Origin: Sphaerodactylus townsendi
Taxonomy: Eukaryota
Length of the DNA: 64,000 nucleotides
NCBI RefSeq assembly: GCF_021028975.2
Contig: NC_059425.1
Coordinates: 112,530,001 to 112,594,000 of the forward strand
Direction: 5' to 3'
Part shown: positions 1-64,000 of the stretch, in pieces
Position numbering within the stretch: the first letter of the stretch is position 1
How the letters are laid out: each line of letters starts with the position of its first letter
Position numbers and translations under genes: made by a program
Notes under the pieces: generated by a model
Told to the model about the DNA's origin: nothing
Databases searched by the model: none
What the model saw: only the letters and a program-made list of their open reading frames with translations

Positions 1-2029
1 TCCAGGCAGGTATAAGCAGAAGAGAATTTGCTAGATCCAAAGTCTGCTTTGGAAAACATTGGAAGCAAACCTCAAAGAGGAGAAACAAAGCTAGCTTCAG
101 AGTCCAATGACAAGTCTGGATGAAAGTTGGAAAGAGAAAGGACTAAATGGTGCATTTCACAGGTAAGACAACTAATGGCATTTCTGTGATTCTGAGGAGT
201 GACAGAGAAATTAAAAACCTCATCCCTTCTTAGGTCTCAAACTTAATACCAATGAAGCCAATAACAGCATTAGCCTCAGCTGCAACATTTTAGTTGAATC
301 CATTTGTACTAAAGGGAGTTTTGTTTTATATGAAGCACAGTCTTGTTGAGAAATAATCTGTCCTAAGGCCAAACTACACATTACCTTTGACACTTATCAC
401 AGGTAATGTGGTGTTTGGCCCTGGGGAGTTTTGTTTGACTGAAATAATGTACTAGTGAAGAAATAGTCATTGCTAATGAGTGTCAGCCCAATAGACCATG
501 AAAAATAAGGAGAACTATGTTTGAGGCACAGCAATAAACAACGAATCACAGATGATTAGTATGGCTAAAAGACCTTCTCCAATGCAATGGACTGTTCATG
601 CGAATTGTCAGTCAAATTGAAACAACCTTCAGTGATAGAGAAATAGACTCACCTGTTTTGACTTGACACAAAAGTTCATAGGTGTTTTATTGAACTGTGA
701 CTGGAAAACAGGTTTTACCAGCAGAAACATAATTGTAGTTGCACAGTAGAACATTTAAATGAAGAACATTTAAATCAGCAGAACAGAGTAGGAAGGAACT
801 GACATATAATATGGTCTGACCCCTATTAAATGCAGAATCAGGAATTCTCAAGGAAACTATTCAAGCAGTTTGTCCTTTTGCCCTCCCCCATTGCCATAGC
901 CTCAAACCTACTGCTCTCTTACCCCAGAAGAGCAGCCTTTAAAATACCCATTGCATGAGAGTGATCATTTGTAATAAACATGTATTTGGACTTCTCTGCT
1001 ATTTTTTTTAAAATGCTCCCACCCATCCTCATGTTCAGCACAGTTTAAAATGTAGCACATTTAAAAATCAGAGTATGCAATAATAAAACAGAACAGAGTA
1101 AAAAATTATATATCTTTAAAAATAAAAACAAATCTTATAGACCTTTTGACAGATTTGTAAGTTGGGGTTCTCCATGGAATTGGAAAAAATTAGTGGATCT
1201 TTCAGCAGATATACATTCATCTGACCTGAGCTGGCACTCAGGTTCATACTAGGAAAGTTGGTCTAAATATGTAGATCCCAGGTTATAAGGCACTTTGAAA
1301 GTAAAAACAGCACCTTATTTGATCCAAGTAGCAAACGAACAGCCCATGAAATTATTTCAGAGTTGGTGCAATGTGCGCTAGGGTTGTGCACCATTGGGGG
1401 GCGGGTGGGGGGGGGGGTTCAGCTTTGTATTTAAAAGCCGAGCCCATCATTTGCTTATGTGCCACCTGCCACCTCCAAGCCCATGTGGACGTCAGAGGCG
1501 GCAGCAGCAGCACTGCAGAACTGAACACAGGGCTCTGCTTGGCTAGGCTCAGCATTTATCTCTTTATCGCCACCATCTCTAAGGTCATGTGAACTCTGGA
1601 GGTGGCGGCAGCAGGCAGCAGGCAGCAAAGCTCAGTTGGCCTGAAAATTTCTCCCAAAATTTCAAGATGCACATTTTGGCTCCTTTATATTACTGCCATT
1701 TTTTGAGATAAAAAAGCCTGCCAAACAATAGCAGGAATGGTTTGGTACCTGTCCCCCTCAAAGAATTGGAGTCACCAGATATTGTGGGTAGTTTGAGAGG
1801 CAAAATTTCCTTGTGTGATTCAGCCTATGAGAAAGTTGAAAACAGAAGTCTACTAAAAGTTGCTGCATCATTGATTGGCAAACATTTTATTGCACAAGAC
1901 GCCCACCCTTTGTTCCCTGTGGCAACAATGTGGGATTAGCCAGACATTTTGGGACTGAGCAGGGATCTTTGGATTCGTTATCTGATTTTTTAGGTCCGTA
2001 TCTTGTTTGCAGTTATGAGGTTGTTTTAT

Positions 2030-2580
2030 TTATTTATTTATTTTATATCCTACCTTGCATCCTAATGGGGCTCCAAAGCTGCTTGCATCATTCTCCCCTC
2101 CTCTGTTTTATCCTCACAACAACTCTATGAGATAGGTTGGACTGAGAGTCTTTTACTGGCCCAAGGTCACCCAGCAAGCTTCCATGTCACAAGTGGGGAT
2201 TTGAATCTTGATTTCCCAACTCCTAGGCCCTTTCTGTGCGGCCCCGAGCAGTGCGAAGGCGCCGCTTTCCACCTCTCTTACCGAGGGAGGTTTTTTGAAA
2301 GCGCTGCCTTCCCATCGGCCCAGTGCGAACAGCATCACGCCAAAGACGCTGTTTCCTGTCCCTCCCCCACTCACCTCCATTGGGCTGGAGGTCGGAGGGC
2401 AGCCGCCCCGTGCGGAGCCGCCTCTTCTGTGCTGGCCTCTGCGGGGGCCGCTCGCACGCTCCCATGCGAACGGCCCCCTCCCCTCCACCGGCATAATTTC
2501 TGCCGGTGGAGAAGTGCCCTTTCCACCGTGCAGAAAGGGCCCTAGTCTGACACTTTAACCCTTACACCACACTGGCTCCC
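2030..2580 (-). mobile_element. Squam3-like tRNA-derived SINE split by a MITE
   Basis: Tail (ttta)n and body cccaaggtcacccagcaagcttcca at 2030-2222; head resumes at 2545-2580 (revcomp gggagccagtgtggtgtaagggttaa). Confidence 0.75.
2226..2541. mobile_element. PIF/Harbinger-like MITE
   Basis: TIRs GGCCCTTTCTG...CAGAAAGGGCC; 3-bp TSD CTA (2223-2225 / 2542-2544); CpG-rich. Confidence 0.8.
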
Positions 2581-2630
2581 TGGATTATATGATTAGCCCT
2601 GACAGGTTTGTAGAACCCTAGGCACTAGGA

Positions 2631-3113
2631 CAGTGATGGCGAACCTTTTTGAGACCGAGTGCCCAAATTGCAACCCAAAACCCACTTATTTATTGCAAAG
2701 TGCCGACACGGCAATTTAACCTGAACACTGAGGCTTTAGATTAGAAAAAACGTTTGGCTCCGAGGCGTGCGTTACTCGGGAGTAAGCTTGGTGGTAGTCG
2801 GTGGCTTTGCTTTGCAACTCTTCCAACAGGTGAGTCACGACCCTAGGAGGGTTTACTCAGAAGCAAGCCCCATTGCCAGCAATCGAGCTTACTCCCAGCT
2901 CGCTTTAGTTCTTTGCATGAACAGTGGGGTTTAACAGCGCTTAAAAGGGTTACCTACACTGCTTTTCCACAACTAGGTCTTAGGTTTAATGCTAATAATC
3001 GAGCCCAGCAGCCCAGGCCAGCCTAGATGTGTGGGGGGGGCACTCTGCACATGCCCACAGAGAGGGCTCTGAGTGCCACCTCTGGCACCCGTGCCATAGG
3101 TTCGCCACCATGG
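2631..3113. mobile_element. hAT (Charlie-like) MITE
   Basis: TIRs CAGTGATGGCGAACCT...AGGTTCGCCACCATGG; perfect 8-bp TSD CACTAGGA (2623-2630 / 3114-3121). Confidence 0.88.
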
Positions 3114-4332
3114 CACTAGGACCCAGCGGGAGCCTTCTGAAAGGAAGAAGGTCCAGGAAGTGGTGGCAGATTAATTCACATTCCAGTGAGATCTTTTGGT
3201 GAGACAGAATATAGTATACTATAAGCCAGTTTGCATCAGGCTACAAAATACTTGCGCTTGCCAGGATTTTTGTGAAAAAGCGTTGAACCAGGCAGATCCA
3301 GTAAAGCAGTTCTTAGTCTCATGTTCTCAGGCTAACATGCATAGTCAAGATCCCTTAACACAAAGCAGTTATTCATTCATTGTTTAGAAAAATCCAAAGA
3401 TGCATGTATTTTAGTATCATGAATTTAAAACACATTGACAGACCACAGATGATCTAACAAAAAAAATGCAGAACATGAAAGATTAAAGTCAGACTATCAC
3501 TATTGTGAAACAAGAGATGTTTGTGTTTATTTTTATTGGTGGAGGAGGGAGGGAGTATGGAAAAATTGACTATGTCAGTGTAAAATTGTCTTCATTAGAT
3601 ATAGCAAACTTGTTATGTTTAGATCCTAAACTGTCTTGTAAACAAACTGTAAGAGAGTAGGACATAGTCTATGTCTTGGCTGTTTTAGGCCCAGCAATGT
3701 TGTAATCAATTGAGTAGCTTTTTGTAATTTTTGAAATATATGTATATATTTTTTAAAAATACGTTTAAATGTAACAATTCCAATATTGTAAATGAAAATG
3801 TGTAAGTAAATCAAACAATTTCTACTGAATTCTTAAAAGCCAAATATTTAATTTTAAAAGTTTGTTCATCAGTATGTGGGTATTTTAATGGAAATTATAT
3901 CTTAATATAATATATATCTTTCTAGTTGTTTACAAAATTAATCATAGCTGTCATTACCAAACTGTTTCAAAAGTAGTTTAGTGATTATCATCAAATTTCC
4001 TATCTCTCTCCACCATCAGTCCAGTTAGTTTTCATCACACTTCTACATTTGTGCCATATTGCAATAATTTTTAAGGCCTTCCTTAATCACCATATTCCGA
4101 TTGTAGGACCTAACATACAAATCAATTTTTATAAACATTTTGAATTCGTTCAGTTTTCGGGTTGTCATTTTCTTCTATAGATTCATTTTCTTGGATTCTT
4201 AAAATACACCCTGGAATATAGTTGGATGTCTTTTGCAAGAAGTCTTCAATGCCAGTGAAGCCACTTAGCAGTTTCTCATGTTTTCCTTTCTTCTTTCTTG
4301 TTTCTGTATCTGGAGCCCAAGGCAACTGGTAA

Positions 4333-4683
<351 letters not shown>

Positions 4684-7009
4684 TAAGACATCTGGTGGAC
4701 GTTTTAAAGAGAGGTGACTTGTGGTGTGTTTTCTGGACAGAAAAGGCATCAGAGGAAAAGAGGCTGTCTCCCACCTGACCATTTTGCTCTCTGGGCACTT
4801 TCACCCAACATTTTGTGTGCAGCTGCCGCCATTTGTTGAAGGTTACCTCAGGATGTTTTCCCTGCAGGCTCTCATCTTGAGTACCTTTTCATCCCAAAGC
4901 ATACATATTTGTACACAGCTTGTTCTGCTGATTCTGGCAATATATAGTTTTTTTTTCCTTACTGTACAGAGGAATGAAGTTGGTCTGCAGAGGACAGATA
5001 TACTCAGTGCTTCTCAATGGGAGGTAGATTGGTCTTCCAAGCAGCTAAGATTCTCATATTCTTGTATTCGTATGTCTGTGTAGCCACAGAGATACCGCAT
5101 AGAAAAATTAAAAAAACAGGAAGACTATATATTGGCAGAATTGGCAGAATGAGCTGAGTACAACAAAGTCATTTTTGGGCTGAAAAGGTGCCCAGAATCA
5201 AAGCCTGCAGAATAAAGATTCTGTGTGGGAAAACATGCTGTGCCAGAGATGGTCTTAGTGATTCTGGGGGCCTGGGCAGAACTGGGGAATGAGGCACTGT
5301 GGGAAGGCCCACCTGTGTCCCCAGCCCCCAAAGGAGGATGGGAGGAAGAAAGAGTTGGCTTAACTAGATACCTCCTCCTCTCCTGAATCAGTGGCTTCAG
5401 GGCTTGACTGGCTAGCCTTGTGTTTTGTACTATACGGGCAGCTTCAAGGCTGGCTGACTGACTGTCACCATCCTATTGAGGCAACTGACTTCAGGGGCAG
5501 TGCCCCCCCCCTTCCCCAGTGTGGGACCCAGGTCAGTTGCCCCAGAGACCCAGTGCCTAAGTCCATTTTGGCTCATTTACTAAGCTTCATTGCCTCCCTT
5601 TATCTTATTCTTAGAGCATTTCTGATTAATGGCTCTTCAATCGTCCCTTAAAGCCTTCAAGGAAAGAATATCTACCGCCTTCCTAGGTGGCTTGTTCCAT
5701 TGCTACAGTTCTCTTTTCATATTGCTATAACATATTTCTACAAATATAAATCCATTGCTCATTGTCCTGTTCTTCGTACTTCTGATAACCAGGTAGCCTT
5801 CTAATCTAATGTTAAATATTTGGACTCAGCTTTTGTCCTTTTTCACCCACTTCCTGTCCTTTCCCCCACTCAGTATTTACCAGCTTTTTAATAAATAAGC
5901 AGTATGCATAGATAAGGGCTGTGACAGGACAGTGATTTTTATAAAAGTGGATAGGGAAATTTGAACACTTGAGACATTTGCTGTGAAAACATGGTGCAGT
6001 TGTCAATGCTAATATGAGACTGATGTCAACAAAAACTTGCCCTGGGCTGTTGATTAAATTATTCATGCAGTTTATTTATATAATGCCTCTTAAAACTAAA
6101 GGTGTCTTGAGCACACAGTGTAGTTGAACCTCTCTACTCATTAGCCTCTCACATTAGCTCTGAGACAATAACAAGCTATCTTGTTGGTTAACACTGAAAA
6201 GGATGCCTTGTAGCTTGAAGCCTATGGTACAAGGACTGGCTTGGTGATGGTATTTTGATGACAGTAGAAAAGGGATTATGATAAATGTATTTATATGCTT
6301 TGACCTCTGCAAATCCTAATGTTGTTTCAGTCAGGGACAGCTTTAGTCTGTGGTGCTCTCATTACCATTTCCATGGTGTACTTTGGCAGATGATGTACAG
6401 AGTATTACTGATGGCAGCCTAGACAAAACTCTAGTTGGTGTGGTTAGTTCTGTTCACTTATTTTATGGAATTTTTATTCTGCTTCTTGTCTATGAAGCAT
6501 AAAATATAAATTAAAATCAAGAAGGTTTTACTAAATCCCCTCAATAGATCAGAATACCAGTGGGCAAATCTCCAAACCTCAGTCTCAGGCAATAAGGGCT
6601 CTCATTTTCAAAGGGACGGTAATGGAATGAGAATACCTGCTTCTGAAATGAAACAAGTGTTGAGATCAGGTGAACCTGCTTGTGGAGAACATGGTAAAAT
6701 GCTTGTGAGACAGTAAAAAAACATATTCATTGCAGATACTAATCTTATTCATGGCATTAGCTAATCTTTGTTTTCTCAAAAATGGCAGCTTTTTCAGATT
6801 AGCAAATCTTAAACTGTGGGAGAGCTCATATTAGAAGTGGGGCTGTGGCTTCAGGGACTAGAGTTTAGCTCAATAGCAGAGTACCTCTTTCTCCTACAGA
6901 AGGTCCCAGGTTCAATCCTCAGCATATCCAATGAAAAGGGTTGGATCATAGGTTATATGAAAGACCACTGCCTTGGATCCTGAAGATCTGCTTCCAGTAC
7001 TGCCAGTAT

Positions 7010-7915
7010 CAGGGACATAGGTATAGATTTTTATGGGGGGGGGCATGCCCCCACCTGCCCCACCCACCCCTGGGGGTGTGACCACACCTCCCCAAGCCCT
7101 ATGCCTTGCCTCAGTACTTATAAAAGCAGCTCTCCAAGGCCAGGGACGGCAGACTCCCATGCCTCGCTTGCCCCCCCCCCACTGGCTGGGCTCCCAGCTG
7201 GCAGTCCCTTCTGCCCTCTGGGGCCTGGTGCAAAATGGAGCCTGGTGCAAAATCTGAGTTTTGGGGGGGGGGGCATGGGTGATGGCTGTGATGCTGGAAT
7301 CTACCCCCAAACAGCATAATTGTAAATGGTGTTTAAACTAGGGAGCCCAGATTCTCCTTTTAAATCCACCTTAAAGGGAGAATCATTGAAAGTGATTCTG
7401 TTTGGGGGTGGATTATCCCACACCCTGAAACAGCATCACTTTCAATGTTTAAACTGGGGAAGGGGGTGGATTTAAAAGGAGAATCTGGGGAAATTTGGAG
7501 GGTGCCTGCTGTCAGAGGTGCAATTGTTAAGCTAGCAGCACCAACTTTCACAATATCTTTAGGAGACTCTCCTGATGATACCACCCAGGTTTGGTGAAGT
7601 TATGGACCTTCAAAGGTGTAGCCCCCATCTCCTATTATCTCCCATTGGAAACAATGGGGGAAGGGGGCACCCCCTTTGGGAGTGCATAACGTTGGACTCC
7701 CTGAACCAAACCTCACCAAACTTGGGTGGTATCATCAGGAGAGTCTCCAAAAAAATCTCTGAAATTTTAGTGCTGATAGCCTAAAAACTGCACCCCCTGC
7801 AGGTCAAAAACTGGAAAAACACTTAAAAATACAAAAAACCACAATCGGGGGCGGAGCTTCGGACATGTAATGGGAGGGGTTTAAACCTGGGAAACCCCCC
7901 TTACCTATGTCCTTG
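7010..7915. mobile_element. Non-autonomous hAT-like element inserted in a tRNA-derived SINE
   Basis: TIRs CAGGGACATAGG...CCTATGTCCTTG; imperfect 8-bp TSD gccagtat/gccaatac; same family at 63657-64000; internal part shared with 55621-56291. Confidence 0.75.
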
Positions 7916-8382
7916 GCCAATACTGACTTTGATAGATCAAAGTTCTGACTCAGTTCATTTGTGAGAGTTTTAAATACTGATCCAAAAGTGTTTGCCTTGA
8001 TAATTTGCAGATACTGCAGAGATAGGCCAACTGGGCATATTTTGAGACCTAGTGTGCTCCACTGTTAGGGCTTGTGTGAAACCTTCTTCAGGCCTGGTTC
8101 CAATACATGACACTATACATTCAAAACACAGTCAGCATGTTTTGAATTGCAGCACTTTGTTTTTATCCTGTAAAAAGAATGACCCTATAGCGGTTGTAAT
8201 GTGTGACATGACATCTGTTTCTAAAAATAAGTTCCAGACCTATCTGCCCACACCAGTGATTCCAAACTTAGTGGTCTGGTGACAAAAGCTATAAGTCTAA
8301 AGTGAACATAAATACAATCCTTTGTTAATCAGCCATGTAAGATCACTTTGGTCTAATAGGGGGCTTTTTGTTTCCTTTCCAG

Positions 8383-8694
8383 CTTTACCAGGAGGTAAAA
8401 TTAAGGCGTGAGAGCAACATGAATGCCTTCGATAATAAGGCCATTCATAGCAAGACACAGCAGCAGTTTGTACATTCCTCCACGTCAGAATGGAGTGACA
8501 TGCCAGGACTCAACTGTTGTTCACAAGACAAAGATAGTTTGCTTACTAAGGCAGAAAAAGCAAGCAAGGACACAAGAAACCAGAGAAAAAATCATGTTTT
8601 TGTAAAGGATAATCTGACCTTTGAAAATAACAAGGATGTTGAAGATTGTTCAGGCTTGAAAACAACCAAGAATTACACTCAGGATCTTAATATT
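8383..8694 (+). CDS. KIAA0408: KIAA0408 coding exon 2 (LYQEVKLRRES...TQDLNI)
   Basis: Acceptor tttcctttccag, donor ATT|GTGAGT; 312 nt, phase 0-0, open frame. Confidence 0.9.
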
Positions 8695-9823
8695 GTGAGT
8701 AAATTGGAAATGAGTGTTTCACTGAGGATGAATGTAGCTCCTGGCTGCAACCTGTGTCGCATCAACATCTTCTTATAAATGGTTATTCAGTGGTTAGTCT
8801 TAATAGATGTAGCTCATGTGGGTCAGTTGTGAGTCAACTGGTCAGTAGCAAGATCAGGACAGCTTGACCTGAGTTGAAGTGTGGAAGCACAGTAAATACA
8901 GATATCTGGAAAATTATCACCCCACTTTGATTTACCCTCCAAGTATATTTATATATCTAATCCTTCATCACCTTCTAATTTCTGTCATTTAAAAAAACGA
9001 CAAACTTTAATCATTCATCAAAATGAATATAATCTAGCTTCCCTACAAGTTATAGTTTGGAAAGGAGCTCATGATGGAACCATGGTTTTCATTAATCCAG
9101 ATTTACATTGTTTCACATGCAATATGAAAGCCATGGTTAGCAGTGAGAAGAGAATGATGGATGAAAGGCACAAGTGTCTTGATTGGTAAACAGTGGCATA
9201 TAAGACAATGGTCCTTTCTGCACAGCCTTTTTAAGACCTCTTGGGGATGTCTTTAAGAAAAAAAGCATCTGCTGACTTTTTGTCCAGACAGCATAGACAA
9301 ATAGAGCACTAGAGGAGACAGCAGGTCCCCCCCTCCTTTTCTGCTGCTTGAATTCTCTGTGTCACTCACCATTTGCTGACGGTTTCCCCTGGAGGTTTCC
9401 TCTGTTTGCATCATGCCTTCAGCAAATGGGTGGCAGGGAAAATCGCTGAAGTGGCAGCAGATGGTTGGCATGAGCTGTGGAGAAAACGAAAGTGGAAGTT
9501 TTAAACTTGGGCAGGAAAAACAAAATGGGTTGCTCTCCACACAGCATGGGGGAAGTGTATTTATGCTGTCTTGGGTAAAAAAGATTGCTAGTTTAGCATT
9601 TTCACAAAATGATGAGTTGAGCTGAAATAACATGTCCTGAAGGCATCTTTGGGGGAAAATCTATATGGAGTTCCTTCCCAAGACACTTCTTTTAACATCC
9701 TTGGGACATTTTATTTGTGCTGCGCAGAAAGGGTCGTTTTTAGCACTGACCCTGTATCTCAGACATGTCTTTGTGGTGTGCCCTGTTTTCATTCGTTCTG
9801 ACTTGTATTGCAACGAAGTGTAA

Positions 9824-9967
<144 letters not shown>

Positions 9968-11460
9968 TAAAATAGTCAAATTTTAACAAAAATACACTGA
10001 GGACAAATTAATAAGAAACACTGGAGAATATTTAGAGAAATGTGTAACATTCTTTAGCCCTTAGATGTTTTTTCAATGTTGCAACATAGAGCCATATATG
10101 TGCTTAACTGATATTTTATAAGGCTAAAGATTTTAAGCTGTGCTACAGCTATGTAGGAATGGCATTGGTAATAGATATACCCAGGTCACACTAAGTTCTG
10201 ACCAGCTGGATCTTTTCTGAAGACAACCGCATTCTGCCATTTTATGCATAGAAGTGAAACTACTCCACAGTCCTTTTTTCTAGCAAATTCCTCTTAAAGG
10301 CTTCCCCCTGACATAGTTTCTGAACAGTCCTTTGACTTTTAAATTGCCTGCACAGCTAGAGCAGAAAGAAGCGCTGGTTTTATTTCTTTGCCACCAATCC
10401 AAAGAAAGTTATTCTTGCCCAGGGACCATAGAGATCAACAGTAACAACAGCTGTAGCTCACTTAAGTCTGTTGTGATTTCACTGGGGCTTTAACCTCATT
10501 GATTCTGCATTCTAGATTAGGCTCTTATGCAAATTATTAGTGCTTTGGTAGTCCAACAATTATTGTAGTTGATTAAAAAGTTTTCCCACACCGGCATATT
10601 TTTTATGAGGAAAAAAGATAATCACATACTATATAGCAGGGATCTACAACAGGTGGAAACCAGTAGCTCACCAGCTGCTCAAGAGTAGCTTGTGCATCCT
10701 CCAGAAGACCCAGGAAAAGATTGTAAAAATATCTACTCTAGTATCTAAACAAACACATTTATTTTTCATAGGATTTTTTTCTGTTCTGTTTAGCTGATAG
10801 GCTATTTTTTAAATGCTCTTCCAAGTCCATGTTCTGTTTCTACAGAAGACAGAAAACATGACTGGGGTAGCAAGCAGTTTGAATTGCTTTTTATTGCTCA
10901 GAAGTAGCTGTGATTTAAAAAAAAAGTTGATAATCCCTGTTGTACATGTAAGGCAGCTGCCCTTAGAGATGCAGGTGAACACCTAGTATAGTCAGAATAA
11001 GGTTTCTAAGACATGTGGAGCAATGTCATGTAAAACTATGTCATAATATTTCTTAATTGTTCATGAGGTGTCTTGACATGTGTTTAAAAGGGATGGGTTT
11101 AAGGACAGTTGTTTGGAATGTCATTATAATTCTTATGGAATCATGTGGTATCAGAGGGCTTTGTATGTAAGGGCGTTAAATGCAGTAATGTTGCTTCCAA
11201 CTCATGACAACCCTACGAATCAAAGTCCTCCAAAATGTGCTGTCATTCACAGCCTTGGGCAGGTTTTGCAAACTGGGCGCTGTGGCTTTTTAAAAATAGA
11301 ATCAGAGGGCTTTAGGGAGCCCGTAAAAGAATGTGTCTTGATTTCAAATTTTACTTTGAGCTGAAATAGTTCTGACAGGCTTGCAGGTCTGATGTATCTA
11401 GTGGATTAAAAAAAATAAAATGCTGGTTTATTAATTAAAATGGTTTTCTTATGTGTGCAG

Positions 11461-12805
11461 AAAAAAGTTTCTTCCTTCCATGGAAGAATCTGCAGAAGGT
11501 GAAACTGCACCAGTTATGCCAGAGATGAATCATGTATGCAACAGTGACCCACAAACTGCTTTAATTGCGTTTGAAACGGAAAAACAAAATAACAGGAAGA
11601 ACTTGATGGGCATCAACAGGTGTCGGAAGGACAGTGCTCGTGAGGGTGCTGAGAAAACAGACTTTTTGCCATGGCAAAGGAACGAAGCTCCTCCTGTGCC
11701 CCCGAGAAGCACTTCTCGGCATCTGACAAGCTCTCTCTCTGCAGCTGTCCAACTTTCTGAGGCATTAGCAAAAGATCCAGAGCACAGAAACCATTGTCAA
11801 ACCCGGCGGAATCATGATAGCAATACTTTTAATAATCCAACTGTTTCAAAGCTATGTGATGCTCCAGAGCCACCAGCAAATGAATGGAAATCTGTTTGTG
11901 GTCTGGCACTGGTTACTTCGGTGCCCATGGAAAAAAGAGATCTGTCCACTGAATGCAAGCTGTCGGTGGGATTTTGTCATAACACCTGGACCTGCAAACC
12001 AAGCAAAACTGGAAATTTCACTAAGAATGACTCTGCCCCACACTCTGTCCAAAAGAGTTGTTCTGATGGAAATATGATGGACTCAAAGCAACATCCTGAA
12101 TACCAAGGCAGTGGGTGTTACTCCACTGACTTTTACACACCTGTGTGTGACACACTGGGTGACTCTGGATATGGAACTGCAAAGACTCAACGGAATGAAA
12201 CACTGGAAGCAAAGATTGATGAGTTTAACAGAACTGTGTTTCATACGGATCAAGGCCAAAAGTGTCCACCCAAGAGCCAAATGCTACCAAGACCATCTGG
12301 TAATCCTACCTCCCATGATGTACTGCAGGACTGTTTGAAGAACAGGACAGAAGCAAACAAAGATGTTACAGATGCTTTGGATCCCAGACTGTCTTTGAGA
12401 ATGAAAGAGAAACCCAACCATTTCAGCAAAAACACCAAAGGAACAGGACAACAAAAACAAGTTAATGGACTTCTGAGTAGCTATCAAAATATGCTTCAGG
12501 AGCATGATTGGAAGCCAAGTAATTTGTCTGGTCGCCCACGATCAGCTGATTCAAGATCAAACTATGGTGTTGTTGAAAAGCTTTTGAAGAACTATGAAAA
12601 ATCAACCTCTTTGTGCAATTCAAAGTTTCACAAAGATAAGTGGGTACAGTCAAACTCCACATTTGCTGGTGGCCGCTGTGAGATGGTGGGCCATTATTTT
12701 GAAATGCTCCAGACAGACCTAGGAAAGCAGGAGCTGCAGAAGAATTCAACCAGGCATGTTGGGCTTTATGCCAAACAAGACAGAGAGAAGCAGAAATTTC
12801 CTGAG
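11461..12805 (+). CDS. KIAA0408: KIAA0408 coding exon 4 (large exon; APPVPPRSTS, LEAKIDEFNRTVF, RPRSADSRSNYGVVEKLL)
   Basis: Acceptor tgtgcag, phase 2 completes the Arg codon from exon 3; donor GAG|GTAAGA; lies inside the 454-aa ORF. Confidence 0.93.
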
Positions 12806-12851
12806 GTAAGAATTTAAAATTAACGACTTTATTTTTTTTTAATAAATCAGA

Positions 12852-13078
12852 TGAGAGTCAGTGTAGTGTAGTAGTTAGGGTTTTAGAACAGGGTCTGGGA
12901 GACCTGGGTTTGATTGGCCACTGTGCCATGGAAGTTTTCTGGGTGACTTTGGGCCTGTCACATAGTCTCGGGCCAACTTAACCTGACATATGTTGTTGTA
13001 AGGATAAAAGGAGAAAGAGGAGAATGTTGTAAATCACCTTGGGTCCCCTTGTGAGAAATGAGGGGTATAATTAAGAAA
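12852..13078 (+). mobile_element. Squam3-like SINE
   Basis: tRNA-like head gagagtcagtgtagtgtagtagttagg, B-box-like gggtttgattgg, body ctgggtgactttggg, tail ggggtataa. Confidence 0.7.
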
Positions 13079-15308
13079 TATATAGTGAATAGTATCAAGC
13101 AGTGCTTTTCAAACTGTGAGTCAGGGTCTAAAAGTGTGTTGCAACTTTCTCAAAGACTTGATTTTAAGGTCAGGAAAGAGGAAGGGCAACAGGGAGAGCT
13201 GGGAGAGGACACAATAAAAATATAAACTTGTTCAGCATTTTACGTTGTTGAATTAAAAAGCTGTTTGGAGTAACTTTACAAGAGGGTCCCAAAGACTGCT
13301 GCAAATTTAGAAGTAGGCCCCAGAAGTATATTAAATTCAGAAATAGATCCTACTTCAAAAAATTGAGAACCACTAATGTAAGTTATTAATGTCCTACCTT
13401 CCCTATATATACATCAATCACTCAATCAATCAACTTAGCCCAAGATCATCAGAGTTTGGAATGTATAAACAGGGTTGGTCACAGTTGGTACTGGAATGGG
13501 ATACCATCAAGGAAGACCTGCCATGGCATGACATGAGGCAGGTGTAATGGTTAAAACCATCTTACTCCATTCATCAGCAAAACACATGCAAAGTTTCTAT
13601 GCCAGCAGTCACCTGCCTGCGTTTCTGCTGATGCATGAGTTAAAAGCCTTTGCATGCAACAGGCCTCCCTGTTGATTGTTGCCTTAGGAAATTGCTATTG
13701 TGGCAGTCTTCATGTTGATCTGCAGTATTTAAATTGTCTCTCAGTTATGTAAAATAGGAATAACAAGTGGGTTGACATCATTGTCTCACTCTCAATCTCC
13801 CATTCTAGCAGCAGGAACATCCTTTCTTTAGTGGGGGCATTGCACCCCATGAAGTCCCCGCCTTCCTCAAACCCTGCCCTCAGGCTCCATTTCCAAAATG
13901 ATACTGAGGTTTGGAACCCTCTGTGAAAGTCTTGTGAGATCTCAGTGGCATTATATTTTTAAAGAAGCAGATATTGCTATTTAAAGAACCCCATCCCCAT
14001 TTCCAGGTTTATAGAAAACCTATGTATATAAAATCTGTATTCAGGAGTCAGTGTTCAAAATTAGATATATAGATTTTGCTGGAGAATCTAAGGTTGAATC
14101 AGACACCTTACAAGCAGTAACTGTTGAGAAGTTCAGTCCTATGTGAATGTACTCATAAGCATGACATATTGATTTACCCCTAACTTGCACTGCAATCCTA
14201 AATGGAGTTATGCCCTTCTAAATCCATTGACACCAGTGGGCTTAGAAGGGTGTAATTCCATGTAGGATTGCAAAGTAAGTCTGCAAAAGGTAGAATTCTT
14301 ATCCCAGAGTAAGCACCAATGCACCCAGTGGGATTTATTTCTAAATAAACAGCCTTGAAATTTAGCTTTTTCTAAAAATAGAATCATAATAAATCTAGCT
14401 AACATAGTGTATGCCCAAATTCCAGTCTGCAGCCCTTGATACTGCTCAGTGAATGTTACCTAGTCAATGGACAGAACAAAACTACCTGCATGCATTTCGA
14501 TGCTCACCTTTTGAAGGCACTGCAGTAGCTCTGACATGCAAGTATCTGTATATCCTCTGTGTACACTAAAGCTATTGAACCAACAAGGTTCAATATTGGC
14601 CGGAATTGGGGACACCCCTTGGTATAGCAGCATTCAGAAAATATTTTGCAAATAATGGCAATTGAAAGGAGCAGCATCATAGAGTAACAAGGTAAATCGC
14701 CACTGATGATCCTGCCCAGTTCTTTAAACTAGCCGCTTTTGAAAACAAATAATGCCTGGTGTAATTGGTAATGGTTTCATGCTTATTCTTAAATTGGAGC
14801 TTCTCTTGGAGACAAGATATACAGTTTGTGTGACAAGCAGATTGATGGTGTATTGTTTTCTTTCACTGATACATGCACTGAAAGTGTCCCACTTATTTTA
14901 CTAGTGTCATTCAATTTATTTCATTTGAAGTCCTTGTAAATGGAGATGATGAGCAACTATAAGATGCAGATCAGAGTCAGTTGTTCGCTGTCTGTTTACT
15001 GAATGTCAATAGCCTAGATAGCACAACAACTTCACTGTTCAATTTTGTTTTTTTAATTGCAACTACTTTTGATCAAAGTCCCTATTCATTAACCTGCTAT
15101 TCTTGAGAATGGCATAACACATTATGTTTAATTCTGTTATTGCTTTGTTAACATTTGTATTGATCACAGCCAGTAGTGGTTTGATTTAAAGGGAGAGGGG
15201 CTATGCAACCTTTTCACCCTTGCCTTACATGCTGGTTGAAATCTTTACCAAACTACCTTTCTTTCCCCTGGGGAAAATTTACACTTGAGGTTTCCCTGCA
15301 GAGCCAAA

Positions 15309-15580
15309 GGTCGTTTCCCCACTTACCATGACCACCCTTTGCTGCACGCTACTCTCAGTGCACATCATTTCTGGCGCGCTCCTGGGCTTCCCCACGACCC
15401 CCTAAGGTCATCAAAAGGCGCCGTTTTGAGGAGCGCCAGGAATGACGAGCACTGAGGTGGCGCGAGAGCAGCAGCGTCGGGGCGGCTGTGTTGTCACCGC
15501 CCCTGTAGTGGGGAGTGCCGGGGGACCCCACGCTACTTGGCGACAGTAGCACGCAGCAGATGGTAAGTGGGAAAATGACC
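15309..15580. mobile_element. Harbinger-like MITE
   Basis: TIRs GGTCGTTTCCCCACTTACC...GGTAAGTGGGAAAATGACC; 3-bp AAA flanks. Confidence 0.75.
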
Positions 15581-16570
15581 AAAAACTGGATTTTCAATAA
15601 TAGAATGGGGGTAAAGAAGGCAATTAAAACCTGATCTTTTCCTTTAAAACATCACCCACTAATTTTGTTTTAAAAAATGAGTAAAAATCACAGAATTAAA
15701 CTGTAACATATATTCCATTCCAAGAGGCCCCAGTGGCCTGCGATATAGGGGAGGAATAATTTAATTGTGCTATTAGCAAGCCCTCCATCAGCTTTCTATT
15801 TAATAATGCTATTTGAGAGCCATAAACTTGACCCTAGTGCCGCTTTGCTCTTTTGTCCAGAGAAACCCAGAAGAAAATGAGATACAGGAAATAAAATCAG
15901 GCTAGCATGTAAATTAGGTTAAGGCAAATGATCTAATGAATGGCAATGAAATAAAGCCCTGGTTCTTTTGTTAGATTTTTCTCTTCCTGAGGGGAGGAAA
16001 AATATTGTGGAATAGACTTAACATATCACCACCAGGACCTGGGTTGCCCACAAGTTTGACCACTTGGGCTTACTGGCCTTCTGCAAATAGTTCTAGTATC
16101 TTTTTCGTGTTCATTTTAAACTATATTTGTTTTCTTTTGCAAATATCCACCAACTTTATTTGACTTTACTGAAAATATTTGGGTTAAAAAACCCAAACCT
16201 GATTTTTTTCAGTTCAAGAATTTTATATAGCTAATAGCTGTGTTCTGAGCGCAGAAGAAAGGACTCAGACACCAGCCTGGGGAGAAACTGTCTCACTCAG
16301 GCAGTCTGCCTGTTCATGTCACTCCTTATATGAGTCAGCTGCATATCACAACATGAGGCACAACTAGCTGGGAATTGGTAAAAGAGGTTAAATAAAAGGC
16401 AAACATGCATCAATGAAAATTCACTATAGCCTCCTTATCATTTAACATTCTTGCTTGTCTGCATCCAAAACACTCAGGTTCTTAGGATCCTTGCTATCTG
16501 ATGAGAAGAGCTCCTGCAAACTACTGTGTTACAAGGACCTCAGGCTTCAGTTTCTGAGTGCTGCTGCATG

Positions 16571-16806
16571 TAGCTGGACCAAACTACACCCGGGGCCGAT
16601 TATAAGTTTTCCAGTCCCCATAGGCAATGCCCCCCCCCCTGTGGCTTCCAGCGCCCCACCCCACTTACCTTAGTTTAGGCTGGAACCAGAGGCGTAGCTG
16701 GACCAAACTACACCCGGGGCCGATTCTAAGTTTTCCAGTCCCCATAGGCAATGCCCCCCCTGTGGCCCCCAGCGCCCCACCCCACTTACCTTAGTTTAGG
16801 CTGGAA
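16571..16806. repeat. About 124-bp-period tandem duplication at the end of a hAT-like element (element runs to about 17020)
   Basis: tagctggaccaaactacacccggggccgatt...cttaccttagtttaggctggaa occurs at 16571 and 16695. Confidence 0.85.
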
Positions 16807-18333
16807 AAGTTCAGGCCTGTCTGGAATAGGCTGAGGCCTGGGTGGGAACTACACTACTCAGGAGTGACCCTGGGGTGGTAGGAACTCTACCCAGGGCCCT
16901 TTGCAGGTATGCAGGGGTAGGGAAGTGGGGGCATAAGCCATGGGGGGATGATTTTTCACCCCCAGGCGCGCGCCCAGTGCAATGTGCATAGCCCCACCGC
17001 CTTGTAGCTCTGCTACTAGATCAGCAGCTTTGGGAAATGTAGGCTCAACTGTTCTTAGACATGGTCACAGCAGTTTCCAAGATTATGGTTGCCAACTCTG
17101 ATTTGGGAAGCTTCTGGAGATTTGGGATAGTGTAGGGTTGCTATCCACAACTCGCAGGCTGATGGGAGCATTTGGTTGCAGTCGAGCAGCAGCAATGTCT
17201 TCAATGTCACACTGATGCAGAATATCACTTTTTGAACAAAAATGGAGATAATATCATCGTGTTGGGATGGCAGTGTAAAATTCACTCAAAACTGTATGGT
17301 TCAACCATAAAGTTTTAGGTGAATCCTAATTATGTAACCTCATGTTTTTCCAGAACGGAAGAGCTCCCCCCTAATTTTCTCCCACTGGCCTATAAAGAGG
17401 CAGCAAGGATTGGGGGAACCTCCCCCTCACCCTAGGGGAGTGTCTGGAGAAGGCAGAATTTGGGAATGGAAGAACGGTTAGCTGCTGTTTCCTTCAGGGT
17501 AACTGCTCTCTCTAATATTCAGTTGAGCTGTAATTCCAGGGGATACCCAGGTCCCACCTGGATGCTGGCATCTCTAGAAATAGAGGGTAGCCCACCCATC
17601 TTTAACTGTAGAGATACCAGCCTCCAAGTGGGACCTGAGGACCCCCCAGAATTACAACTGATCTCCACACTACATATATCAATTCCCCTACAGAAAATGG
17701 ATGCTTTTGAGGGTAGACTCTATGGTATTGTACCCCACTAAGGTCACTGTCCTCCCAAGGCTCCATTCCCAAATTTCTGGGAGTTTCCCAGCCTGGAGCT
17801 GGCAACTTCCCCCTGCTCCAGTTGAAAGGACCTGGACACCCTAAATGTGGTCAGATGTAGGCTGAATCAGTTGTTATTTAAGATGCGTATATCATCATTT
17901 TGTCACTTGGTTTGCATTCAGCACAAATGGGATTTGTTTAAAATTTGTAATATCTGCTTTCATGCTGACAAATGACTTGAGTAATGGAACCATGAAAGAA
18001 CAACACTCTGCAGCCTGTTTATTGACTCAGTCCACCTCTGGCTGTGTGCCATTGGTCATGTGACTCAACTCTGTTAAAAAGGTCTCTCGAGTATTTTGTG
18101 CCTTTCTTGTATGCTGTGTATTTCTTGGACACATGCAACGGTCCCTCTGCTATTACATCTTTACATTACTATGTAAATCGTAAATAATACCTTCTCTGTG
18201 CCTTTTAATAAACTGAGGCCACCTGTTGGAAGACTGTCCAGAGTACGTCATAGCATTCTCTTAGCATTTCATGATTGGCTCTTTTTTCTTTTTGTTCTGT
18301 TCTAACCTCTTAATAGTCTTGTTTGTATTGTAG

Positions 18334-18471
<138 letters not shown>

Positions 18472-18984
18472 TGCTCTTGAACTTTCTCAAATGATCTCAA
18501 GTGGTTTAAGCTCAAGAAAGAATGTCATAATATTGCGAAAGCTCCATGCATCATTACGACTCCGTGTCCCATGTTCCTGGCTGAAACCAGTTCTGTGATC
18601 CACAGTCATCTTTTGGCCAATAGGAATTCATCTCTCAACTCGCTTGAGAAATGGTTTTGATTTTTAGATCATCCTAACAGTCTTCAGTGTTTTTATTGGA
18701 TTAGGTAACAATGTCCCTCTTACATGTGTGAGATATATCTCACAGTTACATTTTTCCTTTAAATGACATCCACCAATATTCATCTTACTGTCAAGTTTTT
18801 TTAAATTTAAATAATATATAGTTCTGTATATTCTGACTTTTCCAGCACACAGCAGGAAGAAATGCTGTTTGCATAGTCATGTGTTTGTAGGTGCATGTGT
18901 TGGAATAGAAAGTATACTTGTCTGTATTTAGAAAAGACAAACTCAATACTAGTGCTGATAGTGTAATTACAACATATATGCCTA

Positions 18985-18985
<1 letters not shown>

Positions 18986-19024
<39 letters not shown>
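18986..19024. repeat. (CT)n microsatellite
   Basis: Direct reading. Confidence 0.95.
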
Positions 19025-19027
<3 letters not shown>

Positions 19028-21167
19028 CTTATTTTAAAATATACAGTATTAGCAGTGACTGTATTTCCTTTATCTTTACAGATTTCACAGGTCTGATATT
19101 TGATAAACAGAAAGTAAAAGTTTTTTGTAACTGTCATAGCAGTGAACAGGCATTTGTACAACATGTATCAGAAAGAGGTTAGCTCAATGGATTAGTCCCT
19201 CCGCCATGCTTGATGCTACCTTTTTCCTTCTTGACTTGTCTAACCTTCATAATGCCAGGTCACTATGGACATTTGTTCCCCTGAGTTATAAAGTGCTCTA
19301 CTATTTATAACAGCATTACCCTTTTTCAGTGCACAAACATTCCTAAAATATCTATTTTAAATGCTAGAGTCTGCTAGTCATTGTGACATAGCTCAATGAC
19401 TGAATTCTGCTTGCTTTATTTAACCAAAAAATATGAATTATAGAGAGAGGAAAGATTAGTCACACAACACTTTAATGTGGAACTAAAGATTATGAGAAGA
19501 ACAGGGTTTCTAGTACAATGAACTTTGTGTCCTGACATCATGATGTTAATGTGTTCCCATGTAGCAGCAGCTTACAAGTGAAGTGGGGTGGAGAAATGTG
19601 TGGTGTTGTGGTTTCAAGATATGAGGTAAAATGAAATTTATGTCTTTAAGGGGATGGGATCAAGTGATCTTTTAGGCTCCATATTTCTTGGAATGTTACT
19701 TCCACCTTTAGCAATGTTATTTCCTCCTTTTCTCTAAAAATGCTAAATTATACAGAGTTATTAGAATTAGAATTTGCCAAGTGTCAGGACTTGGCCTGAA
19801 CTGTTTAGTTTTGGCCTAGTATTCTTGCTATAGTAATCATTAGATCAAAGACAAGGACTAGGGTCTTGCTTTTGATGGAAGCAGAAGAAATAAGCTACCA
19901 TTGAAGTACAGGAGTCTGCACTTGATCTGCTCTTCCTTAATTTACTACTGCATTTTGGATGGCCAAGGCAACATCACACATTCTGCTCCCATAAATGCTT
20001 CAAGCAGCTCTCAGCTATGAGGTTTGCTTGCATTCTGGCACAAGCCTGACATACAGTACATAAATATTGCATCAAGATAGGATTGCTGTGGTGCCAGAAA
20101 TCCTAGACGGATGGCATTACAAATACGCATGTGCCATCATCTGTCTCTGTGTTGTTGGCTTTTAGTGTGCTATGTGCATAGCCAGGTTTGTTTCCCCTTT
20201 TCAACGGTCTGAATGACATGTAGATCATGCCGGACTATGTTAAAGTGTGCTGAGAAATGTCACCTTCCTTTTTCTGAATTTTCACCCATCTACCTGCCTT
20301 GCAAGAAACAAAGAGGCAATCTGATTATTGCTTCTCTCTGTGCATTCCACTTCAGAACAGACAACAGGTCTGCAGGTATTCTAAGCAAGCTTTCAATGTA
20401 CTCTTTTAACATACTTGTTTAATGAGCATTTGATAAGTTTGCAAAAAAAAGGTGGTGGTGAAGGGGGGAGAGGTTACAATTCTGTTGTCTTGTGAGATGA
20501 CTTGGGGAAAGGATTGTGGTAATTCAGGTAGTGATTATATTGCCCCTGTCTTGTGATGAAAAGAGCCAGGGAATAGGTCTGTGTATATAGTGTGCTAATA
20601 TATATGTATATAAAAATTCTGTGCCACAGTGATCCATATTTGTGAAAACTGAATTCTGCAATATGTATAAAATGCAAATTAAGCCAATTTGCATATTGTA
20701 TTCTGCTCCTGTTAGTCATGGGGAGGAACAAAGAGTGGAATCCCTTGTATCAATTCCTAACCCCCATATATCCGCATTTTATCCAGCATTGTCTGTATGC
20801 TATTGTTGCAGTTTTAAGGGCCAGAAAGTTAAAATCCCCCATCCCATGATAGCTAAGAATCACAGGATGTTGAATCCTACAACAATTCTACATGCTACTT
20901 AGTACAGTAGCAGAATACCTACAGCTCTGGGCAAAAATATATTTTACAATTTCCATTCTGTTATACTTCATTCTCAAATACTGTTTGATTACTCAGTGGG
21001 AAAGTGGCAATGCAACCAAAACAGCTATAGGCATTTACAGTATCAGAAACACCAAAACCAGTATTATCCATCAGGTTTTCATAAGCATCCTCTATGCAAA
21101 ATGCCATTGTATTAAAAAAAATTATTGGTAACTGAACACTTCTAATGATTTGCAGATCTATTTCGCC

Positions 21168-22420
21168 CAGAGGTGGGATCCAACCAGTTCTCACCACTTC
21201 TCTAGAAGTGGTTACTAATTTTTTCTGAGTTCCTAGAAGGGGTTACTAAAGCAACCTCCCTGCCCAATAGGGACTGGAGATGCGTGTGTGCGGCGGCGCC
21301 ACTGTTTGAATCCCACCATAAGAACATAAGAACAAGCCAGCTGGATCAGACCAAAGTCCATCTAGTCCAGCTCTCTGCTACTCGCAGTGGCCCATCAGGT
21401 GCCTTTGGGAGCTCACATGTAGGATGTGAACGCAATGGCCTTCTGCGGCTGTTGCTCCCGATCACCTCATCTTGTTAAGGCATTTGCAATCTCAGATCAG
21501 TGAGACTCAAGATTGGTAGCCATTACAACTCGACTTCTCCTCCATGGGCAATCTGTCCAAGCCCCTTTTATAGCTATCCAGGTTAGTGGCCATCACCACC
21601 TCCTGTGGCAGCATATTCCAAACACCAATCACACGTTGCGTGAAGAAGTGTTTCCTTTTATTAGTCCTAATTCTTCCCCCCAGCATTTTCAATGAATGCC
21701 CCTTGGTTCTAGTATTGTGAGAAAGAGAGAAAAATTTCTCTCTGTCAACATTTTCTACCCCATGCATAATTTTGTAGACTTCAATCATATCCCCCCTCAG
21801 CCAGCCTCCTCTCCAAACTAAAGAGTCCCAAACGCTGCAGCCTCTCCTGCTAGGGAAGGTGCTCCAGTCCCTCAATCATCCTTGTTGCCCTTCTCTGCAC
21901 TTTTTTCTTCTATCTCCTCAATATCCTTTTTTGAGATGCGGCAATTAGAACTGGACACAGTACTCTAAGTGCAGTCAGCATTCACTGCTTTTATATAAGG
22001 GCATGACAATCCTTGCAGTTTTATTATCAATTCCTTTCCTAATGATCCCCTACATAGAGTTTGCCTTTTTCACAGCTGCCATGCATTGAGTTGACATTCC
22101 CATGGAACTATCAACTAAGACGCCTAAATCCCTTTCCTGGTCTGTGACTGATAGCACTGACCCCTGTAGCGTGTATGTGAAGTTTGGATTTTTTGCCCCT
22201 ATGTGCATCACTTTACATTTTGCTACATTGAACTGCATTTGCCATTTCTGAGCCCATTCACCTAATTTATCAAGGTCCGCTTGGAGCTCTTCGCAATCCT
22301 TTGTGGTTCTCACCACCCTACATAATTTGGTATCATCTGCAAACTTGGCCACCACGCTACCCACCCCTACTTCCAGGTCATTTATGAACGTGTTATTAAA
22401 AATTTTGGATCCCACCACTG
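21168..22420. mobile_element. hAT MITE carrying a nested CR1 fragment
   Basis: TIRs CAGAGGTGGGATCCAA...TTGGATCCCACCACTG; TSD atttcgcc/gtttcgcc (7/8). Confidence 0.8.
21317..22388 (-). mobile_element. CR1 LINE, 5'-truncated (RT C-terminus and 3' tail)
   Basis: ORFs KFADDTKL...WQMQFNVAKCKVMHIG and LRGDMIEVYKIMHG...FFTQRV; tail (TTCTTATG)2. Confidence 0.92.
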
Positions 22421-24169
22421 GTTTCGCCCCTTTGCAATTTTACACAGCATAGTGATAGAAGGGCCAAAGTTTATTACTCAGGAAAAATGCTGTTCATGCA
22501 GAAGAATCCAAGGCTCAGTCCCTGAAATCATACTGCAGGATGGAGAAGCCTTTTCGCTGGAGCTCTAAAGGGTAGGGTAGCCAAATTCAGCTTGGGAAAT
22601 TACTGTAAATTTGGAGATGGAGCCAAGGGACAGTGGGGTTTGGTAAGAAGTTTAGTGGGGATGAATTCATGCTATAGCAACCATTTCCTCCAGAGAAACC
22701 AGTCTGAAACCAGTCTGAAAATCAATTTTAATTCCAGGAGACCTCTAGGTCCCACCTGAATACTGGCAATCCTGCTGACAGTCAAAATGGCTGCTGTACT
22801 GGAATCAATGGATCAATAGTTGGTTTTTGTATAAAACACATTCATAAATCCAGTTATTCTATTATTGCTTCCTAATGAAAGTATGTTAACTGGTAGAATA
22901 CCTGAAAGTGAAATGTACATGTGCTTGTGTGATACATGCTAAATGTTATCGGAAAATTATAGCATCTAAAAACATCTGTACAACATCTGGGAGACAGCCC
23001 TCTTCTTTCAGATGCATTTTGCTACTCTCACCCTCAAGACAATGCCATACCATTTCTTCAGACACTGCTTTCCCCCTTCTTTATCACTACCATTTATGAT
23101 TCGTAAAGCACTTAAAAATTGCTTTTCAAGAACTGTTATTCTGTGGGGTAGGGTTCTAGAGGGATTTGCACATAGAACAAATGCCACAGCTAAGAAGCAG
23201 ACAATGTGTCCTTCTCAGGACTATTCAGGACTATTCCCTGTTCACTGTATTACCGGTACATTTTTCATTGAGCCTGAAAAAATATATGCATGTTCTTGAA
23301 AAGTGATAAGAGATGAGTCTGGAAATATGTAATATTTTTTGCAAAATATTCAAAGTTATAACAATAATTTCCATACATAAGAACCATACTAAAACTGATT
23401 TTTCTTTTTTCTTTTTTTGGTATCCTGACATGAGGTTAAGATATGGTTGCATTTTTTTCTGTCAAGGCTGTGACAGTTGTGTAGCACACAAAAATGCATC
23501 AGGTTATTGACAGTGACTCAAATATCTTTACCTGCTGAATGTTCTCATGTCAATCAACTGTTAAAGGATACAGATATCCTATTGCAAACATTGTCAATTG
23601 TTGACCATTAGACAGAGGTACCTGAATTAGAGGGAACATATACTGTACTCTTGTTTGCCTGAAGGGGGCAATCCATTTGACCTGTCTGGAAACCCCTTTT
23701 GCGGGTAGAGGTGTGGTGCTCTTAAGACTCCCACTCCCCCCTAGATGAAATAAACACATAACAACTTTGTGTGGATAAAATATTGACCATAGCCAGAGGT
23801 TTATTGACAGAGAGTAGAAGGAAGCAAATGGCGCAGCATGGGGAGGGGGTGATCCCTCCTCTGGGCAGCCCGAGTGCTGTCCCCCAGAGTCCACCGAATT
23901 CCTTGAGCCCACCTGCTGAATGAATTGACCGTAAGGCAATATTAGAGTGGGCGATCCCAGGTGGGCGATGTGCCCCTGTCTGGTGACCCTCTCTAAATGC
24001 TGCTAGGGGCGCAAGCCATCTTAGCCCCACCAGGCATTTAACCATCTGCTTGCTCCACCCCGACCTCTTATGGAGGCTCCCCCAGCTTCCTCTTTCCAGT
24101 GGATCACACACCCCATGCGCAACCTGCCATGTGGGACCCCCCATATGGCTCCTGCCAAATGCTTCCTAA

Positions 24170-24729
24170 TCTCCCAGCCAATCACACAGCTCTGCCCTCA
24201 AGCTATGCAGCCACAGGTCCATACCCCAATGAAATAAGTATACCCCATCCGTTCTAAACAGAGCCTCCAGCCTAAAAGAAATGTCATGGTGTGGCACTCC
24301 TTGACCCCAAAAGTCCTGTACAAAATGTGTTACCACCCGGCAAGTCTACGATCCACCCAAGTAGGGTCCGTGGCACCACTCCAAGAGCATCTCTCCAGCA
24401 GGTACGACCAAAAAAGCCTTGCTCCCGGTAACAGCTGGTGAATAAAGTCCAAGTCCACCAAGATCGTCTGAAGCAGGTGAACACTCCACACCGATGTGAT
24501 GTCATTTTCCCCAAGTTGAACCACACTAACGCATGAGGTGGGCCGTGGGCTTCCAGCTCGTCTCGAAGGAGAGGAATAAGGTCATGCCAGAGCATGCCTC
24601 TTTTCCCAAACCAGTAGATTTGTGCCCGGTGGTGGAGGCCAAGGTCCCGACCCCAGCCTAATGAAGCTACGTATCTAGCTGCCCAAAGCACAATGCTGTG
24701 TCCCATGACCCAAACACTTCGCCTGGCAC
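24170..24729 (-). pseudogene. Ngaro copy 1 SGNH/GDSL hydrolase domain
   Basis: Block I VWVMGHSIV, block II GKRGM, block III QLGEND, block V-like RTDGVY. Confidence 0.8.
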
Positions 24730-24799
24730 CTGAAAAAACTGACAGAAAAGTTAGCCGAGGTAACACGTTTTACCCCCTCAGTGCTGCATTAGTGGCCTA

Positions 24800-25660
24800 A
24801 TTTAGGTCTTGTAGGATGTAGAACACCAACATCTGACATCCATGACCCTGTTCACTGGTACCCCCATTGCAGCTAAGGAAGAAGCCGTCCCTATCCTAAA
24901 GGAATGTAGGCCAAAAGCAGAGACCGGGAGATTCAGGGCAGACAGGCAGAGCTGCAAGAGGGCGGCTAGTAGTTACCTTGATAAGCACGTACCATTGGCA
25001 TGCAGGAACAAGCCCCCCCAATTTTGGGTGGATGGCCAGGTATGCTGCCTTGTCCCCTACTGGGCAAGGACCCGGAAGTGTGGAGGCCTGAATAGAAATG
25101 TGTGTGCCCCTCACCCTCTGGTCTGTCTTGGACTGCCTCAGATGAGGCAGTGCCTGTCTTGGACTGCCTCAGACGAATGTAAATGGTGTGGCCCACAATG
25201 TTAACATCATTTATTGACAGGGGTCTGATGCTGTGGTCAGCCCAGGAGGCAGAGACCAATTTGCTACTGTGAAATGCCCCCCAAAAGGCCAAGCTGAAGG
25301 CCGCTATGAGTAAGATTGTTTCAAATTGCGAAGTGCAAATCTGGGGCAGTGTGCTAGCTAGCCGGCCAGAAGTTCCCATGAAATGGGGTGGCGTCTGTCC
25401 TGAGGACGCGGTGCGGGATCTTGCCCACCCTTTGACAGCCTGTTCACGTGGGCAAATCTATGGGATCTGCAAGGCCAGAGGCCTTGCAACAAAAGGATAC
25501 TGCTGCCAAGTGCAGGTGCATGGTCTTGGCTGCTTGACCTTGAGTGCAAAGGTGGGTGAGGTAACTGGCTTGTTTCCCTTGAGACCTGTGGAATGCTAGG
25601 AATGATCTAATGGCCCCCTGATAAGCTTGCTGCATTGCAGGGGCAACTTAGGCCAGCACT
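24800..25660 (-). pseudogene. Ngaro copy 1 tyrosine recombinase (frameshifted)
   Basis: AAFSLAFWGAFHSSKLV, RQSKT, CPV, and GLHSFRIGTAS read on minus near 24880-24912. Confidence 0.85.
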
Positions 25661-25670
25661 CCACCCAAGA

Positions 25671-26140
25671 TTACTCGCTCCCAAGATCCCACAGCTTCTG
25701 TGGGAAGGGCTCCAGCTCCGGGCAAGCCTCTGGTGCCAGCTCCTGAAATCTCTGCATCTGGAAACGTGAGAGGGCATCTGCTATCCCATTGTTGATCCCT
25801 GGAATATGATGGGCCACGGAAGAAATGTTATTAACCAGTGATACCACCACAAACCTCTGTACTAAACGCATCATCCGCTCAGAGCGAGAGGATTGACAGT
25901 TGATAATCCTGACCGCAGCCTGATAGTCGCACCAGAAGACCACCCTGCTGTTGGCAAACTGCTGTCGCTATAAGTAGAGGGCTACCAGGATAGGAAAAAA
26001 CTCTAGGAAGGTAAATTCCTTGAGGAGGCCAGTCGTTTTCCACCCCTGGGACCAGCGCTCAGCGTACCATTAACCCTTGAAGTAAACCCCAAATCCAGGC
26101 TTCCTGATGCGTCAGAGTGGATCTGAAGGGAGGTTTCCAA
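25671..26140 (-). pseudogene. Ngaro copy 1 RNase H
   Basis: HSDASGS, FWCDYQAAV, HIPGINNGIADALSRFQ. Confidence 0.88.
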
Positions 26141-26229
26141 GTCAGGCGGGTCTGCCATAGAGAGACCCCATTGAAGTGCCTGAAAAACTTCTGCCAAACC
26201 GGCAGATCCGCTTTTATGCCCTTTGTCAG

Positions 26230-27250
26230 CTATATGTAATGGTGAGGGGCAGTGACCCCTCGGGTAGCATGTGCCAACCTGGCGCAAAAGGGCCTCCGAG
26301 GTGAGACAACACAGCATGCAAAACTGAGGTGGACTAATAACACTTGGATGCCCTTTAATACACATTTCATTTTCCCATCCAGGTGGCCTAACAATTCATA
26401 GGGCTTGGAGAGCTTATTAGGAGGAAGGCTGGATGTGCTTCTCACTGTGTCCAGAGTGATCCCTAGAAAAACCAAGGAGGTGGAGGGCCCCTCCATCTTT
26501 TCACTGGCCAATGGGACTCTGAGTTCAGAAGTTAGTGCCTGAAAGGCAGCAAGCCTAAGGTGGCATTGTTGCGTACCTGCTTGGCCCACAAAAAGAAAAT
26601 CATCCAAGTAATGTGTGATGTGGGGGCTGGCTGACTGGCCCTTGGTTGCCCATTCCAGCAATGAACTAAAAGATTCGAAGGCTGCTACTGAGCAGCCCAT
26701 GGGCATGGCTTTATCCATGAACCACTGTCCCCTAAACTTGATGCCCAGTAGACAGAAGTCCTCAGGGTGAATGGGAAGTAGATGAAAAGCAGACTGGATG
26801 TCACACTTGGCAAACAGCAACCCAGGGCCGCATGACTGGATCAAATTAATGGCATGGTCGAGGGACGCGTAGCGCACCGAACTAAGCCCTTCGTCTATAA
26901 AATCATTCACGGATGACCGTTTGGGATAGGATAGGTGGTGAATTAAGCAGAATTCCCCAGGAGCCTTCTTAGGCACTACCCCCAGAGGGAAGACCCAAAG
27001 GTTAAGGGGGGGGGCAGAAAAAGGGCCAGCCATGCGGCCAGCTGCAACTTCTTTACCCAGCTTGGCTGCCACCACCTCAGGCAAAACGTGAGCCGATTTG
27101 AGATTATTGTAGTCAGTGGGCACACAGGGGGCAGTGTATGGGACTCAGAAACCCTGTAAAAAACCTCCCATAGGAATTTGGCTGCTGTCCGGTTGGGATA
27201 TGAGGCCAATAGGGGAGCCAGAATGGGCAACTTGATTGGGGTGCTGGCGA
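26230..27250 (-). pseudogene. Ngaro copy 1 reverse transcriptase
   Basis: PLGVVPKK..GEFCLIHHLSYP, KCDIQSAF, MPMGCS, HYLDDFL in the 297-aa ORF. Confidence 0.92.
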
Positions 27251-27419
27251 GGCACTCCCAATGACCAGGCTCTGTGGAGTTATGATGAGGTAGAGGTTGT
27301 GGAGGGGTCCGACCCTCCCCCTCTAAGAGCTGGGTTGACCAGAGGTCGGGCTCCTCGAAAGGGCTGTGGCTTCCAGCTCCTAGGGCAGGCAAACCTGACA
27401 TGAGGACTAGCAAGAATCG

Positions 27420-28746
27420 ACGAAAAGGAATCTTCTGTATCTCACCTCTGGCATTTACACTGATTGTACTCTCAACATTTGAGGTCCTTCCCCCCTTCCA
27501 ATTGGGGTCCTTCCCCCTGAAAATTGGCCCTTTTCTTGTACTGGAAACCAAGGGCAGGTGAAGGGCTGGACAAACATTGTCCAGGCCTCATTATTTATAA
27601 TGTCCCAGTGGGTATCACTGCGACAAGATGTAGATCTCCTAAATTCCTCATTGTAATTTATGGCAGCACTATCACCCCCAATGAGGCGGGCCCTACCCAC
27701 ATTGCATTGATGGGTAGCTAACTGCCAGGCCCTGAGCGGGTGAGCCACAGAAATCAATGCCATATGTTCTCCATAACCTACAAACCAATTGTCAAATGTC
27801 CTCTCCACCCATTTTGACTTGCTTGATGATGTGGAAGAACCTGGAAGGATAACTTTGAAAACGTCCATATAGTACCCATTAAGGGCCCTCTCCTTTACCT
27901 TTTTTGATAGGTGCCGACCCGGTGGGGCCTTAGCTGGTTCACTACCATGAAAGGTGAGGGGGGAGGAGATCCCCTTCAGGGAAACCCAGGCTACTTCCCT
28001 GCATTTGCTAAGGCCCTGACGGAGTGAAGGAATGGCTGCCCTGACCTCCCAGAATGTCCATTCCCATGAGGAGAATTGTCATCTGAGGAGTACTCACTGG
28101 ACGACGAAGATGAGGTGGAGCAGCAGCTTGAAGACCAGCATAAGACTTCCCGCGCTCTTTCCCCTGCTTTCTGACCGCAGCTGGGGTCCAGCTTCCCATG
28201 TCTCCTCCTCGATACCACCAGGACTGCTTCCTTCGACCTGTGTGAAAGTATCCTTTTCCATTCTCTGCTGACTCTTCTTACTGACTTCAGAGGCCGGTAA
28301 GAGGCAGCAAAATGGCGATGTTTTGTTGTAAAGTATTAGCCAGCTGTGTGAATATTTTGGCTAAGTTCTGAAAAATAAGGGAACTCATTTCCGACATTGC
28401 AGCCACCGGATTAGTACCACCTCTACTTGTAGTCACAGTGGGTACCCTTACCTTGTGTCACTAGATTGGGGAGCTGCCTGCTGCAGCTTCATGGACCACC
28501 CCCTTAGAGGGGCCAGCAAGGTCAGGTTGGGTTTTGCCCCACTTTGTGCTGGCGATCCATACATGCTGACCTGTGTGTGTTATCCCTGCCTGGTGACCTG
28601 CCTCCTACAGCAGCTTAGAGGCACGCCGCCATGTTCATGTCAGCCTGTGAGGGTGCTACAGACTGCACTCGAGTTTTGGGTGCCTTGGTGACTGGCACTT
28701 TGCCCAAGCTAGGAGCTTTGCGCTTGCTGCTCCTTTGAGGTGCCAT
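27420..28746 (-). pseudogene. Ngaro copy 1 gag-like ORF (interrupted)
   Basis: Starts MAPQRSSKRKAPS, homologous to copy 2 MAPAKGDKRKTPS; C-terminal ERTFDNW...YNEEFR...HWDIINNEAW; in-frame stops. Confidence 0.7.
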
Positions 28747-29999
28747 TAGTGTGTAAAAGATGACACTTGGAAAAATTCCTAGGGATAACTATAAAATTCC
28801 CTAGTGCTGCACTGTAGCCAATCCTGTACCCTGAGAACCAATGTGTGAAGAAAAACCTCTAACCAACTGCTCAGAGAAGGCCAAGGTGAAGGAAACAAAT
28901 GGGAGAGGATAAAAAGCAACATTAGAAAGTGGCACCCTTGTTTCACTCCCTCTAATCAATCCCTTGAACGAACTCAAACTCCTCCCGCGAGCTGAGCCAC
29001 GCCCTGGCCCCTTTGTCCTACGCGGTGGCTCCGCCCGGTGGCCTTGCTGAAGAAGCATGGGGTGAGGGGGAAGGCTTGAACTACCCACCCTCTGCTCCTC
29101 AGGTGGGGGAGTAGGGGATCAAACCCAGTCCTTCAGAATGGAATCCACCTTCACTTCCTAACCATCATACCACTGGCTGGCTTCAAACCTTTGCAGTGAA
29201 ACAAAACTGTGTGGGAGGATGCACCCCCCCCTCCTGCAGATACGCCGTAGAAGAAAGGGAGGTGGCGGTGTGAGGCAAGCCCCCTCTGTCTGCAATGCCA
29301 TTTGCCCACTCCGCCGCCTCTGTCTCAAACTCTGGAACCCCAGCCGAGGCAGGCACCTCTTCTGCTGCTGCCTTCACGCTTCTCCTAGTGGCCGCCTAAT
29401 GACCCCCTGACGCCCTCCATTCCTCCCCCCGATCACCTACCAAACTCTCGCAGGTCCTTACAGTCTGGCATCTTGGGCTCAAGTAGGCCCAGCCTGCCCT
29501 GTTGCGATGACGCCTTTTATAGGCTCAGCCTGCCCTGTTGCGATGATGTGTTTTGCGCGCGCCATCGCAGAGAGGGGAGTGCTTCAATCGGGATCCCGTG
29601 GTTTGCTAAACAGGATCCCATATTACCAACCTTGCTCCTTAGTAGGCGCCTAAGCCTGGCTGGGCTTTTCCACAACGTGCCACGGTTTAGCTCCTGCCAT
29701 GCTTTTTCAGTTGGATTAGATAGCTTAAAAATAATCAGAACAATGTCACTGTGCCTAACAACAGCTAAAGCATAAGACTCACCACTGATGCTCCCTTCGC
29801 TGTATATAATCCAAATTATGACTCTCCTGTGGTTATCTTTAAATTGGTCAATGGCAAAGTTAGGTAAGTTTTTCCCATGCCAAGGAATGTGCATCTCTGT
29901 AGTTCCCCTGACTTTCAGCATTTAGATAACCACAGGGATTTGAATTCTAAAGATAAATAGGAACATCATTGGCTGTACTGATTTTAGATTTATACTGCT

Positions 30000-30520
30000 G
30001 GGCCTATTTGAATGAAGCTGCTATGTGAACGGTATAATTGCAATGGAATTGCCAGTCCCATGGGATAATGGCAACTCTTTAAAGGAACAAGATCAATGCA
30101 CAAATATGTTGACTCTGTAGAACGCAAGCTTTTGGCACCATTCGTTTTCCAGCAGGCAGTGCTGTCTTTTTGGGAAATCCAGGGCAACAAAAACAACTGA
30201 TCGTAGAAACAATTATGCCTTGGACTGCAGTGTTGACTCTGGAAGACCTTGGCACTGGTGTTGAACCTGGTTGTGTTCCCTGTACTGGCAGAGCCAGGTT
30301 CTCGGATCACTCTACCAACGCAAAGATGATTCTTCTGCTCAACAATCCCGAGACTGAAATAACGGAAATCGTAGCCAAATTTTTGCTGCGCAGTTTGAGC
30401 TAGGTTCCCTTGGCTTCTGTTCATACTATTTTCACCATTCTCTATTGGATTTACACTTTACTTTTTCCTTCTGTCCTTGTGCTATGTATGCCTATTAAAG
30501 GTTTCTGAATCTGAATCTGA
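30000..30520 (+). mobile_element. Old non-LTR LINE 3' fragment (RTE-X-like)
   Basis: Peptide LLLNNPETEITEIVAKFL followed by ATTAAA and (TCTGAA)n tail; family assignment from recall only. Confidence 0.45.
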
Positions 30521-30539
30521 CCAAAGTCGGTCAGTGTTA

Positions 30540-31590
30540 CTGGTATTTCTTGGTCAGACAACAGTGTTTTGCAAAGTCAGTCATGAGCTTTTGGCTCACT
30601 GCCTTGAGGACCCTGGTATATGGGAGACAGTCTTACAATGGCTGGTCTCCTTTCTCCACAGTTGAGGACAAAGGGTAGCGTTGAGGGAGAGGACACCACC
30701 CCACCATCCATTGGCATATTGGGTTCATCAGGGAGCGATCCTCTGTATGATGTTATTTAACATCTATATTCACCCTGTTGCCCAGTTGGCCAGAGTTTCA
30801 AGCTGTGTTGTCACCAGTACAAAGATGATGACTGACTATATCTATTAGTGAGTGGCCAGCCAAGAGCATTGTCATGATCAGGAGCATTGTCATGATCTTG
30901 GATGCCTCCCTGTCTATGGAGGCACCAGTTGCAAATGTGGCTAAACTTGTGTTTTTTCATCTAGCCAGGTTAAACAACTGGCCTATCCTGACCTATCCAC
31001 AGTAACCCATGTAACAATCATCTCCAGGTTAAACTACTGTAACTTGTTCTACACAGGCCTGCCATTGAGACGTCTCCAGAAACTTCAGCTGGTGCAAAAT
31101 GCAGCTGCCCAGGTCCTCACTGGGACACTGTGGAGAGCTCTTATTTGTTCAGTGCTCCAATAGCCACATTGTCTCCAGTTGGAGTATCAAACCAGGTTTA
31201 AGGTTTTGGTGTTAACCTTAAAAACCTAATGAAATGAATTCCAGCAAAGCCATTTCCTATCAGTTTTCTACCAGCATGGCCAATTGGCCATGCTGACAGA
31301 GGCTGATGGGAATTGTAGTTCCTGAACATCTGGAGAGCCGCAGGTTCCCTACCCCTGGTCTGGGACCTTCATATCTGTGAGTCCTCCTCTTCCAGAAAAC
31401 ATTATGCTCTGCAAATAACAGCTTCTTGGTGGTCCTTAGTATGAAGACTGTCCAGCTGCCCTCAACCAGGGCTGTTCTCGACTGCAGCTCTGACTTCAGT
31501 CTGGTAGAATGCTCTGTCCAATGAGACCAGGACTCTGAGTGATCTATCATGGTTCTGCAGGGCCTATAAAACAAAGCTGTTCTGCCAGGT
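30540..31590 (+). mobile_element. L2 LINE remnant interrupted by half of a hAT MITE (31260-31357)
   Basis: Degenerate QG.ILS..LFNIY, aaactactgtaac, cttcagctggtgcaaaatgcagctgc, tttaaggttttggtgttaacc. Confidence 0.75.
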
Positions 31591-33909
31591 ATTTTTCTTT
31601 TCTTGTTTTCTTTTTCTTTTCTTCTTGTTCCATTTATAAATATCAAATTGTGTCTCAGTTTGTATATGGCTATCATCACCTCGCATTTTAAAAGTATCCC
31701 AATAATTCCTTTAGGACATTCTCCCACACGAGCCTTGTTGAAATGAGTAGGAACTGTGTAAGAGCACTCTTGCATAAGTGCTGTTCATTTCAAGGGAAGG
31801 ACTTTGCCTAGGAAACTGTAGCTTGCTTTTGATTGCTATTTGACTTTAGCATTTTTAGTATGTGTGTTGTGCACATTTTATTACATTAGTCCACCCCATT
31901 CTATTTAGTTTGACATTACTTTTTTCCTCTGCCTTCCAGCTGTTTATGCCAGTGGCTTAAATTGATGAGCCATTTTTATTAACAGGACTTCCATCTGTTT
32001 GGAGGTTAGGGATTTATTCTGTGTTACAGACTTTGGTCATTTTATTAATTTCCATTCTTCCAGAACTATGTTAGAACATCATATGATGCTCAGACATAGA
32101 ATTGGTACTGGAAGTTTCATGGAAATAATGCAAACTGAGAGCAAACTACAAGTTTTGACTAAGCTGTAATAATACAAAATCAGTGTTACAGAAGAAGTAA
32201 AACAAAGCCTGTATTTTTAAAATGGATGTCCTGTTTGTCACAAAATACTTTTTTCTGAATTTAGTGCCTAGCAATATGCACTGTGTTCATTAATACCTCA
32301 ATGTAAGCATAGTTTGCAAAATCCAACACTTCAGTGAAAATAGGTACAAAATGAAAAATAGGTACAAAATGAAAAAAAATGGTGATGCTGAACAGCCAAA
32401 TTGACTTTGGGGAGGGGGGGGGTCTTAGTTATCTGACCTAAACCATCCTCTTATCTGTTTTTTCCCTCCAGTTCTTAGTCCAAAGGAACCTCCCATGAGT
32501 GATTTGGACACACAAGTGCAAGGGGGGGGGGGTTCTCATCCAGATTCTTTATGTGTAGAAAAGGAAATTCCTGAAAATGCAACTCTGCTTCCCCTTGGAT
32601 GACAAGCTGCACCTGTCATATCTATCCTTTTCTGCCCAGCTTTGAAAGATGAAACAACCCTTGAATCTGAATTATTTCAATGGCTGTGGGCAACTCCTTA
32701 TCATATGTGTTCTTTACTGCTCCTTTGGGCTTCCTGTGTACAGATACTACTGGGCTTATAGTTTCATTTGGAGACCACCACTGCCCTTTCTACTCTAGAA
32801 GACCAATGGCGTAGCATGATAGCAACTCCACCCAGCACCATTTTATCTATTCAGATCTGCCTGGTCTTCTGCAGAAGATGGAGACAAGAAATCTTCAGTT
32901 CGGGGCCTGATACACCCGCTTTTCACTCCTCCCTCCAATTGTATACTTTCAACATCTAGCCTAACATGGAGCTCTGGAGAACTCAAATGCTTCTATATTG
33001 CCCTATGTTAGTTTGGTTGGTCTTCACAAAAGGACTTACGTGCCTTTTCTTTTGGACTATCACAACTTTCTGCAATCTGCAGAGAAGCTGAAATAATGGA
33101 GAGAGAGAGAGAGGGATCCAACTTTTGCCACATTCTTTACAAAATCATAAACTCCCTCTATGATGACTCCTGATTTTGTTATTACCTTTAACTTTCAAAG
33201 AGCCTACAGTATCTATACACACATAGGTGGCTATAGCTTGTTCTTGGATTATTTCACCAAATATGTTTAACATTTCCATGTCCAAGGCAATTTTCCACAG
33301 TTGTAATTAACCATTTTCATAGCAATGAGAAACAGAGAAAGGGTGGGGGGGAACCCTTAAGTAGGACAACTAATTAATTTTGCATGGAAAATTCCCCAGA
33401 GGTTGTACATAGAAAATGGCTAAAAAAGACACTTAAGATGGTGCTTCTTTCTCCTTATCTTTCATTCTAAAAAAAAAAGAGGCAAGGAAAACAGTATTTT
33501 GCGCACATTTAATTTTTCCCCCATTTACTTTGTTGAATTGTTCCAGCACACTTGTATTTTAGAAGAATGACTTGAACTTTGGCCAGGGAATGTTTCAACA
33601 ATCCCATGTGAAGATTATACCATCACTCCTTCGGGTTCAATTACTTAGGAGTTATCCAGATATTGAGCATCATCACTGAGGGAACAGACAGTAGGAAAGC
33701 ATTTCCCTAAGAGTAACTATACACTAAGAAGTAGAAAGAACTGTATGATTTTACTACAATTAAGAAGAAGGCTGGGGAGAAAGAGAATAGGCAGAGCTCA
33801 CACAGTGGCCAGATTCTGCCTTGAATAAGGAGATTAAAAATAAGGCCAAGAAAGGTGTTACAAAATAAGGTAAAATATATTTTTATTACTCAGTTTAAAT
33901 CCCTCAAAT

Positions 33910-33946
33910 TCTCTATGTGTTTCACTAAGACGCTTCTTCAGGAGAG
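33910..33946 (-). ncRNA. Decayed type I hammerhead-ribozyme-like motif (Penelope-like repeat remnant)
   Basis: Minus: UCUC-CUGAAGA-A-GC-GUCUUA-GU-GAAAC-AC-AUA-GAGA; restoring CpGs gives CGAAACGCGUA; AATAAA about 25 nt downstream. Confidence 0.5.
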
Positions 33947-34840
33947 TCTGATAGTCTTGCACCAATTCTCCAAAAAGAGTACAAGATCAGTTGCAAATTG
34001 CCACTGGAAGGATCCTATTTTTTAATCTCCTGTGATTAGTGCCCCTCTTTTATTTCTCCTTCTCTTCCCTGAACAAAACAGCAATATAAAAGCAAGTCCT
34101 TTTATTCTCCATTCTGTTTGGTATTGTCATCCATTTCCGTACCTTTTGTTATAAGGGCCCCTACGTCTGCAAAAACTTTCATTGCTCTATCTATCAAGTC
34201 AACCTGTATCTTCTCTTTCCTCTTCAATATTTCCAACCTTCTGGAGACCTTCTTTGGCCAGTGGTCCTTCATCAAAATGGTCATAGAATTTCACTTGCTG
34301 GGTCTCAGCAACGCAGAGTCAGAAAAATAGATGGTGACAACAGAAAGATTGGGGGGAAAGAAGGCAATGATGGCAAGCTGTGGTGAGCAAGACAGGGGAA
34401 ACAAGGGCCAGTGGATGAGGGGATTGCCCTTCCCATGTAAGGTTGTCATATGCCCTAAACAGGCTGGGGCCTGCATATTTAAAGGAGGTCTCAGTCAGTA
34501 TGTTCCCCAAAGATTGTTGTGGCTGGCAAATGAAAATCTGTTGGTGATCCATGGTCCAAAAGGGGTCAGGCTAAACTCAGTTAGGGCCAGGAAGGGAATT
34601 TTCTCGTGCCACTTGGGTCCTGAGAGATTTATTGCAATTTCACAGAGCCTGTAAGACAGAGATGTCCCACCACTCATATGATTGAGACTGGCTACAGTTT
34701 TCCATCTTCTTCCCTCCCTGCTCTTTCCCACGCCTCCTCTACTTCCCTATTGTATTTTAGTTAGTATTATTTAGTCACCATCTGTTTTAGATTATGTTTT
34801 TAACTGCTTTAATTGCTCCATTGTATTTACAAATTGTTGT

Positions 34841-35002
34841 NNNNNNNNNNNNNNNNNNNNNNNNNNNNNNNNNNNNNNNNNNNNNNNNNNNNNNNNNNNN
34901 NNNNNNNNNNNNNNNNNNNNNNNNNNNNNNNNNNNNNNNNNNNNNNNNNNNNNNNNNNNNNNNNNNNNNNNNNNNNNNNNNNNNNNNNNNNNNNNNNNNN
35001 NN
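34841..35002. other. Assembly gap (N run)
   Basis: 162 N. Confidence 1.
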
Positions 35003-35659
35003 TTTTACTGACTGGAGAAAAAAAATAAAAATTTGGACATTTAAATGCCTAGTATTTTTACAAGGAGGCTTGGACAGTGATAGGTCTGTCCTGCTAGCCT
35101 GACCAGAAGGGAAGACAGCCGGGCTGGGAGAAGTTCTGCAATGCTGTAAGAGAGGCTGGGCATACCCCAGCCACCCTTTCCCTCAAATGGTGGCTGCAAG
35201 GGAAAGGAGGCCAGTGAGTGAAGAGGCATGGGAGCAGAGGCAGAAGCCTGAGCCCAGTGCCACCTCCTCCAGCTCAAACAGCATGTCCAGTATTTTTGTT
35301 GACACCATCTGGCAACCAGCTCCCACATGGCTTCCTTATGGGTCTTTTTGGCATATAAATACCAATACATCTCCTCTCCTCTCTCAAAACATCCTTACTG
35401 TGCACATTTCCCCTCATCTTTTTGTCTATTGTAGATGGGAAGTGGCATCATGTGTTATTAAGCACTTATTCCCCATTTCTACTTCAATTCCACTGATAAT
35501 CAGATAAAAATTTCACCCACCATCCCCCCAGTGGGTGATGTGACTTTTCCAGATGGGAGGCTTTCCCATTTCAGTGGGAAATGGTGTGAGGACTTTTAAA
35601 TGTATGAAATAAAGAAAAATGTTGAAAGGGCTGAAAACTGAAAACAATAAAGACAGCTG

Positions 35660-36240
35660 TGAATCACCCACCGGCTGCGGTTGCCTCTTGGGGTGGGGGA
35701 GGTGGAGCATGCCAAGGTGACTGCTTCCGCCCAACCAAGGGTGGAAGCAAAGCCCGCGGCATGTTGGGCCAGGGCTGACATCACCAGAGGGGAGGGCTGA
35801 CGGAACCTTTAAAGGAGTCAGCCCTTCTTTGTGCCGGCCATGTGCTCTGGCAGGCTGGCGATTTGCCCACCCACCTCTCCCTGGACTTTTATTACGGTGC
35901 TGCATGTTTTTTCTGTCATAGCCATCGGCGGTGGCGCATGGGTATTGATCTGGAAATGCCAACTGCGGCAAGAGGCAACAGCCCTACCGAACCGGCAAAC
36001 GGGGAACACCTCTTGCCAGGAGCGTCCGCCCGGCAGAGCCCCTCAGCAGAGCGAAGCCCAATACAGGGCATCCGCCCGGGGGAGCTTCACTAGGAAGCAG
36101 ACAGGCCAGATCAAGACCCATGCTACGCCTCACGCTTCTGTTTTGTTTGGTTAATAAATGGCTATGGCCAAATGTTTATCCCAGCAAAGAGTCTCGTGTG
36201 GTTTTTGGGAGAGGATCCACCCAGGTGGTTCCCACCCTCA
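35660..36240 (+). mobile_element. Solo Ngaro-type terminal repeat unit (A-spacer-B), different subfamily
   Basis: TATA-like cctttaaagg...gccggcc; B-start ggcggtggcgcatggg..tgatc and end ggttaataaa..ggctatggcc..gtctcgtgtgg match the 3' regions of both full copies in opposite orientation. Confidence 0.7.
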
Positions 36241-36859
36241 GAAGGCAAGTATTATCATTGAGATAAGTCAATGAACATGGTTATTGTTTTCTGTTCATCA
36301 CAGAACTGAATTCTTCATGTTAGCCATTTAAAAGGCAGCTATTGCGTGTAGAGGTGTGGCCCTTCATGCTCAGTGACCCGATACACCGAATAATACACAA
36401 GACAGTATATATAGTGTGGGTAAGCAAATGGCCATAGCCAAAGAATTTATTAACCGAAAATACAGGAAGGCAAATTGGCGCAGCATGGGAGGTGATACAA
36501 GCATCTGGGCAGCCCGAGTGCTGTTCCCCAGAGGATGACTAGTTCCTACAGCCCGCCTGCTGGAGGAATCTAGCCAAGCGGAAGATTGGAGTGGGACATT
36601 CCAGACCGGGCGGCGCTCCATGACCGGGCCCCATCTCCCATCCTTCACTAGGGGCGCTTAAGCTCCTTAGGTCACCGCTGGGCATTCCAACCGTGGGCTT
36701 CAGAAACACCTAACTTCTTACCTCCTAAGGAGGTGTAATAAACAGGGGAGCTCTCCCAGCTTCCCTGCCAGCGGATCACCTCCCATGCGCAACCCGCCAC
36801 AGAGCCGGGCCGAAGGGAATCCCTTCCCCCGCCTCCCCGCCAAAAAAGCCTCCCATATG

Positions 36860-37478
36860 CCTTCACAGCCAATCACACAATGCTGTTCTAAGGCTATGCA
36901 ACCACAAACTCCGTGCCCTCTGAGGCTTATAAATGCAACCCCCCATCCTGCCTGTACAGTGCTTCCACCTTAGGGCGCAATGTCCCGATGTGAAACCTCC
37001 TGCCCCCCCAAAAACCCTGAATCAAAACGCGACATCGTCCGGCAGATCCTTGGTCTGGCCTCCATTCAATTGCAGTGAAGGGTTCAAGGCACCTCTCCAT
37101 ACTGCCTTCCCCAACAAGTGAGAGACCAGAAGATCGAAGTTTCCGGCAGCAGGTGGTGAATGGAGTCCAAGTCCGCTAACATCGACTGTAACAGCTGCAC
37201 GCTTCTTCACTGCAGGGGATGTCAGCTTCTCTCCGAAGCCGCAACACCCAGTGCGCGCGGGGGGCTTGAAAACTTCCAGCAGCTTGGTCTGGAAGGATGG
37301 GGAGAAGGTCCTGCCAATGCATGCCTCTTCTTCCGGATCCACCGTGAAGCCTGGACTGGTGGTGTAAGGCTCCAGGTCCCGACTCCCATCCTGAAGAGGC
37401 TGGGCGTGGTTTGCCGCTCCAGGAAGACGCATGCTGTGGGCCAACCACCCAAAATGACTCTCTGGTGTCCTAAAGAAG
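36860..37478 (-). pseudogene. Ngaro copy 2 SGNH hydrolase domain
   Basis: WVVGHS recoverable after removing two 1-nt homopolymer insertions; GRRGMHWQDLLP; colinear with copy 1. Confidence 0.75.
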
Positions 37479-37559
37479 CTGGAGACAAAATTGCAGGTTA
37501 GGTGGGGCCACACATGGCGCAGGAACCCTATTGATGCGCAAACGCTCTGATGTGCACGC

Positions 37560-38450
37560 GCTTTTGTAGGCCGATGACCTTTTCTAACAGCTTCCACGCC
37601 CATGACTCTGCCGGGTTGGGGCCTCAGCCCCGGCTATAGAGTGGACGCTGCTCCGATCCGAAAGGAATGGAGCCCATAGGATGTCGCGGGGAGGTGCAGG
37701 GCCGATAGGCAGAGCCTCAGCACCGCTGCCAGTTGGTAGCGTGAGAGGCGAGTCCCATCAATATGGACAAATAAAGGGGCTCCCCCCTTCGGGCGGACTG
37801 CCAGGTAAGATGCCATGTCCCTCACCGGGCAAGGGCCAGGGGCTATGGAGGCCTGCATGGAGATGCAGGTGCCCCTGGCCTGCTGATCCGTCTTGGAATG
37901 CCGCAGGTGGACGTATATAGTGCGCTCATGGATCCGGACATCCTTGAGTGACAGAGGTCTGTCGCTAGTACCCTCCCTAGACGCTGAGACTATTTCCCCG
38001 CTTCGGAAAGCCCCCAAAAATGCCAAACTAAAGGCTGCTTTAAAGAGGCAAGTCTCAAAAGAGGACGTGCACACTCGGGGTAATGTGGCGGCTATCTGAG
38101 TGAGCAAGTTCAGAGAAATCGGGAGGCGCCCGTCCCTGACCTTAGGGCGCCATCCGGCTCCACCCCCTTTATGGCCTGCCTAACCAGGAAGGATCCCGTG
38201 GGGTCCGCAATCCCCGAAGCCTGTTGCAGTAGAAGGATACCGCTGCCAAAACCGGTGTGTCCGCGATGGTTTTGGGAGACCGCCCGCGCTGTTTGTAAAC
38301 AACCAAGGTACATATGGAGAGTATAAAGACCAATTCGGTAACCCAGGAGCCCCCCGCCCCTTTGAGACTGTTAAGCGCGGGAATCTGGGAAGAAAGCATG
38401 GATTGCGGAAAATTCCCTGATAGGCCTGCCGCTTGCTGGAGCCAGCGAAG
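37560..38450 (-). pseudogene. Ngaro copy 2 tyrosine recombinase
   Basis: 157-aa ORF 37634-38107 with catalytic R (GAFRSGE), K (SKTD) and HxxR (HSFRIG). Confidence 0.92.
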
Positions 38451-38479
38451 TTCAGTGGGAATCTCCGGTGATGATCGTA

Positions 38480-40230
38480 TCCTCTCCCAAGGGCCCAGGA
38501 GCTCCTATGGAAAGGGTGCCGATCCGAGGATGCTCCAGGGGCTAGTGCAGGCTGAATCGCCCATCTGGAACCTGGAGATGAGCGCTCTGCTATGTCGCTT
38601 CCACGCCTGGAATGTGCTGAGCCACAAAGCGGAAATGTTATTGATCAAAGACACCTACCACCAACTTCCTGGACAAGCCGATAACCCGCTCAGAGCCAGA
38701 TGATTATTTTGCCGATTGATCACTTTGGACCACTGCTTGGTTGTCACTAATTACCAGAAGATTCGATCACTTCTGCGGTTGGCAAAAGCTGGGCTGGCCA
38801 CAGGTATAAAGCCCACCACTATCGGAAAAAATTCTGCAGGAATGGTAAGGTTCCTTTTCCCAGGCCCCTCGGCCTAACACCCAGCTCTGACGGCCACCGT
38901 TGGGCGCACCTACGTTGCTTCCTCTGAAGTTCCCAGACCCCTGTATTCGAAAGCCCCATTGTGCCTCTAAGCATCGGAATGCACTTGTAAAGTGGACCTC
39001 CAGGGTGAACCCGCTGCCTCCCGCCAGTTGGTAGGGAAACCCCGCTAAAATGTGGGCAAGGAACTCCTGCCAGACGGCCATGTCGCCCTTAATGCCCCCC
39101 TGGTCAGCCGTGATGTGGTGGTGGGGTGGTCACCCTCTTAGTATGCGTGTGCCAGGCGGGCGCAAAATGGTTCAAGCACAGGCGCCACCACCCGGCTACA
39201 CCATGCAAAATTCAGGTGGGCCTTAACAACTTCTGGATATCTCCTCAGAGTGCATTTGGATTTCCCTTTGCAGCTGAAGTAATAAGTCCTTAATGGCCAC
39301 TCTTCAACTTATCTGGTGGGAGGCTGGATGTGCCCTGTAGCGTGTTCAATGTGCATCCCCAGGAAATTAAGGTAAAGTGCGAGGGGCCCTCGGGTTTTTC
39401 CTCCGCCAGCCAGTGGTGGTACACTCCAGTTCCGCTGCCAATGCCTGAAAGTCGTGAAGCCTTCCTTGGTGGCATTATTGCAGGGTGCCCGGGCCTCCCC
39501 AACTATAAGCGAAGTCGCTCTTAAGCTAATGTGCGTGTGATGAATGGACTGGCAAACCGCCCCTTTGCTGCCCATTCCAAAAAAAGGAACTGAAGGCCTC
39601 AAAAGCTGCACAGGCTGCATGTGAGCAGCCCATGGGCATGGCTTCTTTATCAACGCAACCACTGCCCCTGGAATTCTAACAATGCCCAGCAGGCAAAAAA
39701 AAAGTCATTTGGGTGAATGGGGAGTAACCGGAAGGCTGGACTGTATACGTCGACTTCTGCTACAGGAGGGCCCCCCGCCCGCAGGCCCCTGATCAGATTG
39801 GTGGGCATGGTCAAACGATGCAGAGTGACCGGATTTTGCAGTAAGATCCTGCTCTATGTGGTCGTTTACTGAGGAGCCCCTCGTAGGGATAGAATGGTGG
39901 ATTAAGCGGAAACTCTCCTTGGGCCTTTTAGGCACCACACCCAAGGGGGAAAACCCTCAGGTTTGGGAGCCGGGGGAAGGGAAGGGCCAGCCATACGGCC
40001 AGCAGCCACTTCTTTCAAGCAAGTTTTGCTTCTACCACTAGGGGCATATCCCGGGCAGGACTTAAGGCTGCCGCGAGTCAGTTGCCACCCTAGGGCCAGT
40101 GTGTAAGGGATGTGGAAAGCCCTGAGAAAAACCCTTCCCAGAGGAATTTGGCCACCGGCCGGTTGGGGTAGCCCGAAGAAGCAGGACTGTGCGCAGCGGG
40201 AGTTTGACTGGGGACACGCCAGGGTTCCCC
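38480..40230 (-). pseudogene. Ngaro copy 2 RT and RNase H (frameshifted in assembly)
   Basis: Fragments LKEVAAGRMAGP, GVVPKR..FRLIHH, KPCPWAAH (shifted AMPMGCS), TLQGTSSLPPDKL, DMAVWQEFL; colinear with copy 1. Confidence 0.85.
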
Positions 40231-40329
40231 AGGACCCAAGTACTCCCAATCTAGGATGTGGCTGGGTTGGGCGGAGTGGCCCGCCCCTCCTCTGGGGAGT
40301 TTGGGCTACTTGAGGGCCGGCTCCACTAA

Positions 40330-41849
40330 AGCGGCTTTTGCCTCTTGTGCAAGTTGTCTTAGTAGTGGGGGCCTAGGCAAACCTCGCAGGAGTGCTTCCC
40401 AAATTCTTACATTTTGCCCTGTTGCACCTGCCTGGGTTAAACTCCCAGCAAATCCTGGCGTATGAACCCTCCTCCGGAAATTAATGGGCCGCTTCTTAAA
40501 AGCGAGTGGCCTTGGGGGCGGCAAATGGCTCAGAACTTAACATCGCCCCATATGCTTCCTGGATTTAACTTTGTCCCATCGAAAGCATCACTGTATCATC
40601 CTGATGCATCTTGGCGAAAACTCCTCGTCAGAATCCTCAGAGCCGCCGCGAGAGTCCCCCCCTATAAGGCGAAAGCCCGTGAGCATCGCTACACTGGTGG
40701 GTCGTGAAAGGTGCCAGGCCCTTAGCGGTAAGTTAAGCTTCAAAGTCCAATGCCAGTGTATTCCCCAAAACCCAGTGTAAATTCAGTTCATTATCAGAAG
40801 GTCCTCTCCACCCGCTTAACCTTGGGGCCGGTGGAGGAGGATCCCGTGACACTCTGAAGAGGGCGCGCTTGGGCGGATAAATTTAAAAATATCCTCCACA
40901 TAATACTCAAGGAGGGCCCTATCCTTCAGCTTTCTTACGGGTGAGGTGTGTTTTTTCCTGGGGATGCTTTGGTGGGGCTTGGCACTCACTAAAGGGGACT
41001 GGTGGGGGTGGGGCTCCCTCATGGGAAGCCCAGGCTAAGCGGTCCCTGCATCAGCTTGGTAGGCCTGGGGAAGTGATGGGATGGCTTCGCCGTGATCCTC
41101 CCAAAATGTTCCTTCCTCGAGGAGAGAGTCCTCATCCTAGAGAGTACTCACTCAGGAGGAAGACGATGGAGAACGCCACCGAGATGCATGCCTCGGGCGG
41201 TAGATCCCTTTCCTTGGCTTCCTGCGCTGGCGGTCCCGGCTGGACCCTTCGCCCTCTTCCGCCGATGATGGGCTCGCGGCCTCCTCCTCTTCTTCCTGTG
41301 AAAAGGCCTCCTCCCCCTGGTCCCCTGCTGGCTGAGACGGGCCTGCCGATGTAGTTGCAAAAGAGGCCACCGCCCCATTGGCTGAAGAGCCCCTGGCCAA
41401 CCTCGCAAATGTGTTCGCCAGGTCATTGAAAATTTGGGCACTGAGATCTGAAACCCCAGGTTGGATCCCAGGGGGGGGGGGGCTGGTGCTGCTCCCTGCA
41501 CCGCCTGTCTATTCACCGGGGTTGTTGCCATCCGCCTCCGGGCTTCTGAAGTTCTAGTGGCTGCCCCTTGAGAGCGCTTGGGCCGGGCAACATGAGATGA
41601 AGAACTGGGTTGCCCAGCCCTGGCCCCTGCTGGGGAATCTAGGTCGCGCCATGCAGGCGCCTTCCCCGCCGTTGCACGCCGGGGCCTGCTAGTTACAGGG
41701 GGCTCCCTAGGAGCTCCCTGGGAGGGGCCCGGGTGTGCTCTGCTGGAACCCGACCCACGAGAGGCTGTAACTCTCACTTTGGGGGCTTGTTTAGCTCGGC
41801 CCTGGTCCTCGCTCGGGGTTTTTCTTTTATCTCCCTTAGCGGGTGCCAT
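40330..41849 (-). pseudogene. Ngaro copy 2 gag-like ORF (frameshifted in assembly)
   Basis: ATG at 41849 MAPAKGDKRK; later LKDRALLEYYVEDIFKFIRP. Confidence 0.7.
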
Positions 41850-42839
41850 GATGAATCGAACAGCGGAGTAATGAGAGTAATGAGTTGTAAAACTGTAGAA
41901 CTGTAATGGGAATAGTGTGGTGACCCCCTACCACTGGGAGAAACAACCCAAGCGTCGAATAGCTACTCAGCCAGCTGGACAGGAATGGAAATGGAGATCC
42001 CCAAAACAAGGCAAAAACGTTAGTAAGTAGCTGAGATTACTGTAAAGAGTGTGCGGCCAACCCCTGTTGCCCTTGGCCCGCCAACTCTAACTCGTGGACT
42101 GTGGGGTTTTCCTCTTCCCCCAGCCGACCTGATCAAAACAACAAACCGGAGGAGGGGGTTGGGCCAGAGAGAGTTCTGAGAGGACTGTGACCGGCCTGAA
42201 GCCACCCCACCTGCTCAATGGGGGTGGGGGGTGGGGCAATGATTAAACCCCCCCCATACCAAGTCTGCCACCCACCTGAGGAGTGGGGAATCAACCCTTT
42301 GCACAGGGATAAAAGACACCGCTCCCCCGCGGCAACGTTAAATGGGGGGGAGGGGGTTGGTGAGCAAAATGGGGGGGTGCCATGTGCAGTCCCAGCCGCC
42401 ATGCTTGCTGGGTTCCCCCCCCCCACGCAGGCCTGGTGCCATGGCCGCCTGTTCTCGGCAGGCTCCATGACCGCTGCGGAGGTCCTGCGGTGAGAAGGGG
42501 GGGCAGAAGGCCCGTCGCCCCCCCACGGCACCGCGGCCGTTCCGGTTCCCACCCGCCGCGGAGGTCCCGCTGCGGAGATCCCGCATTAAGAAATGGGGGG
42601 GGGAGCAAGGAGGCCCGTCGCCCCTCCAAGGGCATCGCGGTGTTGCTGATAAGAGGAAGGGGGGGCAGAACGCCCGCCGCCCCCGCTAAGGCGTCGCAGC
42701 CGGTCCCGGACCTAAGGGCTTCGCTCCCTCCCCCCACCATACCCAAACAGATCCTCGCTCTCTTCAAAATCCCTCGGCGTTCCTGCTGCGAAAATCCCTC
42801 GGCGTTCCTGCTGCGGAGTGGGGCCGGCGACCACGAGGC

Positions 42840-43076
42840 AGGGCCTTTTATAGGCCCAGCCTCTCGCCCCCTCCGCAGGCGTGCTCTCGCGTATCGCGAG
42901 AGCACGCCTCCAATCAGCTGGGCCCCCCCTGCGCTTGTGCAGGGTGAGCCCGAGCTGCCCGGCCCTCTGCGCATGCGCGGGACGGCCGCGCATGCGCAAA
43001 CGGGCCTGGAGCCTTTGCCGGGCCCCTCGCCCTCCCGCAATGGCGGCCGCGTTTTAGTCGCGGCCGCGCTTTATCA
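42840..43076 (-). promoter_or_regulatory. CpG-island Pol II promoter in the 5' repeat of Ngaro copy 2
   Basis: On minus in order: YY1-like GCCGCCATT, two NRF1-like GCGCATGCGC, inverted CCAAT (ATTGG), TCTCGCG palindrome, TATAAAAG at about 42845-42852. Confidence 0.7.
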
Positions 43077-43453
43077 TTCTGGGGGAGATATGATTCGGTG
43101 TTGCACATGGATGGAGTTTTGTTTTGTGTGTGTGGGGGGGTTGTTTTTGTTTTTGTTTGGTCTTGACTCCTCTGTTTGGATAGGAGACACACTCAAGTAA
43201 ACCCAGGAGAAGCATGCTGATGTAATGCTAGAAGCAATTCACTTCTGTTGTGTGATATATGAGCAAAAATGAATCTAGTAACCTAACATCCTTCCCCCCC
43301 CCCTCAAGCACTTATCCGCTATTTGAAACTATTTGTTTCAGTGTTTTCCTCCTGCATTTCCACTTCCAGTCAGCCACAAGAAAGCGCAACAAGACCCCGC
43401 CATTTGATTTATTTTAATACATAACAGAGCATGAACATCTTGGATTATTATTG

Positions 43454-43530
43454 TTTCAGATAGAAAGATTTTAAACAGTACAAGATTTTAAACAGTACAG
43501 TTTCAGATAGAAAGATTTTAAACAGTACAA
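43454..43530. repeat. Local tandem duplication (tttcagatagaaagattttaaacagtaca twice plus a partial copy)
   Basis: Direct reading. Confidence 0.85.
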
Positions 43531-43764
43531 AATACCCCAGCAGCCGAGGGATAAATTTGCTGTGTTATCTGCATGTATTGATTACTTCCCCTTAGTCCAT
43601 TTCACAACCCAATGGAAAATTCGGGAGTTATGTGTTACCTAATCAAATTGATTGACCTGTCCTGCAAAGAGTAGATGACAGCTTGTAACTGAATTGCTTT
43701 ATGCTCATTTCATGATATGAACAATTTATTTATTCACCTATTTCTTTATCTAATTAAAACATAT

Positions 43765-43985
43765 TTATTTTATTTTTATTTTACTTTATTTATGTCCCAT
43801 CTTTTCCCCCAATGGCGACCCAAAGTGGCTTTTATCATTCTCTTGTCCTCCATTCTATCCTGATAAAAGCCCTGTGTGGTAGGATAGGCTAAGAGTGTAT
43901 GAGTGGCCCAAGATTACCCAGCAAGCTTCCAAAGCAGAGATGAGATTTGAACCAAGGTCTCCCATGGGAACTATTACACAATACT
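43765..43985 (-). mobile_element. Squam3-like SINE
   Basis: Same body as 2030-2222 (tggcccaagattacccagcaagcttcc, gagatttgaacc). Confidence 0.7.
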
Positions 43986-46900
43986 AACTTTGTGTGTATG
44001 CTATTTTTAGCAGACCTGTCCAAGAGAGCTCACATAATATCATAAACATAAAATTCTTAACTGCATCACAGAAGCATATAAAACCATAGAACCTTTGAAA
44101 GATATAAAAGGCCAGTAGCATAAGACTATTGCAACTCCATCCCTAAGGCAAGTTATATTCAGAATTCTAAGTCCATTTATATCAGTGACCTTAGAAGGGC
44201 ATTACTTTGTTTAAGATGGCAATGCTAGCAGCCTAAATTATTGTTATGACACTCTTCAGGCTTAAGGATCAAGCCACTAGTTAAAAGACTAGATTTTTTT
44301 TTTAAAAAAAATGCCAATAGTCCCTCTAACTGTGGCAGGGAACTGCGTGGAAATTCCCTACCACTAAGTGGCACAGATCCACCAACAAGAGCTCTGCGAG
44401 AGCTCCCCCTTCGGACAGCTGCTTGATCTCTATGGTACCAATACGATGTCTGCGTGGTTGTACAACTTACAGGAAACATTGAACCTGGCTTCTATAAGAG
44501 CAGTCACAAAGCAAGTCTCAAGGGGAGGGCATGCCACTGGCAAGCTGCCACCACTGATAAGCCCTGTCTGTCATCACCATCTGTCTCAGTTTTACAAGCA
44601 GAGGTCAGAGAGAGGGGATAGTGAGCAGGATGTCAAATGGAGAGCTGGGCAGTTCAGGAGGAGGCCGTCTTTCAGGTACACTGCCCCAAAACTTTTTAGG
44701 AGCTTAAATGCAACACTTTAATTGCACCTGGAAATACATGGACTAGCAGTGCAGATGTTTCCAGAAAGGGGTGATATGATCCCTAAACAAATGAAAAAAA
44801 AAAGACATATTCTTGTCAGCAGCTACTTTTGCCCTAGGATCATTTTGATACAGGAATGATCTATTAGCAGCCAGGGAGCCAGAGAAACTACTGGGAGGCA
44901 GATCTGACTCAAAAGCACTAGACCTCACATAAATAAAATTCCATCCCCCCCCCCCCCATCTTGTTAAGGCTAACTACATGAGTTAAGAACCACTGCAGAT
45001 GTTAGCAACAAGAGAAGTCTATTCCCATACTGGTCACCATGAGTCAGAAGTGACTTGACAGCACTTAGCACACGCATTAGCATACTACTTCTAATGTGAA
45101 AAACAGCATATATTGACACAGATAGTGGTGCATAATTATCACTCAGGCTTTTCCATTAATGGCATTTATTCCTGGGTCTCCAGAAGTGTTGTAGTAGCCC
45201 ATGAAGTAGCAAATAATTCTAACGGATAGTGTTAAAAGGCAGAATTCTCTGCCCGAGCCTCAAAAAGGTATATAAGATAATTGTGTGCGTATGTAACATA
45301 AATATTTAAATGGATTGTATGGTATATATATATATAATGTTTCTAATCTAAGTTGAAGAACATTTACTAGCACAGGTTTTCCCCAAAGATAGTGGGATTC
45401 ATGTTGGTATTTGCAAGTGTCTGTCACAATTCAGACATGAAGGGGTCAGCTGTGTGCATGCTAATTAGCTAGTGAGGTCAGAATTTCATGGCCAGTCCAT
45501 TGATTAGGCTATTGGTCAGCTAGCCCCGGCATTATCTATGTGGGACTAGTCATGTTCACAGAAAGTTATAAAAGTAAAGTATGTTTCTTTGTTCACATCA
45601 CACACGGTTGAAACCTTTTCCTTTGCTGGATTGGCACCATGTAACCAAGTTAGTGCTAGAACAGAAAGTTGTTCTTTATTTTCTTCCATGTAACCCTTTC
45701 TAATAGTTAGTAAACTCATTTATATAAAACCAGCAACTGCATATTGGTCTCTTTAATGCCGCTCTGCTAAATATATTAAGTTAAACAATCAATCATTCAG
45801 CCGTCAGTTGAACAATAAGACATCTGCACACTATTTTTCAGTTCCCTTCTACTTAAAAGTTCAGAATGAAGGGGAAAAGGATAATATGTGAAAATCTTAG
45901 CCCACCACTACCAGACTGGTGCCGTATCCCTCATGGCTAGGATCAAGCCAGGCTGGGCTGGGTGACTGCATCCGGGAGGTAATAAATCTTTGATGTAGCA
46001 ATGGGCAGGCAAATAGTCAGCTAGATAGAAACGTAAGCTTAGTGACCCCTCTGTCCTTTTGTGTCACCTCTTGTCTGTCCTTAGACTGACACCCTCAGGT
46101 CTAATATCCTGCTTCTCATAAGTTAGTTACAGGGACTCTTTGTAGCTACCAAGATTGCAGCATGCTACCTTTCCCTCTTTCCTATCCTAAATGTAGTTCC
46201 TAATAAACATTTACCTCTTATCATTTTAATCAGTGTGTTAGCTGCTTCACTTTGTGATGAAATCCAACATTAAATGCTTCTCTGAGAGAGGGTATAGTTA
46301 CAACTCTTTTGAAAGAAGCAGTTGTGAGCCCTATGAGAAACTAGCAGAGCTCTGGATGTGGAATCTGTGTAAAGATGAACATTTTACCCAAGCCCATGTG
46401 AAAAGACCACCTCTTTGATCTGGAGGCCCCTTCTGTCAAGTCTTTGTTCATCTTTTATAAATCATAGGATTGAGCTGAATGAAGTCTGGAACAGATTATT
46501 TATGTATTTATATCCCACATTTTTATACTCCATATTCAAGGTGGCTTACAAAATACAATAACGTACTATACAATACAATAACCCAGTACAGTAAAATCTA
46601 CCATTTTCCATCTCATTGTTCCTGCCTCATGAGCCAGCTCTTAACTTACCCCAGGCATTTTTCTTAACACTCAGCATTCTTGACATAGGCTCCTTGGCTT
46701 ACCTCTTGGCCTGCCCTTAGATTGAAAATCCTGTGCTGCAGTTACGTATCATTTGATTTCCTTGGTTCTTCCTAGGTCTTTATGTTGACCCTGTCCTAGT
46801 AATCTGTTTGAGTCAGAACCTGACTTCTGGGATTCATATTTCTTGGACACCACATGCTTCATTGCCTGCAGCCCAATACTGAGTTGAAAAAGACACTTTG

Positions 46901-49900
46901 TATGATAGTAAATTTTTTTGCATTATTTAACACATTATATTAATACTTAGGTTTTGCTTCAATTCTGTTTTCAGATTTCTGGTTGATTCCAGATGTCTAC
47001 AACCCAATTTTTATTGCATTGTCTGTTGGATTTCCCATCATGTTGATTGTATTGACTTACTCTATGTAATCTACCTTGAAAAAGGTGGAATATAAAGAAT
47101 ATAAATTAAATTAAATTTCTGGGGTCTCCCTTCCATCAAGAACAGCATTTTGAGAAATCTGGGGCTGCTACAGACATGGGGAGATTGGCAAAAGTACCCT
47201 CCTTCTTCCAGTGGCATAGCGCCAACGGGCCAGGAGGGTGCAATGCCCCAGGCGTGCACTGGTGCAAGGGGATGGCAGGGCACAAAGGGGCAGGGGTGCA
47301 GGGGTGCAGGGTGCATGCTCCACCCCTGCCTTCTTCTTATGCCTAGGTACGATCCAAGAAACACAGAAGCCAATAAAGAAGTACCTCAAAGCAGATTTAA
47401 AGGGGGAAACAATTTTTTTAAGTGATCAGTGCATCAATATATACCCTATAATAAATATATATTAAGTATATAGATATATGTATATATATTGTATTAAAAA
47501 TACAAAATGCATAAGAATTGGCCTATGAACATGCAAGTACAGGTTCTCGTAAAGAAGCAAGCCAAGCCAATTTTTTTTGAGGAAGACTAAGGTGATCCCT
47601 AGCAAAATGATCAAAATGGAACAAACAGCAGACACTGGACCATAGAACCAGTAGTTCTGCTCTGTAAGCTCCATGCAGTCAGAGAAACCAATATACACTC
47701 ATAAGGATTGTTGCACAGTTCCCTCATAATGCTAAATATTTCCAGCATATTCTGGAAAAGCTTCCCTCAATCAAAGGAATTTGGCAGCCCTCATTGAGCA
47801 TACAGATGGGGAAGCTCTCAGTTCAGTGAAGCTCAGGGGATGACTAGCAATTGCAACCACAACTGTTTTTAAATATCATAAAGATATCTCAGGTATTGAG
47901 ATTATATGTGGGAAGACTTTCCTGACATGTTCGTAAGTGAAATTACATCTGTGCAGGGATTCAGTTCAAGTTAGGACTACAAGGGTGGGAAATGGGAAAT
48001 AGTTTTCATCTACACACAGTTTTGGAGGATTCCCTATGCTGTAGGGAAACTCTGACTTAAAAGGGAAACTAGTAAAAGATGGATACCTATCTTTTTTCTT
48101 TTAAAGTATCTACTAATAGCGCATGGTAGTGGTGGTTTCCATTATCCAACCTGTGTAGGATACAGTGGCTAAATTCTATCTTTCCTGGCTCTGATCTAAA
48201 TTGGGAATGCCACCGTAAACTGTTTAACATTGACACATTTGTAATCATGCTTTAAAAAATGAACAGATATTTGGGATATCTGTTTAGTTTGTCCCCGTGA
48301 ATGGCTATTTTGGGCTAACAGGAGTCTAACCATGTAATTAGTCTGCTTCTCTCACTAACTCTTTTCAAATCTTTTCCATCTTTTTCATAATTACTGTGTT
48401 AACGTTAAAAAAGTATCTTGCCAACAGAGCTGGTAATGTAAGTATATTTGTTGGTCAAGAGAAATATTCAAATGCTGGGCAGTTTAAGGGTGAGAGTACT
48501 GGATGCATAGGGGGAATTGAGCTTCCACTGAATTCCTAGTAGCAAATTAGGTGAAGATGTAGCATGAGACTTTAGCCTTCCTCAGCTCCAAGGCCAGTTC
48601 ACCCAAATGGTTACACAGGGTGCCAAATCAGCAGGGGACATTATGGGGACGTTAGAGCTGTGACATTCCTGTCATGGCTTCACAGACTGGTTGAAGCAGG
48701 TTGTCGTGCCTTCTGCTGTCCCTTGGAGGCCTGAATAGGCCACTTGTGCTGGCACCAGCCCTTGGAGTCAGTGGGAGTGCCTGACACCTTGGAGCTGGGT
48801 GGCAGTGGTTCAAATGGAGCATGCATGCTGCTTCCTATGTTGAGCTTCCATTGCTTGAGTTGGCAAATGCTGCCTGCTTTCTCCTTTTCCTGAAATGGCA
48901 TTTTTGTCCCATGACCAGCAGTAGAGCACACCGAAGGGGAAACGATAGTTCAGCAATGGTCACTGGGCAGAAAAAGGCACAGAAGAGAGAGGGGATCCCC
49001 CCCTCCCCACCCACTCCTTCACTTGATGGAATACCTGAAGAATCTGGATTGAATCCTGCCACCATGGGTAATTATGCACCATCACTAGTTGTGCCCTTAC
49101 AAAATTAGGCCCAAAGCGGGTTGCTTTATTACCATCTAGACAGACTGGAAGATATCTCTTGTGTCGTTGGGATGACTGCCAAGTAATGACATGGCTGAAT
49201 GTCATGGAAAGTAATATATCCATTGCTTGTATACTGGAAAGAGAGATAATGTAAAGCATTGTGGAGGTGGGGGTGTTTGTTCCATTAGCTCTGTCAATAA
49301 TAAGGCAACATAAAGTAGCATCAGATATACAGAATGAGAATTCAGATATTGAGCAGTTAACTACAGCCTCCTTACCTTTGACTTATGTGAGCATTACTTA
49401 AGTATATCATCAGCTCCTGCCCTTCAGATCTTGCAGAACTAAGCCTGACAGGACTGAAAGATGCTTTCCTTACAGAGACTCTTTCCAAGCCATTTAGCGT
49501 TCAGATTTCGTTCTTAAAGTTCATGTAACAAGCAGATTATAACAGTTATTCATTATCTTTAGAATTCAACCATGTGGCAATTTGATCCCACGCTAGGAAC
49601 CAACTCTAATTTCCTTCTTTCCCTCTGATTGATGGAGAAAGGGAGGGCAGAGAGAGGCCAGCAGGCGAGGGCAACTCTGATTGGTTAGGGAAGTGGGAGG
49701 GTATCCTCTTTCCCTGGCTTCAGCAGGGGAGGGAGGAGGAGAGAGAGGGGGAATATCCCTAAGGTACATGCTGGCAAAGATCCATGCTGCGAAAAAATGA
49801 ACGAGGGAGCCCACCCCACCCCCCAAAAAACAACACTGTGGAAAACTAGGGAATATTCTTTAAGCAACACCATGCATGGCTTGATGTACTGTCCCTGAAA

Positions 49901-51183
49901 CAGGACGAGCAGCCAGATTGCAATGTATCCCAGCTGTTCAGTTAATTAAAAAGTGTAGAGGTGCTAAGGATGAATTCATGTAGGATTTTTTTTACTTGCA
50001 GTATCAGATTACTTTAGTGATATGAAATATAGTTACTTTTCCAGTATGCATTCCTTTAAAATGCAAATGAACTGTGGTGAAAAAAGGCTTGTATCTGCTT
50101 ACATATCTTTTAAGAATCTGCAGAAAGCATACCAACCTATCAACTGTCTCCTAGGAAGTCACATAGCAGGTCCTTCTGAGCTAAATGTATGATGGATGAC
50201 TCAAAATGAGACTCAGGTGGGAAGTGTGAGCACTGCTGTGGAAGTAGCAGTGGGTATGGTGGAGATGAGGGACTGCGTGTGACTTGGCATTGCCTTTCCC
50301 TAGGCTGCTTGCTGCTGTCCCCACCCCCTTGCAACTCCTGCCCCTCTGTTGCATCATCACTTCTTCTCTTCCAAGGACTGGCAACTTCCAGTCTTTCCCC
50401 CTTCTCAGCTAAGTAACTCTGTTCTTAAAGGGACATCACAGTTCAGCCATGAATACAAAAAAGAAAAGCTATTGTGGGGGAGGACGTGGAAGTAAGCTCA
50501 GAAATACTGGATTTGATGCTCACCTCTGGCCTCCCCCCAAGTTGCTGCAAGTGGACTGTCCTCATGCAGTTTCCACCCACAGCCACCACAGCCTTTCTCT
50601 TTTGAGCTGGATCAAAAAAAGCTTTTCCATCATCAGGCACCCAGTCCATGAGTTGTATTCAGAAAGAACTCAACAGTGTTACAAAGCAGCCCAAAAATGT
50701 GGGGGCAACTAACTGTCCACGGGGGGGGGGGGGGGTGCCACTTGTGGAAGGAGCCTGCTTCACAATTCCAAAACAGCACCCTGTGATCTAAAGCTGCACC
50801 ATTACAAAACAGTCTATTTAGCCTTTGTTCTGTGGTTACAGTAGCACATTCAGCAGCCAAAACCCTTTCTATTACAAAAAAGGGGTTTTCTGGGCTTTGA
50901 TAATGTATCCAGATAATCATTGAAAACAGAGTTGTAATCTCCTACATATGGTCTACAATCACCATGGAGCAGAACTGAAAACATGTCACTTCACCGTGCC
51001 AGCAAAAGACAAGTGCAATTTTGTTTTAAAGTTATTGATTTTCTGGTGCTTATTTTCAAGACTATCACATAAGCTATTTGCAGGTACAGTTTCTTTTGTG
51101 AGATGGGACAGTATAATAGTACATGCTTTGCTCAGTGTATAGACATAACTTTTATTTCCTATGCTGCTCTGATCTGCCCTGTT

Positions 51184-51390
51184 AGGGTTGCAAACTCTGG
51201 GTTGGCAAATTCCTGAATATTTGGGGGTGGAGCCTGGAGATGGCACAGTTTCTGGAGGACAGGAACCTTAGCAGAGTATAATGTAGTCCACCCTAAGGTC
51301 ATTTTCTCCAAGGTAACTGATCTCTCTAGTTGGGAGATCTGACGTAATTCTGGGAGATCTCCAGGTCCTGCCTGGAGGTTGGCAACTGTA
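51184..51390. mobile_element. AGGGTTGCCA-type short repeat/MITE (related copies near 17086-17840 and 22574-22775)
   Basis: Ends agggttgcaaact...ggttggcaactgta; shared internal blocks. Confidence 0.6.
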
Positions 51391-51584
51391 CTCTTTATTG
51401 TTGTCATTTCCTCCTCCCCCCCAATCAACACTACTCAGCAGTGTTATGGTTCCTTTTAAAACTACCTGTATAACAGCAAGACTTATAAGAGGGCAGCAAG
51501 TTGGGTGCCTTTTATGCAAAGTTGATTAGAATTTTTTATTAAGATATTTAATGTTACTGGATTAATGGAATGGTTTATGCTGGG

Positions 51585-51820
51585 GGAAAGGAGTTGATAA
51601 TAAAACTGCAAAGATTGTCATGCCCTTATATAAAGCAGTGGTGCTTCAGTTCTGGTCACCACATCTCAAAAAGGATATTGAAGAGATAGAAAAAATGCAG
51701 AGAAGGGCAATGAAGATGATTGAGGGACTGGAACGCCTTCCTTATGAGGAGAGGCTGCAGCGTTTGGGACTCTTCAGTTTGGAGAGGAGACGTCTGAGGG
51801 CTCTTTCTTATGTTCTTATG
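51585..51820 (+). mobile_element. CR1 fragment with internal deletions
   Basis: MPLYKAVV/QFWSPHLKKDI...YEERLQRLGLFSLERRRLR joined directly to the (TTCTTATG)2 tail. Confidence 0.85.
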
Positions 51821-51963
51821 TTGAAACTTCTGTATTGCCTTTGATTGTTATATTTTAGTTGTAAGCTCCCCTGAGCCTGGCTTTTGCCAGGAAAGGTATG
51901 AAACATAAATCTAATGAAATAAAATAAAAATAAAAAATAAACACCAAACCAAAAGAGATCCAA

Positions 51964-52100
51964 NNNNNNNNNNNNNNNNNNNNNNNNNNNNNNNNNNNNN
52001 NNNNNNNNNNNNNNNNNNNNNNNNNNNNNNNNNNNNNNNNNNNNNNNNNNNNNNNNNNNNNNNNNNNNNNNNNNNNNNNNNNNNNNNNNNNNNNNNNNNN
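51964..52100. other. Assembly gap (N run)
   Basis: 137 N. Confidence 1.
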
Positions 52101-52946
52101 CTCTGTTGAATCCAAGCCAATAGTGTCCTGGAGTTGTACTGCCAATGAACTCCAACACTTTGCCCCCAAAATGAATATTGGAGATTAGTAGAATGGGTTT
52201 TTTTTTTCAGGGGAGGGGGTCATAAATTCTTCATAGCAGTATCTTTTAAGATACTTCACAGATAAATTAAAGTGGGTCTGCAGAGGGCTGGTCAACCCAA
52301 TGCTGCCCATTTGCCCATATTAAGCCTTTATTAAAAAAATAGGATAAATTTATCCAGGCCTGTTGGCAGCCTTGCTAGCAAGTTAGACCAACCAGTCTGC
52401 TTTTGTTAGCAAGTGTTAAATACCCATTTTTTAACTTTAGTTCTGTTCAGTAAGTCTGATCAGCTACAGAAGACTTTGCTCACCATTGAAAATCTTATCT
52501 TCTCACAATATGGTATCAAAATATCCTGCTGTTGCCAGACTGACCTATGGCAGGTGGGGGGGACTCTGTTTTAAGACAATGACGCCTCTCCCCATCCTGC
52601 CAACTTTAGCAGTGCAGTGCCAAAATGGAAAACCCATTCTCTGCAGTGGCTAGTGTACCCACAAGGATGCAGTAAGAGCTTGTATGAACTTGCACTCGCC
52701 AAAACAGCCATGCAAAATGCCATTCTCACACCCTCCCTGAAGGGATTAAGTGAACACAGTACCCTTGCCCTGGAGAGCATTCCCATCTCCGGCCCTGGAC
52801 TATACACCTTGTAAGGACAAAAGATTTGTGAATGTTTCTGCCCCAAGTGTTGCTGCCAGCATTGTATTAACCTGAGAACTTCTTCCTCTGACTAACCTTT
52901 CATTAATGACTGCCTCATATGCATTGTCATTGTTCTATAGCTGTAA

Positions 52947-53243
52947 TTCTGCTGCTCCAGAGACTAGGACACGGAGTAATGGATTCAAGGTGAAGGAAAA
53001 GAGATTCCATCTAAACATTAGGAAGAATTTCCTGACCGTCAGGGCTGTTTGACAATTTCCTGACCGTCGGGGCTGTTTGGAATTCACCGCCTCAGAGAAT
53101 TGTGGAGTCTCCTTCTTTGGAGGTTTTTAAACAGAGCCTGGATGAACATATGTCGGGAGTGCTTTGATTGTGTGTTCCTGCATTGCAGGGGGTTGGAGTT
53201 GATGGCCTTTGTGGTCTCTTTCAACTCTATGAGTCTATGATTC
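52947..53243 (+). mobile_element. CR1 3' fragment (second subfamily)
   Basis: gctgctccagagactaggac...aacattaggaagaatttcctgac; tail ctatgagtctatgattc. Confidence 0.85.
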
Positions 53244-55620
53244 AATCAACTTCCTTCCCCTTTCAGGCACTTTCAAGCTTGGCCCATCAAGCTAATGACT
53301 CTACCCATTAGACTAATAATATAACTTATTAAGGTTGATGTCTGTCTCTTGTTTTTTCCAGGAAAGGCAGGATTCTCCTTTGTCCTGGGGAATTAAGGGT
53401 CACTCTGCATAACCCTGAGGATCCATTATTCCCTATAAGAAGCTCCCTCTTCCAGTAGTCAGTGTTCAATATCTCTGGACATCTCTATGTCTGTTGATAT
53501 TGTTCAACAATATTACATTGTGTTGTGAATACGTTGTGAACAATATCAACAACAACATGTTGTTGTTTTTTCTACCACAGCTAAGCAAGCACAGGCTGCT
53601 CAGCTCTGTTTATCAGACCATTCTGTTCCAAGATCAGATAACCCTTACTCCCCAAAATTCCCTTCACCTATTCCAAACCTATCCCCTCAACACTTCTTAT
53701 ATCCTCAGACTGTGTGTGTTCTACTGCTTTGATCATTGTGTGCTTGTGAACCCCCATTACCCCTAAATAAACATGTTAAAGTTTATTTGCTCTCCTGAGG
53801 AATTTTGTGCACAAGCTGGTCTTAGTATACATAGGAAACAAAGACTCCAAGCTTGCCTGGCCTTTTGCTAAGTCAAGAGTCTGCTTTTGCTAATTCCCCC
53901 ATTCTAAAAGACTCCCACCATTTTGAGTAACACTGTGACTGAAACTCAAACTGGCCTCAGTAACACCAGAATGATTCCCATGCACAAAAAATCCTTACTT
54001 ATGTAAGCACCACTGTAACAGATAGCTGTGATTCTGTCGCTTTTACATAAGAACAAAATATTTCAAACTGACTCGCCTAGATACACCCCGGAAACTGGCC
54101 CATTCTTAAGCCATTGGCACTCCCAGGCTCAAATGTTTCACTCTCAGACATCCTTTGTTTTTTTCAACAACACACTGTTCAGTTCCTAAAAAATATTTTG
54201 CTTATTTATGCCAATGTTCATCTGTTTTATCAAAATGACTGTAGCCATTTGGCAGACTTCATGATTTTTCTGTTCCCTACAATGTCCTTAGTGTCATCAT
54301 GGTTAGAATGTGGTGGATGTGGTGTGTCCATCCCTGAAGTGCAATGCTCTTGTTGCCTCACTGACAGATGTCAGACCACATGTTTCCAATTATGCTGCAT
54401 TATAATGTTTCTAGACATTAAATTTCCTTAATAATTTTAAAAATTTGTTGCAGGTCAAGTGAGGAGTCAAAACAGTTTATATGGGAAAATGTTATTCTTA
54501 ATTGGTGACATGATGAAATAGAATTGCATTTTTCTTTCCTCAAGATGACTCTGAAGAAGAAATGTTTGGTTCCTTGCTTACTTTTTAAATTATAAGGCCA
54601 AGTGTAGTTGTTAATTGTTGGATCAGGAGGAAAGGGCAGCAGAAGTCTCCAAAGAAACCTTTAAACTACGTAATTCTTTGCAGGATACAGAAAAGAGCAA
54701 GGCAGGATTACATTTTCATTTTGAATGTTTTGAATCCCATTGAGTTTTTCTCATAAGAATGTCATTTGAAGATTAAAAATTTTTTGGAATACAATATAGA
54801 ACGTACTTTTAACAACATAGATGTGCTCCCATTGGAAGTCAAAATGTTAAAAGATGTTTCAGTTTATATTGCATGACAATCGTTTGCTTGCCTAACAGCA
54901 CAGCCTTTGTTGTTGAAATAATTATTGTTATGAAGGAAGGACACCAGAGCTTCTCGGGCATGAAATAACCCATGCACATCATCACAGGCACCAGCCCACA
55001 ACATCCAGTGGTAGAATAAGAAAAAGATCATACAGGAAGGCTGCCAAGAGCATAGACACAGTTCCAGCTGCTGCCGCCGAAAACATATTCCACTTGGCAT
55101 TGGGTCTCCTGAAGATGCCAGACATATCCCATATGGAGCTAAAGGGTGGTCTCCAGTGCTGGATCACTGGAAGGAAAATTAAATAGAGGCAGGAACAGAT
55201 GAGGCAGTGCCAAATAAGGACAAAAATAAGAACTACGTGCCAATTTGTCCAATAAATTCTGAGTAGACAGTTCTGTTGCAGTTTTAGGAGAAGATTCCCT
55301 TTATGCATTTATATAAGCATCCTATAAACCTCTCCAAACCATTAACAGCTCATGATTATTTACCTACATAATTTTGATTTGATGCAATGAATCAAGAAGA
55401 TTCAAGGCAGATACAGATTTCTACTCCCCATTATCCCAGCAAAGTTTTTCCCATTCACTTGATTGAATAGGATGGAAAACCTGTTTATGGAAGAGCTGTA
55501 AGAATGTGTCAGAGTTCATGGCTTGGATTTAATGATTTTATTCTTTTTCTCCAAGTGAGAAGAGCAAGAGACCTTAGTAGAAAAGAGGCTTCATCCAGCC
55601 TAACATGCTTTAGTTAGTTG

Positions 55621-56291
55621 CAGTGGCGTACCTAGGCAAACTGGAGCCCTGGGCAAAACCTGAGATTGATGCCCCCCCATGGGGGCCACCCTCCCCCACC
55701 GTGACCAAACAATGATTTTTTTCAACCAGGTTGTTTCAAAGTCACCATCACATTATAGAACATGTCCCAACTCACAAATCTGAACACAGCAATGGGCCAT
55801 GCCACACAGCAAAAATATTTTAAAAACATTTTCAAAATGCTTTCAAAATGTTTTATTAGTTCTATGAAAACATTTTATGGTGTTGTATCCAATCCCCCCA
55901 ATTGGGGGAAACAGCATCACTTTCAATGTTATTTAAACTGGGGACCCCAGATTCTCCCTTAAAGGTGGATTTAAAAGGAGAATCTGGGCTCCCTAGTTTG
56001 AACAAGTGATGCTGGAATCCACCCCCAAACAGACTCCCTTTGGGAGTCCATAACTTTGGAATGCCTAAGCCAAATCTCACCAAACCCAGGTCATATCATC
56101 AGGGGAGTCTCCTGAAATGTCCCTGAAATTTTGGTGCTGCTAGCCTAAAACCTGCACCCCCTGCAGGCCAAAAATGGAAAAAATGCTGAAAATACAGAAA
56201 AATCCCACAAACGAACCTGCATTTTTGGTGCCCACCACAAGGGGGCATCCTGGGCAACTGCCCACTCTGCCCAATGGGAGGAACGCCTCTG
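55621..56291. mobile_element. hAT (Tip100-like) non-autonomous element
   Basis: TIRs CAGTGGCGTACC...GGAACGCCTCTG; perfect 8-bp TSD GTTAGTTG. Confidence 0.85.
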
Positions 56292-56477
56292 GTTAGTTGT
56301 TGGTTCTCAAATTTCTTTTTCAAAGCGCACCATCCAAATATGGCTCTAACTGCTATCAGTAGTAAGGGAACTTCAAGAACCAAATAAACTTTTCCATGGT
56401 TGATGAGAGGGTAGATTAGTTGCTAGTGGTTAAGTGCGGATGTTCAGAGTTTGTGCAGAGTTAGTGCAGGAACACCT

Positions 56478-57234
56478 GGCTTAATGAATTCAAATCTCCA
56501 GGCCCTGATGAACTACATCTCATGGTATTAGAAGAATTGGCAGAAGTAAGCTCAGAACCACTTGCTATAATCTTTGAGAACAGGAGAAGTCCCAGTGGAC
56601 TGGAGGAGGGCAAACTACAAAAAGGGAAAAAGGAGAACCCTAATAATTACCATCCAGTCAGCCTGTCATCAATACCAGTGAAGATTCTGGATCAGATCAT
56701 TAAACAGATGGTTGTGTTCTCTATTCTGCATTAGTTAGACCTCACCTAGAATATTGTGTACAGTTCTGGGCACCACAATTCAAGAAAGATATTGACAAGC
56801 AGGAATGGGTCCAGAGGAACGCAATAAAAATGGTAAAAGGTCTGGAATCCATGCCCTACCAAGAGAGATTTAGAGAGCTGGGTATGTTTGGTGAAGAAAA
56901 GGTTAAGAGATGACATGATAGCCATGTTTAGATATTTGAAGGGATGTCATGTTGGTGAAGGAGCAAGCTTGTTTTCTCCTGCTCCAGAAACTAGGACCAG
57001 TAGTGATGTGTTCAAGGTGAAGGAAAAGATATTCCAGCTAAACATCAGGAAAAACTTCCTGACTGTAAGGGATGTTTGACAGTGGAATGCACTACCTTGG
57101 AATGTGGTGAAGTCTCCTTCTTTGGAGGTTTTTAAAGAGAGGCTTTATGGCCATCTGTCAAGAATGCTTTGATTATGTGTTCCTGCATTGCAGCAGGTTG
57201 CACTTGATGGCCCTTGTGGTCTCTTCCAACTCTA
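56478..57234 (+). mobile_element. CR1 LINE with large internal deletion; tail resumes at 57880-57896
   Basis: [52 protein letters not shown]; tail aactcta|tgattctatggttcta split by insertion. Confidence 0.88.
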
Positions 57235-57879
57235 TCTAGATCAGGGGTAGGGAACCTGCGGCTCTCCAGATGTTCAGGAACTACAATTCCCATCAGCCTC
57301 TGTCAGCATGGCCAATTGGCCATGCTGGTAGAACTGATAAGTGAGGATCTAATCTCCCTGAGCCCATCTGAAAATGGAATCAGTAGTTCCTGAACATCTG
57401 GAGAGCCGCAGGTTCCCTACCCCTGATCTAGATAAACGCGAAATACCACTGACTCACTGACTCATCAACAGAACTCAAAAACCACCGAAGCCACACACAT
57501 GAAATTTGGCACACCTGTTCCTTACGTACTCCAGGTGCTCACTAAGAAAGGATTTCCCAAAATATTCACATCCACTTGATTTATTACCGATTTACTGTTT
57601 TCACTGCTCATCCCTGGCCATCTGCGCGAACATTCTAACGGCAAACCAATTCCTCAGTCCACAGACATACTGCATGAACATTCTAAGGGTGACTGTTAAA
57701 CACCATCAGACAAAGACAGAAAACAAACCCACCAGTCCACAGACATGCTGTGAGGAAATATGCTGCATGTCACCCCAGAGTTCACAAACAGGCTGTAAAG
57801 AAGTATGCTGAATGTCACCCTGAAATTCATAGAGAGCCTGTGATGAAGTATGTGTAGCGAAGCATGGGTACCTTGCTAG
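57235..57879 (+). mobile_element. Non-autonomous Helitron
   Basis: 5' TC, 3' gcgaagcatgggta...CTAG, inserted between A and T of the CR1 tail, no TSD. Confidence 0.72.
57242..57425. mobile_element. Palindromic hAT MITE
   Basis: Long TIRs CAGGGGTAGGGAACCTGCGGCTCTCCAGATGTTCAGGAACTAC; perfect 8-bp TSD ATCTAGAT. Confidence 0.92.
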
Positions 57880-58599
57880 TGATTCTATGGTTCTACAGTG
57901 TTGAGTGAAATGTTTGGACTCTTTCTATAGAGATGGCAGGATTTAGTTTGGACTCTTTCTATAGAAAACAGGTCTTCTAAAGCAGCAGTGACATTTAGAA
58001 CTTTTTTTCTTCCTATATATATCATGGAAATTAGGTATATTTACTACAAGGGGCTCCATCCCAGTTCACTCCACTAACCAACCTGTAGCTTGCAGCAGCT
58101 GCACTTTTTAATGATAGTTGGAATGTTGAATGGGCAGATATACCTCCTTCTAAAAGAACAAGATGAAGCAACAAGAATGAAATTCTTTCCTTTTAGTCTG
58201 CAGACAAAATTAGACTTTTAGCAAATGTCATACTTGGCCTTTTTCCACCAGTGGCAAACAGCATGGCTCACATTGTCCTCCTGTCCTTCATTTCTTCATC
58301 ACAACATGCTTGTAATGTAGGTCTGACATAGTTGAGTGGGGATTTGAACCTGGATTTCCTTTATTTCAGTCTAACATTCTAACCACTATACCATAAATAC
58401 TATACCACAAATGCCCAGATGGGAAAGGGAAGTTGTAAATGTACCTTTTCTTTTTGACAGAAAGGGGATGACTTGTCCTTCTGGCTTCTCATAAGTAAAC
58501 CTTTGGCTCCACTGTAAATACTTGGGGGATATTTGGTAGACTGTCTATACCAGGATGGTACAATTCCCTTAAGTTTTGATAATGCAACTCCTACCCTTA

Positions 58600-59275
58600 C
58601 CCTGAAGCTAATGTCCAATTTTGAGGCTCCTATTTTCTGATGAGTCATGTCTGCTGTAGCCAACTTAGTATATGTTGCAAGTAGTAGAGAGAGGGGTTTC
58701 TGCCAATAACCCAGGCCTGGATTCCCTTCATTTTTGGCACTCCTACTACCATCCTGAATTGGTGCCCAAATGCCATATGCCTAGCTTTATGGATGAGTTG
58801 TGCCTTTCATAGACCACAATGACATTCAAAAAATAAGGGGGAGTGAGGCAATTACACATGCCAGGATGTTCCAGTTCCCTTCATTTTTGCCCCTGAAAGT
58901 CCCTTGGTCATTCTGAAGTTGGTGGATAATTTTGAGGTTCCCAGTTTTATTTTCTGATGAGTTATGCCTGCTGCATGCACCCTTAGCTCCTATTTCAAAT
59001 ACAATCAGCAACTTTCTGCTGCTAATTTGGGCAGGATGTCTCAATTCCTGTCATTTTTAGCACTAGGGCTCCCATCATTCATGTTGAACTGGGTGTCCAA
59101 TTTCCATATGCCTAGCTTTATTTTGTGATTAGTTGTGCCTTCTAGGTGGAGTTTCTAGTGTTTACATGGGCCAGGATGTTTTGATTCCCTTTATGTCCTG
59201 CAACTCCCATGGGCATCCCGAAGCAGGTAGCCAATTTTGAGTTTTGAATATTCTGAAATGTCATGCATGCCACAG
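58600..59275. repeat. Degenerate tandem repeat of about 310-320 bp period, just over two copies
   Basis: aattttgag...ttctga at about 58617, 58928, 59233; ccatatgcctagctttat at about 58773 and 59104; gccaggatgtt at about 58860 and 59170. Confidence 0.7.
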
Positions 59276-60003
59276 ATGGATCATTATTATGATAGATCCT
59301 ACAGCATATACACATAAATACATTCAATGAAAGGTGCCATAGTTGTTGTTATGGGCAATCTTTCATGATGTTACACCAACCATGCAGAATACTTATTAGA
59401 AAAGTTGTGCAAATGGGTCAGTAGAGAGACTGCTTAAACTATCTTTCTCACTTCTGCTGACTGAAATATAGGGGGGGGGGATTAAGTAATGCACAGCAGT
59501 GTTTTTCAGAGCTATGTTATTTCATCTGAACTTTGGCAATCCTCAGAACGTTGACAGGAAAGAGGAAATATACATAGGATGCCTTGCTTTCTGCCATTCT
59601 CTCTCTGTCTCTCCTGCCACCCCCAAGATATATAGTGCATTTTTGTATTTTTTTAAAAAGTGCTGGTTCACACATAAAGTTGTACCAGTTTTCCCATCAT
59701 GACTTGAGATAGCTCCCAAGAAGGTGCCAGTGATTAGTACTACTGAGTACTGCCATAAAAAGTTGTGTGTTTGTGCATATGCATGTATGTATGACTGAGA
59801 GAGATAGCATGGCTACTGTCTTCTTTTATTATCCTCAGCCAGTCTGCAAAACAGGGGCACTTCACACAGGGTGAGGAAAGGCTGTGGCTGTATTCTCCCT
59901 CAGGAAAGTAGCTGTGATACTTTCCCTGGTCAAGAGCACGTCAAGTCCTCTGCTGTGACCTTCTTTGCAGGAATGGGGCGGTCTACAAATTCAAGAAATA
60001 AAA

Positions 60004-60065
60004 ATGAATGAATGAATGAATGAATGAATGAATGAATGAATGAATGAATGAATGAATGAATGAAT
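60004..60065. repeat. (GAAT)n microsatellite, probably a retroposon tail
   Basis: Direct reading. Confidence 0.95.
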
Positions 60066-60712
60066 AAATAGGCTTCAGAATGTTGCCTAACAGTTACATG
60101 ACAGGTTAAACTTATATAACTAAGTTAGGGAGGGAAATTACATTATAAAAACTCACTCCTACATTTCTTTACTTGAGGGTCCTTTTGAACTTAATGGATT
60201 TGTTTCTCAGTCAACATGTACATGATTGCACTGCACAATAGAGTGAATTATGTTTTAGCATAGTTCCAGAATCTCTATTAAATCTGATAATTCTTTTAAA
60301 GAAAAGATGGGTTCCATTGATTTGACAATGCCATTTTCATTATATACAAAAGCAAAGCTATTTGATTGTTCTTTGCTTGCTGGCCTTGGGGAAGGACTTT
60401 ATGTAAAAGTGGTAAGGATTATAGAAGGCAAAATGCCATTTTGTTTCAGCTCTCTATGGTGTGAAGATTGCAACAATACCCCATAGTACTACATTAAAAT
60501 TGTGCAGTTTGCAGTAAAACCTGGAGTTACATCATTGCATAATGGAATGAGGACAACAGGATTTAAAGTCATTATCAGTGATGGGGGTTGAGTCAGAGGA
60601 CAAAGATGCAAGCCATGGCATGAGCCAGCCCAAACTAAGCACCACACTGTCTCAAGCAGAAATCAATAGCACTTAGAAACCGCCTTAATTTGGCTGGATC
60701 ATGTCCTGAAAT

Positions 60713-60982
60713 CAGTGGCGGAGCTACAAAGGGAAAGGGGTGCGGGTTTCATTGGGTGCGTGCCTGGGGGGTGTGAAAATCACCCCTAACCTGCCCTCTT
60801 TTCCCTCACCCCGTTTTGCCCCGCCAGGCCTGGCCCTGCCCCACCAGCCTGGCCCGTTTTCTGCCAGCTGGAAAAGGTAAGTGGGGGAATGTGGGGAGCA
60901 GGGGGCTGCAGGGGGAGGGGGGACAGGGGGGCAGGAAACACAGAGTGCACCCTGGGCGAACTCCTGCCCAGCTACACTTCTG
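60713..60982. mobile_element. hAT-like MITE
   Basis: Ends CAGTGGCGGAGCT...AGCTACACTTCTG; perfect 8-bp TSD CCTGAAAT. Confidence 0.82.
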
Positions 60983-62314
60983 CCTGAAATTATTGGATTA
61001 ATAAGGCAGTCCTAAACAGTTATGCCCTCCTAAGGCCATGGACTCCTGTTGACCACAAAGCTTTGATTTTACTGTCAGGAAGAAAAGGACAGATTGGGCA
61101 ACTTGTGAAAAATGTTACTTGTATTCATGGTATAATGAAAATGTCTTTTCTCATTCTATTAGCATACTTTTATCAGCACCATTTCCATTACTGTAGTCTG
61201 GCACTTTTTATTAATGGTTTACAAGGAGTTGTAATCCTGCTAATAACATTCATAACATTTCAGAGTCCTTCAACTGAGGCAATTGTGGTTGCCCTGGGTA
61301 AATGAAGACAATAGATAGCTCAGTCTTCTGACCTACAGTCCATGAAACAAATTACTCAGCAGCATCACATTATTACTGTTTTGGGTTCCTGGTCTTGCTC
61401 TGGCACTGTGGCATATGAGAAGTGTATCGAAATGATGATTTTAAATTATTTTAAATGCATTTGTAAGTTCAACTGTTAATTATTACTTGGGATTCAGAAT
61501 ATGTGAGTGACTTTAGCAGAGGCGTATTGAGGTAAAATGGCACCCGGAGACAAATTGTCTCTGGGCACCCCCCCTCACTGTGCCTGGGGGAGGGGCTCCT
61601 CCCCCCCCCCCCCACATCCCCTGCTCCCAGCTGGCAGCCAGCACTTTAGGCAGAGGCTGCAGCATACAGTGTTGTTCATAGTGGCCTTTGTACAGTCAGA
61701 ATGAGGGACTGTGCTTGTGCAGGCCTGCCATAGAGCATTTTAGTTAGCATTTTGAAAGCTTCTAGTCATTTGAAGAGTGCTCCTCTCCCCCAGTTACAAG
61801 CCTGGGCTAGCTGCTCTTCCTGCCCAGGATCATGTGACCTGGTGGGAGGAACATACTCTCTTGCTCCAGATCTATTTTTGCCACTGTGTGGAGTGGCTGT
61901 GTTAGCTGAGCTTTCTGAGCTTTTTCTCTAAGTTGGGCCTGGTAGGTTGCTCTTGGATGACTTGGGCCAGAGTGTTTTTCTTTAGAAGTACACTCAGAGT
62001 AGATTGGTTTTTTGTTTTCATTTGTTTTCCGGTTTAGTCCTTGAAAAATATTTGTACCACATCATGCTGAAGTAAAATGGCACCTTTCAAGTCTTGCTGT
62101 AGTAACAAACTTAGATTCACACTTTTAGCCTTTTCCAGAGACCCAGAATTCTTAGTTAGTTGACCAAAGTTCCAGTTTAGATCAAATAACTGAAAACACA
62201 CATGCAGCATGAAAGTCAAGGTTATCAAAGACCTGGAATGAGTGGGACTAATTTACACAGACAGACAAATAACTCCTCCAGAGGAAGGAACTCAGTAGCT
62301 GTTTTTGTAAAATA

Positions 62315-62546
62315 CCCTGTTTCCCCTAATATAAGACATCCCCGAAAAATAAGACATAGTAGAGGTTTTGCTGAAGTGCGAAATATAAAGCATCCCCCGA
62401 AAGTAAGACATAGCAAAGTTTTTGTTTGGAAGCATGCCCGACGAACAGAACACAGAAAAATAAGACATCCCCTGAAAATAAGACATAGCGCATCTTTGGG
62501 AGCAAAAATTAATACAAGACACTGTCTTATATTTGGGGAAACACAG
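62315..62546. mobile_element. Tc1/mariner (pogo/Tigger-like) MITE
   Basis: TIRs CCCTGTTTCCCCTAATATAAGAC...GTCTTATATTTGGGGAAACACAG; TA TSD; internal AAAATAAGACAT repeats. Confidence 0.85.
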
Positions 62547-63656
62547 TAGCATTATTCAAGCAACTTGTAGATAACTAGGCAGTGCCAAGGGCTGGCAACA
62601 AACTGGTGTCCAGAATGTTAAAACTGGGTCAACAGCAAGAAAATAATGTTACTTTAACTAATCATGAAAATCAGTTTAAAACAGCATACTCTTGTTTGAT
62701 CATAACCTATGTTTTATTTGAACATGATTTATGAGTAGAAATTAGTTTTATAATCTGTATACTATTTTAGTATTGTTTTAATGATTATACATACATATAC
62801 ATATACATATACATATACACATACATATACATATATAAAATCATTAAAACAATATTAAAATAGTACACAGATATACATACATATATATATAAGGATGTAA
62901 GTATATAAAGCATTCTACTGCTTTCATAAACCTTGAAAGATAAGCTTTTGTCTATTCTGAATACTGTCTGTGTTACTGAACTGAAGGATGTAAGCTAAAG
63001 TACTGGAATAGATACATTGTAGGATCCTTGGTCAACATTTGTATTTCAAAGGGAACTGCTAGGTCTGTCAATATATTCCCCATTGTTATATCGCTTTTAG
63101 TATGGATGACCAAATCAACGAGATACTTTACTGATGGAAATGTAGCACTCAAGGTGCCAATCATTTTGTGATGTATGCTTGGTTTATTGTTTTCAATGTA
63201 TTGGAAAAACATTCCATTCCCAGGGTTTCCTTTATAAAAAGGGTATGATTTCTTTGTCACTCAGTCTTCTTCCTTTGCTACTAGAAATGCTGTCAGTTTG
63301 AATAAAAGTAATTAATTAATTAATTCGAAAGCCTCTTGTCTCCTGGAATTCATCCCACCCTCCAATCTGGGAGTCTGAGTAGCCAGCCAATGTTGCCTTT
63401 CGGGATAACATTGCCAGTTTGGTCGATTCCTCATGGCCAATTAATTGCATGAGGCTCATGCAAAATAACCAGGTTTCAGGAAGAACTCTCCACTGCTTGA
63501 GCAATGAACAGGGATTCATTCCATTTCTAGCACTCGTTCTCCCCCTTATCCCGTGTCCTGGCAGAATCTTGAAGCTGTGAAAAATTAAGCTTTTGATCTA
63601 GTTTCATGGGGAGGAATGGGGATCCAATCCATGTTTAAAATTCCCATTGTGGAGTG

Positions 63657-64000
63657 CAGGGACGTAGGTATAGATTTTTTATGGGGGGGGTTCGGGGTGG
63701 GGCCACACCCCCACCCGCCCCAGGGCATGGCCACGCCTCCCCAAGCCCCGCCCCTGGCCTAGCGCTTATAAAAGCAGCTCTCCGAGGTCGGGGATGGCAG
63801 ACTCCCCTGCCCTGCCCTGCCCTGCCCTGCCCTGCCCCTCCCCTCTGGGCTGAGGCATAGAGGGAAAATGGACCCTGGTGCAAAATCTGAGTTTTGCGGG
63901 GGCCCCCCCCAGGGCAGCCGCTGTGATGCAGGAATCCACCCCCAAACAGCATCACTTTCAATGGTGTTTAAACTAGATCCACCTTAAAGGGAGAATCTGG
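63657..64000. mobile_element. hAT-like element, same family as 7010-7915, runs off the window
   Basis: Start cagggacgtaggtatagatttt nearly identical to 7010. Confidence 0.8.

Follow-up and report, generated by a model that had tools for sequence, protein, structure and literature searches.

Conserved splice signals suggest that the SGNH hydrolase of lizard Ngaro retrotransposons is expressed by splicing as a Gag fusion

Spliced messages are well known from retroviral env and from copia, which has a spliced gag, and Goodwin and Poulter are said to have described introns in some fungal DIRS elements in 2004. Tyrosine recombinase (YR) retrotransposons have late open reading frames (ORFs) that lack a start codon, and for the YR of Ngaro the published guess at its expression is a frameshift, i.e., the view of Poulter and Butler (2015) as quoted in an excerpt of PMC13003380. 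The closest described systems are Ngaro-like elements with an SGNH hydrolase ORF, such as DIRS-53_XT and DIRS-54_XT of Xenopus (PMC9210276, excerpt), which have the same order of gag, reverse transcriptase/RNase H (RT/RH), YR and SGNH as the element described here. SGNH is presented in that excerpt as a fourth overlapping ORF without proven function, described in amphibians, and the words “splic” and “intron” have no match in the main text of the paper. Similar enzymes have been reported in other retroelements. Bdelloid Vesta elements carry a GDSL esterase as ORF3 (PMC5408684, excerpt), and the ORF1p of ZfL2-1, a LINE of the CR1 clade, consists of a coiled coil, an arginine-rich motif and an SGNH esterase encoded in one contiguous ORF; the basic esterase, which follows the arginine-rich motif, binds anionic liposomes (PMC3905857, excerpt).

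We have analyzed a window of 64,000 nucleotides (the whole stretch of DNA considered here) from the lizard Sphaerodactylus townsendi. It contains one Ngaro element at about 23715–29520 of the minus strand (copy 1), with gag, RT/RH, YR, SGNH and one B repeat, and a second, more decayed one at about 36340–43070 (copy 2). The features that matter for the argument are the following, in window coordinates.

Copy 1:
28866..29440, minus: putative intron of the leader (with its donor at 29440 or at 29436, CTAAT 28925-28921, AG 28868-28867)
28446..28454, minus: first-proposed donor AAG/GTAAG, present here, not common to other copies
28098..28746, minus: coding part of the gag exon, 649 nt from the ATG at 28746 up to the donor; decayed, with a stop as early as codon 44
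28092..28098, minus: conserved mid-gag 5′ splice site CCA/GTGAGT, exon end 28098, phase 1
27313..28097, minus: conserved C-terminal half of gag, which the predicted splice would take out, with a CCCH-like zinc finger
25680..27400, minus: RT/RNase H ORF, broken
25757..25775, minus: candidate acceptor for YR within the ADALSRFQ motif of RNase H (AG 25759-25758), phase 1 with respect to the YR frame
24778..25827, minus: tyrosine recombinase ORF, broken
24729..24754, minus: 3′ splice site before SGNH, with a CTAAC branch point, a pyrimidine tract and two AGs
24165..24729, minus: exon of the SGNH hydrolase, some 190 codons long and lacking an ATG of its own
23715..24127, minus: B repeat, 71% identical to B1 of loci L042 and L049 over 24127-23769
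Copy 2:
41975..42025, minus: leader-intron acceptor, TACTAAC...CCAG
41146..41152, minus: homologous gag donor, A/GTGAGT
37469..37501, minus: homologous acceptor, CTAAC...TTTAG/G

The RT of copy 1 was recognized above the Pfam cut-off (RVT_1), and tblastn of an intact relative covered 27365-25680, while the zinc finger of gag was below the cut-off. The YR ORF follows and overlaps RT/RH, RNase H running straight into it with apparently no space for a methyltransferase domain, and the corresponding ORF of L042 gave XerD-like homologs and PF00589. Copy 1 is dead: its gag is interrupted by stops, and RT, YR and the hydrolase are frameshifted (the last near 24524 and near 24345). The genome of the same species (1.8 Gb) holds many relatives, some of them with intact ORFs. 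The intact members have the split direct repeats (A1...B1 A2 B2) of Ngaro-like elements, 99% identical in L042 and L049 and 80–98% in L037 and L038. Neither A2 nor B2 was detected in copy 1, where the A repeat was not recognized with the L042 or L049 probes and the end of the B repeat near 23715 was set by eye. Two other loci (L091 and L100) end, like copy 1 at 23715, at the B repeat without A2-B2, a loss that would be expected from recombination between B1 and B2. Intact ORFs are found in many Ngaro lineages of this genome that share no more than 60–90% identity, i.e., a high diversity at low copy number. The window also contains the 3′ part of an element from a third Ngaro family (35650-36250, plus strand, 82% to L066 and L067) that faces the end of copy 2, a 460-codon open frame without Pfam match (11435-12815, plus), probably a host exon, and fragments resembling the reverse transcriptase of what we take to be a CR1 LINE (21507-22439, minus).

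Introns of the U2 type have a GT donor, a YTRAY branch point, a pyrimidine tract and a YAG, with matching phase on both sides, and all these signals are present in the element. Reading the minus strand of copy 1, CTAAC (24754-24750) is followed by the pyrimidine tract and by CAG (24732-24730), after which the exon starts at 24729 with GT GCC AGG CGA AGT GTT TGG, entering the hydrolase frame in phase 1. A second YAG (AG 24740-24739) lies 9 nt upstream of this acceptor (AG 24731-24730) and is also in phase 1. The YR stop, located by eye at 24780-24778, is 48 nt upstream of the acceptor, and the SGNH frame itself has a stop 40 nt upstream of it. The first in-frame ATG is found inside block I (WVMGHS), where relatives mostly have V or I, so the hydrolase of copy 1 has no usable start. 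The branch point, tract, CAG and phase 1 claimed in the earlier note, together with the missing ATG, could thus all be confirmed. A strict acceptor pattern (CTAAC, at least 80% pyrimidine, CAGG) occurs only once in both strands of the window and a looser one five times; as raw counts, they make a single site little proof, and the real evidence is conservation.

The conservation proposed in the same note was found among the relatives in the S. townsendi genome. We surveyed 75 Ngaro loci, and block I provided an anchor in 72 of them (all but L007, L023 and copy 2). A YAG with a tract was present in 68 of the 72, and in 66 it was in phase 1; over all the anchored loci, 112 of 125 acceptor-like AGs were in phase 1. 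The six loci with no phase-1 acceptor were L017, L031, L066, L067, L069 and L091. As the loci are interrelated and were found via the hydrolase, these counts overstate independence. The loci form 20 groups at 80% identity and nine at 72%, and a phase-1 acceptor was counted by eye in 18 and in all nine of these, respectively. In several families (the L078 group, L085/L090, L068/L102 and L104) only the upstream AG of the tandem pair is in phase, indicating that this is the more general site; the gene model P0019 uses the downstream one. At the family level, the SGNH acceptor is real and under selection, as judged from these alignments.

A candidate partner for this acceptor is found in the middle of gag. 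When 15 long copies were aligned, two donor sites scored in 13 copies each, the leader donor and A/GTGAGT in mid-gag. The latter (28098/28097 in copy 1) follows a Lys/Arg-rich patch and a Ser run, and it is in phase 1, counted from the ATG, in all five copies with an intact gag. The predicted intron from this donor to the CAG acceptor spans 3368 nt. In a wider survey of 76 loci (58 with a gag C-terminal match, 55 anchored), GTRAG was found at this place in 49 of the 55, every one of them GTGAGT, although, GTRAG having been demanded by the search, only positions +3 and +6 were free to vary. Two of the six misses were mis-anchored and the rest were mutated or belonged to a distant family. The encoded tripeptides differ (SEY 26, GES 16, SEL 4, SES 2, GEY 1), the Ser codons ahead of the site include each of the four TCN, and the codon background of the gag C-terminal half is mixed (GAG 184 vs. 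GAA 115; AGT 61 vs. AGC 45). Constant nucleotides under changing residues are what a splice signal predicts. In addition, the pattern Ser-Ser-Ser-R/GTGAGT had 634 matches in the genome against 122 for the reversed control. The donor first proposed, AAG/GTAAG at 28452/28451, does exist 295 nt from the gag ATG. However, it is private to copy 1: it is missing from the 14 other aligned sequences (of these, L050 is unaligned in the gag part), and it falls outside all 39 other matches to the gag region of copy 1. We have therefore rejected it as the donor of the element in favor of 28098/28097. The string AAGGTAAG occurs six times in the 64-kb window.

Other candidate splice sites were found along the element. 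A TATAAAA box (29521-29515) lies upstream of the putative leader intron, and an intron of this kind, with branch point and acceptor 112–145 nt before the gag ATG, was recognized in seven of 21 copies scanned, eight of the 21 having given no donor or ATG anchor. The equivalent region of copy 2 (41975-42745, minus) has a branch point of the TACTAAC type. The leader intron is retained in the genomic copies examined, which implies that the RNA has to leave the nucleus and be copied in unspliced form. For YR, the Gln codon of the ADALSRxQ motif is CAG in 38 of the 39 cases with Gln, compared with a background of 66%, a comparison to be read with the overlap of reading frames at this site in mind. 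Another candidate located 51 nt upstream is CAT instead of CAG in copy 1, and CAG in only 12 of 18 sequences. The gene model P0176, frog YR models and locus L127 concern the same part of the element (25757-25810 of the window, minus), the models entering the YR frame at CAGs of the RNase H end. The mid-gag donor thus probably feeds the recombinase too. For RT, no acceptor was found at the strict tract threshold; a phase-1 YAG with a poor tract, seen by eye about 113–116 nt before the RT anchor, near the end of gag, in 11 of 20 representatives (L042 among them), is a possible RT acceptor and only a lead.

Gene models and homologs provide a further line of evidence. HMMER recovered 1493 homologs of the hydrolase, whereas an earlier word-index search for longer SGNH homologs had found none. 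Among the best 150 of the 1493, 75 had an N-terminal extension of at least 60 amino acids without any YR, RT or gag C-terminal match, rich in Ser, Ala, Gly, Arg and Pro and resembling in make-up the N-terminal half of gag; the rest were 43 with short extensions, 18 of more than 700 amino acids and 14 with pieces of YR, RT or the gag C-terminus. We looked up 30 homologs picked for their gag-like N-termini (26 from RefSeq, two from GenBank, one from UniRef and one from Logan), which came from lizards, frogs and three molluscs. In several homologs (P0030, P0012, P0032, P0010 and P0023) the joint is immediately preceded by a basic patch and a Ser or acidic run. The extensions from other species gave no clear sequence match to the gag of S. 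townsendi. In this genome, the RefSeq model P0019 maps at 100%, joining A/GTGAGTA to CTAAT...CAG/GT in an internally deleted copy, and in P0176 the homologous gag donor is connected with a CAG at the end of RNase H, leading into YR. Similar fusion models are found in other lizards and in frogs. The proteins P0254 (YR, from Xenopus tropicalis) and P0135 (SGNH) share 77 identical residues and diverge at the junction, and P0196 and P0154 behave in the same way at 67%. P0070 is a fusion of 394 amino acids on a Logan contig of 1677 bases, too short to contain the intron, from a run whose type is unrecorded. RefSeq models usually rest on introns seen in RNA-seq, and they are nonetheless predictions. 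P0022, another model of this genome, combines the upstream AG with a weak, non-conserved donor, indicating that models can be wrong, and with the 14 homologs that join SGNH to YR, RT or gag C-terminal pieces, that they are not uniform. P0008, P0025 and P0038 seem to be host proteins; they are long and contain one SGNH domain of the Ngaro type or more, possibly through exonization at the SGNH acceptor or through domestication.

A search of the S. townsendi genome with two junction patterns (eight matches and one match) found no spliced genomic copy. The eight matches of one pattern were six Gypsy RTs, one unspliced Ngaro and one old hydrolase remnant, and the single match of the other equaled its control count. 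L091 (contig C4, 115012400-115020500), a short derivative made of part of the left repeat, the hydrolase exon and a B repeat, was rejected as a spliced copy, since its joint is upstream of the TATA box and 4–5 nt before the AG, i.e., it is a deletion. Contigs of unrecorded kind from four of five runs were compared with L042, and the joint between gag donor and acceptor was absent among the 15 joints listed (of 15 + 236), which is evidence neither way.

Turning to the enzyme itself, S11, G44, N74, D163 and H166 are kept in at least 90% of 51 hydrolase sequences, and all three SGNH motif patterns are found in 108 of the 150 best homologs. Pfam Lipase_GDSL_2 was below the cut-off for the hydrolase of L042 (P0001), above it for P0135, and gave no match to the broken hydrolase of copy 1; a PDB sequence search was uninformative. 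The predicted structure of P0001 has a pLDDT of 97.9 and its top Foldseek matches are SGNH/GDSL enzymes, so that according to the model this protein folds as an SGNH enzyme. The computed pI of the domain is 10.95. The predicted fusion product would combine a basic, low-complexity N-terminus with a basic putative esterase with intact catalytic residues.

Other ways of expressing the hydrolase have to be weighed against splicing. A ribosomal frameshift or stop read-through from YR, with the pyrimidine-rich stretch as linker, would agree with the overlap of all reading frames given in the excerpt of PMC9210276, and in 24 of the 63 loci with a YR anchor the SGNH frame is indeed open back into the YR end, including L042, L046 and L049, which have near-identical repeats or intact ORFs. 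However, in-frame stops interrupt it in the other 39 (L012, L024 and L026, 98–99% alike, carry two), all three frame classes occur (31, 22 and 10 loci), a 1-nt indel in the tract separates class 0 from class 1 within one family, and the length of the spacer after the YR stop varies freely. Together, the variation in frame and the stops rule out this route as a general one; the spacer appears to behave as non-coding sequence, and we consider the explanation highly improbable. The opposite outcome of which the earlier note had warned, a consensus with an in-frame ATG or a YR read-through and no conserved acceptor, is not what the family presents, there being no ATG and no consistent read-through. 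The same short distance between YR and SGNH (in most loci the YR stop is only about 20–65 nt upstream of the acceptor) would suit a ribosome that reinitiates past the YR stop or uses a non-AUG codon there, leaving the mid-gag donor to serve YR only, as it does in P0176. This we regard as very unlikely, given that reinitiation explains neither P0019 nor a branch point, tract and phase-1 YAG conserved across clusters.

Use of the acceptor from the leader donor, or from AAG/GTAAG, would give the leader-hydrolase product that had also been suggested for this locus. The leader donor is as frequent as the mid-gag one in the aligned copies, and in another family it is AG/GTAAG. Yet the copies examined show no phase-1 start ahead of it, the tandem ATG/GT site found there in eight of 15 copies is in phase 0, and SGNH brings no ATG of its own; the AAG/GTAAG alternative suffers from being restricted to copy 1. 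Moreover, this route leaves the conservation of the mid-gag donor unexplained, and we find it unlikely; a leader-hydrolase product was not borne out. It is barely credible that the motifs are due to chance or to shared ancestry without selection, the fusion models being gene-finder artefacts on repeats. The recurrence of the loose acceptor pattern in the window and the donor of P0022 are in keeping with such a view, but the motifs persist across hydrolases that are only 42–73% identical to P0001 while the neighboring spacer and the synonymous sites vary, and the phase bias and the invariant donor refute the chance reading.

We thus favor, with a probability of roughly 80%, that the site before the SGNH hydrolase acts as a functional U2 3′ splice site by which the domain is expressed as a spliced Gag-SGNH fusion. 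Transcription would start after the TATA box at the left end, and the leader intron could then be removed. The unspliced RNA would be the genome, to be packaged and to yield the full ORF1/Gag, in keeping with the introns retained in the copies examined. Splicing of the phase-1 mid-gag donor to the phase-1 SGNH acceptor would remove the C-terminal half of gag, RT/RH and YR, and the product would be an N-terminal Gag segment of about 200–340 amino acids fused to SGNH. The same donor joined to the acceptor at the RNase H end would probably give a Gag(N)-YR fusion, a weaker case than the SGNH one. The removal of RT/RH and YR to make a Gag-hydrolase, as first proposed for this locus, therefore agrees with the signals, phases and conservation in the family, but copy 1 itself cannot make the product. 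By analogy with the ORF1p of ZfL2-1, the Gag(N)-SGNH protein would most likely tie the RNA particle of the element to anionic membranes. With less assurance, we are inclined to think that animal Ngaro elements (in lizards, frogs and perhaps molluscs) use one mid-gag donor and separate acceptors for recombinase and esterase (perhaps also for RT), making Gag(N) fusions rather than frameshift products, and that Gag-esterase, as a membrane-targeting module, arose in convergence with the ORF1p of CR1/L2 LINEs. If so, many “uncharacterized” RefSeq genes of lizards and frogs would be spliced Ngaro messages, so that a group of genes now annotated as belonging to the host would be products of transposon splicing. 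The exact junctions given here are directly testable in existing lizard and frog RNA-seq, and the probable real hydrolase-carrying protein is defined, making its function assayable.

Our literature search, with two key reviews, supplements and Repbase notes outside its scope, found no description of splicing to a Ngaro hydrolase or recombinase; the element is of a known kind, and its expression by splicing is probably undescribed. In contrast to DIRS-53_XT and DIRS-54_XT, the element described here resides in a lizard, and its SGNH domain seems to be an exon fused to half of Gag. The resemblance to ZfL2-1 lies in the Arg-rich patch that precedes a basic SGNH domain with intact catalytic residues (pI 10.95 here and 10.8 in the excerpt of PMC3905857). 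However, the fusion is contained in a contiguous ORF in that non-LTR element and would be built by splicing here. PDB 4c1b (ZfL2-1) ranked 30 in the Foldseek search of P0001; as it was not the best fold match, common descent would be speculative. The −1 overlap between YR and the end of RT/RH agrees with the frameshift model of Ngaro (PMC13003380, excerpt), whereas the gene models get into the YR frame through a splice at the gag donor. The spliced ORF3/env of LTR retrotransposons and retroviruses (PMC5408684, excerpt) is alike in its plan of one donor, a downstream acceptor and a packaged unspliced RNA. In contrast, the element described here has neither LTR nor integrase, its donor lies in the middle of gag, so that about 200–340 Gag residues would be fused to the product, and the recombinase seems to be served as well.

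What the first reader, a model, noticed from the sequence alone, without database searches (positions are those of the whole stretch)
37478..37503. Same branch point and acceptor, same phase, in the diverged copy 2
Seen: minus strand cCTAACctgcaattttgtctcCAG|CT TCT TTA GGA CAC CAG AGA GTC, again phase 1 into the frame leading to WVVGHS once two homopolymer insertions are removed. The YR-hydrolase spacer is otherwise dissimilar between copies, yet CTAAC, pyrimidine tract and CAG are retained, which argues for selection on a splice signal (inference). No matching gag donor could be pinned down in this copy.
Basis: partly seen in the sequence, partly recalled or inferred. Interest (0 to 1): 0.7.

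Follow-up and report, generated by a model that had tools for sequence, protein, structure and literature searches.

The report
Spliced gag–hydrolase message in Ngaro retrotransposon
A lizard-type jumping gene appears to express its unexplained esterase gene by splicing it onto the front half of its gag gene, much as retroviruses express env, but this is inferred from DNA and predicted proteins, not from RNA.

Summary
The motif is real: branch-point CTAAC at 37501-37497, a pyrimidine tract and CAG ending at 37479, in a minus-strand Ngaro-type YR retrotransposon of a squamate-like genome. Each of the window's two elements has exactly one such site under my rule, at the hydrolase start, and the hydrolase has no usable Met. 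Two corrections. The CAG named aligns to copy 1's upstream AG; both copies carry two in-frame AGs 9 nt apart. Lacertid proteins show the predicted pair of products. Of 24 sharing one gag N-terminus, 13 continue as gag and 11 switch to the hydrolase at the same Gly. Best reading (0.8): an env-like spliced mRNA for Gag(N)-SGNH esterase, built like ZfL2-1 ORF1p. No RNA was available, the fusions are gene models, and copy 2's donor phase is unreadable because of insertions. Seven literature searches (titles; passages of six papers) showed no description; the key reviews were not readable.

The parts
36343..43072 (-). Copy 2: Ngaro-type YR retrotransposon (gag, RT/RH, YR, SGNH hydrolase)
   Evidence: 5' boundary at 43072 from 40 and 32 contigs with unlike flanks; 3' end approximate, from alignment to copy 1; domains
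42846..42852 (-). TATA box, shared with copy 1 (29521-29515)
   Evidence: function inferred
42737..42742 (-). Candidate donor of a 5'-leader intron (G|GTATGG); copy 1 G|GTAGGT at 29440
   Evidence: inferred, not tested in relatives
41975..42023 (-). Candidate acceptor of the leader intron (CTAAC, long pyrimidine tract, CAG), 125 nt before the gag ATG; homologous site in copy 1 at 28925-28867
   Evidence: branch-to-AG distance 45 nt, outside my strict rule
41847..41849 (-). gag start codon, copy 2 (copy 1: 28746)
   Evidence: first 28 codons align between the copies
41146..41151 (-). gag-internal donor GTGAGT in the Ser run after a basic stretch, copy 2; flanked by indels and an in-frame stop, so its phase cannot be read here
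   Evidence: 11 invariant nt with copy 1
38500..40250 (-). RT/RNase H region (approximate), many frame breaks
   Evidence: 20 breaks against copy 1's RT ORF; copy 1 RT is PF00078
37528..38500 (-). Tyrosine recombinase ORF (approximate start), ending in TAG at 37530-37528
37497..37501 (-). Branch-point motif CTAAC, copy 2; its TAA also closes the hydrolase frame upstream
37479..37496 (-). Pyrimidine tract and first acceptor CAG (ends 37479), phase 1
37470..37472 (-). Second in-frame acceptor TAG, homologous to copy 1's CAG at 24730
36866..37478 (-). SGNH hydrolase exon, copy 2 (11 frame breaks, 1 stop)
   Evidence: family profile hits PDB 4c1b at E 1.3e-9
36446..36451 (-). AATAAA polyadenylation signal (copy 1: 23805-23800)
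   Evidence: function inferred
28092..28097 (-). gag donor GTGAGT, copy 1, phase 1; the only GTRAGT in 29600-24760
   Evidence: ATG to last exon base 649 nt = 3n+1
24730..24754 (-). Copy 1 acceptor: CTAAC 24754-24750, CAG ending 24739, CAG ending 24730
24172..24729 (-). SGNH hydrolase exon, copy 1 (2 frame breaks)
23700..29550 (-). Copy 1: second Ngaro-type element of another subfamily, 61% identical (ends approximate)

Best explanation
The motif is the 3' splice site of an alternatively retained intron in a Ngaro-type retrotransposon. Unspliced RNA makes full Gag, RT/RH and YR and is the genome. A fraction is spliced from a phase-1 donor in the Ser run of gag (28097; 41151) to the phase-1 acceptor before the hydrolase, removing about 3.4-3.7 kb (3' gag, RT/RH, YR). 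The product is the first ~220 residues of Gag (short helical hairpin, disordered linker, Arg/Lys-rich stretch) fused to an intact SGNH esterase. Shown: the motifs, their homology, the closed upstream frame and the two classes of protein in relatives. Inferred: that splicing happens, which of the two AGs is used, copy 2's donor phase, and any role of the product (probably tethering a lipid-binding esterase to the element's RNP, by analogy with ZfL2-1 ORF1p).
For: One rule-matching acceptor per element, at the hydrolase start. The hydrolase frame is closed by TAA 7 and 13 codons upstream, with no Met before block I in copy 2 and only one inside strand 1 in copy 1. The homologous GTGAGT lies within 11 invariant nt in an otherwise poorly conserved part of gag. 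Of 24 lacertid-type proteins sharing one gag N-terminus, 11 of 11 hydrolase fusions have Gly 7 residues before the block I Trp. All 13 without hydrolase continue G-T-S or G-M-S there, which is compatible with a G|GTA donor, and 12 of these 13 have C-termini that hit the window's gag. Trio in one family: P0177 (gag), P0171 (fusion) and P0198 (free ORF with a Leu/Phe-rich leader) part at the same Gly. Gecko models P0079, P0152 and P0018 put the Gly at -9, the register of 37479. In the model the junction lies 4 residues before strand 1 of a domain with pLDDT 91-98. Silent sites between the copies are 47% identical.
Against: No spliced RNA was seen. The fusions are NCBI/UniRef gene models; the 4 Logan-derived hits sharing the N-terminus are all full gag, none a fusion. 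Gene models also join other donors to this acceptor: of 21 hits, 13 have the gag junction, 1 a shifted junction, 3 join YR sequence, 3 look unspliced and 1 is unclear. As assembled, copy 2's donor is out of phase with its ATG (698 nt, 3n+2) and sits next to a stop. In Xenopus Ngaro all ORFs are reported to overlap (PMC9210276, section 8), which leaves frameshifting open there. Long N-termini outside lacertids were not verified as gag; some hits, such as the Bombina set, may be contiguous ORFs of other elements.
Confidence: 0.8

Rival explanations
1. The hydrolase is made from unspliced RNA by frameshift, readthrough or reinitiation after YR. The acceptor-like motif is inherited by chance, and the RefSeq fusions are gene-predictor artefacts propagated by homology.
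For: Xenopus Ngaro ORFs overlap (PMC9210276). A review quoted in PMC13003380 proposes frameshifting for YR. All fusions are gene models, and some join YR instead.
Against: In both copies YR stops about 50-60 nt before the hydrolase and the hydrolase frame is closed in between. There is no usable Met. The donor is conserved at the position where the lacertid proteins part.
Confidence: 0.08
2. The acceptor is functional but is mainly used by another donor (leader exon 1, a YR-internal donor, or host exons upstream), so the hydrolase is not fused to Gag.
For: YR-hydrolase gene models exist (P0005, P0037, P0048, P0189, P0191). Host-hydrolase fusions exist. Copy 1 has other GT sites at 28451 and 24976.
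Against: Exon 1 has an ATG only in copy 1. The 28451 and 24976 donors have no counterpart among copy 2's donor hits. The gag junction is the majority class, 13 of 21.
Confidence: 0.07
3. The CTAAC and pyrimidine run are kept as a cis element of the genomic RNA or cDNA (replication, packaging or translation control) and only resemble a splice site.
For: No split direct repeats were found, so these subfamilies' replication signals are unexplained. The 3' region has conserved inverted repeats.
Against: It does not explain the constant phase, the matching donor or the junction pattern in relatives. I ran no folding or covariation test.
Confidence: 0.05

Closest known systems
Ngaro-like YR retrotransposons with an SGNH hydrolase ORF (e.g. 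Xenopus DIRS-53_XT, DIRS-54_XT; PMC9210276, passages and section 8 read)
   Same: Gene order gag, RT/RH, YR, SGNH hydrolase; hydrolase of no proven function.
   Different: There the ORFs are reported to overlap and the main text has no occurrence of 'splic' or 'intron'. Here YR and hydrolase are separated by a closed spacer holding an acceptor, a gag donor is conserved, and no split direct repeats were found.
Spliced subgenomic env mRNA of retroviruses and gypsy-type errantiviruses; copia gag subgenomic RNA (recalled, not from a call)
   Same: A 3' gene is reached by splicing out pol from a partly retained intron while unspliced RNA remains the genome.
   Different: The cargo is a soluble SGNH esterase, not a membrane glycoprotein; about 220 residues of Gag are kept; the element integrates by tyrosine recombinase.
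ORF1p of the LINE ZfL2-1 (PDB 4c1b; PMC3905857, abstract and passages read)
   Same: Best PDB match of the hydrolase profile (E 1.3e-9). Same order of parts: helical self-association region, arginine-rich motif, SGNH esterase.
   Different: ZfL2-1 encodes it as one contiguous ORF1 and has no Gag. Here the same layout would be assembled by splicing, alongside full Gag. Dimerisation, RNA binding and lipid binding are untested here.

Membership tests
Ngaro-like YR retrotransposon | gag-like ORF1, RT/RNase H, then tyrosine recombinase | tested here: met
   PF00078 in copy 1; YR region matches P0062, which carries PF00589 below cut-off; gag C-terminus matches lacertid ORF1
Ngaro-like YR retrotransposon | SGNH hydrolase ORF after YR (vertebrate subgroup) | tested here: met
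Ngaro-like YR retrotransposon | Split direct repeats A1 ... B1 A2 B2 | tested here: not met
   No direct repeat above 15 nt between the 5' and 3' kb of either copy, none within copy 2's 3' kb. Loss of SDRs is reported for many Xenopus copies, but both copies here end at homologous points. Filed as Ngaro-type by gene content, not as a strict member.
Ngaro-like YR retrotransposon | RT groups with the Ngaro clade in a tree | not tested
   No reference Ngaro RTs were fetched
Ngaro-like YR retrotransposon | No methyltransferase domain after RNase H | tested here: inconclusive
   No Pfam hit in the ORF pieces scanned, but the frames are broken
U2-type 3' splice site | Branch point YUNAY 18-40 nt upstream, pyrimidine tract, YAG | tested here: met
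   19 nt and 76% (copy 2), 21 nt and 84% (copy 1), by my own rule; consensus recalled; no trained scorer available
U2-type 3' splice site | A compatible upstream donor in the same phase | tested here: inconclusive
   Met in copy 1 (phase 1); in copy 2 the donor is present but its phase is obscured by indels
U2-type 3' splice site | Used in RNA (junction reads) | not testable with these tools
   No RNA run was listed

The most novel reading that the evidence does not exclude
Vertebrate Ngaro-type retrotransposons run a retrovirus-like splicing programme: a leader intron that removes upstream ATGs, plus a retained gag-pol-YR intron whose removal builds a Gag(N)-esterase protein. That protein converges on the LINE ORF1p design and acts as a membrane-targeting accessory of the particle. 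The same strong acceptor turns the hydrolase into a ready-made exon that hosts have captured repeatedly, including multi-hydrolase genes in geckos.
Probability: 0.45. Interest if true: 0.75.

Novelty: new variant of a known kind. Interest (0 to 1): 0.58.

Why it matters
The Ngaro hydrolase is described as having no proven function (PMC9210276, PMC6681497), and in these copies it has no start codon, so it was unclear what protein is made. A defined junction names the protein to express and assay, gives a single RNA junction to look for in existing lizard and amphibian data, and links two unrelated retroelement orders through one protein design. It also explains a class of 'uncharacterized LOC' gene models in squamate RefSeq annotation as transposon messages rather than host genes.

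Tried and rejected
No whole genome is held for this window. Sequencing runs: no RNA holder listed; this is no evidence either way. Contigs of two runs of one sample, type not on record, showed no gag-to-acceptor joint among the 15 of 59 joints and 12 of 17 bridged joints displayed; contigs show presence, not absence. The word-indexed search with the 73-aa hydrolase piece found nothing; the index-free search found 293 proteins, of which 150 were listed. Locus searches: viral contigs 0 of 61 and 0 of 12 candidates; metagenomes 2 loci of 31 candidates, one near-identical element with no YR match and its own Met, so uninformative for spacers. No DNA of other subfamilies was therefore aligned. The branch-point imprint L-[T/I/N/M] in free ORFs was not clearly enriched (6 of 42 against 4 of 65) and is not used. 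The strong-looking donor AAG|GTAAGG at 28451 in copy 1 was rejected because copy 2 has no counterpart among its donor hits. GTRAGT alone is not rare (0.97-1.84 expected per element); only its homologous position counts. Split direct repeats were sought and not found. Poulter and Butler 2015 is not held; supplements of PMC9210276 could not be read and may give ORF coordinates that bear on overlap against splicing.

Full report
Setting. The window is CpG-poor vertebrate DNA (o/e 0.15-0.21). It holds two minus-strand elements, about 23.7-29.55 kb and 36.34-43.07 kb, 61% identical over 4.9 kb. Gene order is gag, RT (PF00078), tyrosine recombinase and an SGNH hydrolase. The named relatives looked up are mostly squamate, with gecko proteins at the top of the list, so the host is probably a lizard (inference). 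This is the layout of hydrolase-bearing Ngaro elements (PMC9210276; passages and section 8 read). Split direct repeats were not found in either copy, so I call them Ngaro-type by gene content.

The observation. CTAAC lies at 37501-37497, followed by a 76% pyrimidine tract and CAG ending at 37479, 19 nt from the branch A. The phase-1 frame after it matches copy 1's hydrolase start and breaks twice before block I. A strict rule, written after seeing the sites, hits 7 times in the two strands of the window and exactly once in each element, at the hydrolase start; 9 and 73 of 20000 spacer shuffles meet it. One refinement: both copies have two in-frame AGs 9 nt apart. By branch-point distance copy 1 should use 24730 and copy 2 37479, a difference of three residues.

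Is retention meaningful? Across 606 codons in 23 ungapped blocks (a few non-coding or spurious, none dropped), identity is 65%, 74% and 47% at the three codon positions. The copies are therefore subfamilies that diverged while under selection. Copy 2 is not an old decayed copy. It is CpG-richer, its YR core has no frame break in about 490 nt, and its RT and hydrolase have 20 and 11 breaks, all scored as extra letters (a two-letter excess cannot be strictly told from a one-letter loss). The 12 best-supported of 273 indel rows from public contigs are also all extra letters in the window. Uncorrected long-read error is the likely cause, but this is not shown.

The hydrolase needs an upstream partner. 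YR stops about 50-60 nt earlier. The hydrolase frame is closed by TAA in the spacer of both copies. Copy 2 has no Met before block I, and copy 1's only Met sits at the end of strand 1.

The missing donor. Both copies carry A|GTGAGT within 11 invariant nt, in a Ser run after a basic stretch of gag (28097, 41151). It is the only GTRAGT in copy 1's 4.8 kb and one of two in copy 2. The hexamer alone is not rare; its homologous position is what counts. In copy 1 it is phase 1 locally and 649 nt (3n+1) from the ATG, though frame breaks lie in between. In copy 2 indels and a stop flank it, and the phase cannot be read.

Relatives show both products. An index-free search gave 293 proteins and listed 150; 65 of the 146 that could be anchored have 70 or more residues before the hydrolase, after setting aside YR-linked and multi-hydrolase ones. 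A search with the N-terminal 224 residues of one lacertid fusion returned 24 proteins. Eleven carry the hydrolase, all with Gly 7 residues before the block I Trp. Thirteen do not; all continue G-T-S or G-M-S at that point, and 12 have C-termini that hit the window's gag. P0177, P0171 and P0198 give gag, fusion and free ORF from one family, parting at the same Gly; the free ORF has the Leu/Phe-rich leader expected from a translated pyrimidine tract. Across the set, residues from T-rich codons make up 36% upstream in 42 short-leader proteins against 19% in 65 long-leader ones (Fisher p 7e-9 on residues rebuilt from rounded fractions; residues and proteins are not independent). Gecko models place the Gly at -9, the register of 37479. 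Several urodele-type proteins converge on a CVGGP-like start from different leaders. Several models are annotated with isoforms, which, as I recall, NCBI builds only with transcript support; I could not check this.

Against. These are gene models. The four Logan-derived hits are all full gag. Of 21 hits, 13 have the gag junction, 1 a shifted one, 3 join YR, 3 look unspliced and 1 is unclear, so predictors do attach other donors. Gag identity of the N-terminus was verified only for lacertids. No RNA run was available, and no DNA of other subfamilies could be aligned.

Mechanism. Unspliced RNA serves as genome and as message for Gag, RT/RH and YR. A share is spliced from the gag donor to this acceptor (intron 3359-3368 nt in copy 1, 3673-3682 nt in copy 2), giving about 220 Gag residues plus the esterase. 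The model of P0171 shows a helical hairpin (35-68), a disordered linker with the basic stretch, and a confident SGNH domain starting four residues after the junction. The hydrolase profile's best PDB match is the ZfL2-1 ORF1p esterase (4c1b, E 1.3e-9). That protein has a coiled coil, an arginine-rich motif and an esterase that binds phospholipids (PMC3905857; abstract and passages read). A role in tying the RNP to membranes is an analogy only. Both copies also show a candidate leader intron that would remove 6 and 8 upstream ATGs, which suggests that splicing is general to these elements.

Novelty. The element type and its hydrolase are known. Seven library searches and passages of PMC9210276, PMC6681497, PMC9341512, PMC13003380, PMC7192593 and PMC7599744 showed no account of a spliced gag-hydrolase message. 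Poulter and Butler 2015 is not held, I did not look up Goodwin and Poulter 2004 or Repbase, and supplements were unavailable, so prior mention cannot be excluded. An earlier unchecked note of this scan (e1-7349876) reports conserved splice sites in another Ngaro-type element; it is a lead, not support. Verdict: observation partly confirmed and extended, interpretation supported at about 0.8, new variant of a known kind, interest 0.58.

Noticed in passing
window 42742-41975 and 29440-28867 (minus): Candidate 5'-leader intron in both copies: TATA, short first exon, GTA donor, branch motif with a long pyrimidine tract 120-125 nt before the gag ATG. It holds 8 and 6 ATGs; the exon-2 leaders hold none.
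   Followed up: partly
window 36250-36942 and 42718-43150: Summed contig depth at the element's ends is several-fold to tenfold above the coding part in both runs. This may reflect non-autonomous derivatives or shared repeats; summed depth is no copy number.
   Followed up: no
window 36788-36775 and 36496-36483: Perfect 14-nt inverted repeat in copy 2's 3' region, with a similar pair by eye in copy 1, and no split direct repeats in either copy. How the promoter-bearing 5' end is regenerated is unexplained.
   Followed up: partly
window 35936-36170: Short inverted matches to copy 2's 3' end just outside it, perhaps a plus-strand 3' fragment of a related element; a low-stringency blastn did not extend them.
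   Followed up: partly
window 37479-36866 and 40065-39122 against 38134-37643: Frame breaks in copy 2 are patchy and all scored as extra letters; probable assembly insertion errors in a young repeat.
   Followed up: partly
proteins P0002, P0003, P0007, P0008, P0019, P0138: Very long models with 2-6 tandem hydrolase domains and a shared linker; the two looked up are gecko genes with 5-7 isoforms (Sphaerodactylus, Paroedura). Possible domestication of the hydrolase exon.
   Followed up: partly
proteins P0121, P0137, P0101: Host-like fusions ending in the hydrolase: cold-shock-domain proteins in two fishes and an RNF31 isoform in a newt.
   Followed up: no
window 42806-42767: A tandem duplication of about 20 nt in copy 2's first exon, seen by eye.
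   Followed up: no
L001 1578-2150: A related SGNH hydrolase with its own Met and no YR match upstream, in a metagenome contig; a different, unidentified element.
   Followed up: no
window 11435-12817 (+): A 460-codon open frame without a Pfam match.
   Followed up: no
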